A stretch of 64,000 bases of DNA from Thermoanaerobaculia bacterium (GCA_038230535.1 JBBRNB010000009.1:7729-71728), one strand, 5' to 3'. Shown: positions 1-64,000, counted from the stretch's first letter. Notes: generated from the letters alone by a model not told the origin. Numbers and translations are program-made.

Positions 1-2
1 TG

Positions 3-1091
3 GGTATCGCCCTAGGCAGCGTCACCATCACCGCTTCGGTCTCGCCGGCTAACGGCGGAGCAACGGCGACGGCATCCGTCTCGGTCATCCAGCCGCCGCC
101 GCAGTGCGCCGTTCCGGCGACGCCGCAGATCGGCGGGCCTTCCACAGCGGAAGCTGGAAAGGCGTATGCCATCACATGGCCTGCCGTCAAAGACGCCACC
201 GACTACTCGGTCGACGAATCGACCGACCAGAACTTCTCCACGCTGACGAACAGGATCGTGACGACGACTACCGCTTCGTTCACCCACGCCACGCCGAACC
301 GCTACTACTACCGCGTCCGGGCTCGCAATCTGCTCACCGGCTGCAGCACGGTCTCGCCTCTCTCCACGGTCATCTCCGTGCTGGTGAGCGTCGCACCCGT
401 CGCACAGACAAAAATCCTCCCGGTAGCCGGCTCGACGACCGGCAACCTCGGCTCGTTCTTCAAGACCTCCGTGCAGCTCTTCAACGGAAAGAGCGTGGCC
501 ATCTCCGGCAAGATCGTCTTCCACACGCAGGCGGCCTTGGGATCGTCAACCGATCCGTCCATCGCTTACTCGATCCAGCCCGGAAAGACCCTCTCCTACG
601 CCGATCTCCTCCCGGCCATGGGTATTGCCTCCGGCCTCGGCAGCGCCGATCTCATCGCCGACGCCGGCTCCTTTTTCCCTACCACCCTCATACGCGTCTT
701 CAACGACGCCGGCGCCGCCGGAACGACCGGCCTGGCCGAGGAGCCGATGGCGGCGAGCGACGCCTTGCAGAGTGGCGATACGGGAGCTCTGATCGCCCCC
801 GCCGATCAGAAGTTCCGCCTCAACATCGGCGTACGGACTCTGGAGCAGGGAGCATCCCTGAGCCTCACTGTCCGCGACAAAGACGGCAACATCGTCAAGA
901 CCACCACGAAGAGCTACGGCGCAACCTTCTTCACTCAGGTTGCAGCAACAGCCATGCTCGATGGCTACGTGCTCACCGGCGGCGAAACGATCACCATCCA
1001 GGTCACCGCCGGCAGCGCCTTTATCTACGGATCAACGACGGACAACACCACCCAGGACCCGAGCGTCCAGTTCGCCCACAGAATCGAGTGA
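3..1091 (+). CDS. Secreted beta-rich protein, C-terminal part (5' truncated by window): FN3-like segment plus an Ig-like C-terminal domain
   Basis: Frame is open from position 3 (GIALGSVTITASVSP...) to TGA at 1091. FN3-like segment 'ITWPAV..ATDY..DES....YYYRVRARN'; C-terminal 'ILPVAGST.G..GSFFKT...IYGSTTDN.TQDPS'. Confidence 0.75.
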   Translation, partial: GIALGSVTITASVSPANGGATATASVSVIQPPPQCAVPATPQIGGPSTAEAGKAYAITWPAVKDATDYSVDESTDQNFSTLTNRIVTTTTASFTHATPNRYYYRVRARNLLTGCSTVSPLSTVISVLVSVAPVAQTKILPVAGSTTGNLGSFFKTSVQLFNGKSVAISGKIVFHTQAALGSSTDPSIAYSIQPGKTLSYADLLPAMGIASGLGSADLIADAGSFFPTTLIRVFNDAGAAGTTGLAEEPMAASDALQSGDTGALIAPADQKFRLNIGVRTLEQGASLSLTVRDKDGNIVKTTTKSYGATFFTQVAATAMLDGYVLTGGETITIQVTAGSAFIYGSTTDNTTQDPSVQFAHRIE

Positions 1092-1097
1092 GTCGAG

Positions 1098-1119
1098 AGG
1101 GCCGGTCAACCGGCCCTTC
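1098..1119 (+). terminator. GC-rich hairpin immediately after the stop codon (probable terminator)
   Basis: AGGGCCGG-TCAA-CCGGCCCT inverted repeat; weak U-tract. Confidence 0.5.
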
Positions 1120-1224
1120 CTCATACCTCGTGCGGGTCAGCCGGCCTCACGGAACGCTGGCGTCCCGCCGGCTGGCTCGGCGGCGTTTCGCCGGCGCGTT
1201 CAGGTCATTATTTCCGCCACCCAA

Positions 1225-1341
1225 CGAGGTTCGGCCCGGCGCAGCCGGGCCCTACGAATCGAAATTTGTGTCGTCGAATCCGAGGAGCTCTCGCGGCCGG
1301 CTGCCGGCCGTAGGGCCCAGCTGCGCTGGGCCGAACCCTCG
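1225..1341. repeat. Inverted pair of GTAG-type REP elements (GTAGGGCCCAGCTGCGCTGGGCCGAA family)
   Basis: TTCGGCCCGGCGCAGCCGGGCCCTAC (ends 1255) and GTAGGGCCCAGCTGCGCTGGGCCGAA (starts 1310); the same family recurs at 15849 and 53285. Confidence 0.8.
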
Positions 1342-1387
1342 TGGGCGGGCGCTTGACCGACGACGGTAGATCAACCAGTTCGAGCGA

Positions 1388-1816
1388 TCACTTCGCCGGT
1401 TGGTCGGTGAGGAAGCCTACCTTTCTTGCTCCTGCTGCATGCGCAACGTCCATCGCCTCGACTGCGCGGTCGAACGGTACGGTGTCGTCGGCATTGATGA
1501 AGACGACGCGGTCGGCGATGTCTTTGCGGGAGAGCATCTGCCGCGCGAGCTCATCGTGCAGCGCCTGGCTGTTGGCCATCTTTGCCGAATTGAGATAGAT
1601 CCCGTCGCTGCGCACGGTAACGACGAGTTGCGTCTGCTCGGACGGCGGCGGCGCACCTGACACCTCGACCTTTGGCGGCACTTCGACATCAAGCCCCATC
1701 TGCAGAATCGGTGTGGCCACCATGAAGATGATGAGCAGAACCAGCACCACGTCGACCAGCGGCGTGATGTTGATTTCCGATCGGACTCCGTGGCCGGAGC
1801 TGGCGGACATGGACAT
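1388..1816 (-). CDS. exbD: Biopolymer transport protein ExbD/TolR
   Basis: EINITPLVDVVLVLLIIFMV signature; C-terminal 'VFINAD..V.F...VEAMD..H.AG..KVGF'. Start placed at MSMSASS; the longer ORF runs through repeat DNA. Confidence 0.92.
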   Translation of the reverse strand: MSMSASSGHGVRSEINITPLVDVVLVLLIIFMVATPILQMGLDVEVPPKVEVSGAPPPSEQTQLVVTVRSDGIYLNSAKMANSQALHDELARQMLSRKDIADRVVFINADDTVPFDRAVEAMDVAHAAGARKVGFLTDQPAK

Positions 1817-1840
1817 CGTTGCGTTTTCTCCGTTGCCGGC

Positions 1841-1957
1841 CAGTAGATCAGTGGATCGGTCGATCAGTGATCGGAGCCGTTCCACTTCATCGCTTGACCT
1901 GCTGATCCTGGTCTACTGGTCCACTGGTCTACTGATCCACTGCCTACTGATTCACTA
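1841..1957. repeat. Palindromic cassette of degenerate 8-mers (GGATCAGT ... ACTGATCC)
   Basis: Left arm cagtagatcagtggatcggtcgatcagtg; right arm ctactggtccactggtctactgatccactg. Confidence 0.75.
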
Positions 1958-1959
1958 CG

Positions 1960-2406
<447 letters not shown>

Positions 2407-2415
2407 CCTCGTCTC

Positions 2416-3135
2416 CTAGCGGACTGCTGCCGCATTGGCGCGGACGCGCGCCTCGTTCTTGATGAAGTAGTCGATGAGCTGCGACGACGAGTTCGACATC
2501 TCCACCTGAAAACGCTCCACCTTGTTCAGGAAGTAGTTGTAGAGCCAGACCGCCGGGATAGCAACGAAGAGGCCGAACGCGGTAGTGACCAACGCTTCGG
2601 CGATACCGGCCGACACGGCACCGAGTCCGCCTGAGCCGCTGATGGCCATCCCCTGGAAGGCATGGATGATGCCGGCCACGGTGCCGAAGAGACCGACGAA
2701 CGGGGCCGTCGTGGAGATGGTTGCCAGATTGCCAAGGCCCTTCTTCATCTCCGCGGTAGTCATCAGCGCTTCACGCTCGATGGCGCGTTGCCCTGATGCG
2801 ACGATATCGAAGTCGTCCGGCAACGCCTGCGTCGTCTCGTACTGAAACTCCGTCAGCCCGGCCCGAAGCACGCGGCCGAGGTGCGAGTGGCGATAGCGTT
2901 TATCGCTCGTCAGCGTGATGGCTTCCTCGAGCTTGTGTTGCTTGAGCAGCGGAGTGACGCCGAGTGCGATTGCCAGTGACTCACGCTTGGCACGCTGGAA
3001 GCGGATGATGCGCTCGATGGCGATGGTCAGCGACCAGATCGACATCAGTGCGAGCACCAAGACAACTCCCCGCGCCACCCAGTTCATTGTCGACAACATG
3101 CCGAAGATGCTGAAACTGTTATTCATCCCTTCCAT
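2416..3135 (-). CDS. exbB: MotA/TolQ/ExbB proton channel protein
   Basis: LATISTTAPFVGLFGTV.GII.AF and GIAEALVTTAFGLFVAIPA motifs. Confidence 0.95.
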   Translation of the reverse strand: MEGMNNSFSIFGMLSTMNWVARGVVLVLALMSIWSLTIAIERIIRFQRAKRESLAIALGVTPLLKQHKLEEAITLTSDKRYRHSHLGRVLRAGLTEFQYETTQALPDDFDIVASGQRAIEREALMTTAEMKKGLGNLATISTTAPFVGLFGTVAGIIHAFQGMAISGSGGLGAVSAGIAEALVTTAFGLFVAIPAVWLYNYFLNKVERFQVEMSNSSSQLIDYFIKNEARVRANAAAVR

Positions 3136-3152
3136 GTACTTCTCCTTCTGTT

Positions 3153-3313
3153 GAATCGGTGGATCAGTCGATCAGTGGATTGGCAGATCAGGATGCCTCG
3201 TCCGGATCGGTCTACTTCGCCGATCTCTGCATGTTGAATCATGGGGGTTGGCAGATCAAAGGATAACCAGGGTCTCGTCCTGATCAACCGGCCTGCTAAT
3301 CCACTAGTCCACT
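3153..3313. repeat. Palindromic 8-mer cassette between tonB and exbB
   Basis: ggtggatcagtcgatcagtggattggcagatcagg ... cctgatcaaccggcctgctaatccactagtccact. Confidence 0.7.
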
Positions 3314-3316
3314 CCT

Positions 3317-4081
3317 TCACTGCAACGTGAAATTTACCGTGAGTCTGAAGATGACAGGAACCGGCTGCCCGTTGTAGATCCCCGGCTTGAACTTCCACCG
3401 TTTGACGGCATCGAGCGCCGACTGATCGAGTCCGAACGGCAAACCTTTCAAAACGCGTGCATCCGTCACGTTACCGTTACGGTCGATGATGGTTTCAACG
3501 ATGACCACTCCCTGAATGTGAGCCTTGCGTGCCACGTCCAGATAGACGGGATCGACTCGTGTGACGGCTGTGGGGGGCGACACGTCACCGCCTACCTGCA
3601 TCGGCTTGTCGCCGGTACCTCCAGGCTGCCCGCCGAGCTGACCTCCGAGGGTGCCCCCAAGTGTTCCGCCGATGACACCTCCGACTACGCCGCCTACGAC
3701 GCCGCCTACCTGTCCTCCCACCACACCGCCTTCCTGATCACCAGTCGTGTCAGTCGGTACATCTTCGACTTGCGGCACTTCCCGCGGCGTCTGCGCCGGC
3801 TGGTGGAACGTCTGCGGAGTCTGTGGGGTCACGTGTTGCTGGACGTGCGGAGTCGAAGCATGCGACGCCGCCGGCGGAGGAGGTGGTGGCGGGGGCGGCG
3901 CCGAGACCACGAAGGCCTCGATCGGCTTCGTGATGACCTCGGGGTTTTGTTTGACATACAGCCCCGCCGCAACCACCGCGCCGATGATGATGAAATGCAG
4001 GGTGGTGGAAATGAGCACCGTAACCCACCCACCCTTCTTCTTGTCCCTGCCTGCGGATTCGATCAGGACATCATCAAACAT
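3317..4081 (-). CDS. tonB: Energy transducer TonB
   Basis: N-terminal TM with His (STTLHFII), poly-Pro linker, GGV repeats, TonB_C domain (P.Y...AR.A.IQG.V...I...G.V...ALDAVKRWKFKP). Start at MFDDVLIES. Confidence 0.93.
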   Translation of the reverse strand: MFDDVLIESAGRDKKKGGWVTVLISTTLHFIIIGAVVAAGLYVKQNPEVITKPIEAFVVSAPPPPPPPPPAASHASTPHVQQHVTPQTPQTFHQPAQTPREVPQVEDVPTDTTGDQEGGVVGGQVGGVVGGVVGGVIGGTLGGTLGGQLGGQPGGTGDKPMQVGGDVSPPTAVTRVDPVYLDVARKAHIQGVVIVETIIDRNGNVTDARVLKGLPFGLDQSALDAVKRWKFKPGIYNGQPVPVIFRLTVNFTLQ

Positions 4082-4129
4082 GGCAGCTACCTCAGTTACT
4101 GCTGTGTCCTCTTCAGGGATGATGCCAAG

Positions 4130-4280
4130 TGTGGGGGGGCGGGGGTTGGGGGTCTGGTGGATCAGTGGATCAGGAACGGGGCCGTGGACGGTGAATTGGC
4201 CGCCCGGCCGGTAGGACACCGCTCTTCCTGATCCTGATCTACCAATCCACTGCTCAACTGATCCACCGACCCACCCCCCC
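4130..4280. repeat. Palindromic cassette of G-rich 7-mers and 8-mers in the tonB/ppk1 divergent region
   Basis: gggggcgggggttgggggtctggtggatcagtggatcagg ... cctgatcctgatctaccaatccactgctcaactgatccaccgacccaccccccc. Confidence 0.65.
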
Positions 4281-4341
4281 AAAGAATTTACACTCTTCCC
4301 GGTGCATTCGCGCACGTGCAGTGCATACCATTGGCGTCCCA

Positions 4342-6597
4342 ATGCCTTTGCCATCAGAAACAGCACTGATTGAGGTGCCTGCGGTGCCCGATACAGGGCC
4401 GCAAGCCGTGCAGTCGCTCCCCACCCCGCCACCCTCCCCGCTTGCCCCGCCCCCACTGCCAGCGGTACCGCTGTTCGACCGCGAGCTCGGTGCGCTGTCG
4501 TTCAACGAGCGCGTGCTGGCGGAGGCGCAGAACCCCTCGGTGCCGCTGCTCGAACGGGCCAAGTTCCTGAGCATCTGCGCGCACAACCTCGACGAGTTCT
4601 TCATGATCCGGGTCGGTGAGATCCGCGACCTCATCGCCGCCAACGTTCCGGCCGATCCGTTCGGGAACGGTCTCAAACGTCTTCAGGCAGTGCGCAGCGG
4701 AGCGCGGTCGCTGCTCCACAAGATCTATCACTGCCTGGGCGAGGAGCTGATCCCGGCACTGCGCAAGGAAGGGATCCGCATCGAACGAGTGGCGGACCTC
4801 GGCAAGAAGGAGCGCAATTTCGTCGAAGAGTATTTCTGCCGCGACCTCGAGCCGATCCTGACACCGCTGGCCATCGATCCAGCCCACCCTTTCCCGTTCA
4901 TCGCCAATCTCTCGCTCAACCTCGCCCTGCAGCTCGAATCGGAACGCGGGGAGAGGCACGTGGCCATCGTCAAGATCCCCGAAAGCGTCCCCCGGCTCGT
5001 GCCGATGCCGGAGAAGACGCGCTTTGTGCTGCTCGAGGACGTCATCTCATCGCACGTTCATCGTTTCTTTCCGGGACTGAAGGTCCTCCGTGTGGCCGCA
5101 TTCAGGGTGATCCGCAACTCCGATCTCGACATCAAAGAGGAGGAGATGCAGGACCTGCTCAAGAGCATCGAGAGCGAACTGCGGCGCCGCGAGCGGCGGG
5201 AGGTCGTGTGGCTGGAGATCGAACAGGGAGCCGGCGATCCGCTGCTGGCGTTGCTCGCCGGCGCCACCGACTCATCGCCGGATGACATCTTCTTTGCCCC
5301 AGGCCCGCTGAAGCTCGGCGATCTCCAGCAGCTCTACACACAGATCCAGAACCCGGAGCTGAAAGAAGCGCCCTTCAACCCGCGCATGCCGGCCCGGCTT
5401 GCCACCACGGACGACATCTTCTCGATCATTCGCCGAGGCGACCTGCTACTGCACCGGCCGTACGACTCGTTCACGGCTGTCATCGAGTTCGTTCAGTCGG
5501 CCGCCGAGGATGCCGGCGTCGTCGCCATCAAACAGACGCTCTATCGCACCGATCCAGGCTCGCCGATCATCGCCGCGCTCTCCGCGGCGGCGAGAGCCGG
5601 CAAGCAGGTAACCGCCGTGGTCGAGCTGCAGGCGCGCTTCGACGAACGGAAGAACATCACCTGGGCGCGAACGCTCGAAGAAGCGGGCGTGCAGGTGGTC
5701 TACGGAATCGTCGGGTACAAGACCCATTGCAAGGTCTGCCTCATCGTCCGGCGGGAAGGCGGCGAGCTGCGGCGGTACGTCCATCTCTCGACCGGGAACT
5801 ACAACGCTGTGACAGGGCGCCTCTACACCGATGTCGACCTCTTCACATGCGATCCAGCCTTCGGGTCCGACGCCGCCCAGCTCATGAATCTGCTCACCGG
5901 CTTCAGCGTGGCAGGAGTGCAGGAGCTGGTCGAGACCAAGGGGGCGACGCTGAAGTGGCGGGAGTTCGTGGTCTCGCCGATGGACTATCTGCGTTGGACG
6001 ATCCGGATGATCGACCGGGAGACGGAGAACGCCAAAGAAGGGAAACCGGCGGCGATCATCGCCAAGATGAACGCCCTGGTCGACCCAGGCGTGATCGAGG
6101 CGCTTTACCGGGCCAGCCGGGCCGGCGTGCAGGCCGACCTCCTCGTGCGCGGCATCTGCTGTCTCGTCCCTGGCCTACCCGGCGTCAGCCAGAACATCCG
6201 CGTGACGTCGATCATCGACCGGTTCCTCGAGCATTCGCGCATCTTCCAGTTCGCCAATGGCGGCGCGCCGCAGGTGTGGATCTCGAGCGGCGACTGGATG
6301 CCGCGCAATTACCTCCGGCGCATCGAGACCACGTTCCAGATCCGCGACGCCGCTGTGGCAAAGCGCCTCAGCGAACAGATCCTCCCGATCGCGTTGGGCG
6401 ACAACGTGAAGAGCTGGACACTGGGCTCCGATGGCACCTACCGCCGCCGCACACCGGGCGACCAGCGCCCCCTGCGCAGTCAGGAGACCTTCATCACCAT
6501 CGCCCGCTCCGATTCGGTGAGCGTCGGACCGTATGAGGAGAGCATCCACGATCCGGCGTCATTCCGAAGGAAAGCGAAGAAGAAAAAGAAGCATTAG
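4342..6597 (+). CDS. ppk1: Polyphosphate kinase 1
   Basis: RELGALSFNERVL, NLDEFFMIRV, HPFPF, IKQTLYRT, ELQARFDE, KTHCK (phospho-His), TGNYN, DRFLEHSR. Confidence 0.97.
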   Translation: MPLPSETALIEVPAVPDTGPQAVQSLPTPPPSPLAPPPLPAVPLFDRELGALSFNERVLAEAQNPSVPLLERAKFLSICAHNLDEFFMIRVGEIRDLIAANVPADPFGNGLKRLQAVRSGARSLLHKIYHCLGEELIPALRKEGIRIERVADLGKKERNFVEEYFCRDLEPILTPLAIDPAHPFPFIANLSLNLALQLESERGERHVAIVKIPESVPRLVPMPEKTRFVLLEDVISSHVHRFFPGLKVLRVAAFRVIRNSDLDIKEEEMQDLLKSIESELRRRERREVVWLEIEQGAGDPLLALLAGATDSSPDDIFFAPGPLKLGDLQQLYTQIQNPELKEAPFNPRMPARLATTDDIFSIIRRGDLLLHRPYDSFTAVIEFVQSAAEDAGVVAIKQTLYRTDPGSPIIAALSAAARAGKQVTAVVELQARFDERKNITWARTLEEAGVQVVYGIVGYKTHCKVCLIVRREGGELRRYVHLSTGNYNAVTGRLYTDVDLFTCDPAFGSDAAQLMNLLTGFSVAGVQELVETKGATLKWREFVVSPMDYLRWTIRMIDRETENAKEGKPAAIIAKMNALVDPGVIEALYRASRAGVQADLLVRGICCLVPGLPGVSQNIRVTSIIDRFLEHSRIFQFANGGAPQVWISSGDWMPRNYLRRIETTFQIRDAAVAKRLSEQILPIALGDNVKSWTLGSDGTYRRRTPGDQRPLRSQETFITIARSDSVSVGPYEESIHDPASFRRKAKKKKKH

Positions 6598-6651
6598 GTG
6601 ATGGGGGTGGGGAGTCGGGGGTGGGGGGTGGTAGAACGAATCCGCGCGGCC

Positions 6652-7146
6652 CTATCGTTGCCGCATAACGCGTGGGCGCAGCATCCACTCCAGCGTCGCG
6701 CTTCCGTCCGCGCGGAGCCGCAGGCCGTAGCAGCCGCCTTTTCTCAGCTCGATCGCTCCGTCGCTGCTCAAATTCGTGATGGCCAGCATCGCTGTCGAGA
6801 GGGACGGCTCGTGACCGACGCAGATGACTCGCCGCGCCTCGCTCGACATGATCAGCGTACGGATGGCATCGACGCCGGCGCCCGGCTTCAGCGCGCCGGC
6901 CGCTCGCATGATCGAGGGCTTTCGGTAGGCCTTGACCACCCATTCCGCGGTCTGCATGCAGCGGAGGAGCGGACTCGTGTAGACCACTTCCGCCTTCGGA
7001 AAGAACCGCGCCAGACCACGGCCGATCTGCTTCATGCGGCGCTCGCCGGTTGCGGTCAGGACACGGTCGTCATCATTCTCTCTCGCCCCATGCGGCTCGG
7101 CGATTCCATGACGCAGCAGGACGATGAACTTCTCACCCGTTTCCAT
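6652..7146 (-). CDS. sixA: Phosphohistidine phosphatase, SixA family
   Basis: LLRHGIAE...D..R.LT..G, SPLLRCMQTA and VGHEP motifs. Confidence 0.88.
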   Translation of the reverse strand: METGEKFIVLLRHGIAEPHGARENDDDRVLTATGERRMKQIGRGLARFFPKAEVVYTSPLLRCMQTAEWVVKAYRKPSIMRAAGALKPGAGVDAIRTLIMSSEARRVICVGHEPSLSTAMLAITNLSSDGAIELRKGGCYGLRLRADGSATLEWMLRPRVMRQR

Positions 7147-8338
7147 TTGGCGGTTCCCCCACGTACCTCGCCCGTGGCCGGATCATTTCATCCTTCGCAT
7201 ACTGTTCGATGGCGTGGCCGATCCAGCCGATGCTGCGGCCGAGCGCGAAGAGTGTCAGCGGCGCGCCGCGATCGAGCTTGAGCGTGCGGGCCAGAGCGGC
7301 GAGAGCAAAGTCGATGGCCGGCTTGTCACCGGTGAGCTCCTCCCCCACCTTGGCCACGTTGCGAGTAAAGATCACCTCAGGCGATTTGGCGAAGCGCTTC
7401 GCGAGCAGATCCATGAGGATCGCCGCGCGCGGATCGCCATTCGTGTACAGACGATGTCCGAAACCGTAGATCGGCTCGTGGCGGCGGAGGCGGTCAGACA
7501 GCGCCTTGCGAACATCGCGAGTCCGGCGAAGATCGGTGAGCATCGATTCCACCTTCTCGCTCAAACCGCCGTGCTTCGCCCCTTCGATCGCCGTGAGCCC
7601 CGCGATGACGACTGCATAAGGACTCGATCCCGCCGAGGCTACACAGCGGGCGGTGAAGGAAGAGACGTTCAGCTCGTGATCAGCGCAAAGGATCAGCGCC
7701 GCGCGCAACAGCTCGACAGCATGCGGCGTCTTCGGAATCCAACGCTTCTGAAGCGTCTCCTCGATGGAGTCTTCCAGGTCGGCTGACTCCGCGGCCACGC
7801 TGGTCAGAAGATTGACGATGCGCCAGCCGGTTTGGGCGACCGCACGGGGGCGAAGATCATAAGCAAGAGAATCGCGCGCTCCGACGAGCGGCAGCATCGA
7901 TTGCGCGCGGCTGACGAACGGCAGATCCTCGGCGCTCTTTCCACCGGCAACCACGTGCAGAGGCATGCCGGCGAAAAGGCTGACGTCGAAACTGCCCGTC
8001 CAGAGCAGCGCCGCCACCTCCTCCACGGTTCGCGTGCGCGCCAGCTCGCCGGCCTCGTAGCCGCGGAAGTACAGCCGATCGGAGTCGATGAGCGTGATCG
8101 AGGATTCGAGCACCGGCACACCCCAATGGAGGGCCCGTTCCGCGGTCTTCCCTGGGTCGCGGCGCTGCTCGCTCCTGTTCCGCAGCCGCTCGACATCCTC
8201 GGCCGCATAGCGGCGCTGATGGGAGTTGCCCGGTTTCGCCGTGGAGCGCACCAAGCCTCGGCTGACGTACGCGTAGAGCGTCGTACGGCTCACGCCCAGC
8301 CGCTTGGAGGCATCGTCCGAAGAGAGCCATGAGACCAT
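7133..8338 (-). CDS. Citrate synthase family protein with N-terminal excisionase/MerR-like HTH
   Basis: N-terminus WLSSDDASKRLGVSRTTLYAYVSRGLV (HTH_17-like); citrate synthase motifs LYFRG, ADHELNVSSF, KHGG, GFGHRLY, AIDF, GWIGHAIEQ, RPRARYVG. Confidence 0.9.
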   Translation of the reverse strand: MVSWLSSDDASKRLGVSRTTLYAYVSRGLVRSTAKPGNSHQRRYAAEDVERLRNRSEQRRDPGKTAERALHWGVPVLESSITLIDSDRLYFRGYEAGELARTRTVEEVAALLWTGSFDVSLFAGMPLHVVAGGKSAEDLPFVSRAQSMLPLVGARDSLAYDLRPRAVAQTGWRIVNLLTSVAAESADLEDSIEETLQKRWIPKTPHAVELLRAALILCADHELNVSSFTARCVASAGSSPYAVVIAGLTAIEGAKHGGLSEKVESMLTDLRRTRDVRKALSDRLRRHEPIYGFGHRLYTNGDPRAAILMDLLAKRFAKSPEVIFTRNVAKVGEELTGDKPAIDFALAALARTLKLDRGAPLTLFALGRSIGWIGHAIEQYAKDEMIRPRARYVGEPPNGNG

Positions 8339-8361
8339 GAGGCGGTTACGCTATCACCCTG

Positions 8362-8411
8362 ACATTGATTCTGCAATCAATGTTGACAACATTGATGACC
8401 GGCCCTAGCTT
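8362..8411 (+). promoter_or_regulatory. Triple ACATTGAT operator overlapping a sigma70 promoter (TTGACA-17-TAGCTT) of the leaderless citrate synthase gene
   Basis: ACATTGATT-N4-AATCAATGT (8362-8383) and ATCAATGTTG-A-CAACATTGAT (8376-8396); TTGACA 8383-8388, TAGCTT 8406-8411, ATG 8418. Confidence 0.8.
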
Positions 8412-8417
8412 GATCAC

Positions 8418-9605
8418 ATGAACGACACCATGATCCACAACGGTCTCGAAGGCATCATCGCCGCGGAAACCTCATTGAGCATGGTCGACGGAACGGCAGG
8501 CGAGCTGATCATCGCCGGGTTCCCTGTTGCCGAACTGGCCATGAACGCCACATTCGAGGAGACGGCGCATCTCCTCTGGTACGGCTCGCTGCCGGACGCG
8601 CAGGAGCTGGCAGCCTTCCGCTCCGATCTCGCGCAACGACGCGAGCTGCCGGCGGCCGCCTACGAGCTCCTCCGCGCAGCCGCGCGCGAGCAGGCCGGCG
8701 GCATGGACGCGCTGCGGATGGCGGCAGGGACCATCAGCCTTCGCGGTTCCGGCACAGACAAGAGTTTCCGTGCTGCCGATGACCACGCCGCCCGCAATCT
8801 GTTAGCCGCTTTTCCGACGATCGTAGCCGCCTACTGGCGGCTCAGCAACGATCGCTCGCCTATCGCGCCACGTCCCGACCTCGGCCATGCCGCGAACTTT
8901 CTCTACATGCTCTCCGGAGAGACGCCGTTGGACGAGCGCGTGCGGGGTCTGGAGACCTATCTCAACACCGTCGTCGACCACGGGCTCAACGCTTCGACGT
9001 TCACCGCACGCGTCATCGCTTCGACGAATTCCGATCTCATCTCCGCCGTAGCAGGCGCGATCGGCGCGCTCAAAGGGCCGCTGCATGGAGGGGCGCCGGG
9101 ACCGGCGCTCGACATGGTGTTCGAGATCGGCAACGCCGGGCGCGCCGAGGAGGTGCTGCGGGGAAAAATCGAGTCGGGCGAGAAGCTGATGGGCTTCGGC
9201 CACCGCGTTTACAAAGTGCGCGATCCACGCGCAGACGTCCTCGCCGCGGCGGCGGAACGAATGTTCACGCGCGGCGGCGACATGGCGCTTTATCAGCTCG
9301 CCCGCGCGGTCGAGACGGTTGCGCTTCGCCTGCTGGAGGAATACAAGCCGGGCCGCAACCTGCAGACGAATGTCGAGTTCTACACGGCCCTCCTGCTGCA
9401 CGGCCTCGATCTCGAGGTTCCGCTCTTCACCCCCACCTTCGCCGTCAGCCGGGTCGCAGGCTGGATCGCCCACTGCTTCGAGCAGCGCCGCGCCAACCGC
9501 ATCATCCGGCCGCAGTCGGTCTATCGCGGCTCCCGTGACCGGCGCTGGGTGCCAGCCTCGGCCCGTTCAGCGCAACCCGCGGCGGGAACGCTCGTATCAT
9601 TGTGA
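8418..9605 (+). CDS. Citrate/2-methylcitrate synthase family protein (Bacillus subtilis CitA/CS-I-like)
   Basis: GLEGII.AET, DHGLNASTF, KGPLHGGA, GFGHRVYK..DPR, TNVEFY (Glu at the usual catalytic Asp), GWIAH..EQ. Confidence 0.92.
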   Translation: MNDTMIHNGLEGIIAAETSLSMVDGTAGELIIAGFPVAELAMNATFEETAHLLWYGSLPDAQELAAFRSDLAQRRELPAAAYELLRAAAREQAGGMDALRMAAGTISLRGSGTDKSFRAADDHAARNLLAAFPTIVAAYWRLSNDRSPIAPRPDLGHAANFLYMLSGETPLDERVRGLETYLNTVVDHGLNASTFTARVIASTNSDLISAVAGAIGALKGPLHGGAPGPALDMVFEIGNAGRAEEVLRGKIESGEKLMGFGHRVYKVRDPRADVLAAAAERMFTRGGDMALYQLARAVETVALRLLEEYKPGRNLQTNVEFYTALLLHGLDLEVPLFTPTFAVSRVAGWIAHCFEQRRANRIIRPQSVYRGSRDRRWVPASARSAQPAAGTLVSL

Positions 9606-9619
9606 CGGAGGCCTTGACC

Positions 9620-9904
9620 ATGTTTGCGTTGATCGTGCTCCTCGGGATGGCGATGTTCGCAGCCGTTGCGTTCACAGTGGTGGCATTGATCGCGGTCGTG
9701 GCGAAGGTGGTGATCCTGCCATTTCGCCTGCTGATGCTGCCGGTCAAGCTTCTGGCCCTGCCGTTCATCGCCATTGCACTGGTGATCAAGTTCGCGTTCC
9801 TGATCGCCTTCGGTTCGATCGTGGTTGCTCTGCTGATCCCGCTGGCGATCCTGGCGCTCCTTGTCGCCGCGCCGATCGCGCTCATTGTTTCGGCCGCGAG
9901 CTGA
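9620..9904 (+). CDS. Small hydrophobic membrane protein
   Basis: Almost entirely hydrophobic; GGAGG SD upstream; follows the citrate synthase stop directly. Confidence 0.7.
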   Translation: MFALIVLLGMAMFAAVAFTVVALIAVVAKVVILPFRLLMLPVKLLALPFIAIALVIKFAFLIAFGSIVVALLIPLAILALLVAAPIALIVSAAS

Positions 9905-9945
9905 ATGGCGGTGTTCTGACGGCAGCGCGCATAATGCGCGCTGCC

Positions 9946-10641
9946 ATGCCGCAAACGATCCATACCGAGCGCCACTTCACCGCCAGCGACACCGTTCGCG
10001 ACGTCGTCATCGGCATGTCCGACGGCCTGACCGTTCCGTTCGCGCTGGCGGCCGGACTGAGCGGTGCCGTGGCCGCCAGCGGCATCGTCGTGACTGCCGG
10101 TCTTGCCGAGATTGCCGCCGGATCGATCGCCATGGGCCTCGGCGGCTATCTGGCCGCGAAGTCCGACGCCGAGCACTACGCCGCCGAGCAGCGGAAAGAA
10201 GAACAGGAGATCATCGACATCCCCCGCGAGGAGATGAAAGAGGTGGCCGACATCTTCCGCCACTACGGCATCCCCGACGAGCACATCCGCCCGGTCGTCC
10301 AGGCCATGAGTGAGCGCCCGAAAGAGTGGGTCGACTTCATGATGCGGTTCGAGCTCGGCCTGGAGAAACCCGATCCGAAGCGCGCTCGCAACAGCGCCGC
10401 CGTCATCGCGGGTTCCTACCTCGTCGGAGGTCTGATTCCGCTCGGACCGTACATGTTCATGCACGCCGCGCACGACGCCCTGATCGTATCGATCATCGTG
10501 ACGCTCATCGCGCTTGCCGTCTTCGGCTACGTGAAGGGCAGCTACACCGGAGCCGGTCCCTGGAAGAGCGCCATGCAGACGACGATTGTCGGCAGCCTGG
10601 CAGCAGCGGCAGCATTCGTGATCGCGAAGGCGATTACGTAG
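9946..10641 (+). CDS. VIT1/CCC1 family Fe/Mn transporter
   Basis: RDVVIGMSDGLTVPFALAAG, AEIAAGSIAMGLGGYLA, FMMRFELG motifs. Confidence 0.93.
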   Translation: MPQTIHTERHFTASDTVRDVVIGMSDGLTVPFALAAGLSGAVAASGIVVTAGLAEIAAGSIAMGLGGYLAAKSDAEHYAAEQRKEEQEIIDIPREEMKEVADIFRHYGIPDEHIRPVVQAMSERPKEWVDFMMRFELGLEKPDPKRARNSAAVIAGSYLVGGLIPLGPYMFMHAAHDALIVSIIVTLIALAVFGYVKGSYTGAGPWKSAMQTTIVGSLAAAAAFVIAKAIT

Positions 10642-10760
10642 TCTGGCGACACGGGCATGGAGCGAGATCTCATGCATCGCTCGACACTCCGCGCGGCAGA
10701 ACACTCGATACGGCACTGTAGCCGGAGCCTTGGGCAACCAACCTCGCCGGCCGTGCCGGC

Positions 10761-11789
10761 CTACCGCGTCACGTACTGTTTCTCGTAGTACGCCTTGAAC
10801 TCCGCGCTCCGCTCCTTGATGGCGCGCCACCAAGGCTCGTTGCCGATGTACCACTGCACGGTGCTGCGGAGAGCGTCGTCGAAGTTTGTCGAGCAGCGGA
10901 AGCCCAATGACTCCACCCTGGACATGTCGATCGAATAGCGGCGGTCATGGCCTTGACGGTCTGCCACGCGTTTGATGAGCGACTCGGGCTTCCCCGTCAG
11001 CTCGAGGATCTTCGTTGTGATGTCCCGGTTCTCGCGCTCGTTACCGCCGCCGATGTTGTACGTCTCGCCATCGGCGCCATGTTCGATGAGGAAGTCGACC
11101 GCCGCGCAATGATCCTCGACATAGAGCCAGTCGCGGACGTTGCGGCCGTCGCCGTAGAGCGGTAGAGGCAAGTCGTCGATGGCGTTCGTGACGAAGAGAG
11201 GGATGAGCTTCTCCGGATACTGCCACGGACCGAAGTTGTTCGACGCGCGGGTCACGATGACGGGCAGCCCGTAAGTCTGCGAGTAAGCGTACGCCATGCG
11301 GTCGCCGCCGGCCTTTGACGCCGAATACGGATTGCGCGGGTTGAGCGGATCGGTCTCTGTGAATGACCCAGTATCGATCGAGCCGTAGACCTCATCCGTC
11401 GAGATCTGGACAAAGCGCTTCAGGCCAGGCGCCTGTTTGCGCGCTTCCTCGAGCAGAACGAGCACACCGTGCACGTCGGTCTCGATGAACGTGCCGGCTT
11501 CCATGAGCGAGCGGTCGACGTGTGTCTCGGCAGCGAAGTTGACGACGATATCGACCCCGCTTCCATCCACTCCCTTGTAAGCCTCGGCGACATCCTCAGG
11601 CTTGGCGATGTCGCCATGAAGGAAGCGGTAGTTCGACTTCCCTTCGTACTCGGCGAGGTTCTCGCGGATACCGGCATACGTCAGCTTGTCGAGGTTTACG
11701 ACCTGGGCGTCGTCGCCGTATTTCTGGAAAAGGTAACGAACGAAGTTGGATCCGATGAAACCGGCACCGCCGGTGACGAGGTAGCGCAT
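10761..11789 (-). CDS. rfbB: dTDP-glucose 4,6-dehydratase
   Basis: LVTGGAGFIGSNF, LDKLTYAG, FAAETHVDRS, STDEVYG, YSASK, GHDRRY. Confidence 0.96.
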   Translation of the reverse strand: MRYLVTGGAGFIGSNFVRYLFQKYGDDAQVVNLDKLTYAGIRENLAEYEGKSNYRFLHGDIAKPEDVAEAYKGVDGSGVDIVVNFAAETHVDRSLMEAGTFIETDVHGVLVLLEEARKQAPGLKRFVQISTDEVYGSIDTGSFTETDPLNPRNPYSASKAGGDRMAYAYSQTYGLPVIVTRASNNFGPWQYPEKLIPLFVTNAIDDLPLPLYGDGRNVRDWLYVEDHCAAVDFLIEHGADGETYNIGGGNERENRDITTKILELTGKPESLIKRVADRQGHDRRYSIDMSRVESLGFRCSTNFDDALRSTVQWYIGNEPWWRAIKERSAEFKAYYEKQYVTR

Positions 11790-11944
11790 GAGGGGGCGAT
11801 CTTGTAGCACGAAGTGGGGAGGAGAGAAAGCGGGGGTGAGGTAGTGGGGCGTGGAGGAATGACGCGGCCTGTACTCTGTCATCCAGGATGACAGTTTGGG
11901 ACAGGCGCTTTCTTCGAGCCTACACCCTTACAATCCCCCTCCTC

Positions 11945-13297
11945 ATGTCCGCCGGACCATTCCGCATCGAACTGCGGCAACTCCTCCGCCTCGCTGGGCC
12001 GCTCGCGGCTGCACAGGCGGGGAACCAGATCATGGGTCTCGTCGACCTTGCGGTCGTCGGGCGCCTCGGCGCGCGTGAGCTCGGGGCGGCGGGGCTGGGC
12101 AACGCCATCTTCTTCACCATCTCGATCCTCGGCATGGGGCTGGTCTTCGGTGTCGATCCGATGATCTCCCAGGCCTTTGGCGGTCAGGATCCCGTTCGGG
12201 CGAGACACGTGTTGTGGCAGGGCATCTGGCTGGCGCTTGGTGTCACGGTGGTGCTGACGATCCCGCTGCTCGTTTCACCGATGCTCCTGTCGCTATTTCA
12301 GGTGACGCCGTCGCTGCGGCCGATCGCGATCCAGTTCCTTCTCGTGCGCACGCCAGGGCTCGGGCCGATTCTGCTGTTTCTCGTCGTCCGCGCGTACCTG
12401 CAGGCGCAGCACGTTACGTGGCCGATGGTGATCGCGACACTGATCGGCAACGTCTTCAACCTCGTCTCGGACATCGTCCTGGTCTTCGGCTGGGGGCCGT
12501 TTCCGCGCATGGGCGTTGCCGGCGCGGCGTTGTCGTCCGATCTCGGCGGGGTGCTACAACTGGCGATCGTGGCCTGGACGGTGAAATCGATCCACCTCCC
12601 GCCGCACGACGCCGGCGTGCTGCATCACCCCAAATGGCCCGAGATCAGGCAAGCCATCAGCATCGGTCTGCCGATCGGTGTGCAGTTGGCAGCGGAGATC
12701 GGGATCTTCGCGCTTGTCGGCCTTCTGGCCGGTCACCTCGGCACCATCGACCTGGCCGCGCATCAGCTCGTGCTGGCCTTTGCCTCGCTGACTTTCACGG
12801 TGGCTGTCGGCGTCGCCTCGGCTGGCTCGGTCCGCGTCGGCCTTGCCGTCGGCGCTCGCGATCAGGCTCGCACGCGAACTGCCGGTTTTGCGGCATTCCT
12901 CGGAGGAGTCTGCTGGATGCTCGCCGGCGCTTCGGTATTCGCGTTCTTTCCTCGCGCCGTTGCCAGGCTGCTGACAGATCAGCAAACCGTGATCACCGCG
13001 GCCGTTCCCATCCTCCTCGTCGCTGCCGTTTTCCAGCTATCCGACGGCATGCAGGCCATCGGAGCGGGCGTGCTGCGCGGCGCTGGCGATACGACGTTCC
13101 CCTTGATCTCCAACCTGGTCGGCCACTGGCTCATCGGTCTCCCGATCGCCATCTACCTCGGCTTCCACCGAAACATGGGGATTGTCGGCCTTTGGTGGGG
13201 ACTGTGCGCCGGATTGACGGTCGTTGCGGCGCTGCTGCTGTTCCGATTCAACCGGCTATCGAAGTCGGTGATTGCGCCGATCGCACGACGTACGTAG
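11945..13297 (+). CDS. MATE family efflux transporter
   Basis: LA.P......MG.VD...VGRLG..ELGA, MGVAGAA, RVG.AVGA, FQLSDG.Q....GVLRG.GDT; about 12 TM segments. Confidence 0.93.
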   Translation: MSAGPFRIELRQLLRLAGPLAAAQAGNQIMGLVDLAVVGRLGARELGAAGLGNAIFFTISILGMGLVFGVDPMISQAFGGQDPVRARHVLWQGIWLALGVTVVLTIPLLVSPMLLSLFQVTPSLRPIAIQFLLVRTPGLGPILLFLVVRAYLQAQHVTWPMVIATLIGNVFNLVSDIVLVFGWGPFPRMGVAGAALSSDLGGVLQLAIVAWTVKSIHLPPHDAGVLHHPKWPEIRQAISIGLPIGVQLAAEIGIFALVGLLAGHLGTIDLAAHQLVLAFASLTFTVAVGVASAGSVRVGLAVGARDQARTRTAGFAAFLGGVCWMLAGASVFAFFPRAVARLLTDQQTVITAAVPILLVAAVFQLSDGMQAIGAGVLRGAGDTTFPLISNLVGHWLIGLPIAIYLGFHRNMGIVGLWWGLCAGLTVVAALLLFRFNRLSKSVIAPIARRT

Positions 13298-13298
13298 G

Positions 13299-15791
13299 CT
13301 ACGACGCCCGACGCCTTGGGAGAACGAGCGGGATTGCGTTCGAATACGGCGAAACGCCGGCACCACTCCACCCTCGGACACGAAACTCGAACTTTGTCGT
13401 GGTCGAGTTCATGTGTACCGACAGCGACGTGGTGAGCCCTTGCGACAGATCGAGCTCGCGCCATTCATCACCGCTGCCGTTGCGATACTCGACTCGGTAC
13501 TCGGTTGCATTCGCCACCGGCGTCCACTGAAGAGTGGCAACCGACGCGGCGAAGACCGACGACAGTTTCGGCGCCGGCCCAATCGTGGCCGCAGCGGTCG
13601 TCTGAATCGTTACCCGAGATGCGCCGTAGTACGGCGCGGCTTCGACGGCCTGGGACGAAACGAGCACCTCGCGGCCAGCGGCATTGATCAACACCAGATC
13701 TCCCGTGGTCGCGGCCGTTTCGATAACCTTCACGTCTGACGCGCTCCCATCAGTATGCACCGCGACCAGGTAACTATTCACCGGTGACCGCTCGTGATGG
13801 ACGTAATCGCCGGTTGGTGATCTTACATAGTCCGTCTCATCGATCCTCGCCGCGACCACAAAGTCAGTCCCGTCAACGACGATGGACGGGCGGCCGAGAC
13901 TGCCGGCTTCCGGCAAGTTGACCGGTACGCTGCCAAGCGATTTGCCGTCCGGAGAAATGCGCGTGATCGTCAGCGCACCGTTCGTGGCGACCGCGAGAAA
14001 CTCGCTGCCGTTCCATGCCACGGCGGTTGACAATGGGTATCCGAAGCCGGGCTCACTGATCGGAACCTCCGATCCAGGCTCGAACGTGGGCGTGAGAAGA
14101 AGCACATGCCCTGCTTCCTTCTGGAAACAGCTGACGCAATACCCTTCCAGCCGGCGGAACGACATCAGAAATGCCGAGCCACTCCAAGCCAGCATCGGGT
14201 CGTAGATCTGTCCTCCGTTTTGGGGCACCGGCAACACATGAAGGGGACCAACCGCGCCTGAGGGGTCAACGGTGAAGACTCCAGCTCCAGTACCGCTGGT
14301 CATGTTGCCGGCAATCACATAACGATGACCGTCCCAGATCGCGCTCGTCGGCTCAACGGAGAGAGAGGTCGCCAGTGATGTTGTATCGAGGCGCGTTCCG
14401 TCTGAGGCCAGACGTGCGGCGCCGCCATACCAAACGATCAGAAAGTCGGTGCCGTTGCTGGCCAGGACCACGGGATACGGCCACGTGATGGGACCCAGCT
14501 CCCGCCAATGACCGGAGCCATCGAGAAGACCGGCCGAGATCGTTGCCGATGGCTGATCAATCCATGTGACGAGTGTCTCGGCGCCGTTCGATGCAGCGGC
14601 GGGATTCAGTTGCCCGCCAGCGGCGATTGCAACGGGGAACGGCGTTCCAATCCATGCATCTCCAACAGCCGCGGCATGCAGGTAGCCTGAGCCAGCGTTT
14701 CCGGCATAGCCGCCACTTGGAAGGTCGGCCCACATGACGACACTCGAACCGTTTGCGGCGGCAGTGGCGACTCCGAATACCCGATTCTCGGTTTGAACCG
14801 GCTGAGAATTCGAGATCGCAAAAGGCGAAGAGTCGATTCGCGTCACATACGCGTTCCCACTCACATCCAGCCTGGAAGTCGGAGAATCTCCGTCGATGTA
14901 GCCGCAGACGTACTGACGCCCGTCGAACGCGATCGAAGGCTGACCGATGCGCGCTGTGGCCGGCTTCTGCGTGGTTCTCGCCACAGTTCCACTCCCCAAC
15001 ACAACGCCGTCCGCCCCCAGGCTCGTGGCGCGGAGGGTTCCGTCGCTCGCAGTCCAAAGCACCATGTACGCATGACCGTCACTCGCAATCGAGACGTACT
15101 GCACCGGTTGATCTGACGTCGAGCCAGTACCAAGACCTTCGAGCGACGTCGTCGCGACGACGGTGCCAGCCTTATCGAGGGTCACCACATTGACGCCACT
15201 TGCCGACACCACCGCCACGGCGAAGCCGCTCGCGTTCGCGGAGATCGCGTATCGAGACAAACCGCTGAACAGCAAGGTCGTTGGAAGGATGATGTTCCTT
15301 TCGAGAATGATTCCATCGCGTGAAAGAAGAACCATCTCCAGGCCAATCCCGCTCTTTGTCGAGTGCGTGTAGACAATGCCGATCCGGTCGCCTGACACCG
15401 CGATCGCAGGGGCAAAGGCTCCGGTCTCGACCGGAATCGGGTCGCCGGCTGGATGCGCCGCGTCATCGACAAAAATCGCTTCAAGATCATGCTGATGAGT
15501 GGCGGCCACGACATAACGGTCACCGGCGGCTGCGATGGATGGAGCCGACCAACCCCACTGTTCGATCGGTACGCCGACGTTTGATTCGCCCTCTCCGATG
15601 TGAGCCACACGCTGGTCGCGATCAGTCTGCCAGACAGCCACAAAGCCGTGTCCGTTCGATGCGACAGCCGCGCGTGCCGAGATACCCGTCGCCGCATAGC
15701 GCACATGCGTCAGCGGAGTGGAAGGAGTAAAAGGCGCCGCGGTGACAGCGTTTGCAAGGAGAAGCGCCGCGGAGAAAACGGTTATGCGCAT
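13299..15791 (-). CDS. Large secreted protein with beta-propeller-like repeats and C-terminal FN3 domain
   Basis: Signal peptide MRITVFSAALLLANAVTA; recurring 'ASNG..FxxxW' / 'AWNG..F' blades; FN3 'LQW.PV.NA.EYRVEY...FRVRG...G.S.YSN'; ends PRRRAS. Confidence 0.8.
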   Translation of the reverse strand: MRITVFSAALLLANAVTAAPFTPSTPLTHVRYAATGISARAAVASNGHGFVAVWQTDRDQRVAHIGEGESNVGVPIEQWGWSAPSIAAAGDRYVVAATHQHDLEAIFVDDAAHPAGDPIPVETGAFAPAIAVSGDRIGIVYTHSTKSGIGLEMVLLSRDGIILERNIILPTTLLFSGLSRYAISANASGFAVAVVSASGVNVVTLDKAGTVVATTSLEGLGTGSTSDQPVQYVSIASDGHAYMVLWTASDGTLRATSLGADGVVLGSGTVARTTQKPATARIGQPSIAFDGRQYVCGYIDGDSPTSRLDVSGNAYVTRIDSSPFAISNSQPVQTENRVFGVATAAANGSSVVMWADLPSGGYAGNAGSGYLHAAAVGDAWIGTPFPVAIAAGGQLNPAAASNGAETLVTWIDQPSATISAGLLDGSGHWRELGPITWPYPVVLASNGTDFLIVWYGGAARLASDGTRLDTTSLATSLSVEPTSAIWDGHRYVIAGNMTSGTGAGVFTVDPSGAVGPLHVLPVPQNGGQIYDPMLAWSGSAFLMSFRRLEGYCVSCFQKEAGHVLLLTPTFEPGSEVPISEPGFGYPLSTAVAWNGSEFLAVATNGALTITRISPDGKSLGSVPVNLPEAGSLGRPSIVVDGTDFVVAARIDETDYVRSPTGDYVHHERSPVNSYLVAVHTDGSASDVKVIETAATTGDLVLINAAGREVLVSSQAVEAAPYYGASRVTIQTTAAATIGPAPKLSSVFAASVATLQWTPVANATEYRVEYRNGSGDEWRELDLSQGLTTSLSVHMNSTTTKFEFRVRGWSGAGVSPYSNAIPLVLPRRRAS

Positions 15792-15848
15792 GAACTCACT
15801 CTACTCCATGTTCGAGATCAGCACTTCTTCTCACGCCACCCACGGGGA

Positions 15849-15874
15849 TTCGGCCCAGCGCAGCTGGGCCCTAC
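15849..15874. repeat. Single GTAG-type REP (same family as 1225-1341)
   Basis: TTCGGCCCAGCGCAGCTGGGCCCTAC. Confidence 0.75.
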
Positions 15875-15974
15875 TGTGCCTATCTCGCTATCGCAACGAG
15901 CGTCCTCTCTGAAGGACACTCGCTATCCGCGGATAGCAACCGTGTATTGACGTCATAGGCCGGTGGCTATCCCC

Positions 15975-16515
15975 GGATCGCTCCGAGTGATCCGAAGAAG
16001 ACTCCGAGTCTTTGATCGGATAGCACGAGGGTCATGATGAGAAGACCCGAGGGTATTGCGTTCAAGACTCCGAGTCTTCCTTTCGATACTCCCTCCCTAT
16101 CCGCGGAAGACTCCGAGTCTTTCCGTCCATGACTCCCTGGTCTTCCACGCAATACCCCGGTGCTATCCGCGGATCACCTCGGAGTCTTCCTCGGAATGCA
16201 CCGAGTTATCCGATCGATGCTCGAGGGGATTGCGAGGAGTGGTCGCGAGTCTTGGGAGGGGTGCTCGAGAGTCTTACGTCGAACGCACCGGGTGATCAGA
16301 AGAACGCACGCCGTCATCCAGGGAGTGCTCTCCAGTCCTGTCTGGAACGCTCGCGCGTTATCCCATCGGTGCTCGGAGTCATACGTGGAATGCTCAGCCG
16401 ATTGCCAGGGATGCACCGGCGATCATGGGGAGGAGCATCGAGCATCGCGAGCATGAGCGGAGGGTATCTCGGAGGATGCGTCGAGCATCGCGAAGATCAG
16501 CCGAGGGTCTTGCGG
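15975..16515. repeat. Degenerate tandem array with 21-22 bp period; core palindrome AAGACTCCGAGTCTT
   Basis: Exact cores at 15998, 16064, 16107; degenerate units near 15977, 16020, 16042, 16086, 16129, 16151, 16173, decaying rightwards. Confidence 0.65.
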
Positions 16516-16551
16516 GGAGCGCCGGATGCCTGACGATGAAACCCAGGGGAG

Positions 16552-16573
16552 GCACAGACACTCCTGTCTGTGC
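16552..16573. repeat. REP-like hairpin
   Basis: GCACAGAC-ACTCCT-GTCTGTGC perfect 8-bp stem, just downstream of the respiratory operon. Confidence 0.6.
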
Positions 16574-16608
16574 TGAGGGGCAAGCCACGATGTCATTAGA
16601 AAAGCGGC

Positions 16609-16776
16609 CTACGGCTTGTCACGCAACTCCGCCACAATCTCCTCCAGCAACTGGATCACGCGCTGGTTCTGCTCCTCAGTCCGACGCTGCGAGGCGCGGG
16701 TCGACTTCATCCACGTGTAGCAGAGGTAGATGATGACGAGCGACGCGAGAACGAGGATCGGACCGGCGTAAACCAC
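16609..16776 (-). CDS. 55-aa single-pass membrane protein at the end of the oxidase operon (absent from ORF track)
   Basis: GTG 1 nt after the ctaF stop; MVYAGPILVLASLVIIYLCYTWMKSTRASQRRTEEQNQRVIQLLEEIVAELRDKP*; GC-rich third codon positions. Confidence 0.7.
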   Translation of the reverse strand: MVYAGPILVLASLVIIYLCYTWMKSTRASQRRTEEQNQRVIQLLEEIVAELRDKP

Positions 16777-16777
16777 G

Positions 16778-17113
16778 TCAATAGATCTTCCAGAGGCGCG
16801 TCAGGTAGTCGGCGAAGGTAAGCACGAAGAGCACGCCGAGCCAGAGGAACGACGCGATGATGACCACCCAGGTCAGCCGCGTCGAATGAATCACGTGCAT
16901 GAAGAAGAGGATCACAAGCACTGCCTTGATCGTGGCGATGATCAGGGCGATGGGCGTGTTCCACATACCGAGGTCGAAACGGGAGGCGGCGACGGTGAGG
17001 ACCGTCCCGACGGCCAGCGCGAAGAAGACCACGAGGTAGATCCAGATCGGTGTCACATGCACGTGCGGGGCGTGTTCGGTATGTTCCCTGCCGGCCGTGG
17101 TTACGTCAGCCAT
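16778..17113 (-). CDS. ctaF: Cytochrome c oxidase subunit IV family
   Basis: Three TM segments; IA.IKA.LV..FFMH motif; ends DYLTR. Confidence 0.88.
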   Translation of the reverse strand: MADVTTAGREHTEHAPHVHVTPIWIYLVVFFALAVGTVLTVAASRFDLGMWNTPIALIIATIKAVLVILFFMHVIHSTRLTWVVIIASFLWLGVLFVLTFADYLTRLWKIY

Positions 17114-17822
17114 GGTGTGCTCCGTGGATCAGGTAGAGGAACGGGAAGAGGAAGATCCAGACGATGTCGACGAAGTGCCAGTAGAGGCCCATGATCTCGA
17201 CAGGGCCGTAGTACTCCGGTCCGAAGTGGCCGGACCATGCTCGCTTGATGAACCAGAGAAGCAGTCCCGCGCCGATGACCATGTGCAGGGCATGCAGCCC
17301 GGTCAGGGTCCAGTAGAAGGTCATGAAGAGCTCGACCTTTGGTGCCAGGGCCGGCACTTCGTTCCAGTGGAACGCTACCCCGGGGAACAGGCCCTCTTCA
17401 TAGTGTTTCGCATACTCGTAACCCTTCACGCCCAGAAAGATGCTGCCGAAGAAGAGCGTGGCGATGAGCATGTAGACGGTGGCCATCCGTCGTCCGAGCT
17501 GTGCGTTGCGCACCGCGAGGGCCATGGTCAGTGAGCTGATGATCAGAACGATGGTGTTGATCGCGCCCAGCCACCAGATCTGTTGCGCGGCTCCGACTGC
17601 CCAGGCCTCGGGGTACATGACTCTGTAGATCCAATAGGCGCAGAGAACGCCGCCGAAGAAGAGGATCTCCGTCGACAGGAACATCCACATCCCCAGCGTC
17701 GAGGCTTCGTGCTGCTGCCCGAGGTCCTCGAAGTGATGCTGAAGGAACGGGTGATGCTGCCCGTGCCCGGCATGATCCACCTCCGGCACAGGGACGTTGC
17801 CTGTGAGAGTGACGTCAGACAT
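17106..17822 (-). CDS. ctaE: Cytochrome c oxidase subunit III
   Basis: [40 protein letters not shown]. Confidence 0.95.
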
Positions 17823-19470
17823 TCTGCGTCTCCCCCCTCGCTTTCATCATGGCCGGGTAATCGTACGCGTCCCAGGTCACGACCGGCGTTTCGTGGAAGT
17901 TGTCGTGCGGCGGAGGCGAGGCCGTCGTCCACTCCAGACCGACCGCGCCCCACGGATTGGGACCGGCCAGCCGGCCGTACCAGAGAGACCAGAGCAGATA
18001 GACCAGCGGCAACGCGTACCCGATCGCCAGCACCGAGGCGCCGGCGGTCGACATCACGTTGAGCACCTGAAACTCCGGCGCGTAGGCGTGGTAGCGGCGC
18101 GGCATGCCGAGGTACCCGAGGATGAACTGCGGGAAGAACGTCAGATTGAAACCTGCGAAGATCAGGAGCGCGGCGAGGCGCGCCCACCACTCGGGGTACA
18201 TCCGTCCGGTGATCTTCGGCCACCAGTAGTGAATCCCGGCCATGTAGGCCATGACGGCGCCGCCGACCATGATGTAGTGGAAGTGTGCGACGACGAAGTA
18301 GGTGTCGGTGACATGCACGTCGAGGCCGATCGCGGCGAGAAAGAGTCCGGTCACGCCGCCGATGGTGAAGAGACCGATGAAACCGAGGATGTAGAGCATC
18401 GGCGTCATCAGCGCCACCGACGCGCGGTAGAGCGTGGCCGTCCAGTTGAAGACCTTGATCGCCGATGGCACCGCCACGAAATAGCTGAGGAAGGAGAAGA
18501 TCATCGCCGAGTAGACCGAGATCCCGGCCACGAACATGTGGTGCGCCCAAACCAGGAAGCCGAGGAAGGCGATGGCCAGCGACGAATAGGCGACAAAGCT
18601 GTAGCCGAAGATCTTCTTGCGCGTGAACGCCGCCACCACTTCCGAGGCCACACCCATCGCCGGCAGAATCATGATGTAGACGGCCGGGTGGGAGTAGAAC
18701 CAGAACATGTGCTGGTAGAGAAGCGGATCGCCGCCCAGGGCCGGATCGAAGATGCCGACGTGCAGCACGCGCTCGACCATGAGCATGACCAGCGTGATGG
18801 CCAGGACCGGCGTGGCCAGAAGCTGCACGATGCTGGTGGCGTACATCGCCCAGACGAACAGCGGCAGCCGGAACCAGGTCAGACCGGGAGCGCGCATACG
18901 GTGAATCGTCACCAGGAAATTGAGCCCGGTCAGGATCGACGAGAAGCCGACGATGAACGCGGCGAAGGTCACCCCGAAGACGTGCGTGTTCGAGAACTGC
19001 GTCGAGAAGGGCGTGTAGAACGTCCAGCCGGTATCGACGCCGCCGGTGATGATGATGTACAGCCCCATCACCGCCGAGATCATGTAGAGGTACCAGCTCA
19101 GCAGGTTGATCTTCGGGAAGGCCAGATCCTTCGCCCCGATCATCAGCGGCAGCAGGAAGTTACCGAGCACCGCCGGGATGGACGGGATGAGGAAGAAGAA
19201 GATCATCACGATGCCGTGCAGCGTGAAGAACTTGTTGTAGGTATCGCTGGTGAGCAGGTCGCCTTCGGGTGTGAGGAGCTCGATGCGCATGACCACGGCG
19301 AAGAAGCCGCCGAGCATGAACAGAGCCGTGATCGAAAGGAGGTAGAGGATCGCGATCCGTTTGTGGTCCTTCGTCAGGAGCCAGGAGAGCGCGCCGTAGT
19401 CGTGCGTGATGTAGTTGCGCGTCCCTTCCGGCTCGACGAAGCGCGCATCGTTCAGTGTCAGTGAGCTCAT
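17815..19470 (-). CDS. ctaD: Cytochrome c oxidase subunit I (type A2)
   Basis: [29 protein letters not shown] (A2 YS motif), WAHHM, VAHFHY, GMPRRY. Confidence 0.97.
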
Positions 19471-20555
19471 GGCTTCGTACCTTTGCCGGATTGTGTAGTG
19501 CCGGCGCCCTGGCCGGCCGGGGATGGCGAGACCGGAGTTGGCGAGACGGCCGCCGGGGGCGGAGTTGGCGAGACCGGAGTTGGCGAGGCGGCCGCCGGGG
19601 GCGGCGGCCCTGCACTGGCGGTCTTTTGCGTGCCGAGAGAATGAACGTAGGCGACGAGCTTCAGCAAGTCGTCTTCGCTCACCTGCCCCTGGAACGCCGG
19701 CATGATCGGGCCGAAGCCCTTGGTGATTTTCGCCTGCGGGTTGAGGATCGATTCGCGGATGTAGTTTTCGTCGGCGACGACGGTGCTGTTGTCCGCCAGC
19801 GTGACGGTCGTGCCCCACAAGCCGGCGAGCACCGGACCGCGCCCGGTGGCGTCATTGGTATGGCAGGTGCTGCAGGCGTATCTCTGGAACAGCTTCTCGC
19901 CCTGCGACGCCAGCGAGCCTTCGACGCCGCCGGCCAGCCACTTCTGATAGTCCGCCGGCTCCATCACCTCGACCCAGCCGGTCATTCCCGAGTGCATCGT
20001 GCCGCAGTATTCGGCGCAGAAGATGTGGAAACGGCCTGTCTTCGTAGCCTGGAACCACATCGTGCGATAGCGGTTCGGCAACACGTCGGCTTTCACACGG
20101 AAGGCGGGGAAGTAGAGGCTGTGGATGACGTCTTCGGAGGCCATTGTGAGACGGATCGGGCGGCCGATTGGCACGTGGAGCGTATTGATCTCCCGCTGGC
20201 CGCTGGGATGCTGGAACTTCCACATCCACTGCTTGGCGCTGACATAGATGTCGATAGCGTTGTCGGGGACGCGCTGGATGCGGAAGTAGAGCCACGAGCC
20301 CCAGACGAACATGAACATGAAGACGAGGAAGGGAATGATGATCCAGGCCGCTTCGAGCGCCTTCGGCGGTTCGTAATCCTGGGCGAACTGGTTTTCCGGC
20401 GTGCGCCGGTACTTGATGGCCAGGTAGAAGATGACCACGAAGATGAGGGCCGACATGGTGCCAGTGACGACGCACATGAACGTCATCAACGCATCGACGC
20501 CGGGGGCGACGGTCGATGCCTGATCAGGCCACAGCGGGAAGTCGGAAAGCATCAT
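19467..20555 (-). CDS. ctaC: Cytochrome c oxidase subunit II with fused cytochrome c (caa3 type)
   Basis: KQWMWKF, DVIHS, CuA motif [12 protein letters not shown], heme motif CSTCH, distal Met in IMPAF; Pro-rich tail. Confidence 0.96.
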
Positions 20556-21442
20556 CGGGTGTGCTCTCTCCGGATCATGACGAAGATGAATCCGGCCAGG
20601 CCGAGCATCGTGGCCACGCCTCCGGCGCGAACGAAGTTCATGGCTGTCCGGCTATACCTTCCGTTTGCCGGATCGTAGTGGTAGCAGAGAAGGAGGATGG
20701 CGTCGGTGGCCGTGCCGATCTTGCCGCCCGATGCCTCGACCAGCGCGAGCCGGAGATCGCGCGGCTTGTATTCGAAGCCGAAGAGGTAACGCGAAACACG
20801 CCCCGCGGACGTCGTCGTAATCAGCGCCGTCGCGTGCGCGAACTGATCGGTCTTGGGGTCGTACGCGTACTGGAAGCCGGCTATGTTCGTGAGGCGCTTG
20901 ATCGCGCTTTCATTTCCGGTGAGGAAGTGCCAGCCGTTCGCGGCACCAAAGCGGCCGTATCGTTTGACGTATATCTCTTTCTTCGCCGCGGCCTGCTCCG
21001 GCGTATCGCGCGGATCGATGCTGACGGTGACGACGTCGAACTCCTTGCCGATGTCGAATCGGAGCTCGGTCAGCGCGTTGGTCACTCCGTCCATGACCAT
21101 TGGGCAGAGCATCGGGCAGCGGTAGTACATGAAGTTCAGCAGCACCGGCTTGCCATGGTTGAAGTATTCGCCGAGGCGCACCACCCTGCCGGTCTCGTCG
21201 CGGAGCATCAGATCGAGCGGTAGTTGCGCGTTGAGGTTCTGCGCAATGGCGACCTTCCCCGGGAGCTCCGGCGGTGTGGCGGAGTTGGATTGGGCAAACG
21301 CAGAGGCAGCAAGCAGAAGCGCCGCAATCGCGATGCGAAGGCCTTTATCCGCAGATGACGCAGATTGACGCAGATTCGAGATCGATGCATCGCTCTTGTC
21401 TGCGTTAATCTGCGTAATCTGCGGATCGGCTCCCCGCCTCAT
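20552..21442 (-). CDS. SCO/SenC family copper chaperone
   Basis: CPMLC (CxxxC), VSIDPRDT, WHFLTG, FAH; ATG at 21442 overlaps the actG stop (ATGA coupling). Confidence 0.88.
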   Translation of the reverse strand: MRRGADPQITQINADKSDASISNLRQSASSADKGLRIAIAALLLAASAFAQSNSATPPELPGKVAIAQNLNAQLPLDLMLRDETGRVVRLGEYFNHGKPVLLNFMYYRCPMLCPMVMDGVTNALTELRFDIGKEFDVVTVSIDPRDTPEQAAAKKEIYVKRYGRFGAANGWHFLTGNESAIKRLTNIAGFQYAYDPKTDQFAHATALITTTSAGRVSRYLFGFEYKPRDLRLALVEASGGKIGTATDAILLLCYHYDPANGRYSRTAMNFVRAGGVATMLGLAGFIFVMIRREHTR

Positions 21443-21885
21443 GGTGTCCCTTCTTTCACGACAGGCAATCCGCGCTGCACTACGAGTTGCTTCGCTACGT
21501 CGATCGGCAGCCTTACGACGCCCTTCTGCTGATCCACCCACCCCGCCTTGTTCATCGCTTCGTCCTCGGCGATGCGCATCTCTGCCATGTCCTTTACCGG
21601 GGTACTCACGTTTGGCGGCAGGTCATTGGCCGGGAACGGTTGCAGGCGCGGCGCCGCCGGTACCGAGGATGGGCGGGGCATCATCGTCAGCGGTTGCGAC
21701 GTTTCGTTGCGGAAGTACCGGGCGTAGGCGTGGAACTGGAGATAGAGAACGAGATGCGTCACGCCGGCGAAGATCACGAAGATGACCACGGCCCAAAGGA
21801 GCGCGCGGACGTTGACGTCGCTCTCCTCATGCCGGGTCTCGGCGTTGACGATCTCGTCGTCGCGGTAGTGAGCGTGATCAGCCAT
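21439..21885 (-). CDS. actG: Alternative complex III subunit ActG-like
   Basis: HE.SDVNV, one TM, P.PRLQ and GWVD...GVVRLPID.A motifs; position after actF. Confidence 0.72.
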   Translation of the reverse strand: MADHAHYRDDEIVNAETRHEESDVNVRALLWAVVIFVIFAGVTHLVLYLQFHAYARYFRNETSQPLTMMPRPSSVPAAPRLQPFPANDLPPNVSTPVKDMAEMRIAEDEAMNKAGWVDQQKGVVRLPIDVAKQLVVQRGLPVVKEGTP

Positions 21886-23071
21886 TGATCTCCAGCGCCC
21901 CCTCGCGAATCGCTTCTTCGACCCACGTCTCATGAATCGGGATGATCGTCTGTCCACGGAGCTGGCCGATGAAAGCCCAGATCCAGATCCCGCCGATGCC
22001 GAGCAGCGACGCGAGACTCATCCACGACCAACTGAAATGCTCGCCGTACCACGACGGTGCCACGAGCCAGTAGAGGACCACATACCGCATCACGATGACG
22101 ATCACGGCCACGATGGCGATCGTCTTCGGCTTGTCTTTGACCGGCCGCATCAGGAGCAGGCCGAAGGGCAGGAAGAAGTGGAACATGGCCACAGAGAACG
22201 CCATCACACCCCACACGCCGTTGTTGCGGACCAGGTAGTGCGGGATCTCTTCGTGGAGATTGGCGTACCAGATCAGCAGAAACTCGGAGAATGTGGTGTA
22301 GGCGTAAAACATCACGAAGGCCAGCATCAGGTTGCCGAGGTCGCGCAGGTGCGAAGGCTTGAGCACGCCGGTCATCGCTTTCGTGTGTGCGAGCTGCGCC
22401 AGGAAGAACGTCACGAACGCCAGCGCGGAGAGCGCGCAACCGACGACAAAGGTAATGCCGTAGATCGTCGAGCTGAACTTCGGTTCCGTCGACAGCATCC
22501 AATCGATCGATGCGAAGGTCAGCGTCAGGACGATCATCACCAGCCCCGAGGCCGCCCACTTGCGTCGCGTCAACTCGGTGTACGGCGAGCGGTCCTGGTA
22601 GAACTTGAGCGAGAGGTTACGGATGCGCCACGCCCAGAGGTTCCAGAGCGTGAAGTAGATCGCCGCGAAGATGACGAAACGCTTCCAGTTCAGCCAGTCG
22701 AGCTTCTGGCGCACGCTCTCATCGGCCATCGCCCACGCCGTGTTGGACCACGGATAGAGGACCTTCATCCCGAAGAGGATGGGAATGAAGAAGAGGACCA
22801 TCCAGAGCATCGTGCGCGCCGCGGCACCGAGCGGACGGCGGATCATGAGACCCCACTCGCCGCCGGTGACGTACTGCAGCATCAGCACAGCCAGCGAACC
22901 TGCCACGATCGAGAACCAGAAGAGGAAGCTCGGCAGATAGGATTGAAAGAACGTCTCGCGATTGACGACATAACCGACGATGCTCAGGGCGATACCGATG
23001 ATGCCGATGACGAGCGACGGCATCCGCACGCGCTCGATGCCGGTGGCTGGGGCGCTCACTTCGGCGGTCAT
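21878..23071 (-). CDS. actF: Alternative complex III membrane subunit ActF
   Basis: About 10 TM segments; DW.LS..P.F.ST.YG, DLGNLMLAF, FSEFLLIWYANL.EE. Confidence 0.9.
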   Translation of the reverse strand: MTAEVSAPATGIERVRMPSLVIGIIGIALSIVGYVVNRETFFQSYLPSFLFWFSIVAGSLAVLMLQYVTGGEWGLMIRRPLGAAARTMLWMVLFFIPILFGMKVLYPWSNTAWAMADESVRQKLDWLNWKRFVIFAAIYFTLWNLWAWRIRNLSLKFYQDRSPYTELTRRKWAASGLVMIVLTLTFASIDWMLSTEPKFSSTIYGITFVVGCALSALAFVTFFLAQLAHTKAMTGVLKPSHLRDLGNLMLAFVMFYAYTTFSEFLLIWYANLHEEIPHYLVRNNGVWGVMAFSVAMFHFFLPFGLLLMRPVKDKPKTIAIVAVIVIVMRYVVLYWLVAPSWYGEHFSWSWMSLASLLGIGGIWIWAFIGQLRGQTIIPIHETWVEEAIREGALEING

Positions 23072-23733
23072 GGCTTACCTCCGGCGTCGAGTTGCGCGCG
23101 CTGCGCCGGCGGCAGGTCGTTGATGGTGCCGTTCCGGCTCAGTTGCAGCGCCCGGATGTAGGCGATGATGGCCCAGCGGTCGCTGACGGGAACCTGGATC
23201 GCATACGACGGCATCGCGCCGAATCCGTTCGTCATCACATCAAAGAAGTGTCCCGTCTTCGCGCTCCTCAACACCTCTGTATGAAACGAGGGGGGATGCC
23301 GCAGACCGCGCGACGGGATCATGCCGTTGCCGTCGCCGGCCCGGCCATGGCACGGCGAGCAATAGATGTTGAAGCGCTCCTGCCCGCGATCCATGACTGC
23401 GGCGGTGATCGGAAACGGATAACCGTCTCCGTCGGCATTGCCGCTCTTTCCGGTAGCCATGAAGCCGTCGATGGCCAACTCCCCGCGCGCCACGGTTCCC
23501 GGAATCCGAGGACGCGCAGACATGCCGTCGGCGAAGAAGTCGCTCGGCTCCAGTGGGTCGTATTTCGGTTGATTGGCCATTTTCTGACGGCAAGAGAAAA
23601 GCAGAAGGCTTCCGGAAAGCAGAAGGCAGAAAGCAGAAAGCAGAAGGGAACGCCGCGCAGGCCGGTGGCCACGCTCATTTCTGCTTTCTGCCTTCTGCCC
23701 TCTGCTTTCCTCAGTCTTCTTACCAGGGAACAT
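23068..23733 (-). CDS. actE: Alternative complex III monoheme cytochrome c lipoprotein ActE
   Basis: Lipobox LFSC-RQ.M..QP, FFADG...R...GTVARG, CSPCHG, MP.Y, DRWAIIAYIRALQ. Confidence 0.92.
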   Translation of the reverse strand: MFPGKKTEESRGQKAESRNERGHRPARRSLLLSAFCLLLSGSLLLFSCRQKMANQPKYDPLEPSDFFADGMSARPRIPGTVARGELAIDGFMATGKSGNADGDGYPFPITAAVMDRGQERFNIYCSPCHGRAGDGNGMIPSRGLRHPPSFHTEVLRSAKTGHFFDVMTNGFGAMPSYAIQVPVSDRWAIIAYIRALQLSRNGTINDLPPAQRAQLDAGGKP

Positions 23734-24268
23734 CGACGACCTCGCGTGGATGGAGTGCCTCGAGAAACTTCCAGACGCTGTCGAGGTCGAACTTCGGATC
23801 GCGCGCCTGGATGACCAGGAAGAATTTGTCGCGCGAGGCCTGATCGAATCGACGGACGTTGAAGACAGGGTGATACGGCATAGGCAGACCGTTGAGAGCG
23901 AGCATGCCGAAGACCGCCGCGAACGCGGCGAGGAGGATCGTGCACTCGAAGGTGATCGGAATCCAGGCAGGCCATGAGTTGAGTGGCTTGCCGCCGATGT
24001 TGAGCGGATAGCTGATGACGTTGGCGTACCAGCACATGAAGAAGCCGCTCAAGCCGCCGATGATCCCACCGCCGAGAACCAGAGCCGACATGCCGGTGGA
24101 GCGCATCCCCACCGCCTCATGCAGTCCATGAATCGGAAACGGCGAAAAGGCGTCCATCTCCGTGTAGCCGGCATCGCGCGCAGCCTCGGCCGCGGACATC
24201 AGCTCGGCCGGCGAGGTGAACTCGGCGATGACGCCGTACATCCCGGTTCTGACTTTGCCGATACCCAT
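23720..24268 (-). CDS. actD: Alternative complex III subunit ActD (DUF3341)
   Basis: AEF..P..L.......GY..MDAFSPFPIHGL, YPLNIGGKP, FE.TIL. Confidence 0.92.
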   Translation of the reverse strand: MGIGKVRTGMYGVIAEFTSPAELMSAAEAARDAGYTEMDAFSPFPIHGLHEAVGMRSTGMSALVLGGGIIGGLSGFFMCWYANVISYPLNIGGKPLNSWPAWIPITFECTILLAAFAAVFGMLALNGLPMPYHPVFNVRRFDQASRDKFFLVIQARDPKFDLDSVWKFLEALHPREVVDVPW

Positions 24269-24271
24269 CGC

Positions 24272-25696
24272 TTACGCCTCGTGCCCTTCCGGATGCGTCT
24301 GCGCCTCGGGCAGCATCGTCCGCATCTCGAAGATCGAGATCATCGGAAGGAAGCGGACAAAAAGGAACAGCAGGAAGAAGAACAGTCCCATCGATCCGAT
24401 GAACATCCCCCAGTCCCATTGGGTGCTGTGGTACATGCCCCACGACGATGGCAGGAAGTCCCGGTGCAACGACGTCGGGATGATGACGAAGCGCTCCAGC
24501 CACATGCCGACGTTGACGAACATCGCCACGATGAAGAGCCCGACGGTCGATGTCCGGAACCGCCGGAACCACATCAGTTGCGGCGCCAGACCGTTGCAGA
24601 CGAGCAGCATCGCGTACATCTTCCAGTACGGTCCCTGCACACGGTTGAGCCACATGTAGCGCTCGAAGTTGTTGCCGCTGTAGTAGGCAAAGAACGCTTC
24701 CATCGCGTACGAGTAAAAGACGATCAACCCCGTCGCCAGCATGACCTTGCCCATGTTCTCGAGGTGCTTCATGGTGATGAAGTCCTCGAGGTGGAACATC
24801 TTCCGCGCCGGAATGGCCAGCGTCAGAACCATGGCGAAGCCTGCGTAGACCGCGCCAGCCACGAAGTACGGAGGGAAGAACGTGGAATGCCACCCCGGAA
24901 CCTGGGCCACGGCGAAGTCGAACGAGACGATGGTATGGACCGACAGCACCAACGGCGTGGAGAGCCCCGCAAGCAGCAGGTAGGTCGACTCGTATCGAAA
25001 CCAGTGCTTGGCCGATCCGCGCCATCCGAGGGAAAACATTCCGTAGATGACGCGCGCGAACTTGCCGCGAGCGCGGTCGCGCAGCGTGGCCAGATCAGGG
25101 ATCAGACCGACATACCAGAAGAGAAGCGAGACGGTGGCGTAGGTGGAGACAGCGAAGACGTCCCACATCAGCGGGCTGCGGAACTGAGGCCACAACGACA
25201 TTGTGTTCGGGTAAGGGAAGAGCCAGAAGTCGTACCACGGCCTCCCCGTATGGAGTGCCGGATAGAGCCCCGCCGCCGACACCGCGAAGAGGGTCATCGC
25301 TTCGGCGAATCGATTGATCGACGTCCGCCACTCCTGGCGCAGAAGCAGGAGGATGGCAGAGATGAGCGTACCGGCATGACCGATACCGATCCACCAGACG
25401 AAGTTGAGGATGTCGAAGCCCCAGCCGACGGGATGGTTGATGCCCCAGATGCCGACGCCAACCAGCAGCAGTTTTCCGATGGTAGCCGTCAGCACCATCA
25501 CGCCCACGCAGGACGCGGCCATACCAACCCACCAGAGAAACGGCATCTTTTTCCGCAGGACGATGGCACTGATCTGATCCGTGACCGAGGCAAAGGTGTG
25601 CCCCGGCTCCACCGTCGGAACGGGAATGAAGCGCTCCGGGATCTCCTGCGTGAGCGGGCGGATCTCGTGGGCTGGTGTTTGGTCTCTTTCAGCCAT
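24272..25696 (-). CDS. actC: Alternative complex III quinol-binding subunit ActC (NrfD/PsrC family)
   Basis: NFVWWIGIGHAGTLISAIL, INRFAEAMT, HTGRPW, FRSPL.WD, VLSVH.IVSFDFA, GMWLERF. Confidence 0.95.
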   Translation of the reverse strand: MAERDQTPAHEIRPLTQEIPERFIPVPTVEPGHTFASVTDQISAIVLRKKMPFLWWVGMAASCVGVMVLTATIGKLLLVGVGIWGINHPVGWGFDILNFVWWIGIGHAGTLISAILLLLRQEWRTSINRFAEAMTLFAVSAAGLYPALHTGRPWYDFWLFPYPNTMSLWPQFRSPLMWDVFAVSTYATVSLLFWYVGLIPDLATLRDRARGKFARVIYGMFSLGWRGSAKHWFRYESTYLLLAGLSTPLVLSVHTIVSFDFAVAQVPGWHSTFFPPYFVAGAVYAGFAMVLTLAIPARKMFHLEDFITMKHLENMGKVMLATGLIVFYSYAMEAFFAYYSGNNFERYMWLNRVQGPYWKMYAMLLVCNGLAPQLMWFRRFRTSTVGLFIVAMFVNVGMWLERFVIIPTSLHRDFLPSSWGMYHSTQWDWGMFIGSMGLFFFLLFLFVRFLPMISIFEMRTMLPEAQTHPEGHEA

Positions 25697-25705
25697 GGTT
25701 ATTGC

Positions 25706-26287
25706 GGCGGGGTTAGTTGCGCTTCGCGTTGTCGGTTGTCGGTTGATTGCGCTTCGCGGGGACTCGGTTGCCTGCGCTTCGCGCGTTGTCGGTTGTCTGC
25801 GCGTTGCGCGTTGTTCGTTCTCGGTTGCCGGTTGGTTGTGCCGCTGCGATGCGCGTCACCAGGGCTCGCCGCCGGAGTGCGGCGGGAGGACCGTAGCCCC
25901 CGGCTTCAGCCGGGGGTTCAGCGGCATCACCAATTTGTGAGCCCGCTTCAGCGGGCGGCAGAATCGCACCGCGGGAAGGACATCGGTACGGCAGGGCATG
26001 CAGGGTTTCTTCTCTGTCGCCCGCTACGCGGACTCGAAAGAGTGGGAGGACTCCATACCCCCGGCTAAAGCCGGGGGCTACGGATCTCATGCCGGCTACG
26101 CCGGCGGCTTCGGAGGTTAGGCCTGTTCCGCCGGCGCTGAGAACTGCGTGTCTCGAGCCTGGCAGGTTCCCTATGTCCAACCTGACGGCGCGGAACGTCG
26201 CCGATGCGGAATCCGGTCGCAAGGTTCGGTCAACGCGCGGCGCGAGCCGCGCAATCAACCGACCACCGACAACGCGCAAAGCGCAAT
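25706..26287. repeat. Nested repeat cassette between actB and actC: 7-mer arms flanking an inverted REP pair
   Basis: gttgtcg/gttgcgc repeats at 25712-25840 mirrored by caaccgaccaccgacaacgcgc at 26230-26286; GTAGCCCCCGGCTTCAGCCGGGGG (25893) and CCCCGGCTAAAGCCGGGGGCTAC (ends 26081). Confidence 0.78.
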
Positions 26288-29200
26288 TCATTTGATCTCC
26301 GGATTCGGGTTCTTGATTGCGCCGAGGTACGTCGTACGAGGCCGTGTATTCAACTCGGCAAGTAGTGCGTAGTTCGCCGGCTCAGCCTTGAGCGCAGCGA
26401 CGCGGCTCGACTTGTCGTTCATATCGCCGAACACGATGGCATCCGTCGGGCAGGCTTGCTGGCAGGCGGTGACGATCTCACCGTCGCGCACGCGCCGTCC
26501 CTGCTTTTCCGCTTCGATCTTCGAGGCGTTGATGCGCTGGACGCAGTAAGTACACTTCTCCATCACGCCGCGCGTTCGCACCGTGACGTCGGGGTTTCGC
26601 TGGGCTTTGAGCGCCGGCGTCTCGTAGTCGCTGTAGTGGAAGAAGTTGAAGCGCCGTACTTTGTACGGACAGTTGTTCGAGCAGTAGCGCGTTCCGACAC
26701 ACCGGTTGTAGGTCATGTCGTTCAACCCCTCGGGGCTGTGCGAGGTCGCACCAACCGGACAGACCGGCTCGCAGGGGGCGTTCTCGCACTGCATGCACGG
26801 CACCGGCTGGTGGTAGACCTCCGGGTTGTCAGCGCTCCCGCGGTAGTAGCGGTCGATGCGCAACCAGTGCATCTCGCGCTCCGCCAGGACCTGATCCTTG
26901 CCGACGATGGGGATGTTGTTCTCCGACTGACAGGCGACGACGCAGCCGTTGCATCCGGTGCAGACGGAAGTGTCGATGACCATGGCCCACGCATGCGACT
27001 TCGAGTAGTCGTACGGCGGGTACATCGTCTCCGGGCTCTGTTCCAATTCCTTCTTGTAATCACGGACGAAATCCGGCTTGGCCAGATATTCGGCGAACGT
27101 GGCGGAGCGGATGATGCCGCGATCGGCACCGACATCGCTGGGATTGAGGCTCTGATGCTCCTGGGTGCAGGCTACGGAGTACGGCGGTTCGTTCGTCAGC
27201 TCGATCTCCGCCCCGACTCCTCCCGAGAGAGCTTCGGAAAAACGGAACGGCGTGACATCGACGCCGAGCGTACCGCCCGAAATGTGGAACGGAGCGAGAT
27301 CGAGGCCGAGCATCCCCTTCGTATGAGCCGCCGGCGTGGCAATCTGGCCGCCGCGCGTCCGGCCGTAGCCCATGAATAGCGTGATCGTCCCGTCCGCGTG
27401 GCCCGGCACGACCCAGATCGGCGTGCGTAACTTGGTGCCGCGATAACGGATGTCGGCCAGGAGCGTCTGCTTCTCGTTGACGAGGGCATCGCGCCGTTTG
27501 TCGTCGTAGCCGATGGCGGCCGCGGTCTTCGGACTGACCAGAGCGACGTTCTCCCAGCAGATTTTCGTCTGCGGCTTCGGCAGCTCCTGCAGCCAGCCGT
27601 TGTTGGCGAATCGGCCGTCGTAGATGTTGGGGTCGGGGAGGATGCGGAGCTCGTAGCCCTGGGTTGCTGCGTTGCTGGGTTGCTGGGTTGCTGCGATCAC
27701 GGCCGTCCCGGACGCTGTTCGTGCCGGCAATGCCGAGCCTGCGATGACGCCGTCGTTGAGCCATTTGCGCCAGGTGGCGTTGAAGTTCAGGGCACCCGCC
27801 TTTGCTGACCAGTAGGCGCGCACGACATCGTATGGTGATTGGTCAAGTCCGCCGAGGAGCGCGCCCAGGAGCTCGTGCGGCGAACGGCCGTTGTAGAGCG
27901 GGGCGATCAGCGGCTGAACGATCGATACGGTGCCGTCGTGTGCACGCGCGTCGCTCCACGACTCGAGGTAGTGCGTCTCCGGGATGTGCCAGTGGACGTG
28001 CATCGACGTCTCGTCGTAGTACGGCGAGAGGTGCGCGCGGAAGGGCACCTTATCCATCGCTTTGACGAACGGGATATCGCCGGGAGCGTCGTAGACAGGA
28101 TTACCGCCGGCGATGATGAGGGTCGGGACCGTGCCGGCGTTCATGCCGGCGACGAGCTGACGCAGCGAATCGACCTGATTGACCGGCGCCACTTCGACCG
28201 GGTCGGTGATCGTGATCGTCGTGCCGAGGTTGCCGAGGGCCTGGTTGATGGCCATGGCGATGGCATGAACCGCCGGTGGCTGTTCGTCGCCGGCGACGAC
28301 GATGCTCGCGCCGCGGTTGCGCTGCAGATCGCGGATGAGCGCCGCAACCCACTCAGCGTGTTCTGTCGCGACCGCGGTACCGCTGCCGAGGCCTGCGGCG
28401 AGCGATCGGGCGTAGCCCTCGATCTGCGACGGACGTACGGCCAGACGATGATCGGCGAGCGAACCGGTACCTGTTGGTCCCGACTCGATGACGTACAGAC
28501 GATTGATCGACGTCGTCCCCTTGCGCACCTTTCGGCGGCCGGCGAAGTCGCGAGCGTAGCGGAGATGACCGGGGCCGCTGTCGAGGAAGTCAGCGTCGAG
28601 CGACACGACGACGTTTGCCTTGTCGTAGTGATAGACGGCGTTGACGTAGCCATTGAATGCGGCGCGGAGACCTTCGCGCACGTTATGGCCGCCGGCGGCT
28701 TCCCACTGGTGCCATTTGGCGCCGGGATACTGGGCGAGGAATTGCTGGATCTGGCCGCCGAGGGCCGGCGATGTGATGGTCTGAGTCAGGAGCCGCAGGC
28801 CGGCGCCGTTCGCGGCCGCCGCTTTCAGCGCCGGTTGCAGTGTGGCCAGGAACTCGCTCCAGGTGGAAATCTCGCCGAGGTGGCGGACCACTTGCGAACG
28901 GTCCGGATCGTAGAGGCCGAGGATCGACGCCTGCATGAATGAATTTGTCGCGCCGAGGCTGGAAGGATGATCGGGGTTGCCCTCGATCTTCGTCGGACGG
29001 TTCATGTGGCTCTCGACGAGCACGCCGTGTGCGTAGCCGCTGATCGGCATGGCCGTGGCGAAGAAGAGCGGTTTGCCGGGGATGATCCCTTCCGGCTGTC
29101 GAACATACGGGACGATCTTCTCGGCCGGGCGGTTGCACGCGGCCAGACCGCCGAGCGCCATCGACGCCCCCATCAGTTTCACGAAGTCCCGGCGGTCGAC

Positions 29201-29350
29201 ACCGCGCTCCAGCGCCAGCGCCCCCTGTGGGAACTCGCTCTCGACGACCTGCTCGAAGTCCTCGCGCGAAAGCTCGTCAAGGCTGCGCCAGTACTCGTTG
29301 CCGAGTCGCTTTTTGAAGCCTGCAAGATTGAGCTCGTTGTTTTGGGTCAT
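26288..29350 (-). CDS. actB: Alternative complex III subunit ActB (molybdopterin-oxidoreductase-like domain plus Fe-S domain, Tat-variant leader)
   Basis: YWRSLDEL...RRDFVKLMGAS, RPTKIEGNP.HP, NNGWLQELP.P, CTGCNGCVVAC, CMQCENAPCEPVCP, CVGTRYC.NNCPY, KCTYCVQR. Confidence 0.96.
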   Translation of the reverse strand: MTQNNELNLAGFKKRLGNEYWRSLDELSREDFEQVVESEFPQGALALERGVDRRDFVKLMGASMALGGLAACNRPAEKIVPYVRQPEGIIPGKPLFFATAMPISGYAHGVLVESHMNRPTKIEGNPDHPSSLGATNSFMQASILGLYDPDRSQVVRHLGEISTWSEFLATLQPALKAAAANGAGLRLLTQTITSPALGGQIQQFLAQYPGAKWHQWEAAGGHNVREGLRAAFNGYVNAVYHYDKANVVVSLDADFLDSGPGHLRYARDFAGRRKVRKGTTSINRLYVIESGPTGTGSLADHRLAVRPSQIEGYARSLAAGLGSGTAVATEHAEWVAALIRDLQRNRGASIVVAGDEQPPAVHAIAMAINQALGNLGTTITITDPVEVAPVNQVDSLRQLVAGMNAGTVPTLIIAGGNPVYDAPGDIPFVKAMDKVPFRAHLSPYYDETSMHVHWHIPETHYLESWSDARAHDGTVSIVQPLIAPLYNGRSPHELLGALLGGLDQSPYDVVRAYWSAKAGALNFNATWRKWLNDGVIAGSALPARTASGTAVIAATQQPSNAATQGYELRILPDPNIYDGRFANNGWLQELPKPQTKICWENVALVSPKTAAAIGYDDKRRDALVNEKQTLLADIRYRGTKLRTPIWVVPGHADGTITLFMGYGRTRGGQIATPAAHTKGMLGLDLAPFHISGGTLGVDVTPFRFSEALSGGVGAEIELTNEPPYSVACTQEHQSLNPSDVGADRGIIRSATFAEYLAKPDFVRDYKKELEQSPETMYPPYDYSKSHAWAMVIDTSVCTGCNGCVVACQSENNIPIVGKDQVLAEREMHWLRIDRYYRGSADNPEVYHQPVPCMQCENAPCEPVCPVGATSHSPEGLNDMTYNRCVGTRYCSNNCPYKVRRFNFFHYSDYETPALKAQRNPDVTVRTRGVMEKCTYCVQRINASKIEAEKQGRRVRDGEIVTACQQACPTDAIVFGDMNDKSSRVAALKAEPANYALLAELNTRPRTTYLGAIKNPNPEIK

Positions 29351-29359
29351 GGTGATTTC

Positions 29360-29441
29360 GGGGAGTAGGGCGTGGGGGGTAGGGGGTGGGAAAGAATCGA
29401 TTGAGTCGATCTCCCACACCCCACTCCCCACTCCCGACACC
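29360..29441. repeat. Palindromic 7-mer (GGGGAGT-type) cassette between actA and actB
   Basis: cgggagtagggcgtggggggtagggggtggg ... cccacaccccactccccactcccg. Confidence 0.72.
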
Positions 29442-30089
29442 CTAGTAGTGACACGTCGAACAGTTCGTCAACTTCTGAATGTTGTACTCCCGCACCAGTT
29501 GCGGGCCGGTGCTCTCCTGGTCTTTTGCGATGTACGCCATATTGAAAACCTCGCTGCGTGGGCGGACGAACTTCTCCGGCGCTCGATGGCAGCCCAGGCA
29601 CCACTCCATCGTCAGCGGCGAGTCCTGGTAGGTCAGCGCCATTTTGTCGATACGTCCGTGGCAGCTTGCGCAGCCGATGCCCTTGTTGACGTGGATGGAG
29701 TGGTTGAAGTGCACGAAATCCGGCAAGCGGTGAACGCGCGACCAGATGATCGGTTTGCCGGTGGCATAGCTGGCGCGTACCGGTTCGAGCATCTCGGCGT
29801 TCGTCCAGATCTGTGAGTGGCAGTTCATGCAGGTTTGCGTCGGCGGGATGCCGGCGAAATTCGAGACTTCGACGCTCGTATGGCAGTACCGGCAATCGAT
29901 CCCGAGTCCTGCGACATGATGCTGGTGGCTGAAAGGAACGGGTTGCTCGCGCTGGATCCCCTGGTCGGTGGCATACGGCGAACGGACCACGCCGCCGATC
30001 ACCCAAAGCACGAAGCCAGCGATGAAGACAGCGCCGAAGATCGTGACACGGGCGAGAGTATTGGCACTGCGGTGGAAAATCTGAGCCAT
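29442..30089 (-). CDS. actA: Alternative complex III pentaheme cytochrome c ActA
   Basis: MAQIFH start, one TM, QPVPFSH, five CxxCH motifs (CRYCH, CMNCH, CASCH, CLGCH, CSTCH). Confidence 0.96.
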   Translation of the reverse strand: MAQIFHRSANTLARVTIFGAVFIAGFVLWVIGGVVRSPYATDQGIQREQPVPFSHQHHVAGLGIDCRYCHTSVEVSNFAGIPPTQTCMNCHSQIWTNAEMLEPVRASYATGKPIIWSRVHRLPDFVHFNHSIHVNKGIGCASCHGRIDKMALTYQDSPLTMEWCLGCHRAPEKFVRPRSEVFNMAYIAKDQESTGPQLVREYNIQKLTNCSTCHY

Positions 30090-30234
30090 TCCAGGCTGCT
30101 ACCGTCCATCCAAGCGTGGGGTATCTAAAATCGAAAGGCGAGGAGCAATTGCCATGCACGGATTGCCCGATCCGAGCGAAACGCCGCGATCATATCGAAA
30201 TCGGGCGGTGACGCAAGGCCGCGCGTTCAGGATG

Positions 30235-30456
30235 TCTGCGCTGCGCGCGTTGGCTGCACTTCGTGCGTTATCTGCGCTGCGCGCGTTATCTGCACTTCGT
30301 GCGTTATCTGCGCTGCGCGCGTAGGCTGCGCTGCGCGCGTTGGCTGCGTCTGTGGGAGCGCGGAGAACGCACGAAGTGCAGATAACGCGCGCCAGCGCAG
30401 ATAACGCACGAAGTGCAGATAACGCTCGCCAGCGCAGACAACGCGCGCAGCGCAAT
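30235..30456. repeat. Palindromic cassette of 18-bp (2x9) tandem units
   Basis: About 6 copies of gcgttatctgc(gctgcgc/acttcgt), followed by about 4-5 reverse-complement copies gcagataacgc(acgaagt/gcgccagc). Confidence 0.85.
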
Positions 30457-30458
30457 TC

Positions 30459-31010
30459 TCACACTTTCTTCGGCGCGACTCGCGACACTCCCCCCGACAC
30501 GACGAGCGCCATGACGCTCGCGCTGTCGACGGCAAGCTGCTCCACCCGATCCCGGCCGACGACGATGAGCGTCCCGGCCACGCTGTACGAGAACGGAAGA
30601 TAGACAGCGATCTGGCCGGGCATCGACAGGAACCCCAGGTCGTCCTGCGTGACGAAGCCGAGCGTCCGGACCCCCTCGGTGATGGTGACTGCCACCGGTT
30701 GATCGAAGCGCTTCTTATCGCCCACGAAGGCGTCGAGCAGATCCTTGATCGACGCATAGACCAGCCGAACGAGCGGCGCACGATTGAAGATCGCGTCCGT
30801 CAGGCCGAGAAACTTCTTGACGAAGAAGTTCGAGGCCACCGCACCGATGGCGATGATCGCCACGATCGTGATGCCGAACCCCGCCCCAGGCGTCCGCAGG
30901 TTCAGCAACCGGTCGATCCGGACGAAGGCTTCATAGAGGAGATAAAGCGTCAGCGCGATCGGTACGACGATGACAAGACCACGAAGGAAGTTCTTGATGA
31001 GCCAGTTCAT
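30459..31010 (-). CDS. DUF502 domain membrane protein
   Basis: FLRGL....P..LT, R.PLVR.VY.SIKD...AF, LGFVT, VY.P.SY...G. Confidence 0.85.
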   Translation of the reverse strand: MNWLIKNFLRGLVIVVPIALTLYLLYEAFVRIDRLLNLRTPGAGFGITIVAIIAIGAVASNFFVKKFLGLTDAIFNRAPLVRLVYASIKDLLDAFVGDKKRFDQPVAVTITEGVRTLGFVTQDDLGFLSMPGQIAVYLPFSYSVAGTLIVVGRDRVEQLAVDSASVMALVVSGGVSRVAPKKV

Positions 31011-31026
31011 GGGGGTAATCGTAAGC

Positions 31027-31130
31027 CGGGGAGTGGGGAGTGGGGGGGAGGGGGGGGAGATCGCGGTCGCAGTTTTCCAGGTTCATCCTCTGGTTCTCCC
31101 ACACCCCACCCCCCACGCCCCACCCCCGAT
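31027..31130. repeat. Palindromic 7-mer (GGGGAGT) cassette in divergent intergenic region
   Basis: cggggagtggggagtgggggg ... ccaccccacccccacgccccacccccg. Confidence 0.7.
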
Positions 31131-31153
31131 ACGCTAAACTCCCGCATACAGCA

Positions 31154-31549
31154 ATGCCTGACAGGCAATCCCTGGCCGACCTCTACGATCGACACGCACC
31201 GCGCTTGTACGCGATCGCGATTCGTATCACCGAGGACCGCGATGCGGCGGCAGATGCCCTCGAGGCGGCGTTCCTGGGATTGTCACGGGGTGAAGACGTT
31301 CGCGATGAAGTGGCCTATCTCATCCATGCCACGCGCGACTGTGCGCTGGCGAGACAAACCCGACCGGCCTCGGCAGCCGTAGTATCGAAGGAGCCCAGCC
31401 CAAGGACCATCGTCGAGGACGCCTGGTACAAGGGTATGAATGTGAAGGATTTGGCTTCGAGGTACGGCATTTCGGAGGAGAATGCCAGGGGGATGTTGTG
31501 CGAGGGAATGGCACAATTGCGGACGCAGTTTGCGGCAGGAACGAAATGA
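31154..31549 (+). CDS. Short degenerate ECF sigma-70-like protein
   Basis: LYDRHAPRLYAIAIRI..D...A.D.....F (region 2-like) and WYKGM...DLA...GI....ARG.L..G...LR (region 4-like); only 131 aa. Confidence 0.72.
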   Translation: MPDRQSLADLYDRHAPRLYAIAIRITEDRDAAADALEAAFLGLSRGEDVRDEVAYLIHATRDCALARQTRPASAAVVSKEPSPRTIVEDAWYKGMNVKDLASRYGISEENARGMLCEGMAQLRTQFAAGTK

Positions 31550-32001
31550 CCGAAACCCTTACTCGCGAAGACGTGAGTCTTCTCAACGCCATCGTAGCCG
31601 AGTCGATCGACCCGATCGCCCCGCCGGCCGCGTTGCGCGCCCGAATTCTGAGCGCTGCCACCGCCGCGCCCCAGAACACGCGTACCGTGCGCTCGGATGA
31701 AGGCCGCTGGCATCGCATCGTTCCCGGCGTTACGGTGAAAACCCTTTCGGTCGACATGGAGCGCGACACCGCCACGATCCTGATGACCCTGGAGCCGGGA
31801 TCGATCGTGCCCAGCCACGGCCACTCAGGCCCCGAGGATTCGTTCGTCGTCAGCGGCAGTTGCCGCATCGGCCCGAACTACCTGCTCAAAGGCGACTTCC
31901 ATCACGCCGATGGCGGTACGCATCACGATGACCTCATCAGCGATGAAGGTTGCGTTCTGCTGATGGTCGTCGATCGCGCTGACTATCTCGCCGCGGCGTA
32001 G
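31546..32001 (+). CDS. ChrR-like cupin protein (anti-sigma-like)
   Basis: PPAALRARIL linker, W....PGV..K.L, P.HGH.G.E...V.SG, GDFH, H......GC; ATGA-coupled to the sigma-like gene. Confidence 0.85.
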   Translation: MTETLTREDVSLLNAIVAESIDPIAPPAALRARILSAATAAPQNTRTVRSDEGRWHRIVPGVTVKTLSVDMERDTATILMTLEPGSIVPSHGHSGPEDSFVVSGSCRIGPNYLLKGDFHHADGGTHHDDLISDEGCVLLMVVDRADYLAAA

Positions 32002-32014
32002 AAGCCGTCCCCCT

Positions 32015-32154
32015 TCCCAAAGCGGTGGCTGGCGCCACCGCACTCCAAAGCGCGCCTTCGGCGCGCGAAAACCCGTGCAGGGCTAACGAGAATTGACAAC
32101 ATCATTTCGCGCGAAGCGCTTTGGAGTGCGGTGGCGCCAGCCACCGCTTTGGGA
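32015..32154. repeat. Inverted REP pair (TTGGAGTGCGGTGGC...GCCACCGCTTTGG family)
   Basis: Near-perfect arms of about 38 bp at 32015-32052 and 32116-32154; same family at 48696-48875. Confidence 0.85.
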
Positions 32155-32212
32155 GGGCTGGGTTGGGGGCAGACAAGCAAGCATGACAGGGCAAAATTGT
32201 CGTCACCTCTCA

Positions 32213-32731
32213 TCATCCGAGGAGCTTCCCCACGGCGGCGGCCGCAGCCGCGAACCTCACTTCCCAATCGCCGCGAATGACGACGAGCTCCGCCCCGAAC
32301 CCAGCAAGCGTCGTCGCGAGCTCACCATGCAGGACGCCGCGCGCGGCCGCGGAGTCACGCACAGTATCCGCGGCCCATGGCACATCGATGTCCGTCAACA
32401 GGTAGAGGTTTGCCTCCCGCGATTTCGCCTCGGCGACGATCCACTCGGGGCAGTCGCCGTAGTAGTGCCGGCTGTAGACGACGGTGCTGATGAGATCCGT
32501 ATCGAGGATGACCAGACCTTCGTTCGCGGCCGCATCCGCGAGCGCCATCTGTCCTCGGGCGATCGGAACGACATCGTCATACGTCAACAGTCGCCCAACC
32601 CGCAGCGCGTACTCCCGCGCGAACTCGGGAACCGACCGAACGCCGAAGCGGCCGGCAAGACGCTCCGCGAGCGTGCTCTTGCCGGTGCACTCCGGACCGA
32701 TCAGGCAGACGCGAGTGCCGAGCGGCGCCAA
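32213..32731 (-). CDS. NadR-type ribosylnicotinamide-kinase-like AAA/P-loop protein
   Basis: GPECTGKSTL Walker A, VPEFAREY, DTD, D.PW..D..RD motifs of the NadR kinase domain. Confidence 0.85.
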   Translation of the reverse strand: MAPLGTRVCLIGPECTGKSTLAERLAGRFGVRSVPEFAREYALRVGRLLTYDDVVPIARGQMALADAAANEGLVILDTDLISTVVYSRHYYGDCPEWIVAEAKSREANLYLLTDIDVPWAADTVRDSAAARGVLHGELATTLAGFGAELVVIRGDWEVRFAAAAAAVGKLLG

Positions 32732-33339
32732 TCGATCAGCCCTTTAAAGCAGAGGAAGACGAAGAACGCGTAGAGCACCGCCGTCGGATAGAGCTTCTGG
32801 TTGATGAACATGACGACGTAGATGACGTCGACGATCGCCCAGATGAGCCAGTTCTCGACGATCTTCATGTTCAGCATGAACTGCCCGACGATGCTGAAGG
32901 CGGTCGTCACGGCATCCCAGATTGGCAGCGACGCGTCATGCGCAGTCAGCCGCAACAGCCAGAGCAACCCGAACGTGAGAACGACGCCGATGGACATCAG
33001 CGCCGTCCACATCCGCAACGAGGCGCTCGTGATCTTCAGCTCGGTCTTGTTCGCGCCGCCGTGCAGCCATTCGTACCACCCGTGGATCGACAACACGAAG
33101 TAGATGACCTGCAGGCCTGCATTCAGGTAGAGATGCGAGCGCCAGAAAACGGCAAGATACAGCAGCACGCTGGCGATACCGGCCGGCCAGGTCCAGATGT
33201 TCTCTTTGATGGCCAGCCAGACGTTGGCCAGCGTGAAAAGGACCGCCACCATCTCCAGCGGAGTGAATGTCTCCTTGATCACCAGCCAGACGTTTGCCAG
33301 CGTGTTGCCTGCCACCATCCCGATGAGAGTGATCGTCAC
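32701..33339 (-). CDS. pnuC: PnuC-family vitamin transporter (thiamine-type by context)
   Basis: NIW.WP.G, LQ..Y...SIHGWYEW, DA.TT..S..GQ......ENW..W...D. Confidence 0.92.
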   Translation of the reverse strand: MTITLIGMVAGNTLANVWLVIKETFTPLEMVAVLFTLANVWLAIKENIWTWPAGIASVLLYLAVFWRSHLYLNAGLQVIYFVLSIHGWYEWLHGGANKTELKITSASLRMWTALMSIGVVLTFGLLWLLRLTAHDASLPIWDAVTTAFSIVGQFMLNMKIVENWLIWAIVDVIYVVMFINQKLYPTAVLYAFFVFLCFKGLIDWRRSALASA

Positions 33340-35579
33340 CGCCGGAAATCTACCATCACGGTGGCGTTCCGCGTCGCCTGCGGGTAGTAGTACGCCGTCC
33401 CTTCGATCGTCCTGGCCGGCGTGAGAAAGAGGTAGCTGTATCCGCTCGGAAAGACGCGCTTGTTGTTCAGCAGGTTGTTGACCTGCAGATGAATGCTGGT
33501 GTTGTGCGACATGGCGAAGGCGGCATTGGACTCGAGCGTGGTGAACGCTGGCGCGACGAATGCTCCGTTGTTCGTGTTGTCGAGATACGAGCGTCCCACG
33601 TGCCGGCCGGTGAGGCCGAGGGTGATTGTCGACGACGGCGTGTACTCGATGGTCTGGTTGACGATCATCGCCGGAGTCAGCACCGGGTTCACATCATGGA
33701 AGGTGATCGGCTGGCTGCCGGCGATGTTCCCCGCGGCGTCGTAGACGTCGTAGAACTGCGTCCAGGTGTGGATACTGTTGCGGCTCAGGTTGGCGTTGCC
33801 GCGCAGCTTCCATCGCTGCACCGGCTTCCAGCCGTATTCGATCTCGATCCCGCGGCGGTAGCTGCGATCGACGTTGCGGCGCAGGAGCAATCCGATCGGA
33901 GACAGCTCGCCGGCCGATGCGATCTCGTTGTGGAAGTTCATGGCGTAGACATTCGCGTGCAGCGTCGCCGATGACGTGCGATAGTCCCAGCCAGCCTCGA
34001 GATCGACGAGCCGCTCCGGGCGGACGGCGTGCAGGTCATGAGCAAAGGAGGCGTTGTCTTCACCCTGAAAGAGATCGTTGCGCGCCGGCTCACGTGTCGA
34101 CATACCTGCCGATGCGTAGACGCCGCTGGCGGACGATAGGTCGTAGCGAGCACCGAGCTTGGGATTGAAGAACGTCCAGCGGATCGGAGCGATGTCGCCA
34201 TCGCCGTGGTAGTGAAAGTTCGTCGTCCGAAGCTGCGCGTCGGAGTAGAGATGCCAGTGCGCCTGGTCGTAGCTCAGTTTGGCGAAGGCGTTGGCCTCCC
34301 CTTTCGTGCCGTAGTTGAAATAGTCGCGCGCGCCGCCAACCTCATCGAGCGTGTGCTCGCGGCGGAACTCGTTGACGTGCAGACCGTAGTTCGCCGTCCA
34401 CGGACCGTGCGTCGTGCTCATCGTGAGCATCGAGCCGGTCAGAAGTCCGTCGAGACCGTATTGGGAGCCGGAGAGGCGATACCAGCCGTAGCCGCGCTGA
34501 TAGAAGACCGACGCCGTCATGCTCGTCGCCGGCGAGAGAGCGCGCAGGTACTGCAACTGCGCCAGGTCGTACCCGAAGCTGTCGCGATCCTGAGGAGTGA
34601 ACGGATTCGCGCGCAAATTGTGGGCGAGCGTGTCTGCGTCCGCCGCGACGAACGATTGCGCCGTCCACTCGTGCGCCGTGAAGCCGGTCAGGCGGAGCTG
34701 CGAATTCTCGTTCTGCTTCGCCGCGCTGACGAAAAGGTTGTGCGCGCGATAGCCCGATGATTCCCGAAAGCCGTCCGACTGGTCCGCGGAGAGGCGCGCG
34801 TAAAACGCGTAACCGCCAGGCAGGTTCCCCGACTGGTATCCGACGCTCGCCGTCCTGGTGCCGAATGACCCGATGCCGAGCTCCCCGCTGGTCGATTCCG
34901 CCGGCGTTAGCGCGATCGACTCGAGGTTGATGGAGCCTCCGAACGACGGAGAGCCAACCGTCGACGTCCCCACCCCGCGCTGCACCTGGATCGATTGCAA
35001 CGACCGGGCGAGGTCGGGGAAGTCGGCGAAGTACGTCCCCATATCCTCCGAGTCGGCCAGCGGCACCCCGTCGAGCGTGAAGTTGAGCCGGGTCGGACTG
35101 ATCCCTCGCAACGTGATGTACGAGTATCCCGATCCCCCCACCCCAGCTTCGGCGTACGTATCGATCGACGGCGTATCGCGCAGCAGGAGCGGGATGTCCT
35201 GACCGTAGTAATCGCGCTCGATCGTGCCGCGATCAACGTCACTCTTCGTCACCGGCGTCTTCGCCTCCGCGCGAATCCCGCTGACGACGATGTTCTCCGC
35301 AAGCCCTGGCCGCAAGGTGATGACGATGTCCTTGCCAGCGACCGCGGTAACCGCTACGGCCTGAAACCCGTTTCGCGTCACAACGACAGTGTAGCTTCCC
35401 GCCGGAACATCGATCGCGAAGATGCCCGTTTCGCCGGTCACCACGCGATGGCCATCCACTTCGACCGAGGCCTGCCCGACCGGCTGTCCATCCACCCCAT
35501 GGACGACGCCGCGAACGGTGGCGGCTGAAACAAGAGTGGGGAAAAAGAGGAAAAACAAAACCACTCGGAGAGCGCGCAT
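33336..35579 (-). CDS. TonB-dependent receptor, putative thiamine uptake
   Basis: Signal peptide, carboxypeptidase-regulatory-like N-domain, plug 'GQDIP.LL..TPS....E.G...GY....LRG....R.N.T.DGVPL.D.ED', IQVQRGVGTS, C-terminal YYPQA.RN. Confidence 0.92.
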   Translation of the reverse strand: MRALRVVLFFLFFPTLVSAATVRGVVHGVDGQPVGQASVEVDGHRVVTGETGIFAIDVPAGSYTVVVTRNGFQAVAVTAVAGKDIVITLRPGLAENIVVSGIRAEAKTPVTKSDVDRGTIERDYYGQDIPLLLRDTPSIDTYAEAGVGGSGYSYITLRGISPTRLNFTLDGVPLADSEDMGTYFADFPDLARSLQSIQVQRGVGTSTVGSPSFGGSINLESIALTPAESTSGELGIGSFGTRTASVGYQSGNLPGGYAFYARLSADQSDGFRESSGYRAHNLFVSAAKQNENSQLRLTGFTAHEWTAQSFVAADADTLAHNLRANPFTPQDRDSFGYDLAQLQYLRALSPATSMTASVFYQRGYGWYRLSGSQYGLDGLLTGSMLTMSTTHGPWTANYGLHVNEFRREHTLDEVGGARDYFNYGTKGEANAFAKLSYDQAHWHLYSDAQLRTTNFHYHGDGDIAPIRWTFFNPKLGARYDLSSASGVYASAGMSTREPARNDLFQGEDNASFAHDLHAVRPERLVDLEAGWDYRTSSATLHANVYAMNFHNEIASAGELSPIGLLLRRNVDRSYRRGIEIEYGWKPVQRWKLRGNANLSRNSIHTWTQFYDVYDAAGNIAGSQPITFHDVNPVLTPAMIVNQTIEYTPSSTITLGLTGRHVGRSYLDNTNNGAFVAPAFTTLESNAAFAMSHNTSIHLQVNNLLNNKRVFPSGYSYLFLTPARTIEGTAYYYPQATRNATVMVDFRR

Positions 35580-35585
35580 GAATAC

Positions 35586-35674
35586 CCCATTGCCTTTTCC
35601 TACGCCGGTCTCAACCGGTTCAGGTTCCAGGGTGTGATCTCAGGCCGAAAACGGCCACCCCTAGGCGATGGGGT
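35586..35674 (-). ncRNA. TPP (THI-box) riboswitch
   Basis: Minus strand AGGGGTG-GCCGTTTTCGGC-CTGAGA-TCACACCC-TGGAACCTGAA-CCGGTTGAGACCGG-CGTAGGAA matches the TPP aptamer consensus; flanks CCCCATCGCCT / AGGCAATGGGG can pair next to the start codon. Confidence 0.92.
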
Positions 35675-35676
35675 GA

Positions 35677-35952
35677 TATTACTACATTGGTGGGTTTTGC
35701 TGGGCCGGCGGCGCCTGCCCTTCCGGCAGCGGCAGAACCGTGTGGGGAACGGACGTCTACACGAACGACTCAGCGATGTGTACCGCCGGTGTCCACGCCG
35801 CAATGATCACCACTCAGTACGGCGGGACGTTCACGATCCAGATCCTGGCGGCCCAGTCGTCCTACCGCGGCTCCAAACGCAACGGTGTCACGACGAGCAG
35901 CTATGGTCCCTGGCAGTGCAGCTATCGGTTCGTCCCCACCGTGCGGAGGTGA
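35677..35952 (+). pseudogene. Isolated LCCL domain, probably a 5'-truncated gene remnant
   Basis: CP......VWGTDVYTNDSAMCTAGVHA...GG.........SY.GSKRNGVT..SYG.W is the LCCL consensus; in-frame stop at 35674 and no start codon before the domain. Confidence 0.65.
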
Positions 35953-36073
35953 GGCGGGGTGGTGCGTGAACGATCAGCGACATGGTCCGTTTGCATCGAC
36001 TCACGCCCGAAGTTTCTGCGGAACGCCGGCGTCCCGCGCCTGTGTCCCTTGGCGGTCCGGCTAGAATTGCCTT

Positions 36074-36331
36074 GTGCCGGAAATCAGCCGTTTCTTCGGG
36101 ATCATCATCACGATCAATTATCGCGAGCACGAAGCTCCTCACTTTCACGCCTGGTACGCAGGTAAAGACATCACTGTCCGAATCGCCGACGGATCGTTGG
36201 CCGGAGAGATGCAGCGGAGAGCGCTTGCGCTCGTCCTGGAGTGGTGGCATCTTCATCGCACTGAACTACTGGAGAACTGGCAACTCGCGCAGAGCGGCCT
36301 GCCTCTGAAAAAGATCGAACCTTTGGACTAA
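36074..36331 (+). CDS. DUF4160 domain protein (putative toxin of a type II TA pair)
   Basis: MPEISRFFGIII......EH..PHFHA.Y...W..LH..EL.ENW...I.PL; TAGAAT-N6-GTG promoter. Confidence 0.9.
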   Translation: MPEISRFFGIIITINYREHEAPHFHAWYAGKDITVRIADGSLAGEMQRRALALVLEWWHLHRTELLENWQLAQSGLPLKKIEPLD

Positions 36332-36334
36332 CGC

Positions 36335-36577
36335 ATGGACTACACAGTTGTCGAAGCACGTTACGTTCGCGATTTCACCATCTGGGCGAAGTTCAAAGAT
36401 GGAAGCGCGGGAGAAATCGACCTGCGTGATGAGCTGGTGGGCCCGATCTTCGAGCCGCTGAAGAACATCGCCTACTTCCGGAACTTCACCATCGCCGAAT
36501 ACGGCACGATCTGCTGGCCAAACGGGGCGGACATAGCGCCGGAACGCCTGTACGAAAAAGTCCACGTGCATGCCTGA
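36335..36577 (+). CDS. DUF2442 domain protein (putative antitoxin)
   Basis: F.DG....IDL...L.G.IFEPLK....F.......GTI.WPNGADIAPE.LY. Confidence 0.9.
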   Translation: MDYTVVEARYVRDFTIWAKFKDGSAGEIDLRDELVGPIFEPLKNIAYFRNFTIAEYGTICWPNGADIAPERLYEKVHVHA

Positions 36578-36582
36578 TCAAC

Positions 36583-36695
36583 CGCACCGTTCAGGAGTTG
36601 CTCGGCCACCGCGACGTGGCCACGAGTATGATCTACACGCGCACGTCAAGCAACTCGGCCGATCGCGCCTACGCAGCCCGTTTGATGGACCGTAG
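36583..36695 (+). pseudogene. C-terminal remnant of a tyrosine recombinase, integron-integrase-like, frameshifted
   Basis: RTVQELLGHRDVATSMIYT, then after a 2-nt insertion HVKQLGRSRLRSPFDGP*, matching the IntI tail pattern RTVQELLGH.DV.TTMIYTHV......VRSPLD. Confidence 0.78.
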
Positions 36696-36705
36696 CCGAG
36701 GAGTC

Positions 36706-37032
36706 ATGATGAGGAGCGATGGCGAGAAAGAGGACAGGGTGCCACTCGGCGGCCTGTTCGGGAAGGTCGCGAGACTCTCGAAACTCTTTATCCCGGCCGG
36801 TCAAGCCGTGGTCGCGTTCTTCTACGGATGGGAGCGGGCAACGAAAACGATGGCCGAGAAGAACTTGGTTCTGATTGGCGCACCCATCTTGTTCTTGATG
36901 TTCGGTCTGTTCGTCTATCTGCTGGCTGACCTCCTTCATCCTGCGGGGGATAACTTTCTCCTTGTGATCCTCTGTGTCGGCGCCGGATTTCTTCTCGCCG
37001 CACTTGTTAATGACCTAAGAAGTAAGGAGTAG
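36706..37032 (+). CDS. Hypothetical small membrane protein, lower GC
   Basis: GAGGAG SD; three hydrophobic segments; AT-richer codons than neighbours. Confidence 0.55.
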   Translation: MMRSDGEKEDRVPLGGLFGKVARLSKLFIPAGQAVVAFFYGWERATKTMAEKNLVLIGAPILFLMFGLFVYLLADLLHPAGDNFLLVILCVGAGFLLAALVNDLRSKE

Positions 37033-37180
37033 AACCGCCTTTCTCTCCTGTTCCTCGCTTCTTCCAGCTCCCCAGGTGGGGTGCTCAATGTGGGAGGCAT
37101 GGTGTAGACACTGGAATCGGAACCACTCGCAACGTACATCTGCGGGCCCCGACTTCTCGTCGTGCCGTTAGACTCAATCG

Positions 37181-37834
37181 ATGCTCCTCTCGTGGCTCCT
37201 CTACTGCGGCTTCGCAGTTTCACTCGCTGGTGCTGTTGCAACCGTGCCGCGGCGGAGACGCCGGTTGGGCGTGATGATGTTGATCAGCGGCATCGCTTCC
37301 GCGGGGATCGCGCTCTTATGGCCGGTGCGCGAGCAGCACGCCGAGGGCGTCCACTCGCATCTCGACGAGATCGTGCCGCGGTGGCAGTTCGATGAGCGAC
37401 ACGAGATCCGGATCGATGCGACGCCGGAGCGGATCTACACGGCAATCCAGGATGCCACGGCAGGCGAGATCCACTTCTTCCAAATGCTGACGGCCATTCG
37501 CCGGTTTGGCAGCGGGGGCGGGGAGAGCATCCTCAACGCGCCGAGCGATCAGGCGATCCTGGCTGTTGCCACACGCTCCGGTTTTCGTCTGCTGGTCGAC
37601 GACGCTCCGCACGAACTGGTCGTCGGTACGCACGTCGCGCCGCAATCCGTTGCCGTGATGAACTTCCGTATCGAGAGCGGGGGACTGCTGACGACGGAGA
37701 CACGAGTTTTCTCGCAAACGGACTCCGAGCGCCGCAAGTTTGCCGTCTACTGGCGCCTCATCCGTCCCGGCAGTGGGATCATTCGCCAGAGCTGGCTCGA
37801 GGCGATCAAGCGGCGCGCGGAGGCGAAACGGTGA
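37181..37834 (+). CDS. Hypothetical membrane-anchored protein
   Basis: Two N-terminal TMs; LDE..P.WQF.ERH...I.A, L.TETRV, F..YWRLIRPGSGIIR; TAGACT-N6-ATG promoter. Confidence 0.72.
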   Translation: MLLSWLLYCGFAVSLAGAVATVPRRRRRLGVMMLISGIASAGIALLWPVREQHAEGVHSHLDEIVPRWQFDERHEIRIDATPERIYTAIQDATAGEIHFFQMLTAIRRFGSGGGESILNAPSDQAILAVATRSGFRLLVDDAPHELVVGTHVAPQSVAVMNFRIESGGLLTTETRVFSQTDSERRKFAVYWRLIRPGSGIIRQSWLEAIKRRAEAKR

Positions 37835-38283
37835 CTGAGTCGACGCAAATGACCGGAGAGATCGTGGCGATCTGGATCAAGCGCGCGCACCGCGGCGTGA
37901 TGGACGCGGCCGTCGAGGCGCTGGCAGTGACCGGCCGCGGTCTGGCCGGAAACGCCGATCAGGGAAGGCGACGTCAGGTCACCATCATCGATGCCACAGC
38001 GTGGCGTGCTGCCGCATCCGAGGCTGGAGGGGAGGTCGATCCGTCGAAGAGACGGGCCAACATCATGCTGGAAGGCATCGCACTCGAGGAAACGCGCGGC
38101 AGGCTCCTCCGGCTGGGTGACTGCGTCGTCCGCATCCTCGGCGAGACCCGGCCTTGCGAGCGGATGGAAGAGGCTCAGCCCGGCCTGTGCCAGGCCCTTG
38201 GCAGAGCCTGGCGTGGGGGGGTATTCGGCGAGATCGTCGAGGGGGGAGCAATCAGGGTAGGTGACAGGGCAGAGCTCATCTGA
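37831..38283 (+). CDS. MOSC domain protein
   Basis: GL.GNAD....RQVT, RRANI...G, GET.PC.RM, GG....I..GG.I.VGD. Confidence 0.9.
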   Translation: MTESTQMTGEIVAIWIKRAHRGVMDAAVEALAVTGRGLAGNADQGRRRQVTIIDATAWRAAASEAGGEVDPSKRRANIMLEGIALEETRGRLLRLGDCVVRILGETRPCERMEEAQPGLCQALGRAWRGGVFGEIVEGGAIRVGDRAELI

Positions 38284-38300
38284 TCTGATATCGTTTACCT

Positions 38301-38837
38301 ATGCCGCACCACTACCCGCAAGAGGCCGTCTTACGCGATGGCCGCAAAGTTCTCCTTCGTCCCTTCGCCGAGAAAGACGTTGACGCACTGTTCGAGTTTT
38401 TCCAGCATCTGCCGTCTTCCTACCGCCGCTTCGCCTGGGACCCGATCGACAATCACTCCCTGATTGAAAGTTGGGGCCGCGACATCGACTACGCGAAGGT
38501 CCTTCCCGTTCTGGCGCTCGACGGCCACCACATCGTTGCCGATGCAACGTTGCATCGCCGTATTGGCGGTCCCCTCCGACTGACCGGCCGGATCAAATGG
38601 ATGATCGATCCAGCCTTCCGCGGCGTCGGTCTCGGCACGTTGCTGGTGAACCAGTTCATCGGCATCGCCCGCGAGAAAGGCCTCCGTCATCTGAACGCGA
38701 TGCTGATCTCCGATCTCGAAGCCGACGCCGTAACCACTCTGCAGAACCTAGGATTCGTTCCGTACGTGATGCCCGGTTACGGTACCGATCCCGACGGCAA
38801 TCAGCACGACATGACGAAGCTGCTGCTGAAGTTGTGA
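38301..38837 (+). CDS. GNAT family N-acetyltransferase
   Basis: LRDG..V.LRP, IDY......LA, FRGVGLGTLL acetyl-CoA motif, LGF. Confidence 0.88.
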   Translation: MPHHYPQEAVLRDGRKVLLRPFAEKDVDALFEFFQHLPSSYRRFAWDPIDNHSLIESWGRDIDYAKVLPVLALDGHHIVADATLHRRIGGPLRLTGRIKWMIDPAFRGVGLGTLLVNQFIGIAREKGLRHLNAMLISDLEADAVTTLQNLGFVPYVMPGYGTDPDGNQHDMTKLLLKL

Positions 38838-38842
38838 GTGTG

Positions 38843-38940
38843 GTGTCATCCCGAGCGTGGCGAGGGACCTGGGCGGGAGGCAGTTTTTCAATTTTTGCGC
38901 CCCCGCCCGCCCAGGTCCCTCGCTACGCTCGGGATGACAC
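38843..38940. repeat. Inverted REP pair (GTCATCCCGAGCGxxGCGAGGGA family) between convergent genes
   Basis: Arms of about 34 bp: gtgtcatcccgagcgtggcgagggacctgggcggg / cccgcccaggtccctcgctacgctcgggatgacac; related half element near 56570. Confidence 0.88.
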
Positions 38941-39798
38941 AAGGGCCGGATCAAATCCCGCCAGTGCCTCGGCCAGCATGCGCTTGGGAGTATCCCTGCT
39001 GACATCCAGGCCGAGGAGGTGCAGCGCGAGGGCCAGCGTCTCGATCACACGTGTTTCGTCGAGCGCGGGCAGCGGCAGAGCACCATCGCGCTTTCCCAGT
39101 TTCGCCCCCTCCGCATTCACGACCAGCGGAAGGTGGGCGTATGACGGTGTCTGCAATTCCAGCGCGCGTTGCAGCGCGATCTGGCGCGCGGTCGACGTGA
39201 GCAGATCGGCGCCTCGGACGACCTGCGTGACGCCTTGCGCCGCATCGTCGACGACGACAGCGAGTTGATAGGCATAGAGGCCATCCGCACGCCGGACGAC
39301 AAAGTCGCCGGTCATCTTGGCGACATCCTCCTCGACGTGGCCCCGCACGAGGTCATCGAAACCGATGACGCCATTCGGCGCGCGAAACCGGACAGCCCGC
39401 GGCCCACGGCCGGGAGGAAGTCCGTCGCGGCATGTTCCAGGATAGACAGGTTCCCGTCTCAACGGTGCCGAGGCTGCTCGCTGAAGATCGGCACGCGAGC
39501 AGCCGCAGCGGTAGACGAGATCTTTTTCGCGCAGAATGGCCAGGGCCTCGTCGTACAGCGGGATCCGTTGCGACTGATGGACGACTTCGCCGTCCCACCC
39601 GAGGCCGTATCGCTCGAGCGCGTGGAGAATCTCATCCGCGGAGCCGGGGACGACACGTGGTGTATCGAGATCCTCCATCCGTAGCAGCCACCGCCCACCC
39701 GCGCGTCGAGCATAGAGCCACGAACCAACCGCCGCGACGAGACTGCCGAGGTGCAGCGGGCCGGTTGGGGAGGGAGCGAAGCGGCCCGTTGGAATCAT
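38923..39798 (-). CDS. gluQ: tRNA glutamyl-Q(34) synthetase
   Basis: GRFAPSPTGPLHLGS, C.CSR...Y.G.C Zn site, YQLAVVVDD, VRGADL, KLGKR; no anticodon-binding domain. Confidence 0.95.
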   Translation of the reverse strand: MIPTGRFAPSPTGPLHLGSLVAAVGSWLYARRAGGRWLLRMEDLDTPRVVPGSADEILHALERYGLGWDGEVVHQSQRIPLYDEALAILREKDLVYRCGCSRADLQRAASAPLRREPVYPGTCRDGLPPGRGPRAVRFRAPNGVIGFDDLVRGHVEEDVAKMTGDFVVRRADGLYAYQLAVVVDDAAQGVTQVVRGADLLTSTARQIALQRALELQTPSYAHLPLVVNAEGAKLGKRDGALPLPALDETRVIETLALALHLLGLDVSRDTPKRMLAEALAGFDPALVSSRA

Positions 39799-39839
39799 CG
39801 AAGCGATGGTAGCGAATCGGGAGCGTAAGATCAGAGACT

Positions 39840-40646
39840 ATGCGAGGCAACGACGAACTTCCCTCTCTCGAGGAGCTCGGAAAAGATCTCGTCATGCTTC
39901 CGGTGTGGCGTCTGGCCTACTCGATCGTCCTTCCGTTTGTTCTCGTCGCCGGGTTTTTCATGCTGGCGGCACACGGACTGTGGATCGGCGCCCTCGCCTG
40001 CCCGGTAATCCTCAGCTTCATCACCTATGGCTCCATCTCCCATGACCTGGTACACCGCACACTGGGGCTTCCGCGCTGGCTGAATGAACCGCTCCTCTGC
40101 GCAATCGAGCTGATCACTTTCCGCAGCGGACATGCGTATCGCTTCACACACCTGCATCACCACGCGCATTTTCCGGCCGTCGATGATGTGGAAGCGCGCG
40201 CCGCGCGGATGCCACTCCCCGGCGCGCTGATCGACGGCGTGACGCTGCAGCCACGGCTGTGGTTTCTCGCCAGGCGCGAGGCGAAGCGGGAGCGGGGCTG
40301 GATCGTAAGCGAAGGGTTTGCCGTCATCCTTCTTCTGGCCGGCTCGATCGCCTTGATTCCCGTGACACCGCTTCCAGCCATCTACGCCGTTTTGATGATC
40401 GCCGGAAGCTGGGTCTTTCCGCTGGTCACCGTCTTCATCCCGCACAACCCGTCGGGTACCAGCGAGCTGACGCAGACGACGCTCTTTCGCGGCCGGGTGT
40501 TATCGATCATCGCGGCCGGGCATCTGTATCATCTCGAGCATCATCTTTATCCGCAGGTACCGCATCACCACTGGCCGAAGCTGGCGCGACGGCTCGATCC
40601 CTATTTCGACCGCCTCGGTATCAAGCCGGTGAAGCTTTTCTTCTGA
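39840..40646 (+). CDS. Membrane fatty acid desaturase family protein
   Basis: His boxes HDLVH, HLHHH, HLEHH.YP; TM segments. Confidence 0.88.
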   Translation: MRGNDELPSLEELGKDLVMLPVWRLAYSIVLPFVLVAGFFMLAAHGLWIGALACPVILSFITYGSISHDLVHRTLGLPRWLNEPLLCAIELITFRSGHAYRFTHLHHHAHFPAVDDVEARAARMPLPGALIDGVTLQPRLWFLARREAKRERGWIVSEGFAVILLLAGSIALIPVTPLPAIYAVLMIAGSWVFPLVTVFIPHNPSGTSELTQTTLFRGRVLSIIAAGHLYHLEHHLYPQVPHHHWPKLARRLDPYFDRLGIKPVKLFF

Positions 40647-40652
40647 CGAACC

Positions 40653-41585
40653 ATGCACGACGACCGCGGCTTCTTCGAGACGTTCATCGGCGACGGGCGG
40701 TCGCTGATCAAGCTGACTGCCATCGCGCTGATTGGCGCAGGCGCGTTTGCGCTCTTTCAGGCGGCGACCGGCCATTTCCTGCCACAAGACACCGACTACC
40801 TCGGCATGACCGCGCAGCAGCTCTGCGCGATTCGAGGATGCCGCATCCTGCACTTCATGATTCATGACCGCGTTTCATTCGGCGGCGTCCTCATCGCGAT
40901 CGGTGTGATGTACCTCTGGCTCGCGGAGTTCCCGCTGCAGAAGCGCGAGTCGTGGGCCTGGTGGGCTCTGGCCATCAGCGGGGGCGCGGGCTTTCTCAGC
41001 TTTCTGGCGTACCTCGGCTACGGCTATCTCGATTCCTGGCACGGCGCGGCGACGCTCGCGCTGCTTCCGCTATTCGTGGCGGGACTGGTGCGGACCCGCG
41101 GATTGCGCGTCGAAAAGATCCGCCGTCCTGCATTGGATGTCCACTCCCGCAACGGAATCGGACGAATCCTCCTTCTGCTCGCGACCTTCGGCATCGTCGC
41201 TGCCGGTTGCACCATCACCACTGTCGGCATGACCACTGTCTTCGTCCCGCAGGACATCGCGTTCATGGGGATTACGCCGGCGGAGATCCAGCAGATCAAC
41301 GCCCGGCTCATTCCGCTCATCGCTCACGATCGGGCCGGCTTCGGCGGTGCGCTCGTTTCGGTTGGCCTGGCTATGTTCATCGCCGTGCTCTATGGATGGC
41401 CATCGCGCAGCCTGTGGCAAGCCCTGGCGGCCGCGGGGCTGGCCGGCTTCTGCACCGCGATCGCCGTCCACCCAGTGATCGGCTACAACGACCTGACGCA
41501 CCTCGGCCCGGCCATCGCGGGTTGCCTCCTCTTCTTCTTCGCCATGGCGATCACGATGCCGAGGCGCGCGCCGCGCCGCGTGTAG
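40653..41585 (+). CDS. Integral membrane protein with two internal repeats carrying conserved His
   Basis: PQD..(Y/F).G.T, HDR.(S/G)FGG and GY.D..H each occur twice; about 8 TM segments. Confidence 0.75.
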   Translation: MHDDRGFFETFIGDGRSLIKLTAIALIGAGAFALFQAATGHFLPQDTDYLGMTAQQLCAIRGCRILHFMIHDRVSFGGVLIAIGVMYLWLAEFPLQKRESWAWWALAISGGAGFLSFLAYLGYGYLDSWHGAATLALLPLFVAGLVRTRGLRVEKIRRPALDVHSRNGIGRILLLLATFGIVAAGCTITTVGMTTVFVPQDIAFMGITPAEIQQINARLIPLIAHDRAGFGGALVSVGLAMFIAVLYGWPSRSLWQALAAAGLAGFCTAIAVHPVIGYNDLTHLGPAIAGCLLFFFAMAITMPRRAPRRV

Positions 41586-41652
41586 GGCCGCCGCCCCCGG
41601 CGGCCTGGCTCTTGGACTGGGCGAAGATGGCCGCCGAGGGCGGCGGCCCTAC
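41582..41652. repeat. Inverted GTAG REP pair supplying the stop codons of both convergent genes
   Basis: GTAGGGCCGCCGCCCCCGGCGGCC ... GGCCGCCGAGGGCGGCGGCCCTAC. Confidence 0.85.
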
Positions 41653-42019
41653 ACGTGCTGGGACAGCGAGAGAATGTTTCCGTCAGGATCCTTGAACCAG
41701 GCCACTTTGTCGCCGGATGGAGCGGTCCAGATGCCCAGCTTGTCCTGTTCGAAGAAGCCGTAGCGCTCGAAGATGACTCCCTTGGCCGTAAGAGCGGCGA
41801 CGTCGGATTCGATGGCGGCGGATTCCCATCCCAGAATCGTGAAGCCGGCGGGTTTGAAGCCGGGCTGGACTTTGGAAACGCGAATCATTGTGCCGTTCGC
41901 GTCGAGCACCATGGCGAAGCTGTCGTTGTGTACGAAGCGGAGTCCGACCACGCCTTCGTAGAACGCTCGCGATTTGTCGAAGTCCAGAGTGGGGATGAAA
42001 CCTACGATCTTGTCCAGCA

Positions 42020-42020
<1 letters not shown>
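41649..42020 (-). CDS. VOC/glyoxalase family protein
   Basis: D.DKSRAFYE...GL, IE.DVA.L..KGV.FE, AWFKDPDGNILSL. Confidence 0.92.
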
Positions 42021-43870
<1,850 letters not shown>

Positions 43871-43938
43871 GATGTGTGGGATTCTATCTGTGTCGGGGTT
43901 GGTTCGCAGCGCAGGCCCTAGGAGGCTAACATTGCGAC

Positions 43939-45279
43939 ATGCCCTCCCTCCCGCCCGGCCCGAAGAGCCGTATCCCCTTCCGATACTTGCGCACCATGCA
44001 GCGCGATCCCATTCCCTTTCTCTCGCGCGCGGCGGCGGAGTACGGCGACGCGGTCTTTTTCCGAGTCGGGCCGCAGCAGATCTTTCTCTTCAATCACCCG
44101 GACCTCATCCGCGAGCTGCTGATCACGCAGCATCGTTCGTTTCACAAGAGCCGGGCGCTGCAACGGTCGAAGGTCATCTTCGGTGAGGGGCTTCTGACAT
44201 CCGAGGAGGAGGTACACAAGCGGCAGCGGCGCCTGGTACAACCGGCCTTTCATCGCGAACGGATAGGGCGGTACGCCGAGGTGATGATCGATCGTGCGGC
44301 GAAACTGAGTGAGCGGTGGAGGGACGGCGAGGTGCTCGACGTCCATCACGAGATGATGGGACTCACGCTGTCAGTCGTCGCCAAGACTCTCTTCGATGCC
44401 GATGTCGACGGCGAGGCTGGTGAGATCGGAGAGGCGTTGACATCGCTCGTCGATCTCTTCCCGGCGCTGATCAACCCGCTCTCCAGCCTCTTGCGGCGTT
44501 TGCCGCTTCCGCAGACGATGCGGTTTCGCAAATCGATTGCCCGGCTGGACCGTACGGTCTACGCGATCATCGACGAGCGCCGGAAGTCGGGCCAGGACCA
44601 CGGCGACCTGCTGTCGATGCTGCTGCTGGCCCTCGACGAAGAAGGCGACGGCAGCGGGATGACCGACCAGCAGCTCCGCGATGAAGCGATGACCCTCTTC
44701 CTGGCCGGCCACGAAACGACCGCCAACGCACTCGCCTGGACGTGGTACCTGCTGTCCCGGAATCCCGCCGCGCTGGCTGAGATTCATCGCGAGCTCGACG
44801 CAGTTCTTGACGGCCGCCTGCCGGCGCCGGACGACTATCCCCGCCTGCCGTACACCGAGATGGTGGTGGCAGAGTCGATGCGGATGTATCCGCCGGCATG
44901 GGCGGTGAGCCGTCTGGCGCTCGAGGACGTGATGATCGGCGAGTGGCTCGTGCCGCGCGGTGCTGTCGTCGTGGCGTCGCAAGCGGTCACGCATCGCGAT
45001 CCCCGCTGGTGGCCCGATCCCGACCGTTTCGATCCGTTGCGATTCACGCCGCAAGCGAAGACATCCCGCCCGAAGCTCGCTTACTTCCCCTTCGGCGCCG
45101 GCCCCCGCATCTGCATCGGCGAAGGCTTTGCCTGGATGGAAGCGGTCCTGATCATGGCCACCCTGGCCCAGCGCTGGCGGCTGGAGTTGGTCTCGCGGGA
45201 TGTCACGCCGCGAGCCTCGATCACGCTCCGCCCGAAGGGTGGCATCACTATGCGCCTCTATCTGCGTCAATCTGCGTGA
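43939..45279 (+). CDS. Cytochrome P450
   Basis: AGHETTA I-helix, ESMR (ExxR), [18 protein letters not shown] heme loop. Confidence 0.96.
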
Positions 45280-45311
45280 TCTGCGGATAGGCCTTTAGGT
45301 AGAATCTCCGC

Positions 45312-45746
45312 ATGCATGACATCCATGCGTTGTTCGCCGACTACGCCTCCTACCATCGGACGAAAGGCAACAAGTGGTTCCACCGCTTCGGCATCCCGCT
45401 CATCGTCCTGACGATCTTCGGCATGCTGGCCCGTGTGCCGGTCACGGCCATCAGCAACTTCCGCGTCGATGCTGGCATCCTCCTGATCGCCGTGGCGATC
45501 CTCTACTACCTGATCCTGGAGTGGCGTCTGGCGTTGGCGATGCTCATCGTCTCGATCGCCTTCTACCTGATCGGCGCCTGGCTGCCGATGTGGCTCAATG
45601 TCACACTCTTCGTCCTCGGCTGGATCTTCCAGTTCATCGGCCACAGCGTCTACGAGCACAAGAACCCGGCGTTTTTCCGGAATGCCACGCATCTGATGAT
45701 CGGACCGCTGTGGATATTGAATGATGTGATCCCGGTGGTGAAGTAG
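45312..45746 (+). CDS. Mpo1-like (DUF962) membrane protein
   Basis: Y...H....N...H..GIP, GW..QF.GH..YE...PAF. Confidence 0.88.
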   Translation: MHDIHALFADYASYHRTKGNKWFHRFGIPLIVLTIFGMLARVPVTAISNFRVDAGILLIAVAILYYLILEWRLALAMLIVSIAFYLIGAWLPMWLNVTLFVLGWIFQFIGHSVYEHKNPAFFRNATHLMIGPLWILNDVIPVVK

Positions 45747-45777
45747 GCGCCGAGTGTCCGTGCCACAAGAGGCCTTG

Positions 45778-45846
45778 TCCGCAGATTACGCAGATGAAGC
45801 AGATTAGAGCGTGAGACAAACTCATCTCCGCCTAATCTGCGGATAA
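45778..45846. repeat. Palindromic 9-mer (CGCAGATTA) cassette
   Basis: tccgcagattacgcagatgaagcagatt ... ctaatctgcgga; a half cassette lies at 45260-45288 and a full one at 21347-21426. Confidence 0.72.
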
Positions 45847-45867
45847 GCAAACCCCTACAATAGCTAC

Positions 45868-46557
45868 ATGCAGGCGTACGGCTCCGACCGCGTCCAGAAG
45901 GGCGATGGCGACCAGTTTGTTTTGCTGTCGCGCATCCCGAAACGGTGGATTCCGCGGGTGGTGAAGACGCTCACCACGGCCGAGTTTCCGGGGACGGCGG
46001 TGCTGTGGGAGGAGCGCTACTTCGAAGTCGTCGATGCCGAGCCGCTGCCGCAGGGGGGTGTGCGCTATCTGCTCGAGCCATGGAGCGACGCGCACATCAT
46101 GCGGACGACCGGCCGCTACGATGCCGGCAGTGAGGCGGAGCGGCTCGTCGAGTACCGTGCGCAAATCTCGCGCGAGAGGAAGCGGAAATCGGCGAATGCG
46201 CTCGCTTTCCTGGTGGGTCACTTCCCCGCCGGTGTGCAGGAGGCGATCGGGGGGGAGCTCGGCATCGTTTCGACGCGGCTGACCATCACCTCGGTCTTCC
46301 CGATCTACGCGGTTGTCACTTGCCTGGTGCTTTGGATCGTCAGCGGAATGATGGCCGGTTCGCCGCGTCCACTGCTGGTCTGCATCGTGACCGGTTATCT
46401 GTTCATCGAATCGTCGTTCCGCTTCGCCGTAGCATGGCTCATCGGACGGCCGATCGGCTCGTTCGCCGGAACTCTTAGTTACATCCTCTACTACGTCACC
46501 GTAGCCAACCGTGCCCGCGCGGTCTCGCCTTTTGCGCGAGAGAGGGGGAAGCGGTGA
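45868..46557 (+). CDS. Hypothetical membrane protein
   Basis: 229-aa ORF, host-like codon usage, C-terminal TMs, TACAAT-N6-ATG promoter. Confidence 0.65.
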   Translation: MQAYGSDRVQKGDGDQFVLLSRIPKRWIPRVVKTLTTAEFPGTAVLWEERYFEVVDAEPLPQGGVRYLLEPWSDAHIMRTTGRYDAGSEAERLVEYRAQISRERKRKSANALAFLVGHFPAGVQEAIGGELGIVSTRLTITSVFPIYAVVTCLVLWIVSGMMAGSPRPLLVCIVTGYLFIESSFRFAVAWLIGRPIGSFAGTLSYILYYVTVANRARAVSPFARERGKR

Positions 46558-46641
46558 TGATCAGCAGTGCCGCCCTCGAGCTCCCCGACGCCGAATTTGC
46601 CACGCCGCACGGCGTTGAGTATATTCACCAACTCTTCGCTC

Positions 46642-47046
46642 ATGTCTGCCGCCGAGAACAAGCTGCTCGTTCAGCACATATTCACCGAGCTGGCCAACGG
46701 CAACCCCCGCCCATTCGTGGATAACACGAGCGACGACTTCTGCTGGACCGTCACCGGCACCACGCCGTGGTCGAAGAGGTACGAGGGGAAGCAGGCCGTG
46801 TTCATGGAGCTGTTCCCCACTCTGCGGTCGAAGATGTCCGATCGGATGCGCACGATCCCGGACCGCTTCATTGCCGAAGACGATCTCGTCGTCGTCGAGG
46901 CCCACGGAGAGAACACGATGAGGAACGGCAAGCCGTACAACAACCGCTACTGCTTCGTCATCCGCGTCGCCGGCGGAAAGTTGCGCGAGCTCACCGAGTA
47001 CATGGACACCGCGCTGGCCGTGGCCTTGCTCAGCGACGGCGCATAG
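46642..47046 (+). CDS. NTF2/SnoaL-like protein
   Basis: ENK.LV...F......DD..WT..G...S..Y.GK, IAE.D.VVVE..G......G..Y.N.YC.......GK.....EY.DT. Confidence 0.88.
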   Translation: MSAAENKLLVQHIFTELANGNPRPFVDNTSDDFCWTVTGTTPWSKRYEGKQAVFMELFPTLRSKMSDRMRTIPDRFIAEDDLVVVEAHGENTMRNGKPYNNRYCFVIRVAGGKLRELTEYMDTALAVALLSDGA

Positions 47047-47106
47047 AACGCAACGCCGAGAAGAACGCGGCCGTTCGTGCGCAAGCTGCTGTAGATTCGC
47101 AGTCCG

Positions 47107-48690
47107 ATGCGCCGCCGCTACGTGTTGCTGTTTGCCGCTGTCATCGCGCTCACGCTGATCACGTGGCTGCGCATCCACCTCATCGGTACGCTTCATGACC
47201 AGGGCTACTTCGCCAAGTACCTCATCTTTGGGGACCGCATTCTGGCCGGACAGATGCCGCGTGACCGGCTTGCCGATCTGAGCCCCGGCTATCTCTGGTT
47301 CGTCGTCTCGCTCCGCTGGCTCGGCGCCGGTTTCACCACCATCCGCACGCTACAGATCGTTTTCGTCAGCATTGCCGCGTTGCTCTGTGGCATCGCCGCG
47401 CGACGCTTCGGGACGATCGCGATGATCGTGGCGCCGCTGCTCCTCCTCGGTAACCGCGCTGTCCTGGTCTGCGCCACCGAAGCCGAGCCGGAGACGTTGA
47501 TTCTGCTGTTGGGAAGCGCGGCCATGGCACTTCTCGCGCGGCCGCCCGCCGGCTCCGGGTCATTCTTCGGACTGGCGTCGATCTGCCGTCCGGTAGTGAT
47601 GTTCGGTACCGCTGCGATTGCCGTCGTCGAGCGATCGTGGAAGCTGATTCTCGCCGCCGTCGTGCCGGTCATCATCATGTTGTCGATCAACGCCGCGCTC
47701 ACCGGCGAGCTCGTCCTGATGGATCCGGGGACGGTCTTCTATGAAGGGATGAACCCAAGCGCGACGGGATACGAAGGCGTCCAGCCGCGGATCGTGAACG
47801 ACATCGAGCGCGCGTCGAAGGAGCCTGATTACCTGCATGTCGCCTACAGAATCGTGGCGTCGCGCTCTTCCGGCAGGACGCTGACGCGCGCCGAGTCGAA
47901 CCGTTTCTGGACCGGTAAGGCACTGGCGTTTGCGCGTGAATACCCGGGAGCCGCGTTACGACTCACGCTGCACAAACTGTTCTTCGCGTTTCACAGCCAC
48001 GATGCTCATGACCTGGCGACGATGGCGCGCAAAGACATCCTCCTGGCATCCTGGCCGTTCGTCCCGTTCGGAGTGCTGGTCGCTCTTGCCGGCGCGGGAG
48101 TGTTGCTGGCGCGCGAGCGCCGCCGGGAGTTGCTGCCGTTCGTCGTCTTCGCGCTTGCTGGCATCATCGTCCTGGCCGCGTTCTACGTTACGGCGCGGCA
48201 GCGGAACGCCATCCTCCCTGCGATGGTCATCCTGGCGGCCGCCGGCATCGCTGAGATCATTGCCCGGCGCCACGTGATCGCCGCCGTCGCCGTAGTGATT
48301 GTCGCCATCCTCCTCGGCATCAACGGTCCCGAGCAGATCGAGGACACGAACGGTTGGCGCGGTGCGCGAAACACGTTCGATGACGCCCTCGCGCTGGAGC
48401 AACAAGGCCGTTGGCCGGATGCCGACCGTCTCCTATCGCCGCTCGAAGAGGATGGCTACCGTCCGATCCGGGAGAACCGCGCCGTCTCCTCGGTGGCCTT
48501 CTACCGTGCCCGCGCCGCCCTTCACCTCGGCACCGATCCTCGCCCATTCCTCGATCGCGCCGCCGAGGATGCGCCGGGTAATGAGCATGTTCTGGCGATG
48601 CGAGCGCGCCTCGGGGACGGCAACGCCGGCCGTCTGCTTTTCGCGCTGCATGACAACCTCACGGCTCGTAAGGCACTCGCCGAGCCGTAA
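47107..48690 (+). CDS. Multi-pass membrane protein, GT-C (family 39/PMT-like) glycosyltransferase-like
   Basis: Many TMs, D..YF and SPGY loop, RP, G..FY.G.NP.A.G, FYV..R.R; C-terminal TPR-like helices. Confidence 0.6.
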   Translation: MRRRYVLLFAAVIALTLITWLRIHLIGTLHDQGYFAKYLIFGDRILAGQMPRDRLADLSPGYLWFVVSLRWLGAGFTTIRTLQIVFVSIAALLCGIAARRFGTIAMIVAPLLLLGNRAVLVCATEAEPETLILLLGSAAMALLARPPAGSGSFFGLASICRPVVMFGTAAIAVVERSWKLILAAVVPVIIMLSINAALTGELVLMDPGTVFYEGMNPSATGYEGVQPRIVNDIERASKEPDYLHVAYRIVASRSSGRTLTRAESNRFWTGKALAFAREYPGAALRLTLHKLFFAFHSHDAHDLATMARKDILLASWPFVPFGVLVALAGAGVLLARERRRELLPFVVFALAGIIVLAAFYVTARQRNAILPAMVILAAAGIAEIIARRHVIAAVAVVIVAILLGINGPEQIEDTNGWRGARNTFDDALALEQQGRWPDADRLLSPLEEDGYRPIRENRAVSSVAFYRARAALHLGTDPRPFLDRAAEDAPGNEHVLAMRARLGDGNAGRLLFALHDNLTARKALAEP

Positions 48691-48695
48691 CCACT

Positions 48696-48875
48696 ATTTC
48701 GCGCGCAGCGCTTTGGAGTGCGGTGGCCGCAGCCACCGCTTTGGGAGGGTTGGGGCTCCCGGTAAGCCGAGCAGTGAGATCCAGAAGATGGCGCCGCACT
48801 GATCATGCCGAAGACCACCGCCCATCCCAAAGCGGTGGCTGCTGCCACCGCACTCCAAAGCGCTGCGCGCGAAAT
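48696..48875. repeat. Inverted REP pair (same family as 32015-32154)
   Basis: Arms of about 50 bp: atttcgcgcgcagcgctttggagtgcggtggc...ccaccgctttggga and its reverse complement. Confidence 0.88.
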
Positions 48876-48912
48876 CAGCCAGGAGGCATGCTGATCGCAC
48901 CGTCTCCCCCTC

Positions 48913-49161
48913 GTGGCCGAATTGCAATTCGACGGGCGTCGCCGAGTGATCGAGGCGGATATCTTTTGCCGGCGGCCACGATCTCCTCTCCGCGGTTGTG
49001 CTTCATCGCCACGAATCCGAAACGTCGCCGGTCGAGACGCGGATGAGCGCGCTGGTGAACGACCGTTGGCGCGCGGAACTGCCGGTGCCTACGAGATGAA
49101 CAGCCGGCCGGAGCGGGTTCGTATCCCCCTCCGCGGCGTGCTCGAGCTGCTCGGGCGCTGA
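48913..49161 (+). pseudogene. Chimeric remnant: GlgE N-terminus joined to the C-terminus of maltokinase (TreS-Mak)
   Basis: DGRRRVIEADIF / (frameshift) AGGHDLLSAVVLHRH......MSALVNDRWRAELPV is GlgE N-domain-like; YEMNSRPERVRIPLRGVLELL is Mak/Pep2 tail-like. Confidence 0.72.
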
Positions 49162-49177
49162 TATTCTCCGCCTCCCC

Positions 49178-51607
49178 ATGCTCATCCGTTACATTTGTAT
49201 CCATGGCCACTTCTACCAGCCCCCGCGGGAAAACCCGTGGCTGGAGGCGGTAGAGACGCAGGACTCGGCGTCGCCGTATCACGACTGGAACGAGCGGGTC
49301 ACAGTGGAGTGCTACGGGCCGAACGCATCGTCGCGCATCCTCGACGCGCGCGAGCGAATCGTCAAGATCGTCAACAACTACTCCGCGATCAGCTTCAACT
49401 TCGGCCCGACGCTATTGTCGTGGCTGGAACAGCGTCAGCCCGAGACGTACGGGGCGATCATCGATGCGGACCGCGCCAGCCAGGAGCGCTTCGGCGGTCA
49501 TGGCTCCGCGATCGCACAAGCCTACAACCACATGATCATGCCGCTGGCGAATGCGCGCGACCAGCAAACGCAGGTGCGCTGGGGCATTCGCGACTTCGAG
49601 CAGCGTTTTCGAAGAAAACCGGAGGGGATGTGGCTGCCGGAGACGGCGGTCGACGTCGCGTCGCTCGAAGCGCTGGCCGCCGAGGGGATGGCATTCACGA
49701 TCCTCGAACCGCATCAGGCCTTGCGGTGGCGAAAGATCGGCGATCAGGACTGGACCGAGAGGGCCCGCGCGATCGATCCGACGATGCCCTATCGCTGCAA
49801 CCTGCCCTCCGGCCGGTCGATCGTCCTCTTCTTCTACGATGGTCCGATCTCGCGCGCCGTAGCCTTCGAGCGCCTGCTCGGACGCGGGGAGGATCTCGCT
49901 CACCGTCTTCTCGGCGCATTCGTGGAGGGACGCACGCACCCGCAACTCGTCAACATCGCCACAGATGGCGAGACGTACGGCCACCACCATAAGAAGGGCG
50001 ACATGGCTCTGGCATATGCGCTCGACTACATCGATGAGCAGAAGCTTTCACGGATCATGAACTATGGGCAGTTCCTCGCCGATGTTCAGCCTACGCATGA
50101 AGTCGAGATCATCGAGCGGACGGCCTGGAGCTGCGATCACAGTCTGGGCCGCTGGGAGCGGGACTGTGGCTGCAGCAACGGTGGCGACGCCGGATGGAAC
50201 CAGCAATGGCGGACACCTCTCCGCTCCGCACTGGACTGGCTTCGCGACGAATGCACCGCCATCTTCGAATCGCATGGCTCCGGTCTGCTTCACGAGCCCT
50301 GGCAGGCGCGCGACGACTACATCAGCGTCGTGCTCGACCGTTCGGAAGACAACGTCGACCGTTTCCTGACGCAACACGCCGTCGATGACAGCCGGGCAAG
50401 GGTGACCGCTCTGGAGTTGCTGGAGATGCAGCGCAACGCCATGCTCATGTACACGAGCTGTGGCTGGTTCTTCAGCGACATCTCGGGAATCGAGACCGTG
50501 CAAGTGCTGCACTACGCCGGCCGTGTCATCCAGCTTGCGGAAAAGGTATCGGGCCGCAGCCTCGAGCCGGACTTTCTCGACCGCATCGCCTCCGCGCGCA
50601 GCAACCTGGTGCAACAGGGCGATGCCCGGCTCATCTACGAGCGCGACGTCACGCCGATGCGGGTTGATCTCCGCCGCCTGGCGGCGCACTACGCCGTCGC
50701 TTCGCTCTTCGACAACTTCGCACACGATGACCGCGTCTATTGCTATCGCGTCCGCCAGGACGATTTCGACTCGTTCCGCGCCGGCCGCGCCCGGATGGCC
50801 ATCGGATCGATCACCGTTACGTCGCTCATCACGCGGGAAGAATCGTCGTTCGAGTTCACGGTGATCCACCTCGGCGAGACGGAGCTGACCGGAGGTGTGC
50901 GGCTCGCGTCGCCGGCGCCGGAACAGTACGAGGCCATGAAGCGCGGTCTCAGCGAAGACATGCGCCTCAACGGGGTCTCATCCGTGATCCGCGTGCTGGG
51001 CAGGTATTTCGAGGAGCCGCTGCTGTCGATCCGTGCACTCTTCCGTGACGAGCAGCGCCGCATCCTCAATCTGCTCTGCGACGCCACGCTGAGTGAGGCG
51101 GAGAGCGCGTTCCGCCAACTGCACGAGCGCTACGATCCATTGATGCGTTTCCACGCCGCGCTCGGCGTTCCGCTTCCGAAGGTGTTGCGAACGGCGGCCG
51201 AGTTCGACGTCAACATGCAGATCCGCAGGATGGCGTCGGCCGGCGAATTGCCGCTCGGCGATATCGAATCGCGCCTCCGCGAGTCGCGTGACGAAGGGGT
51301 CGTGCTCGATGAGACGACGCTCATGTCGCTGACCCACGCCGTCGAGGGTGCGGCCGGAGATTTTTCGATCAGCCACGACAATCTGGAACTGCTCGAACGC
51401 TGGGAGACGCTCGTGGCCATCGTTCGTGAGGCCGGCATCGACGTGAATCTGCGCCGGCCTCAGAATGACTACTACCGCCTGATGAAGACCGTCCGGCCGG
51501 TGATTGCAGTGAACGCCGGCAACGGCTCGTCGAGCGCGAATCGCTGGTTGCAGCACTTTGACGCGCTGGGCGAGACGCTTTCGATCAGCCCGGAAGCGAG
51601 AGGGTGA
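49178..51607 (+). CDS. Glycoside hydrolase family 57 / DUF3536 protein
   Basis: IHGHFYQPPRENPW, FGPTLL, YNH.I.PL, GMWLPET, ATDGETYGHH, WSC.H...RW..DCGC, MYTSCGWFF. Confidence 0.93.
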   Translation: MLIRYICIHGHFYQPPRENPWLEAVETQDSASPYHDWNERVTVECYGPNASSRILDARERIVKIVNNYSAISFNFGPTLLSWLEQRQPETYGAIIDADRASQERFGGHGSAIAQAYNHMIMPLANARDQQTQVRWGIRDFEQRFRRKPEGMWLPETAVDVASLEALAAEGMAFTILEPHQALRWRKIGDQDWTERARAIDPTMPYRCNLPSGRSIVLFFYDGPISRAVAFERLLGRGEDLAHRLLGAFVEGRTHPQLVNIATDGETYGHHHKKGDMALAYALDYIDEQKLSRIMNYGQFLADVQPTHEVEIIERTAWSCDHSLGRWERDCGCSNGGDAGWNQQWRTPLRSALDWLRDECTAIFESHGSGLLHEPWQARDDYISVVLDRSEDNVDRFLTQHAVDDSRARVTALELLEMQRNAMLMYTSCGWFFSDISGIETVQVLHYAGRVIQLAEKVSGRSLEPDFLDRIASARSNLVQQGDARLIYERDVTPMRVDLRRLAAHYAVASLFDNFAHDDRVYCYRVRQDDFDSFRAGRARMAIGSITVTSLITREESSFEFTVIHLGETELTGGVRLASPAPEQYEAMKRGLSEDMRLNGVSSVIRVLGRYFEEPLLSIRALFRDEQRRILNLLCDATLSEAESAFRQLHERYDPLMRFHAALGVPLPKVLRTAAEFDVNMQIRRMASAGELPLGDIESRLRESRDEGVVLDETTLMSLTHAVEGAAGDFSISHDNLELLERWETLVAIVREAGIDVNLRRPQNDYYRLMKTVRPVIAVNAGNGSSSANRWLQHFDALGETLSISPEARG

Positions 51608-51652
51608 ATGTCTTTGGATCGTGGCTTCGGCGCTACGATTGAGCACTGATAG

Positions 51653-53164
51653 ATGACCCACACCTCCGCTCCCGAACCCCGGAACACTGACCGCACCGCG
51701 GGAGTACTCCTCCACCCCACGTCCCTCCCCGGCCGTTTCGGCATCGGCGACCTCGGCGACGAGATGCTGGCGTTTCTTGAATGGGTGCAACGCGCGGGGC
51801 TCGGCATCTGGCAGGTGTTGCCGCTCAACGCACCGGGCTACGGCAACTCACCGTATGGATGCCTCTCGTCGTACGCAGGCAATCCGTTGCTGATCTCACC
51901 GCAACGCTTGCTCGAAGGCGGGTTACTGCCGGATGACGCGCTGAACGATATGCCGGAGCTGCCGGCGGACGTTGATTTCGAACGCGTCAAGGCGCTGAAA
52001 CACGGTCTGCTGCAACGCTCCTATGAACACTTTGCCGAGCATGCCTCGGCCGAACAACGGCAGGCGTTAATTGGTTTCGCGCGGGACAACCCCTGGCTAT
52101 TGGACTGGACGCTCTACGCCGCGCTGAAAGAGCAGCAAAGCGGCAAACCATGGACGGTATGGCCGGACGGTCTGGCCGCGCGCGCGCGAAATGCAATGGC
52201 CGACGCCCGTTTCGAGCTGGCGGAGGAGATTCGTTTTCACGAGTACGTCCAGTGGCTGTTCTTCGAACAATGGTCGGCCGTCCGGGACGCCGCCTACGCG
52301 CGCGGCATCCGCATCATGGGCGACGTGCCGATCTACGTTGCCGCTGACAGCGCCGACGTCTGGGCGAACCGTGAGATCTTCCATCTCGACGAACACGGCG
52401 AGCCGGATGTCGTCGCCGGCGTGCCGCCGGACTACTTCAGCGAGACCGGACAACGTTGGGGCAATCCCCTCTATCGCTGGGATCTGCTTCACGAGACGAA
52501 CTACCGCTGGTGGGTGTCACGCATCCGCGCCGCACTCCGTTTCGCCGATGTCCTTCGCATCGACCACTTCCGCGGCTTTGCCGCGTATTGGGAGATCCCG
52601 GCCAGCGAGACCACGGCAATCAACGGCCACTGGATGCCCGGACCCGGTATCGCTCTCTTTGACGCCGTCCGCGATGCCCTTGGCGAGTTGCCGCTCGTCG
52701 CTGAGGACCTCGGATTCATTACTCCGGAAGTCCACGAGCTGCGAACGGCCATCGGTCTGCCGGGGATGAAGATCCTGCAATTCGCGTTCGCACAGGAAAA
52801 CAGTCCGCATCTACCGCATCACTACGATCCGATGACGGTCGTCTACACCGGCACGCACGACAACGATACGGCGCGTGGCTGGTACGAGAACGCGGCCGAG
52901 AGAGAGCGTGAAACCGTGTCGGCATATCTGGGCGTCATCGACGCCGGCGACATCGCCTGGACTCTGATCCGCGCCGCTTACACCTCAGTCGCCGAAACTG
53001 CGATCGTCCCGGTGCAGGACATCCTCGACCTCGGCAGCGCCGCTCGCATGAACCGCCCCGGAGCCGAACACGACAACTGGTCGTGGCGCCTGCCAGACGG
53101 TGCGCTCACCAACGAGCACGCCGATCGCCTGCGCAAGCTGGCCGAGGTATCCGGGAGGGTTTGA
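51653..53164 (+). CDS. malQ: 4-alpha-glucanotransferase (amylomaltase, GH77)
   Basis: GVLLHPTSLP, WQVLPL, GD.PIYV, GVPPDYFS.TGQ.WGNP, RIDHFRG, AEDLG, YTGTHDNDT. Confidence 0.97.
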   Translation: MTHTSAPEPRNTDRTAGVLLHPTSLPGRFGIGDLGDEMLAFLEWVQRAGLGIWQVLPLNAPGYGNSPYGCLSSYAGNPLLISPQRLLEGGLLPDDALNDMPELPADVDFERVKALKHGLLQRSYEHFAEHASAEQRQALIGFARDNPWLLDWTLYAALKEQQSGKPWTVWPDGLAARARNAMADARFELAEEIRFHEYVQWLFFEQWSAVRDAAYARGIRIMGDVPIYVAADSADVWANREIFHLDEHGEPDVVAGVPPDYFSETGQRWGNPLYRWDLLHETNYRWWVSRIRAALRFADVLRIDHFRGFAAYWEIPASETTAINGHWMPGPGIALFDAVRDALGELPLVAEDLGFITPEVHELRTAIGLPGMKILQFAFAQENSPHLPHHYDPMTVVYTGTHDNDTARGWYENAAERERETVSAYLGVIDAGDIAWTLIRAAYTSVAETAIVPVQDILDLGSAARMNRPGAEHDNWSWRLPDGALTNEHADRLRKLAEVSGRV

Positions 53165-53284
53165 GCGCCTTAGCGATGCTGGCCTGCACTGCGCTGTCGC
53201 AACACGGGGGGCGGCTCAGCGCAGTTGAGCCCTATGAATCACCATCCATGTCGTAACCCAGGGTTTTCGCGGCGGCCGTCGCCC

Positions 53285-53312
53285 GTAGGGCCCAGCCGCG
53301 CTGGGCCGAACC
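53285..53312. repeat. Single GTAG-type REP (family of 1225-1341)
   Basis: GTAGGGCCCAGCCGCGCTGGGCCGAACC. Confidence 0.75.
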
Positions 53313-53350
53313 CCCGTGCGTGGCAAAGACCCGTGCTGCGAGCTACCGCT

Positions 53351-53908
53351 TCAAGCTTCGAAGATTCGGTTGAGTCTGATCTCGAGGCCGGGAAGAAAGG
53401 AAGAGGTGAGAGTGTCGTCGCCGGACAGCTCTACTGCGCGCTCGTAACGTCCCGAGGCATTGCGCCGGAAGATCCGAACGTCGTCCGCGACCGGATCGAT
53501 GATCCAGTATTCAGGGACGCCGGTGCGCTCGTAGAGCGTGCGCTTGGTTACTTCGTCGTACTTACGATTCGAGTCAGAGAGGATTTCGACGAGGAGGTCC
53601 GGTGATCCCTGGATGTTCTTCGTCGTGAGGATCTCGAGATGCTCACTGCTGATGAAGATCAGGTCGGGCTCGACGACGTCGTATCGTGTGAACACGACGT
53701 CGAACGGCGCGTGGAAGAGTTTTCCGACTGGATGTTCGCGCAGGTAAATGCCAATCTCGACGATGAGGTTGTAGGAAACCCGTTGGTGCTTTGTAATTGG
53801 TGATGCGTTCACGTAGTGCTCCCCATCGATGATCTCGTGGCGGAGACCGTCCTCAGGGAGCAGGAGCAAGTCCTCATAGGTCATCTTTGTCGAAGTCGCA
53901 GACGCCAT
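53351..53908 (-). CDS. Uma2 family (DUF820) PD-(D/E)XK endonuclease, copy 1
   Basis: E.IDG.....SP...HQ, EPDL, PDL.VEILS, K..LY...GVPEYWIIDP. Confidence 0.93.
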   Translation of the reverse strand: MASATSTKMTYEDLLLLPEDGLRHEIIDGEHYVNASPITKHQRVSYNLIVEIGIYLREHPVGKLFHAPFDVVFTRYDVVEPDLIFISSEHLEILTTKNIQGSPDLLVEILSDSNRKYDEVTKRTLYERTGVPEYWIIDPVADDVRIFRRNASGRYERAVELSGDDTLTSSFLPGLEIRLNRIFEA

Positions 53909-54013
53909 AGAGGTAGTCTACGCCTTCTCCACACTTCGCCACTGCTGCCAGCGAGCGAGCTGCCGCCTTGATTGGGAATCGAGTCGGACCTCACTCGCGC
54001 TCGATTCGCGGTT

Positions 54014-54571
54014 TCAGGCTGCGAAGATGCGGTCGAGTCTGATCTCGAGGCCCGGAAAAAGGGGAGAAGTGAGCGTGTCGTCGCCGGACAGCTCGACGGC
54101 GCGCTCGTAACGTCCCGAAGCATTGCGCCGGAAGATCCGAACGTCGTCGGCGACCGGATCGATGATCCAGTATTCGGGGACGCCTGTGCGTTCGTAGAGG
54201 GCGCGCTTGGTTACTTCGTCGTATTTGCGATTCGAATCGGAGAGTATTTCGATGAGCAGATCCGGTGAGCCCTGAATGTTTTTCGTTGTGAGAATCTCTC
54301 GTCTCTCGTTGCTGATGAAGATCAGGTCGGGCTCGACGACATCGTATCGGGAGAAGACGACGTCGAACGGAGCGTGGAAAAGCACCCCCACTTGATGTTC
54401 CTCGAGGTAGTTGCCGATGGCAAGGATGAGTCGATAGGAAACCCGTTGGTGCTTTGTAATCGGTGATGCGTTCACGTAGTGCTCCCCATCGATGATCTCG
54501 TGGCGGAGACCGTCCTCAGGGAGCAGGAGCAAGTCCTCATAGGTCATCTTTGTCGAAGTCGCAGACGCCAT
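54014..54571 (-). CDS. Uma2 family (DUF820) endonuclease, copy 2 (tandem paralog)
   Basis: Same motifs; about 18 of 185 residues differ from copy 1 by manual comparison. Confidence 0.93.
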   Translation of the reverse strand: MASATSTKMTYEDLLLLPEDGLRHEIIDGEHYVNASPITKHQRVSYRLILAIGNYLEEHQVGVLFHAPFDVVFSRYDVVEPDLIFISNERREILTTKNIQGSPDLLIEILSDSNRKYDEVTKRALYERTGVPEYWIIDPVADDVRIFRRNASGRYERAVELSGDDTLTSPLFPGLEIRLDRIFAA

Positions 54572-54580
54572 GGAGGTAGT

Positions 54581-56527
54581 CTACGCCTTCTCCGACCTCC
54601 GGCTACCGACTCCCGGCTCCCTCTCAACGTCACTCATCAGAAACACCGCTCCCAACGGTGGAAGCGTCAGGTTGACCGACCATTTGCGGCCGTGCAATGG
54701 GATCGGAGCGGCGTCAACTCCTCCCATGTTTCCCTGACCGCTGCCGCCGTAAAGCAACGCGTCGCTGTTCAGTACTTCGACCCAGTGCCCGCCGGAGGGA
54801 ACGCCGATCATGTAGTTGTAGCGCGGCAGAGGCGTGAAGTTCAGAGCCACGATGACAGGCTGCTCCGGATGCAGTTTCGATTTCCGCAACAGGACGGCGA
54901 TACTGTTCTCCGCGTCGTGGCAGTCGATCCACTCGAAGCCTTCCGGCGAGAAGTCGAGCTCGTGCAGCGCCGGGATATCACGGTAGGCCTTGTTGAGATC
55001 TTCGACCCATCGATGCAAGCCAGCGTTCGGCGGCGCATCGAGCAGGCTCCAATCGAGGCTGGCATCGTGATTCCACTCGCGCCACTGGCCGAATTCACCG
55101 CCCATGAACATCAGTTTCTTGGCCGGCTGGGAGTACATGTGAGCGAAGAGCAGCCGCAGGTTCGCGAACCGCCGCCACTCATCGCCCGGCATCTTGCGTA
55201 TCAGCGAGCCCTTTCCGTGGACAACCTCGTCGTGCGACAACGGCAGCACGAAGTTCTCCGTGAAGGCATACATCCCTCGAAACGTCAGATCGGTCTGATG
55301 GAACTTGCGGTGAACGGGGTCGAGCGCGAAGTAGCGCAGCGTGTCGTGCATCCATCCCATGTCCCACTTCATCCCGAACCCGAGCCCTCCAACGTACACC
55401 GGCCGCGACACCATCGGCCACGACGTCGACTCCTCGGCGATGACCTGCACATCAGGATGCGCTTTGTAGACGTCCTCGTTGAGCCGCCGCAGAAAGGTGA
55501 TGGCTTCGAGATTCTCGCGCCCGCCGAACTCGTTTGGAATCCACTGGCCCTCTTTGCGCGAGTAGTCGAGGTAAAGCATCGATGCCACCGCATCGACGCG
55601 CAGCCCGTCGGCGTGGAAGATGCCGATCCAGTAGAGAGCGCTCGACAGCAGGAATGAGCGGACCTCGTTGCGGCCGTAGTTGAAGACCAGCGATCCCCAG
55701 TCGGGCTGGAACCCTTTCCGCGGATCGGCGTGCTCGTAGAGATGAGTACCGTCGAAGTAGGAGAGCCCGTGCTCGTCCGTGGGGAAGTGCGACGGGACCC
55801 AGTCGAGGATGACGCCGATGCCGTTCTGGTGCAGCACGTCGATGAGGTACATCAGATCCTGCGGCGTGCCGTACCGGCTGGTGGCGGCAAAGTAGCCGGT
55901 ACACTGATAGCCCCAGGAACCGTAGAACGGATGCTCCATCACCGGCAGCAGCTCCACGTGGGTGAAGTTCATCTTGCGCAGGTAGTCGGAGAGCGGACCG
56001 GCCAGCTCGCGGTAAGTGAGCGGCCTGTCTCCGTCCCGTCTCCACGACCCGATGTGCATCTCGTACATCGACATCGGCGCCGTGAAGGAGTTGCGATCCG
56101 CGCGATGACGCATCCATTCGTCATCGCGCCATTCGTAGTCGAGGTCCCAGACCACCGAGGCCGTGTCGGGTGGTGTCTGGTGAAGGATGCCGACGGGATC
56201 AGCCTTGTCGACACGATAGCCATTGTGCTTCGAGCGGATGTGGAACTTGTAGAGCGCTCCCTTGCCGGCGTTCGGCACAAATCCTTCCCAGATACCTGAA
56301 GGACCGCGATCCGCGAGGTAGTGCTGTTCCGGATTCCAGCCGTTCCAGTCGCCCATCACGCTGACCGAAGCCGCATTCGGCGCCCAGACCGCGAACATCG
56401 TCCCGTTGCTGACGACATGCGCGCCAAGCTTCTCCCAGAGCCGGTTGTGGCTCCCTTCGTTGAAGAGGTGGAAGTCCCAATCGCTGAGGAGGGAGGGGGA
56501 TTCGCTACTGGTCGTCATCAAGCCCAT
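54581..56527 (-). CDS. glgB: 1,4-alpha-glucan branching enzyme (GH13)
   Basis: F.VWAPNA, YEMH.GSW, SWGYQ.TGY, DWVP.HFP, RVDAVASMLY, IAEEST, LSHDEVVHGK; start uncertain (56527 or 56518). Confidence 0.97.
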   Translation of the reverse strand: MGLMTTSSESPSLLSDWDFHLFNEGSHNRLWEKLGAHVVSNGTMFAVWAPNAASVSVMGDWNGWNPEQHYLADRGPSGIWEGFVPNAGKGALYKFHIRSKHNGYRVDKADPVGILHQTPPDTASVVWDLDYEWRDDEWMRHRADRNSFTAPMSMYEMHIGSWRRDGDRPLTYRELAGPLSDYLRKMNFTHVELLPVMEHPFYGSWGYQCTGYFAATSRYGTPQDLMYLIDVLHQNGIGVILDWVPSHFPTDEHGLSYFDGTHLYEHADPRKGFQPDWGSLVFNYGRNEVRSFLLSSALYWIGIFHADGLRVDAVASMLYLDYSRKEGQWIPNEFGGRENLEAITFLRRLNEDVYKAHPDVQVIAEESTSWPMVSRPVYVGGLGFGMKWDMGWMHDTLRYFALDPVHRKFHQTDLTFRGMYAFTENFVLPLSHDEVVHGKGSLIRKMPGDEWRRFANLRLLFAHMYSQPAKKLMFMGGEFGQWREWNHDASLDWSLLDAPPNAGLHRWVEDLNKAYRDIPALHELDFSPEGFEWIDCHDAENSIAVLLRKSKLHPEQPVIVALNFTPLPRYNYMIGVPSGGHWVEVLNSDALLYGGSGQGNMGGVDAAPIPLHGRKWSVNLTLPPLGAVFLMSDVEREPGVGSRRSEKA

Positions 56528-57034
56528 CGTGTCGCGCTGACGGTTCCGATAGCAAGCGGCGCGCCGCCCTGTCATGCCGAGCGACGCGAGGAATCCCCAG
56601 CAGGGCTGACGCGACGGGGATGTTGATTCGAGTGCCGATGGGCGGTGGTCAGGCGCAATTGGACAAAGACACCGCCCGCTGACGTCCAGCGTCAGGGACA
56701 TCGTTAGCTAAGCTAAAGTCAAGCGAACGTGAATGTTACGACCCGTCGAAGACGACAGCGCGACCGTGGAAGCGGACATCGCGACCAGGTCGCATCAAGG
56801 GGAAACCATTGATCCAATGAAGGTTACAACGCGCGGGAGTATGGCAAGTCTCGGAGTCGCTGTGCAGTGCTGCACTCGTAAATCTATGTAATTGCGCGAG
56901 TTGCGTTCGAAATAGATCACTGCGCGAAAGACCGAAGGCCTGCGCGGTTCCCGGGTGTAGCGTCTCGTCGACGTGGTAATGCACGTGCGTCGCCAGCGGG
57001 CAGGGTTGCGTTGCATAGCGAGTAGAATTCGAGC

Positions 57035-57226
57035 ATGACCGTGAAGGAGCAAGTCGTTCACAGCGACCAGGAGATCATGGGCGGCGAGCTCGTATTCGTT
57101 GGGACTCGCGTGCCCGTCTACAACCTGTTCGACTATCTCGAGGCCGGCGACTCGCTGGATGAGTTTCTGGAGCAGTTCCCCTCGGTCAGCCGCAAGCAGG
57201 CAATCGCTGCACTCTCATCGAAGTAA
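57035..57226 (+). CDS. DUF433 domain protein (antitoxin-like), orphan and possibly 3'-truncated
   Basis: D.EIMGG..VF.GTRVPV..L.DYLE.G.SLDEFL..FP; TAGAAT-N6-ATG promoter. Confidence 0.85.
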   Translation: MTVKEQVVHSDQEIMGGELVFVGTRVPVYNLFDYLEAGDSLDEFLEQFPSVSRKQAIAALSSK

Positions 57227-57254
57227 CCCGTTGACTGTCGGTTGACGTACGTCG

Positions 57255-57581
57255 TCAGCCCACGTTCACTGCGGCCCCTGCCGCCGAGGCTTGCTCTTGA
57301 CGATGCTTCTCCGCGAAGGCGATGAGCTGTTGGGATGATGCTCCGGCAATGGCGACAAAGCCGTATCCGAGGCCGCTGAGAGTGTTATGCCAGCGGATGG
57401 CGCCGGTGGTTGGATCGAGGCAATAAACCTCGCCCTCGGTGGCCGCGACGAGCTCCGATCCGTCGATGACGATGTTGACAAAGTCAGAGCCGGACAACTT
57501 TGACCTCCAGAGCTCAGTGCCTGTGGTTCGGTCCAGCGCGACGACGGTGCCTTTGATTCCGACGAAGATTCTGTCGTTCAT
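57255..57581 (-). CDS. Small PQQ-type beta-propeller repeat protein
   Basis: G.VVALD..TG.ELWR and GEVYCLDP.TG.IRW; GGAG SD upstream of MNDRIF. Confidence 0.82.
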   Translation of the reverse strand: MNDRIFVGIKGTVVALDRTTGTELWRSKLSGSDFVNIVIDGSELVAATEGEVYCLDPTTGAIRWHNTLSGLGYGFVAIAGASSQQLIAFAEKHRQEQASAAGAAVNVG

Positions 57582-57616
57582 AAAATCACTCCAAAACTCA
57601 CTATGGTAGGACGCTT

Positions 57617-59500
57617 TCAGACCGTAGCAAGTACCCGCAGCACTTCCCCCACGCTCCACGCCTGCGCGATGCAGCCGCGCGGGGTATGGGGAGCGTCGCC
57701 GTCGAAGATCTCGCTGATGGTGCCGGCTCCGGCTTCGGACAGATGAGCGTGCATGTTCGCGATAAGACCGCGCGCGGATTCGCGTCCGGATTCGCCTCGA
57801 TAGCGAAGCAGCGCGTCGATGTAAGCGCCGAGGAGCCAGGGCCAGACGGTTCCCTGGTGGTAGGCGGTGTCGCGAGAATGTTGATCGCCGGTGATCTGAC
57901 CGCGGTAGTGCGGATCGGTGGGCGCGAGCGTCCGTAGTCCGACCGGGGTGAGGAGCTGTGTCTCGCAAACGTGGAGGATCTGCTCGGCGCGAACGTCGTC
58001 GAAGAGAGCGAACGGCAGAGCGATGGCGAAAAGCTGGTTCGGACGGATCGATGCGTCGTTCGGGTTCACGACGTCGAAGCAGCACAACGAGTCGCGATTC
58101 CAGAATGCCGCTTCGAACGACTCCCGCACCGTGTCCGCTCGTGACGAGAGCGCGGAATCGCCGGTGAGCGCAGCTACGATCCGGAGGGCGTTGTACCAGA
58201 GGGCGTTGACCTCCACCGGCTTTCCCCGGCGTGGCGTCACCGCTTCTCCGTCGACAATCGCGTCCATCCACGTCAGCGCCACTCCGTTTGCGCCAGCGTA
58301 TAGCAGGCTGTCGAGGCCGGATTGGATGTTGAAGCGCGTGCCTCGATCGAGCCAGTCGATGGCCTGACGGAGTACGGGCAAGGCCTCATCCCGCACGAAA
58401 CGCTCGTCGTTCGCCGCTTCACGGTATCGCCAGATGGCGACGAACAGCCAGAGGCCCGCATCGACCGAATTGAACTCCGGCTCTGTCGTGCCATCCGGAA
58501 AACGATTCGGGATCATCCCCTTGCTCGCGGCGGCCAGCCATCGTCGAAGGATCTGTTTCGCATCGTCGAAACGGCCGGTGGCCAGGCAGAGCCCGGGCAA
58601 CGCGATCATCGTGTCCCGCCCCCAGTCTGTGAACCAGTGATAGCCGGCGATGATGGTCTTCTTGTCGTTGTCGCGATCGATGAGGAATTGATCGGCGGCG
58701 AGAAGGAGCTCGGGAGTCGGGAGCCGGGGGTCGGGAGTCGGAGAAGTTGGTCCCGGAGATTGTTCGCTCCGACCTCCTATGACTCTCTCCCTCCGAGCTC
58801 TCTCCTCCCCGATCATCTCGAGCGCATTCCAGTCACCGTTCTCCGTGGCCAGAATGACGGGCAGTAGATCGCCGCGCCGGAGTGTCACAACGTACGAGCC
58901 GGGGATGAAGAGATCCTCTTCGCAGTCGAGCCCGCGCTCGCGCTCGCGGTCGTAGACGAACCGCTTCCAGCAGTCAGGTTTCGGCTCGAACCTCGCGCCC
59001 GGAACGTCGATGTGTATGTATGGGAGTGCCGCGTCGGAGCAGTGGATGAGCGAGTGGTAATCGCGGCCGGCCAGGAACGGCGAGAGGCGGAGCTCGAACG
59101 GAGACTGGCACTCGATGACTTCGTAGAGTACGACCGTCATGTTCCTGCCGTGTGGCGCGACGACCGTCTTCCGCAGGTTGACGCCGCCGGCGTTGTACTC
59201 CCACACCGGAAAGATGCCGCGGGAGAACGACACGAGATGCTCGAAGCCGCACGGGTGGACGCACCCCGGGAAGCGGTTGGAGGCGAGGTCGATGCCGGCC
59301 ACGCTCTCGTCGAGTTTCGATACGAGCACCGTTCGTTCCGTACGGCCCGGCGGTGCCGCGACGAGCATCCCGTGATAACGCCGGGTATTGGCGAATGTGA
59401 TTGACGATCCGGCCCAGCCTCCGAGACCGTTCGTCTCGATCCACTCGAGCTGTGAGGCTCGTTCGAAGTCGTGCAGAACGTCCGGGCCGAAAACGATCAT
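57617..59500 (-). CDS. Glycogen debranching enzyme (amylo-alpha-1,6-glucosidase)
   Basis: EW.ETNGLGG, TRRYHG, IAGYHWF.DWGRDTMI, TWMDA, GKPVEVNALWYN, IRPNQ, YHQGTVWPW, QAWSV. Confidence 0.95.
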   Translation of the reverse strand: MIVFGPDVLHDFERASQLEWIETNGLGGWAGSSITFANTRRYHGMLVAAPPGRTERTVLVSKLDESVAGIDLASNRFPGCVHPCGFEHLVSFSRGIFPVWEYNAGGVNLRKTVVAPHGRNMTVVLYEVIECQSPFELRLSPFLAGRDYHSLIHCSDAALPYIHIDVPGARFEPKPDCWKRFVYDRERERGLDCEEDLFIPGSYVVTLRRGDLLPVILATENGDWNALEMIGEERARRERVIGGRSEQSPGPTSPTPDPRLPTPELLLAADQFLIDRDNDKKTIIAGYHWFTDWGRDTMIALPGLCLATGRFDDAKQILRRWLAAASKGMIPNRFPDGTTEPEFNSVDAGLWLFVAIWRYREAANDERFVRDEALPVLRQAIDWLDRGTRFNIQSGLDSLLYAGANGVALTWMDAIVDGEAVTPRRGKPVEVNALWYNALRIVAALTGDSALSSRADTVRESFEAAFWNRDSLCCFDVVNPNDASIRPNQLFAIALPFALFDDVRAEQILHVCETQLLTPVGLRTLAPTDPHYRGQITGDQHSRDTAYHQGTVWPWLLGAYIDALLRYRGESGRESARGLIANMHAHLSEAGAGTISEIFDGDAPHTPRGCIAQAWSVGEVLRVLATV

Positions 59501-59537
59501 GTGCGAACTTTATGCTAACGATTCCAGGACTGCTCCA

Positions 59538-59635
59538 AGTGGATCAGTGGATTCGCAGATCAGTGGATTAGTGGCTCAGAAAGCGTTTTGGTTCTGATCC
59601 ACTGATCCACTGACCCACGAACCCACTGATCCACT
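59538..59635. repeat. Palindromic 8-mer cassette (AGTGGATC / GATCCACT)
   Basis: agtggatcagtggattcgcagatcagtggattagtggctcagaa ... ttctgatccactgatccactgacccacgaacccactgatccact. Confidence 0.85.
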
Positions 59636-61325
59636 ACAAATCAATCTTCTGCGACACCACGCCGACGTGATCCGTCAGCTCGTCTCGCACCGCCACCACC
59701 ACCCGGTAAGTCCCTCTTGCCAACGCCAGCGGCGGGATCGTGACGGTCATTGGGCCGGTGGCTGATTCGTTCGGCAGGATGGAGATATCGGCGAACGACT
59801 TTGCCAACGTGATGTTACGGCCGTCCGGATCGAAGATGGAGACGTAGACGTGGAGCCGGGTACGCGAGCCGCGCGCGTCAGTGATGTACTGCAGCGACTC
59901 CATCGACATCGCCGCCTTGATTGGCACGAGGGCGACGATGCCGCGGTACTTTGGCTCCCCGAAGATCAGCGACACCCCCATCGTCGACGGTTGCATGAAT
60001 GCGCCGAGCACGGAACGAAGTGCGCGGGTCATCTGCAGGTCGGTGGACACGCTGGAGTAGCCCTCGCGGTACTGGAGCTGATAGTCCCGGTGCCCTTTTA
60101 CATGTACAGCCAGGCGGTGGTAGCGCTCGTCCTCGGGATGTTGCGGGACGTAGCCGAGCGAATAGAACGTGGCAGAGCGGCGGTCGAAGTCGGCGAACGA
60201 CTCGTCGATGCGGTTGCCCGGCATGTACGCGCCGCCGGTCTGTCTGGCCAGCCAGAACATCGGCGACGTATTGAACGTGTTCGATGAGGTGCGCGGCGCA
60301 TCGCTCATCGCGGTCACGGTCTCCTGCACCGGCATTTCCAGCCCCTCCGCGGAAATGATGTAAATGCTCGTATTCGACGCATTTGCCTCGCGCACGAGTT
60401 TCTCGCGCATGTTGTCCAGCTCATTGTCTTCGCTGACCACTTCCCCCACGTGGCCGCCCACCGCCGGGTCGGGCGTGGATCGATTGAAGGGCGAGAGCGT
60501 TCCGAGCGGCAGGTATCCGGTGACGAGAAGAATGATCTTTCTTCCCTCGCTGCTTCCGAACGCGCGCGCTGCATCGACGAGTGCGTCGGTCGACGAGTGC
60601 GCCGAGATCATCTGCTCGTTGAGCGACGTCTCGTCTTCAAAAGAGTTGATTGTGGCCGTCGACCCCCACGTGGCCGGGTAATTGATTTGTTCGGCCTGGA
60701 CCGTTGGGAAGGCCGCCGAGCTGTTGAAGTCAGCGTGCTCGATGGGCGTTCGGATGGCTTTGCGGGTTCCGCTGTGCCGGATATCGGTGACCACGGCATG
60801 CAGAGTCTTCTTATCCGAGGTCATCGGAAGCAGCACATGGACGCGGCTGTCGATCGTCGCGATCGACCACTCGTAGCGGCCGTCGTCAAAATGCTCATTG
60901 ACGAAGTTCTCCAACCGGTCGAGAGCGACGTTGCGGCCGTGTGGCGTGGTATTGAGGTTGTCGATCAGCACGAGTACTTTGCGGCGGAAGCGTTCCGGTG
61001 AAAGCGTGAGCGTTGGGTTTGTCGCTGTCGTGGCTGCCTCGGGATGCGCATCGCTGCGAGCCTGGGCGCCATCGACGGAGTAGAAGTTCGAGATCGGCTG
61101 CGGCTTGCCGTCTTCGAGGATCTCGAAATCGTTGCGCGTGAGGCCCGGTACCGGCTTGCCGTGACGATCGGTGACTGTTACATCGACGTTGACCACCGAT
61201 ACGTCGATCTTCTCGACGAGCGGCGCCGGTGCCGCCACCGGTTCCTGCGGCGACTGTTGCGAAGGCTGCTGCGATTGCGAAGAAACAGCGAACAGCAGGG
61301 CGGCCGCAACGATCGTCACACGCAT
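59634..61325 (-). CDS. VWA-domain protein (Acidobacteria-type VWFA-related), secreted
   Basis: Signal peptide; VVNVDVTVTD..G.PV.GL...DFEI.EDGK.Q.I..F; GRK......G; LA..TGG; YSLGY.P; R.GY. Confidence 0.85.
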   Translation of the reverse strand: MRVTIVAAALLFAVSSQSQQPSQQSPQEPVAAPAPLVEKIDVSVVNVDVTVTDRHGKPVPGLTRNDFEILEDGKPQPISNFYSVDGAQARSDAHPEAATTATNPTLTLSPERFRRKVLVLIDNLNTTPHGRNVALDRLENFVNEHFDDGRYEWSIATIDSRVHVLLPMTSDKKTLHAVVTDIRHSGTRKAIRTPIEHADFNSSAAFPTVQAEQINYPATWGSTATINSFEDETSLNEQMISAHSSTDALVDAARAFGSSEGRKIILLVTGYLPLGTLSPFNRSTPDPAVGGHVGEVVSEDNELDNMREKLVREANASNTSIYIISAEGLEMPVQETVTAMSDAPRTSSNTFNTSPMFWLARQTGGAYMPGNRIDESFADFDRRSATFYSLGYVPQHPEDERYHRLAVHVKGHRDYQLQYREGYSSVSTDLQMTRALRSVLGAFMQPSTMGVSLIFGEPKYRGIVALVPIKAAMSMESLQYITDARGSRTRLHVYVSIFDPDGRNITLAKSFADISILPNESATGPMTVTIPPLALARGTYRVVVAVRDELTDHVGVVSQKIDL

Positions 61326-61347
61326 GGATTCGTTCTCTAGCGCTCGG

Positions 61348-63408
61348 TCACCATACCTGGCACGCCTTTGTTCGCACCATCGGCGAGCCGGCGCTGCAGT
61401 TGAATGCCTTCTGGAACTGGGGCAGGTCGGAGACGATGCCGTTGATGCGGTACTTGCCAGGCGAGTGTGGATTGGTGATGGCGTTGGCGCGAAGGTTCTC
61501 AGGCCGCTGGTTCTCACATGCCCACTGCGCGAAGCCGACGAAGAAGCGCTGATCAGGTGTGAAGCCGTCGGTGGGCGCCGTATCGTTGGGGTCGGCCGCC
61601 TTCCAGGCGACGTAAGCCAGCAGTGTCCCGCCGAGGTCCGCGACGTCTTCGCCCGAGGTGAGCTTCGAGTTGATCTTGATGTCGTCGACGATCGTGTACT
61701 GCGCGTACTGGTCGCGCACGCAGCCGATGCGCTCTTCGAACGCTTTGGCGTCTTCGGGGGTCCACCAGTCCTTCAGATTTCCCTGCGCATCGAACTGGCG
61801 GCCTTCGTCGTCGAAGGCGTGCGTCAGTTCGTGACCGATTGTCGAGCCGGTGTTGCCGTAGTTCGGGGCGTCGTCGAGCTTCGCGTCATACAGCGGCGGC
61901 TGCAGCACGCCTGCCGGGAAGTTGATGTCGTTCATCTGCGGGTTGTAGTAGGCGTTCACGGTTGGCGGCGTCATGCCCCACTCGTTGCGGTCGACCGGCT
62001 TTCCGATCTTTGCCAGATCGCGATTCGATTCGAACAGCGTCGCCCGCGTGGCGTTGCCATAGAAGTCGCCGCGAACGACGTTCAGCGTGCTGTAGTCACG
62101 CCAGCGTTCGGGGTAACCGACCTTGTTGGCGACGGCGTGGAGTTTCTCGAGGGCGCGCTCCTTCGTCGCCGGCGTCATCCAGTCGAGACTCTTGATCTCC
62201 ACCTCCATGGCCGTCTCGATGCGCTTGGTCATGTCGACCGTCTTCGCTTTCGTCTCGGGAGTGAAGGTGCGCAGCACGAACTCCTGCCCGAGCGCTTCGC
62301 CGAGGTCGCGGTCGACGTATTGAACGCAGCGCTTCCAGCGCGGAGCCATCGACTTCACGCCGCGGAGCGTCTTGCGGTAGAAGTTGAAATCCTCTTCCAC
62401 GAACTTCTTCGAGAGATAGGGAGCGCTGGAGTGAACGGCATGCCAGCGGAAGTAGCTCTTCCAATCGGCCAGCGGAACCGTGGTCAGCTCCTTCTGCACA
62501 GCGGCGAAGAACTTCGGCTCGGTGACGTTGAGGGTTTGCACGTTGCCGATCAGGCCGGTCGTGGACAGATAGGGCTTCCACTCAAACGCAGGCGAGATCT
62601 TCGAGAGAGCCTCCACCGTCATCTTGTGCGCCAGCTTGTAAGGATCGCGGCGCTCGACTCGGGTTAGAGAGGCTTTTGCCAGCGCGGCCTCGATGCGCAT
62701 CACCGTGGCCGCATCCTTCTTCGCTTCGGCCTTCGACTCGCCGATCAGCGACAGCATCGCCGCCACGTGAGACAGGTACTTCTCGCGGATCTCTTTCGAT
62801 TTCGCATCCGTCTTCAGGTAGTAGTCGCGATCCGGCAGCGCCAGTCCGCCCGCGCTGGCTTCAGCGATCACATGCGAAGCATCGCTGTAGTCCTGCGTCG
62901 AGCCGAAGCCGAAGAGCCAGCCGCTCCCGCTCGAGCGGAGATGCTGGTGCGCCAGAAACGCTCCCAGGCCGGATTTCGCCTTCAGGCCGGCGATCTCTTT
63001 CAGCAGCGGCTGCAGCGGCGCTGCTCCCAGTTTTTCGACGTGCTCCTCATCGGTACACGCATCGAAGAAGTCGCCGATCTTCTGCTGCACAGCCGTGCGG
63101 TCAGCGCGCGGCTTGGAGGCATCGAGGAGGATGCCCCAGAGGTACTCCTCGTTTTCTTCGGTGACTTTGCCGTAGACACTCCACGCCGCCTGGTCGGGCG
63201 GGATGGGGTTGTTCTTCATCCAGCCGCCGCAAGAATACTGGTAGAAGTCCGCGCACGGGTTTGCCGTGCGGTCCATCGACGGGATGTCGAGGCTTGGTGT
63301 ATATGGAAGCGCGGAGAGCGGATGTGCCGCCGGCGCGGGCGCTGGATTCTGCTGCGCGAGCAACGTCGAGGCGGCGAGGAAAAGGGCGACCGTGGCAACT
63401 CTCTTCAT
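61348..63408 (-). CDS. M13 family metalloendopeptidase (neprilysin/PepO-like)
   Basis: PC.DFYQY.CGGW, VNAYY, FPAG.LQPP, GHELTH, GEDVAD, HSP...R.NG. Confidence 0.96.
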   Translation of the reverse strand: MKRVATVALFLAASTLLAQQNPAPAPAAHPLSALPYTPSLDIPSMDRTANPCADFYQYSCGGWMKNNPIPPDQAAWSVYGKVTEENEEYLWGILLDASKPRADRTAVQQKIGDFFDACTDEEHVEKLGAAPLQPLLKEIAGLKAKSGLGAFLAHQHLRSSGSGWLFGFGSTQDYSDASHVIAEASAGGLALPDRDYYLKTDAKSKEIREKYLSHVAAMLSLIGESKAEAKKDAATVMRIEAALAKASLTRVERRDPYKLAHKMTVEALSKISPAFEWKPYLSTTGLIGNVQTLNVTEPKFFAAVQKELTTVPLADWKSYFRWHAVHSSAPYLSKKFVEEDFNFYRKTLRGVKSMAPRWKRCVQYVDRDLGEALGQEFVLRTFTPETKAKTVDMTKRIETAMEVEIKSLDWMTPATKERALEKLHAVANKVGYPERWRDYSTLNVVRGDFYGNATRATLFESNRDLAKIGKPVDRNEWGMTPPTVNAYYNPQMNDINFPAGVLQPPLYDAKLDDAPNYGNTGSTIGHELTHAFDDEGRQFDAQGNLKDWWTPEDAKAFEERIGCVRDQYAQYTIVDDIKINSKLTSGEDVADLGGTLLAYVAWKAADPNDTAPTDGFTPDQRFFVGFAQWACENQRPENLRANAITNPHSPGKYRINGIVSDLPQFQKAFNCSAGSPMVRTKACQVW

Positions 63409-63476
63409 ACCGTGCAGTCTACCGGCCCTCGGCGTCACAACCTTGTTACAATCAGAGTTTCCCACCAGGAGGGCCT

Positions 63477-64000
63477 ATGGCCGATCTGTCGACGACGTTT
63501 ACCGGAATCCGTTTCGAGAATCCGTTTCTGCTGGCGTCAGCTCCGCCGACGGAATCGGACTCCAACATCATGCGTGCCTTCGAGGCCGGGTGGGGCGGGG
63601 TGGTGACGAAGACGATCGGTCTGCATCCGGTTGTGAACGTGAAGGGTCCGAAGACGAAGTTCCTTCGTTCCGAGGACGGCGGTACACGCCTTTCCATGAC
63701 GAAGCGCCCTGGCACCACGGTCATGGCCTCGTGGAACTGGGAGCTGATCTCCGACAAGCCGCTCGACTGGTGGATCGGCAAGCTGGCAGCGATCAAGAAG
63801 GCGTACCCGAAGAACGTCATCGTCGCCTCGATCATGGCCGGCTCCGGCAACGACAAGGAGCTGAACAACTGGCAGACACTGGCCAAGGCCTGCCAGGACG
63901 AAGGGGCTGACGCGCTGGAGCTGAATTTCTCCTGCCCGCATATGGACCGCGTCGACATGGGCTCCAACGTCGGCAAGGACAAAGTGCTCTGCTCCGTCGT
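63477..64000 (+). CDS. preA: NAD-dependent dihydropyrimidine dehydrogenase subunit PreA (3' truncated by window; absent from ORF track)
   Basis: MADLSTTFTGIRFENPFLLASAPPT...RAFEAGWGGVVTKT...NWELISD...ASIM...ELNFSCPH. Confidence 0.9.
   Translation, partial: MADLSTTFTGIRFENPFLLASAPPTESDSNIMRAFEAGWGGVVTKTIGLHPVVNVKGPKTKFLRSEDGGTRLSMTKRPGTTVMASWNWELISDKPLDWWIGKLAAIKKAYPKNVIVASIMAGSGNDKELNNWQTLAKACQDEGADALELNFSCPHMDRVDMGSNVGKDKVLCSV

Follow-up and report, generated by a model that had tools for sequence, protein, structure and literature searches.

What is the function of a citrate synthase that carries a DNA-binding head? The question was raised by two divergent genes in a 64,000-nt stretch of DNA from a Thermoanaerobaculia bacterium (GCA_038230535.1 JBBRNB010000009.1:7729-71728). 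The whole stretch is called the window, and all coordinates are counted from its first letter. The first gene (7133..8338, minus strand) encodes P0001, a fusion of a helix-turn-helix (HTH) head and a citrate synthase body with 401 amino acids. The second gene, CS2 (8418..9605, plus strand), encodes P0002, a CitA-class citrate synthase with 395 amino acids. The intergenic gap between them is 79 bp. Both ORF calls agreed with the original prediction, which had regarded P0001 as a one-component regulator repressing its partner. The best explanation as a whole is that P0001 regulates genes by site-specific DNA binding and is no housekeeping enzyme, and that it works as proposed below. We consider this explanation likely.

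The neighbouring genes were inspected on both sides. A hydrophobic ORF of 100 amino acids, orf100 (9602..9904, plus strand), overlaps the stop codon of CS2. A Pfam search with orf100 gave no match. It was found 3' of CS2 in genus relatives by tblastn in the loci of 13 relatives, and it is the probable second gene of a controlled CS2 operon. At the other side, a His_Phos_1 gene overlaps the 3' end of the fusion gene in the window, and its tblastn match was confined to the window's own locus. The ORFs 3' of the fusion gene lie on mixed strands in the wider loci, where an ORF was picked in 78 of 80. No conserved operon partner was seen 3' of the fusion gene by tblastn in the relatives or in these 78 wider loci.

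CS2, the proposed controlled gene, encodes a protein close to a solved enzyme. The Citrate_synt domain of Pfam spans residues 9–366 of P0002 (E 2.7e-118). P0002 passes the NCBIfam model PRK12350 (341 bits; cutoff 332), and its best PDB match is citrate synthase 1 of B. subtilis (2c6x, E 1.3e-95). The NVEF motif, by which the protein had been assigned to the CitA class, aligns to NVEF of 2c6x, with Glu in place of the catalytic Asp. All 70 CS2 orthologues adjoining fusion genes have Glu at this position. The genome carries two further full-scoring citrate synthase genes. Therefore, CS2 is an accessory enzyme.

The predicted architecture of P0001, a MerR-like HTH placed N-terminal to a citrate synthase fold, was confirmed by Pfam. 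HTH_17 covers residues 4–53 (8180..8329, minus strand; E 5.7e-8, 33.3 bits; cutoff 27), and MerR_1 also matches this MerR-superfamily winged HTH (E 2.4e-7, 31.2 bits; cutoff 21.6). The best PDB sequence match of the HTH is SoxR (2zhg), a weak one (E 0.025). The AlphaFold model of P0001 has a mean pLDDT of 93.5. The linker between the head and the synthase (residues 61–78; 8105..8158, minus strand) is modelled with low confidence: block-mean pLDDT is 56–68 at residues 61–80 and falls below 50 at residues 68–73. The synthase body (residues 73–398; 7145..8122, minus strand) matches Citrate_synt (PF00285, E 3.2e-65). It has the full two-domain, all-helical citrate synthase fold, and citrate synthases rank top in the Foldseek search against the PDB (TM 0.65–0.71 over 350–370 columns). 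The His/His/Asp positions had been claimed to be kept in the fusion; in alignments with solved synthases, KHGG, GFGH and IDF indeed match HGG, GFGH and VD. The best-scoring NCBIfam models for P0001 stay below their cutoffs, with 168 bits versus 421 for TIGR01800 and 146 versus 332 for PRK12350. P0001 is 27.6% identical to CS2.

Homodimer modelling of P0001 gave a median ipSAE of 0.77 versus 0.00 for the best of three controls; as solved citrate synthase dimers exist, this pass may mirror likeness only. Among proteins whose solved structure is a pair of one chain, 20 of 30 reach the ipSAE mark; among those solved as single chains, 1 of 23 does. The homodimer runs share at least 91% of contacts, and the partner pLDDT is at least 86. 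The modelled interface is formed by the synthase body and the C-terminal arm, with the HTH excluded. The body is proposed as both dimerisation unit and sensor.

P0001 fits a family whose chains of about 400 amino acids consist of an HTH_17/MerR head and a full synthase body. Among 65 representatives of this family with at most 54% identity, HTH_17 was found in 61 and Citrate_synt in 65. Leu14, Tyr24, Arg27, Gly28 and Tyr44 of the HTH are invariant in this set.

If P0001 binds DNA, where would it bind? As the original prediction had described, the gap holds three copies of ACATTGAT in alternating orientation: box 1 (8362..8369, plus strand), box 2 (8376..8383, minus strand) and box 3 (8389..8396, plus strand). 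The repeat search found exactly these three copies on both strands of the 64-kb window, against 1.14 expected. Therefore, three copies within 35 bp would be far beyond chance. Boxes 1 and 2 form an inverted pair with arms at 8362–8370 and 8375–8383 (9 nt, 100% complementary, 4 nt between). Boxes 2 and 3 form another with arms at 8376–8385 and 8387–8396 (10 nt, 100% complementary, 1 nt between). Of the two overlapping perfect palindromes that had been claimed, 8376–8396 is exact and 8362–8383 is perfect in its arms only.

Two promoters are predicted back to back in the gap. The elements of the claimed CS2 promoter (8383..8411, plus strand) are confirmed by direct reading: a perfect TTGACA at 8383–8388, a 17-bp spacer and TAGCTT at 8406–8411, which ends 6 nt 5' of the ATG at 8418. 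The CS2 transcript is thus predicted to start at or beside this ATG, giving a leaderless mRNA. The putative promoter of the fusion gene (8348..8376, minus strand) was found by consensus reading. It has TTGCAG at 8371–8376, a 17-bp spacer and TAGCGT at 8348–8353, whose end is 9 nt 5' of the ATG. This layout (TAnnnT, 17 nt, TTGCnn) recurs in the genus, at 13 of 17 loci. A consensus promoter and terminator scan of 8250–8500 returned 0 promoters and 0 terminators. The scan misses the CS2 promoter because TAGCTT agrees with TATAAT at only three of six positions, and the promoter readings are consequently based on three features: the perfect -35, the spacing of 17 bp and the conservation in the family.

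The boxes are interlocked with these promoters. Box 1 is inside the spacer of the fusion gene's own predicted promoter, box 2 is between the two -35 hexamers, and box 3 is inside the spacer of the predicted CS2 promoter. Boxes 2 and 3 together make a 21-bp palindrome centred on the -35. The site in the window reads ATTGAT-TCTGCA-ATCAAT-G-TTGACA (8364–8388).

A lack of motif conservation in orthologous divergent regions had been named in the original prediction as an outcome that would speak against it. The pattern TTGAY-N5-8-RTCAA, which admits spacers of 5 to 8 nt, was sought within 250 nt 5' of the fusion start. The result was strongly positive, and the named outcome was not seen: the site was found at 96 of the 104 loci with usable upstream sequence, a number that includes the locus of the window itself and may count some loci twice between the two collections. 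Elsewhere in the same loci, the pattern occurred 6 times in 470,063 bases. After deduplication, 95 unique sites were left, with a spacer of 6 in 51 and of 7 in 44. The family-wide site is TTGAT-N6/7-ATCAA-N-(A)TTGAC, in which ATCAA lies exactly 2 nt 5' of TTGAC. Box 1 corresponds to its first half-site and box 2 to its central, shared element. ATCAA-N-ATTGA is conserved at 98–100% in the unique sites, ATCAA itself at 100%, and TTGA of the CS2-side -35 at 98–100%. The TTGAT positions of box 3 are conserved within the genus and reach about 50% across the family. TANNNT was found 16–18 nt 3' of the -35 at 37 of 77 sites, whereas a shifted control gave 1 of 77, and the spacer of these 37 promoters is 17 bp in 30, 16 bp in 4 and 18 bp in 3. 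The distance from the fusion start codon to the first half-site has a median of 23 nt and a minimum of 3. Therefore, the fusion gene's own promoter must overlap the site. The recognition helix and the half-site are both nearly invariant. A linker landmark distance of 28 residues was obtained in both spacer classes, the landmarks being found in only 41 and 7 proteins.

The site tracks the fusion gene and not the partner gene. Loci with the fusion are spread over Acidobacteriota, Chloroflexota, Gemmatimonadota, Myxococcota, Binatia and the alpha-, beta- and gamma-proteobacteria, and site and fusion gene co-occur across at least six phyla. The site is kept where the divergent gene encodes a CoA-transferase III (16 loci), an HMGL-like protein (2), a PEP-mutase family protein (1) or a DUF2252 protein (1). 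It is absent 5' of a CS2-like gene without a fusion neighbour. Three genomes of the genus have neither the fusion nor a close CS2. Another genome seemed to lack the fusion, which is present there with its operator and broken at a contig end. The relaxed motif is missing at 8 of the 104 loci. Five of these have none, one has the motif under a misplaced start, one has a zero-spacer form and one is degenerate.

Within genomes, the site belongs to a single locus. In the 6.5-Mb genome, the perfect core site occurs only once, and the extended site is confined to the fusion locus in all five genomes searched. The sole other match to the extended site is one conserved sequence with one mismatch, seen in two of the five. 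Eight-base tandem repeats on one contig match the core pattern with one mismatch; they were rejected as a second operator and are a simple repeat array. The local boxes are a copy of the site conserved across several phyla, and the fusion is therefore most likely an unstudied metabolite-sensing switch made from a Krebs-cycle enzyme.

We propose the following working of P0001. Most likely, the protein acts locally as a dimeric regulator: it represses the promoter of its own gene and controls that of the partner, the signal being an oxaloacetate-like or citrate-like ligand. P0001 would dimerise via its synthase body as real synthases do, so that each dimer would carry a pair of flexibly linked winged HTH heads of the MerR type. 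These heads would bind the TTGAT/ATCAA half-sites of the divergent promoter region. That P0001 binds DNA is very probable. The bound protein would block the fusion gene's own promoter, since box 1 lies in the spacer of this promoter and box 2 between the two -35 hexamers; given DNA binding, such autorepression is quite probable. In this genus, the promoter of CS2 and orf100 would most likely be blocked too. An oxaloacetate- or citrate-type di- or tricarboxylate would occupy the conserved pocket, and the open-to-closed domain movement typical of the fold would alter the placement of the heads on DNA.

The direction of control over CS2 is a separate matter. The claim of a one-component regulator stands in so far as P0001 and the boxes have the appearance of a regulator and its operator. 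The part on partner repression is less secure, and we give repression of CS2 rather than its activation a little better than an even chance. Counted from the predicted CS2 start, the core palindrome (8365–8380) extends from about -53 to -38, with its centre at about -45.5, and abuts the -35 without overlap. Because of this position, a dimer could instead recruit or reposition RNA polymerase at the CS2 promoter, either ligand-bound or ligand-free, while its own gene is repressed. Such an arrangement is typical of LysR-type and class II activators. The fixed register of the family, with ATCAA 2 nt before TTGAC, suits a contact between protein and polymerase, and the weak -10 of CS2 resembles those of activator-dependent promoters. 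However, the perfect TTGACA and the optimal spacer are typical of promoters that need no activator. The presence of box 3 in the CS2 spacer in the genus and the palindrome of boxes 2 and 3 on the -35 also look occlusive. Activation is a tentative alternative, which we hold to be rather unlikely. Repression of both promoters is preferred for the genus; box 3 is found in only about half of the family, so that the repressor-like layout is not family-wide, and this weighs against the best explanation.

For the understanding of the ligand and of possible catalysis, the pocket was compared across the 65 representatives. His221, Asn224, His256, His295, Asp302, Arg304, Arg368, Arg387 and Arg389 are kept in 59–65 of them. 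The His, Asn and Arg residues among these are presumably the oxaloacetate- or citrate-binding positions. On the other hand, in a set of 68 real synthases 63 columns reach a conservation of at least 90%, and the family differs at 26 of these. In the Arg263 column, 50% of the family have Pro and just 27% have Arg, Met258 is replaced, with Pro in 76%, and Arg313 and Leu315, in the loop just before the catalytic Asp, are deleted in 98–100%. Position 299 after HRVY, which is basic in synthases (HRVYK motif), is Pro in 54 of 65. With the pig enzyme as reference, the lost basic residues are taken to be CoA contacts. Citrate, oxaloacetate or an acyl-CoA had been suggested as the ligand. The acyl-CoA is the least likely of the three, since the family has replaced or deleted basic residues that real synthases conserve. 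That the effector is oxaloacetate-like or citrate-like is about an even bet.

The same residues bear on whether P0001 might still be catalytically active, as a condensing enzyme or lyase of the citrate synthase family, and use its HTH only to adjust its own expression and that of its partner to turnover, in the manner of PutA or BirA. The fold is complete in both domains, every carboxylate-binding Arg is kept, and so are the catalytic positions (His256 in 59 of 65, His295 in 62, Asp343 in 56 with Glu in 4 more). A full triad is more than a pure ligand sensor needs, and it therefore fits a protein that still catalyses something. The partners in other lineages, CoA-transferase III and HMGL-like proteins, are acyl-CoA enzymes. 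However, the altered synthase columns described above, the deleted loop and the Pro after HRVY all speak against turnover. CitB (CCNA_03757) of Caulobacter crescentus complements E. coli gltA and CitC (CCNA_03758) does not, according to the available part of PMC7083601; CitC, likened here only as an adjacent accessory paralogue, counts against catalysis as well. An active enzyme of this kind is unlikely.

A two-way toggle was also considered. One dimer would sit either on boxes 1 and 2, with its own promoter off, or on boxes 2 and 3, with CS2 off; it could not hold both pairs together because box 2 is common to them. Domain closure on oxaloacetate, perhaps after a partial reaction dependent on the triad, would select the pair, and reciprocal expression would read the oxaloacetate/citrate state. 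We regard this as speculative and quite improbable. It is highly improbable that the boxes serve another regulator, such as a global factor of FNR/CRP type, or are mere promoter elements while the HTH has its targets elsewhere: the half-sites equal those of the FNR consensus TTGAT-N4-ATCAA and the third element coincides with the -35 hexamer, but the spacing is 6 or 7 in all 95 unique sites found with the N5-8 pattern, the site accompanies the fusion across phyla and beside four kinds of partner gene, it is missing at the CS2-like gene without a fusion neighbour, and its one locus per genome in five genomes argues against the known global regulator, with its many sites, that the prediction had named as a refuting outcome.

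If the regulator reading of P0001 is true, transcription factors would stand behind thousands of entries named 'citrate synthase' or 'citrate synthase family protein', including those of cultured Paraburkholderia, Bradyrhizobium, Achromobacter, Devosia and Ktedonobacter. Pathway reconstructions that count such proteins as TCA-cycle enzymes would be corrected. The citrate synthase fold would join the few enzyme folds recruited as sensors of one-component regulators. The ligand would reveal which signal controls the minor citrate synthases of the CitA class (Glu type), which are poorly understood, and would be relevant to the associated CoA-transferase and HMGL-type genes too. The operator is nearly invariant and the promoter context is clear. 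Therefore, the hypothesis is directly testable in tractable soil bacteria.

Adjacent accessory citrate synthase paralogues are found in other bacteria. Compared by description only, CitB/CitC of Caulobacter and SCO5831/SCO5832 (citA3/citA4) of S. coelicolor are such pairs. In the available part of PMC12323332, the divergent 'citrate synthase' genes sco5831 and sco5832 share a common intergenic region, and MtrA binds between them by EMSA. MtrA is a different regulator and is counted against the regulator reading of P0001, the pair being likened by gene description only. The available parts of PMC7083601 and PMC12323332 contain no mention of an HTH or a regulatory role, and helix-turn-helix occurs 0 times in that of PMC7083601. 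The absence of a characterised member, as claimed by the original prediction, agrees with the literature; no publication describing the HTH-citrate synthase fusion family as a regulator was found.

P0001 resembles MerR, SoxR and BmrR in its N-terminal winged HTH, for which Pfam gives both MerR_1 and MerR, and in its presumed dimer binding at an inverted repeat. However, it is without the C-terminal coiled-coil or MerR-type effector domain. In the model, helix 46–60 is followed by the low-confidence linker and the synthase fold, with no long antiparallel coiled-coil. The operator of the MerR family lies in a 19–20-bp spacer, whereas the spacer here is 17 bp, and thus the DNA-untwisting mechanism of MerR is inapplicable. 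In B. subtilis, CitR is a LysR-type repressor divergent from citA. The two loci are alike in a controlled gene of the same subfamily (2c6x, NVEF) and a dedicated divergent regulator. CitR has no synthase fold, whereas P0001 is a synthase paralogue with a MerR-type head.

PutA, BirA and NadR are trigger enzymes with their own DNA-binding domain and are proven enzymes. P0001 is like them in combining an enzyme and a putative repressor in one chain, and the operator is in a divergent promoter region as in putA-putP. Their folds are different, and catalysis by P0001 is doubtful in view of the apparent loss of its CoA-site residues. A likeness in design is offered by MocR, GabR and PdxR, in which a winged HTH is joined to a fold-type-I aminotransferase body that retains its cofactor or substrate pocket and which are often divergent from their target and autoregulated. 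Their head is of GntR type and their body an aminotransferase, in contrast to the MerR-type head and citrate synthase of P0001. There is no sequence or fold relation between them, so the likeness is an analogy of design and not membership. The common design is a DNA-binding head, a flexible linker and a complete dimeric enzyme fold whose pocket would serve as the sensor.

The fusion protein (P0001, 401 aa) is encoded by an ORF at 7133-8338 on the minus strand, and its partner, the citrate synthase CS2 (P0002, 395 aa), by an ORF at 8418-9605 on the plus strand of the window, whose G+C is about 62.5%. Pfam gave P0001 the domain order HTH_17 (residues 4-53, with MerR_1 overlapping) and then Citrate_synt, and P0002 is Citrate_synt from end to end. 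P0002 passed the cutoff of the NCBIfam subfamily PRK12350 'citrate synthase'; none of the curated NCBIfam synthase cutoffs was passed by P0001. In the alignment with solved synthases, the catalytic His, His and Asp correspond to KHGG, GFGH and IDF in P0001. NVEF of P0002 is aligned to NVEF of its best solved relative, B. subtilis citrate synthase 1 (PDB 2c6x). The residues named in the original prediction were thus correct for both proteins, and its observation as a whole (genes, domains, boxes and motifs) was confirmed. ACATTGAT occurs three times within the 79-bp gap, its orientation alternating from box 1 (8362-8369, plus) through box 2 (8376-8383, minus) to box 3 (8389-8396, plus), and this octamer has no other copies in the 64-kb window. 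Boxes 1 and 2 form an inverted repeat with 9-nt arms (8362-8370 and 8375-8383), whereas boxes 2 and 3 make up a perfect palindrome of 21 bp (8376-8396). On the other side of the fusion gene, a short histidine-phosphatase-family gene of 164 aa (6652-7146, minus strand) overlaps its 3' end by 14 nt and is convergent to polyphosphate kinase 1 (4321-6597, plus strand); tblastn gave no match to the phosphatase gene in any other fetched locus.

P0001 is a member of a large family of identical architecture. A search of a library clustered at 50% identity gave 1273 proteins at E ≤1e-30, and most of the best 150 of them are aligned from about residue 3-14 to about residue 397. Precomputed Pfam domains are HTH_17 plus Citrate_synt in 116 of the 120 closest clusters (all at ≥66% identity) and Citrate_synt alone in the other four, three of which are short (323-384 aa). 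Sixty-five library matches, 37-53% identical to P0001, were aligned as family representatives; HTH_17 was found in 61 and Citrate_synt in all 65. The HTH is strongly conserved, with L14, Y24, R27, G28 and Y44 invariant and T20, Y22, V25, S26, R31, S32, R40 and D48 conserved at ≥90%. The AlphaFold model of P0001 is confident (mean pLDDT 93.5) and places a winged HTH at residues 4-60 and, after a linker of low confidence (61-78), a complete synthase fold. In the PDB, the folds most like it are those of citrate and methylcitrate synthases, with TM values of 0.65-0.71. The homodimer model passed its controls (median ipSAE 0.77 versus 0.00 for the best of three controls) with a contact agreement of at least 91% and a partner pLDDT of at least 86 among the runs. 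Of 30 proteins solved as one-chain pairs, 20 reached the ipSAE mark, compared with one of 23 solved as single chains; since solved synthase dimers exist, the pass shows likeness rather than proof. The chains of the model meet through the synthase body together with the C-terminal arm, and the HTH stays outside the interface.

Positions that in synthases are catalytic or bind carboxylates are little changed among the 65 representatives: H221 in 62, N224 in 60, R231 in 65, H256 in 59, H295 in 62, D302 and R304 in 65 each, D343 in 56 (Glu in four more), R368 in 63, R387 in 64 and R389 in 63. The family was compared with 68 real synthases: P0002, 57 enzymes encoded beside a fusion gene and 10 of the housekeeping type at 30-40% identity. 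At the 63 columns conserved at ≥90% in these synthases, the fusion family keeps 37 and differs at 26. R263 of HRVY is Pro in 50% and Arg in 27%, the position after HRVY is Pro in 54 of the 65, and M258 is replaced (Pro in 76%). Deletions remove R141 in 90% and, on the loop that directly precedes the catalytic Asp, R313 and L315 in 98-100%. We take these altered places to be those where basic residues hold the phosphates of CoA in the pig-heart enzyme. On the basis of these presumed contacts and the column comparison, the pocket looks shaped for oxaloacetate, citrate or a similar acid, with the CoA site altered or lost. The original prediction had listed citrate, oxaloacetate or an acyl-CoA as the sensed molecule; we infer a ligand of the oxaloacetate, citrate or similar-acid type. 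A protein working purely as a sensor leaves the full retention of the catalytic triad unexplained, and the reading of the fusion as a trigger enzyme therefore stays alive beside it.

The reading of the fusion as a one-component regulator was examined by motif conservation in orthologous upstream regions, the check that the original prediction had itself proposed. Twenty-five loci came from relatives of the window's genome, where the fusion is found in 26 of 61 genomes, including 16 of 18 within the genus. A further 80 came from named genomes of Acidobacteriota, Chloroflexota, Gemmatimonadota, Myxococcota, Binatia and alpha-, beta- and gamma-proteobacteria, with cultured genera including Paraburkholderia, Bradyrhizobium, Achromobacter, Bordetella, Pandoraea, Devosia, Rhizobium and Ktedonobacter. 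TTGAY-N5-8-RTCAA lies within 250 nt of the fusion start in 96 of the 104 loci having at least 60 nt upstream (a total that counts the locus of the window and any duplicates shared by the two sets; L024 and L044, cut by contig ends, dropped), against six matches in the 470,063 bases that make up the rest of these loci. The conservation is near-universal. Among the eight misses, the site of L026 is visible but lies beneath a misplaced start codon, L029 has a zero-spacer ATTGATCAAT, and L112 has a degenerate half-site; the site is absent within 250 nt of the fusion start in L047, L070, L086, L102 and L108. After duplicate removal, 95 unique sites remained, in which ATCAA-N-ATTGA is conserved at 98-100%. 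The TTGAY-RTCAA spacer is 6 in 51 of them (Acidobacteriota, Chloroflexota, Gemmatimonadota, Myxococcota and gammaproteobacterial MAGs) and 7 in 44 (most alpha- and beta-proteobacteria). About half of the family lacks box 3. Short tandem repeat arrays lie between the fusion start codon and the conserved site in L025 (GTTGTCC repeats), L046, L048 (a 17-mer three times) and L071 (GATAAGTA repeats), so that the site lies as far as 180 nt from the start codon.

The site goes with the fusion gene rather than with the synthase partner, judging from the gene neighbourhoods. In the 80 wider loci, a CitA-class synthase is directly divergent in 50 and further along the divergent operon in two, and it was not found within the 2-kb flank in 28. 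Twenty-three of these 28 were scanned against Pfam (L044, L063, L081, L086 and L097 were outside the scan), and the divergent genes were CoA-transferase family III (16), HMGL-like (2), cation efflux (2), PEP-mutase/isocitrate-lyase family (1), DUF2252 (1) and PALP+ACT (1). The site is retained opposite the CoA-transferase, HMGL-like, PEP-mutase/isocitrate-lyase and DUF2252 genes, and the facing gene is cation-efflux or threonine-dehydratase-like in the siteless L070, L102 and L108. Among the relatives' loci, the divergent synthase is present in 21 of 25 and absent in L006, L028 and L029, while L024 is cut by a contig end. In one genus genome that seemed to be fusion-less, a contig end truncates the fusion gene and leaves its operator intact. 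A fusion-less family relative has no such site upstream of its CS2-like gene (56% identity), and three other relatives have neither the fusion nor the CS2 gene. The CoA-transferase family III genes, of 450-520 aa, face the fusion in Burkholderiales and one Terriglobales MAG (L064-L068, L073-L085, L089, L094, L096, L101 and L112); their Pfam match begins only at about residue 200-270, after a long N-terminal part without family.

The predicted CS2 promoter (8383-8411, plus strand) has TTGACA at 8383-8388, a 17-bp spacer and TAGCTT at 8406-8411, 6 nt before the ATG. It was not called by a consensus promoter scan because TAGCTT matches TATAAT at only three of six positions. Across the family, TTGAC sits 2 nt after ATCAA. 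Of 77 unique full sites, 37 have TANNNT 16-18 nt beyond the TTGAC, 30 of them at exactly 17 nt, against one of 77 in a control shifted by 6 nt; the window's own site, reading GTTGAC instead of ATTGAC, is outside the 77. This enrichment makes it very probable that the conserved TTGAC serves the partner gene as its -35. In the genus, the CS2-side -10 ends 6-8 nt before the ATG and no Shine-Dalgarno was found upstream of that ATG, which suggests a leaderless CS2 mRNA. On the opposite strand, 13 of 17 genus loci have TAnnnT, a 17-nt spacer and TTGCnn 6-9 nt before the fusion ATG; in the window this predicted promoter (8348-8376, minus strand) reads TAGCGT at 8348-8353 and TTGCAG at 8371-8376. The predicted layout is two back-to-back promoters with box 2 between both -35 hexamers; box 1 falls within the spacer on the regulator side and box 3 within the spacer on the CS2 side. 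Transcription is predicted to start near 8418 (plus) and 8341 (minus), leaderless in both cases. Across the family, the first half-site begins a median of 23 nt and a minimum of 3 nt from the fusion start codon, so that the fusion's own promoter must overlap the site; by this geometry, the protein would repress its own promoter, and autorepression would be a straightforward consequence. At CS2 the geometry is more ambiguous. The core palindrome is centred near -45.5 of the CS2 promoter, abutting the -35, a position compatible with activation of CS2. The perfect palindrome of boxes 2 and 3, centred on the CS2 -35, looks occlusive. Repression of the partner gene by the fusion, as originally proposed, would be the slightly likelier of the two. 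As a whole, the comparative evidence supports well that the fusion is a one-component regulator and that the boxes are its operator.

The 6.5-Mb genome has a single perfect core, ATTGAT-N6-ATCAAT, and the extended site was found at the fusion locus only in five of five genomes, apart from one one-mismatch sequence in two of them. Both copies of this sequence, TTGATCATCGSATCGAACTTGA, are in genomes of the genus and outside the fusion locus (G003:C1:42752-42773 and G015:C2:332333-332354); it is probably a conserved coding stretch. The single-locus occurrence and a spacing of 6-7, not the 4 of FNR-type boxes, argue against a known global regulator behind the boxes, which the original prediction had named as a refuting explanation. 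A one-mismatch core match in the window's genome (C1:106005-106046; L031 1490-1560) was rejected as a simple tandem repeat, not an operator. The array has about nine head-to-tail 8-mers (TGATCAAT, TGATCAGT and GGATCAGT) and is intergenic between two divergent ORFs.

By its alignment, P0002 is of the B. subtilis CitA class. Glu occupies the catalytic Asp position in all 70 P0002 orthologues beside fusion genes (identity ≥40%, HSP spanning the catalytic site), so that this residue marks the subfamily and is no sign of a defect. Two more synthase genes, both scoring higher than CS2, are present in the genome, and CS2 is therefore an accessory enzyme. A very hydrophobic ORF of 100 aa (9602-9904, plus strand) overlaps the CS2 stop codon, has no Pfam match and is kept downstream of CS2 across the genus. 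The ORF probably codes for a small membrane protein and is probably transcribed together with CS2. In one genus relative (L006, G014:C244), the CitA-class synthase is missing and the operator and the small hydrophobic ORF are retained; the regulator may now face this ORF alone.

A full-text literature search of a limited collection found no paper on an HTH-citrate-synthase fusion as a regulator or defining its site. In Caulobacter, citB and citC are adjacent synthase paralogues, and E. coli gltA was complemented by citB, not by citC; the passages on CitB and CitC mention no HTH (PMC7083601). MtrA was found by EMSA to bind between the divergent sco5831 and sco5832, both described as putative citrate synthases (PMC12323332). 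SCO5831 is labelled a 'citrate synthase-like protein' in another paper (PMC9739823), and a Collimonas 'citrate synthase family protein' appears only as a table row in a third (PMC12542777). Caulobacter CitC and S. coelicolor SCO5831 may belong to the fusion family. By its HTH head, the fusion belongs to the MerR superfamily, but the defining coiled-coil dimer and the operator with a 19-20-bp spacer are absent. Although not a member of the MocR/GabR-type or trigger-enzyme regulator families, the fusion is alike to them in design.
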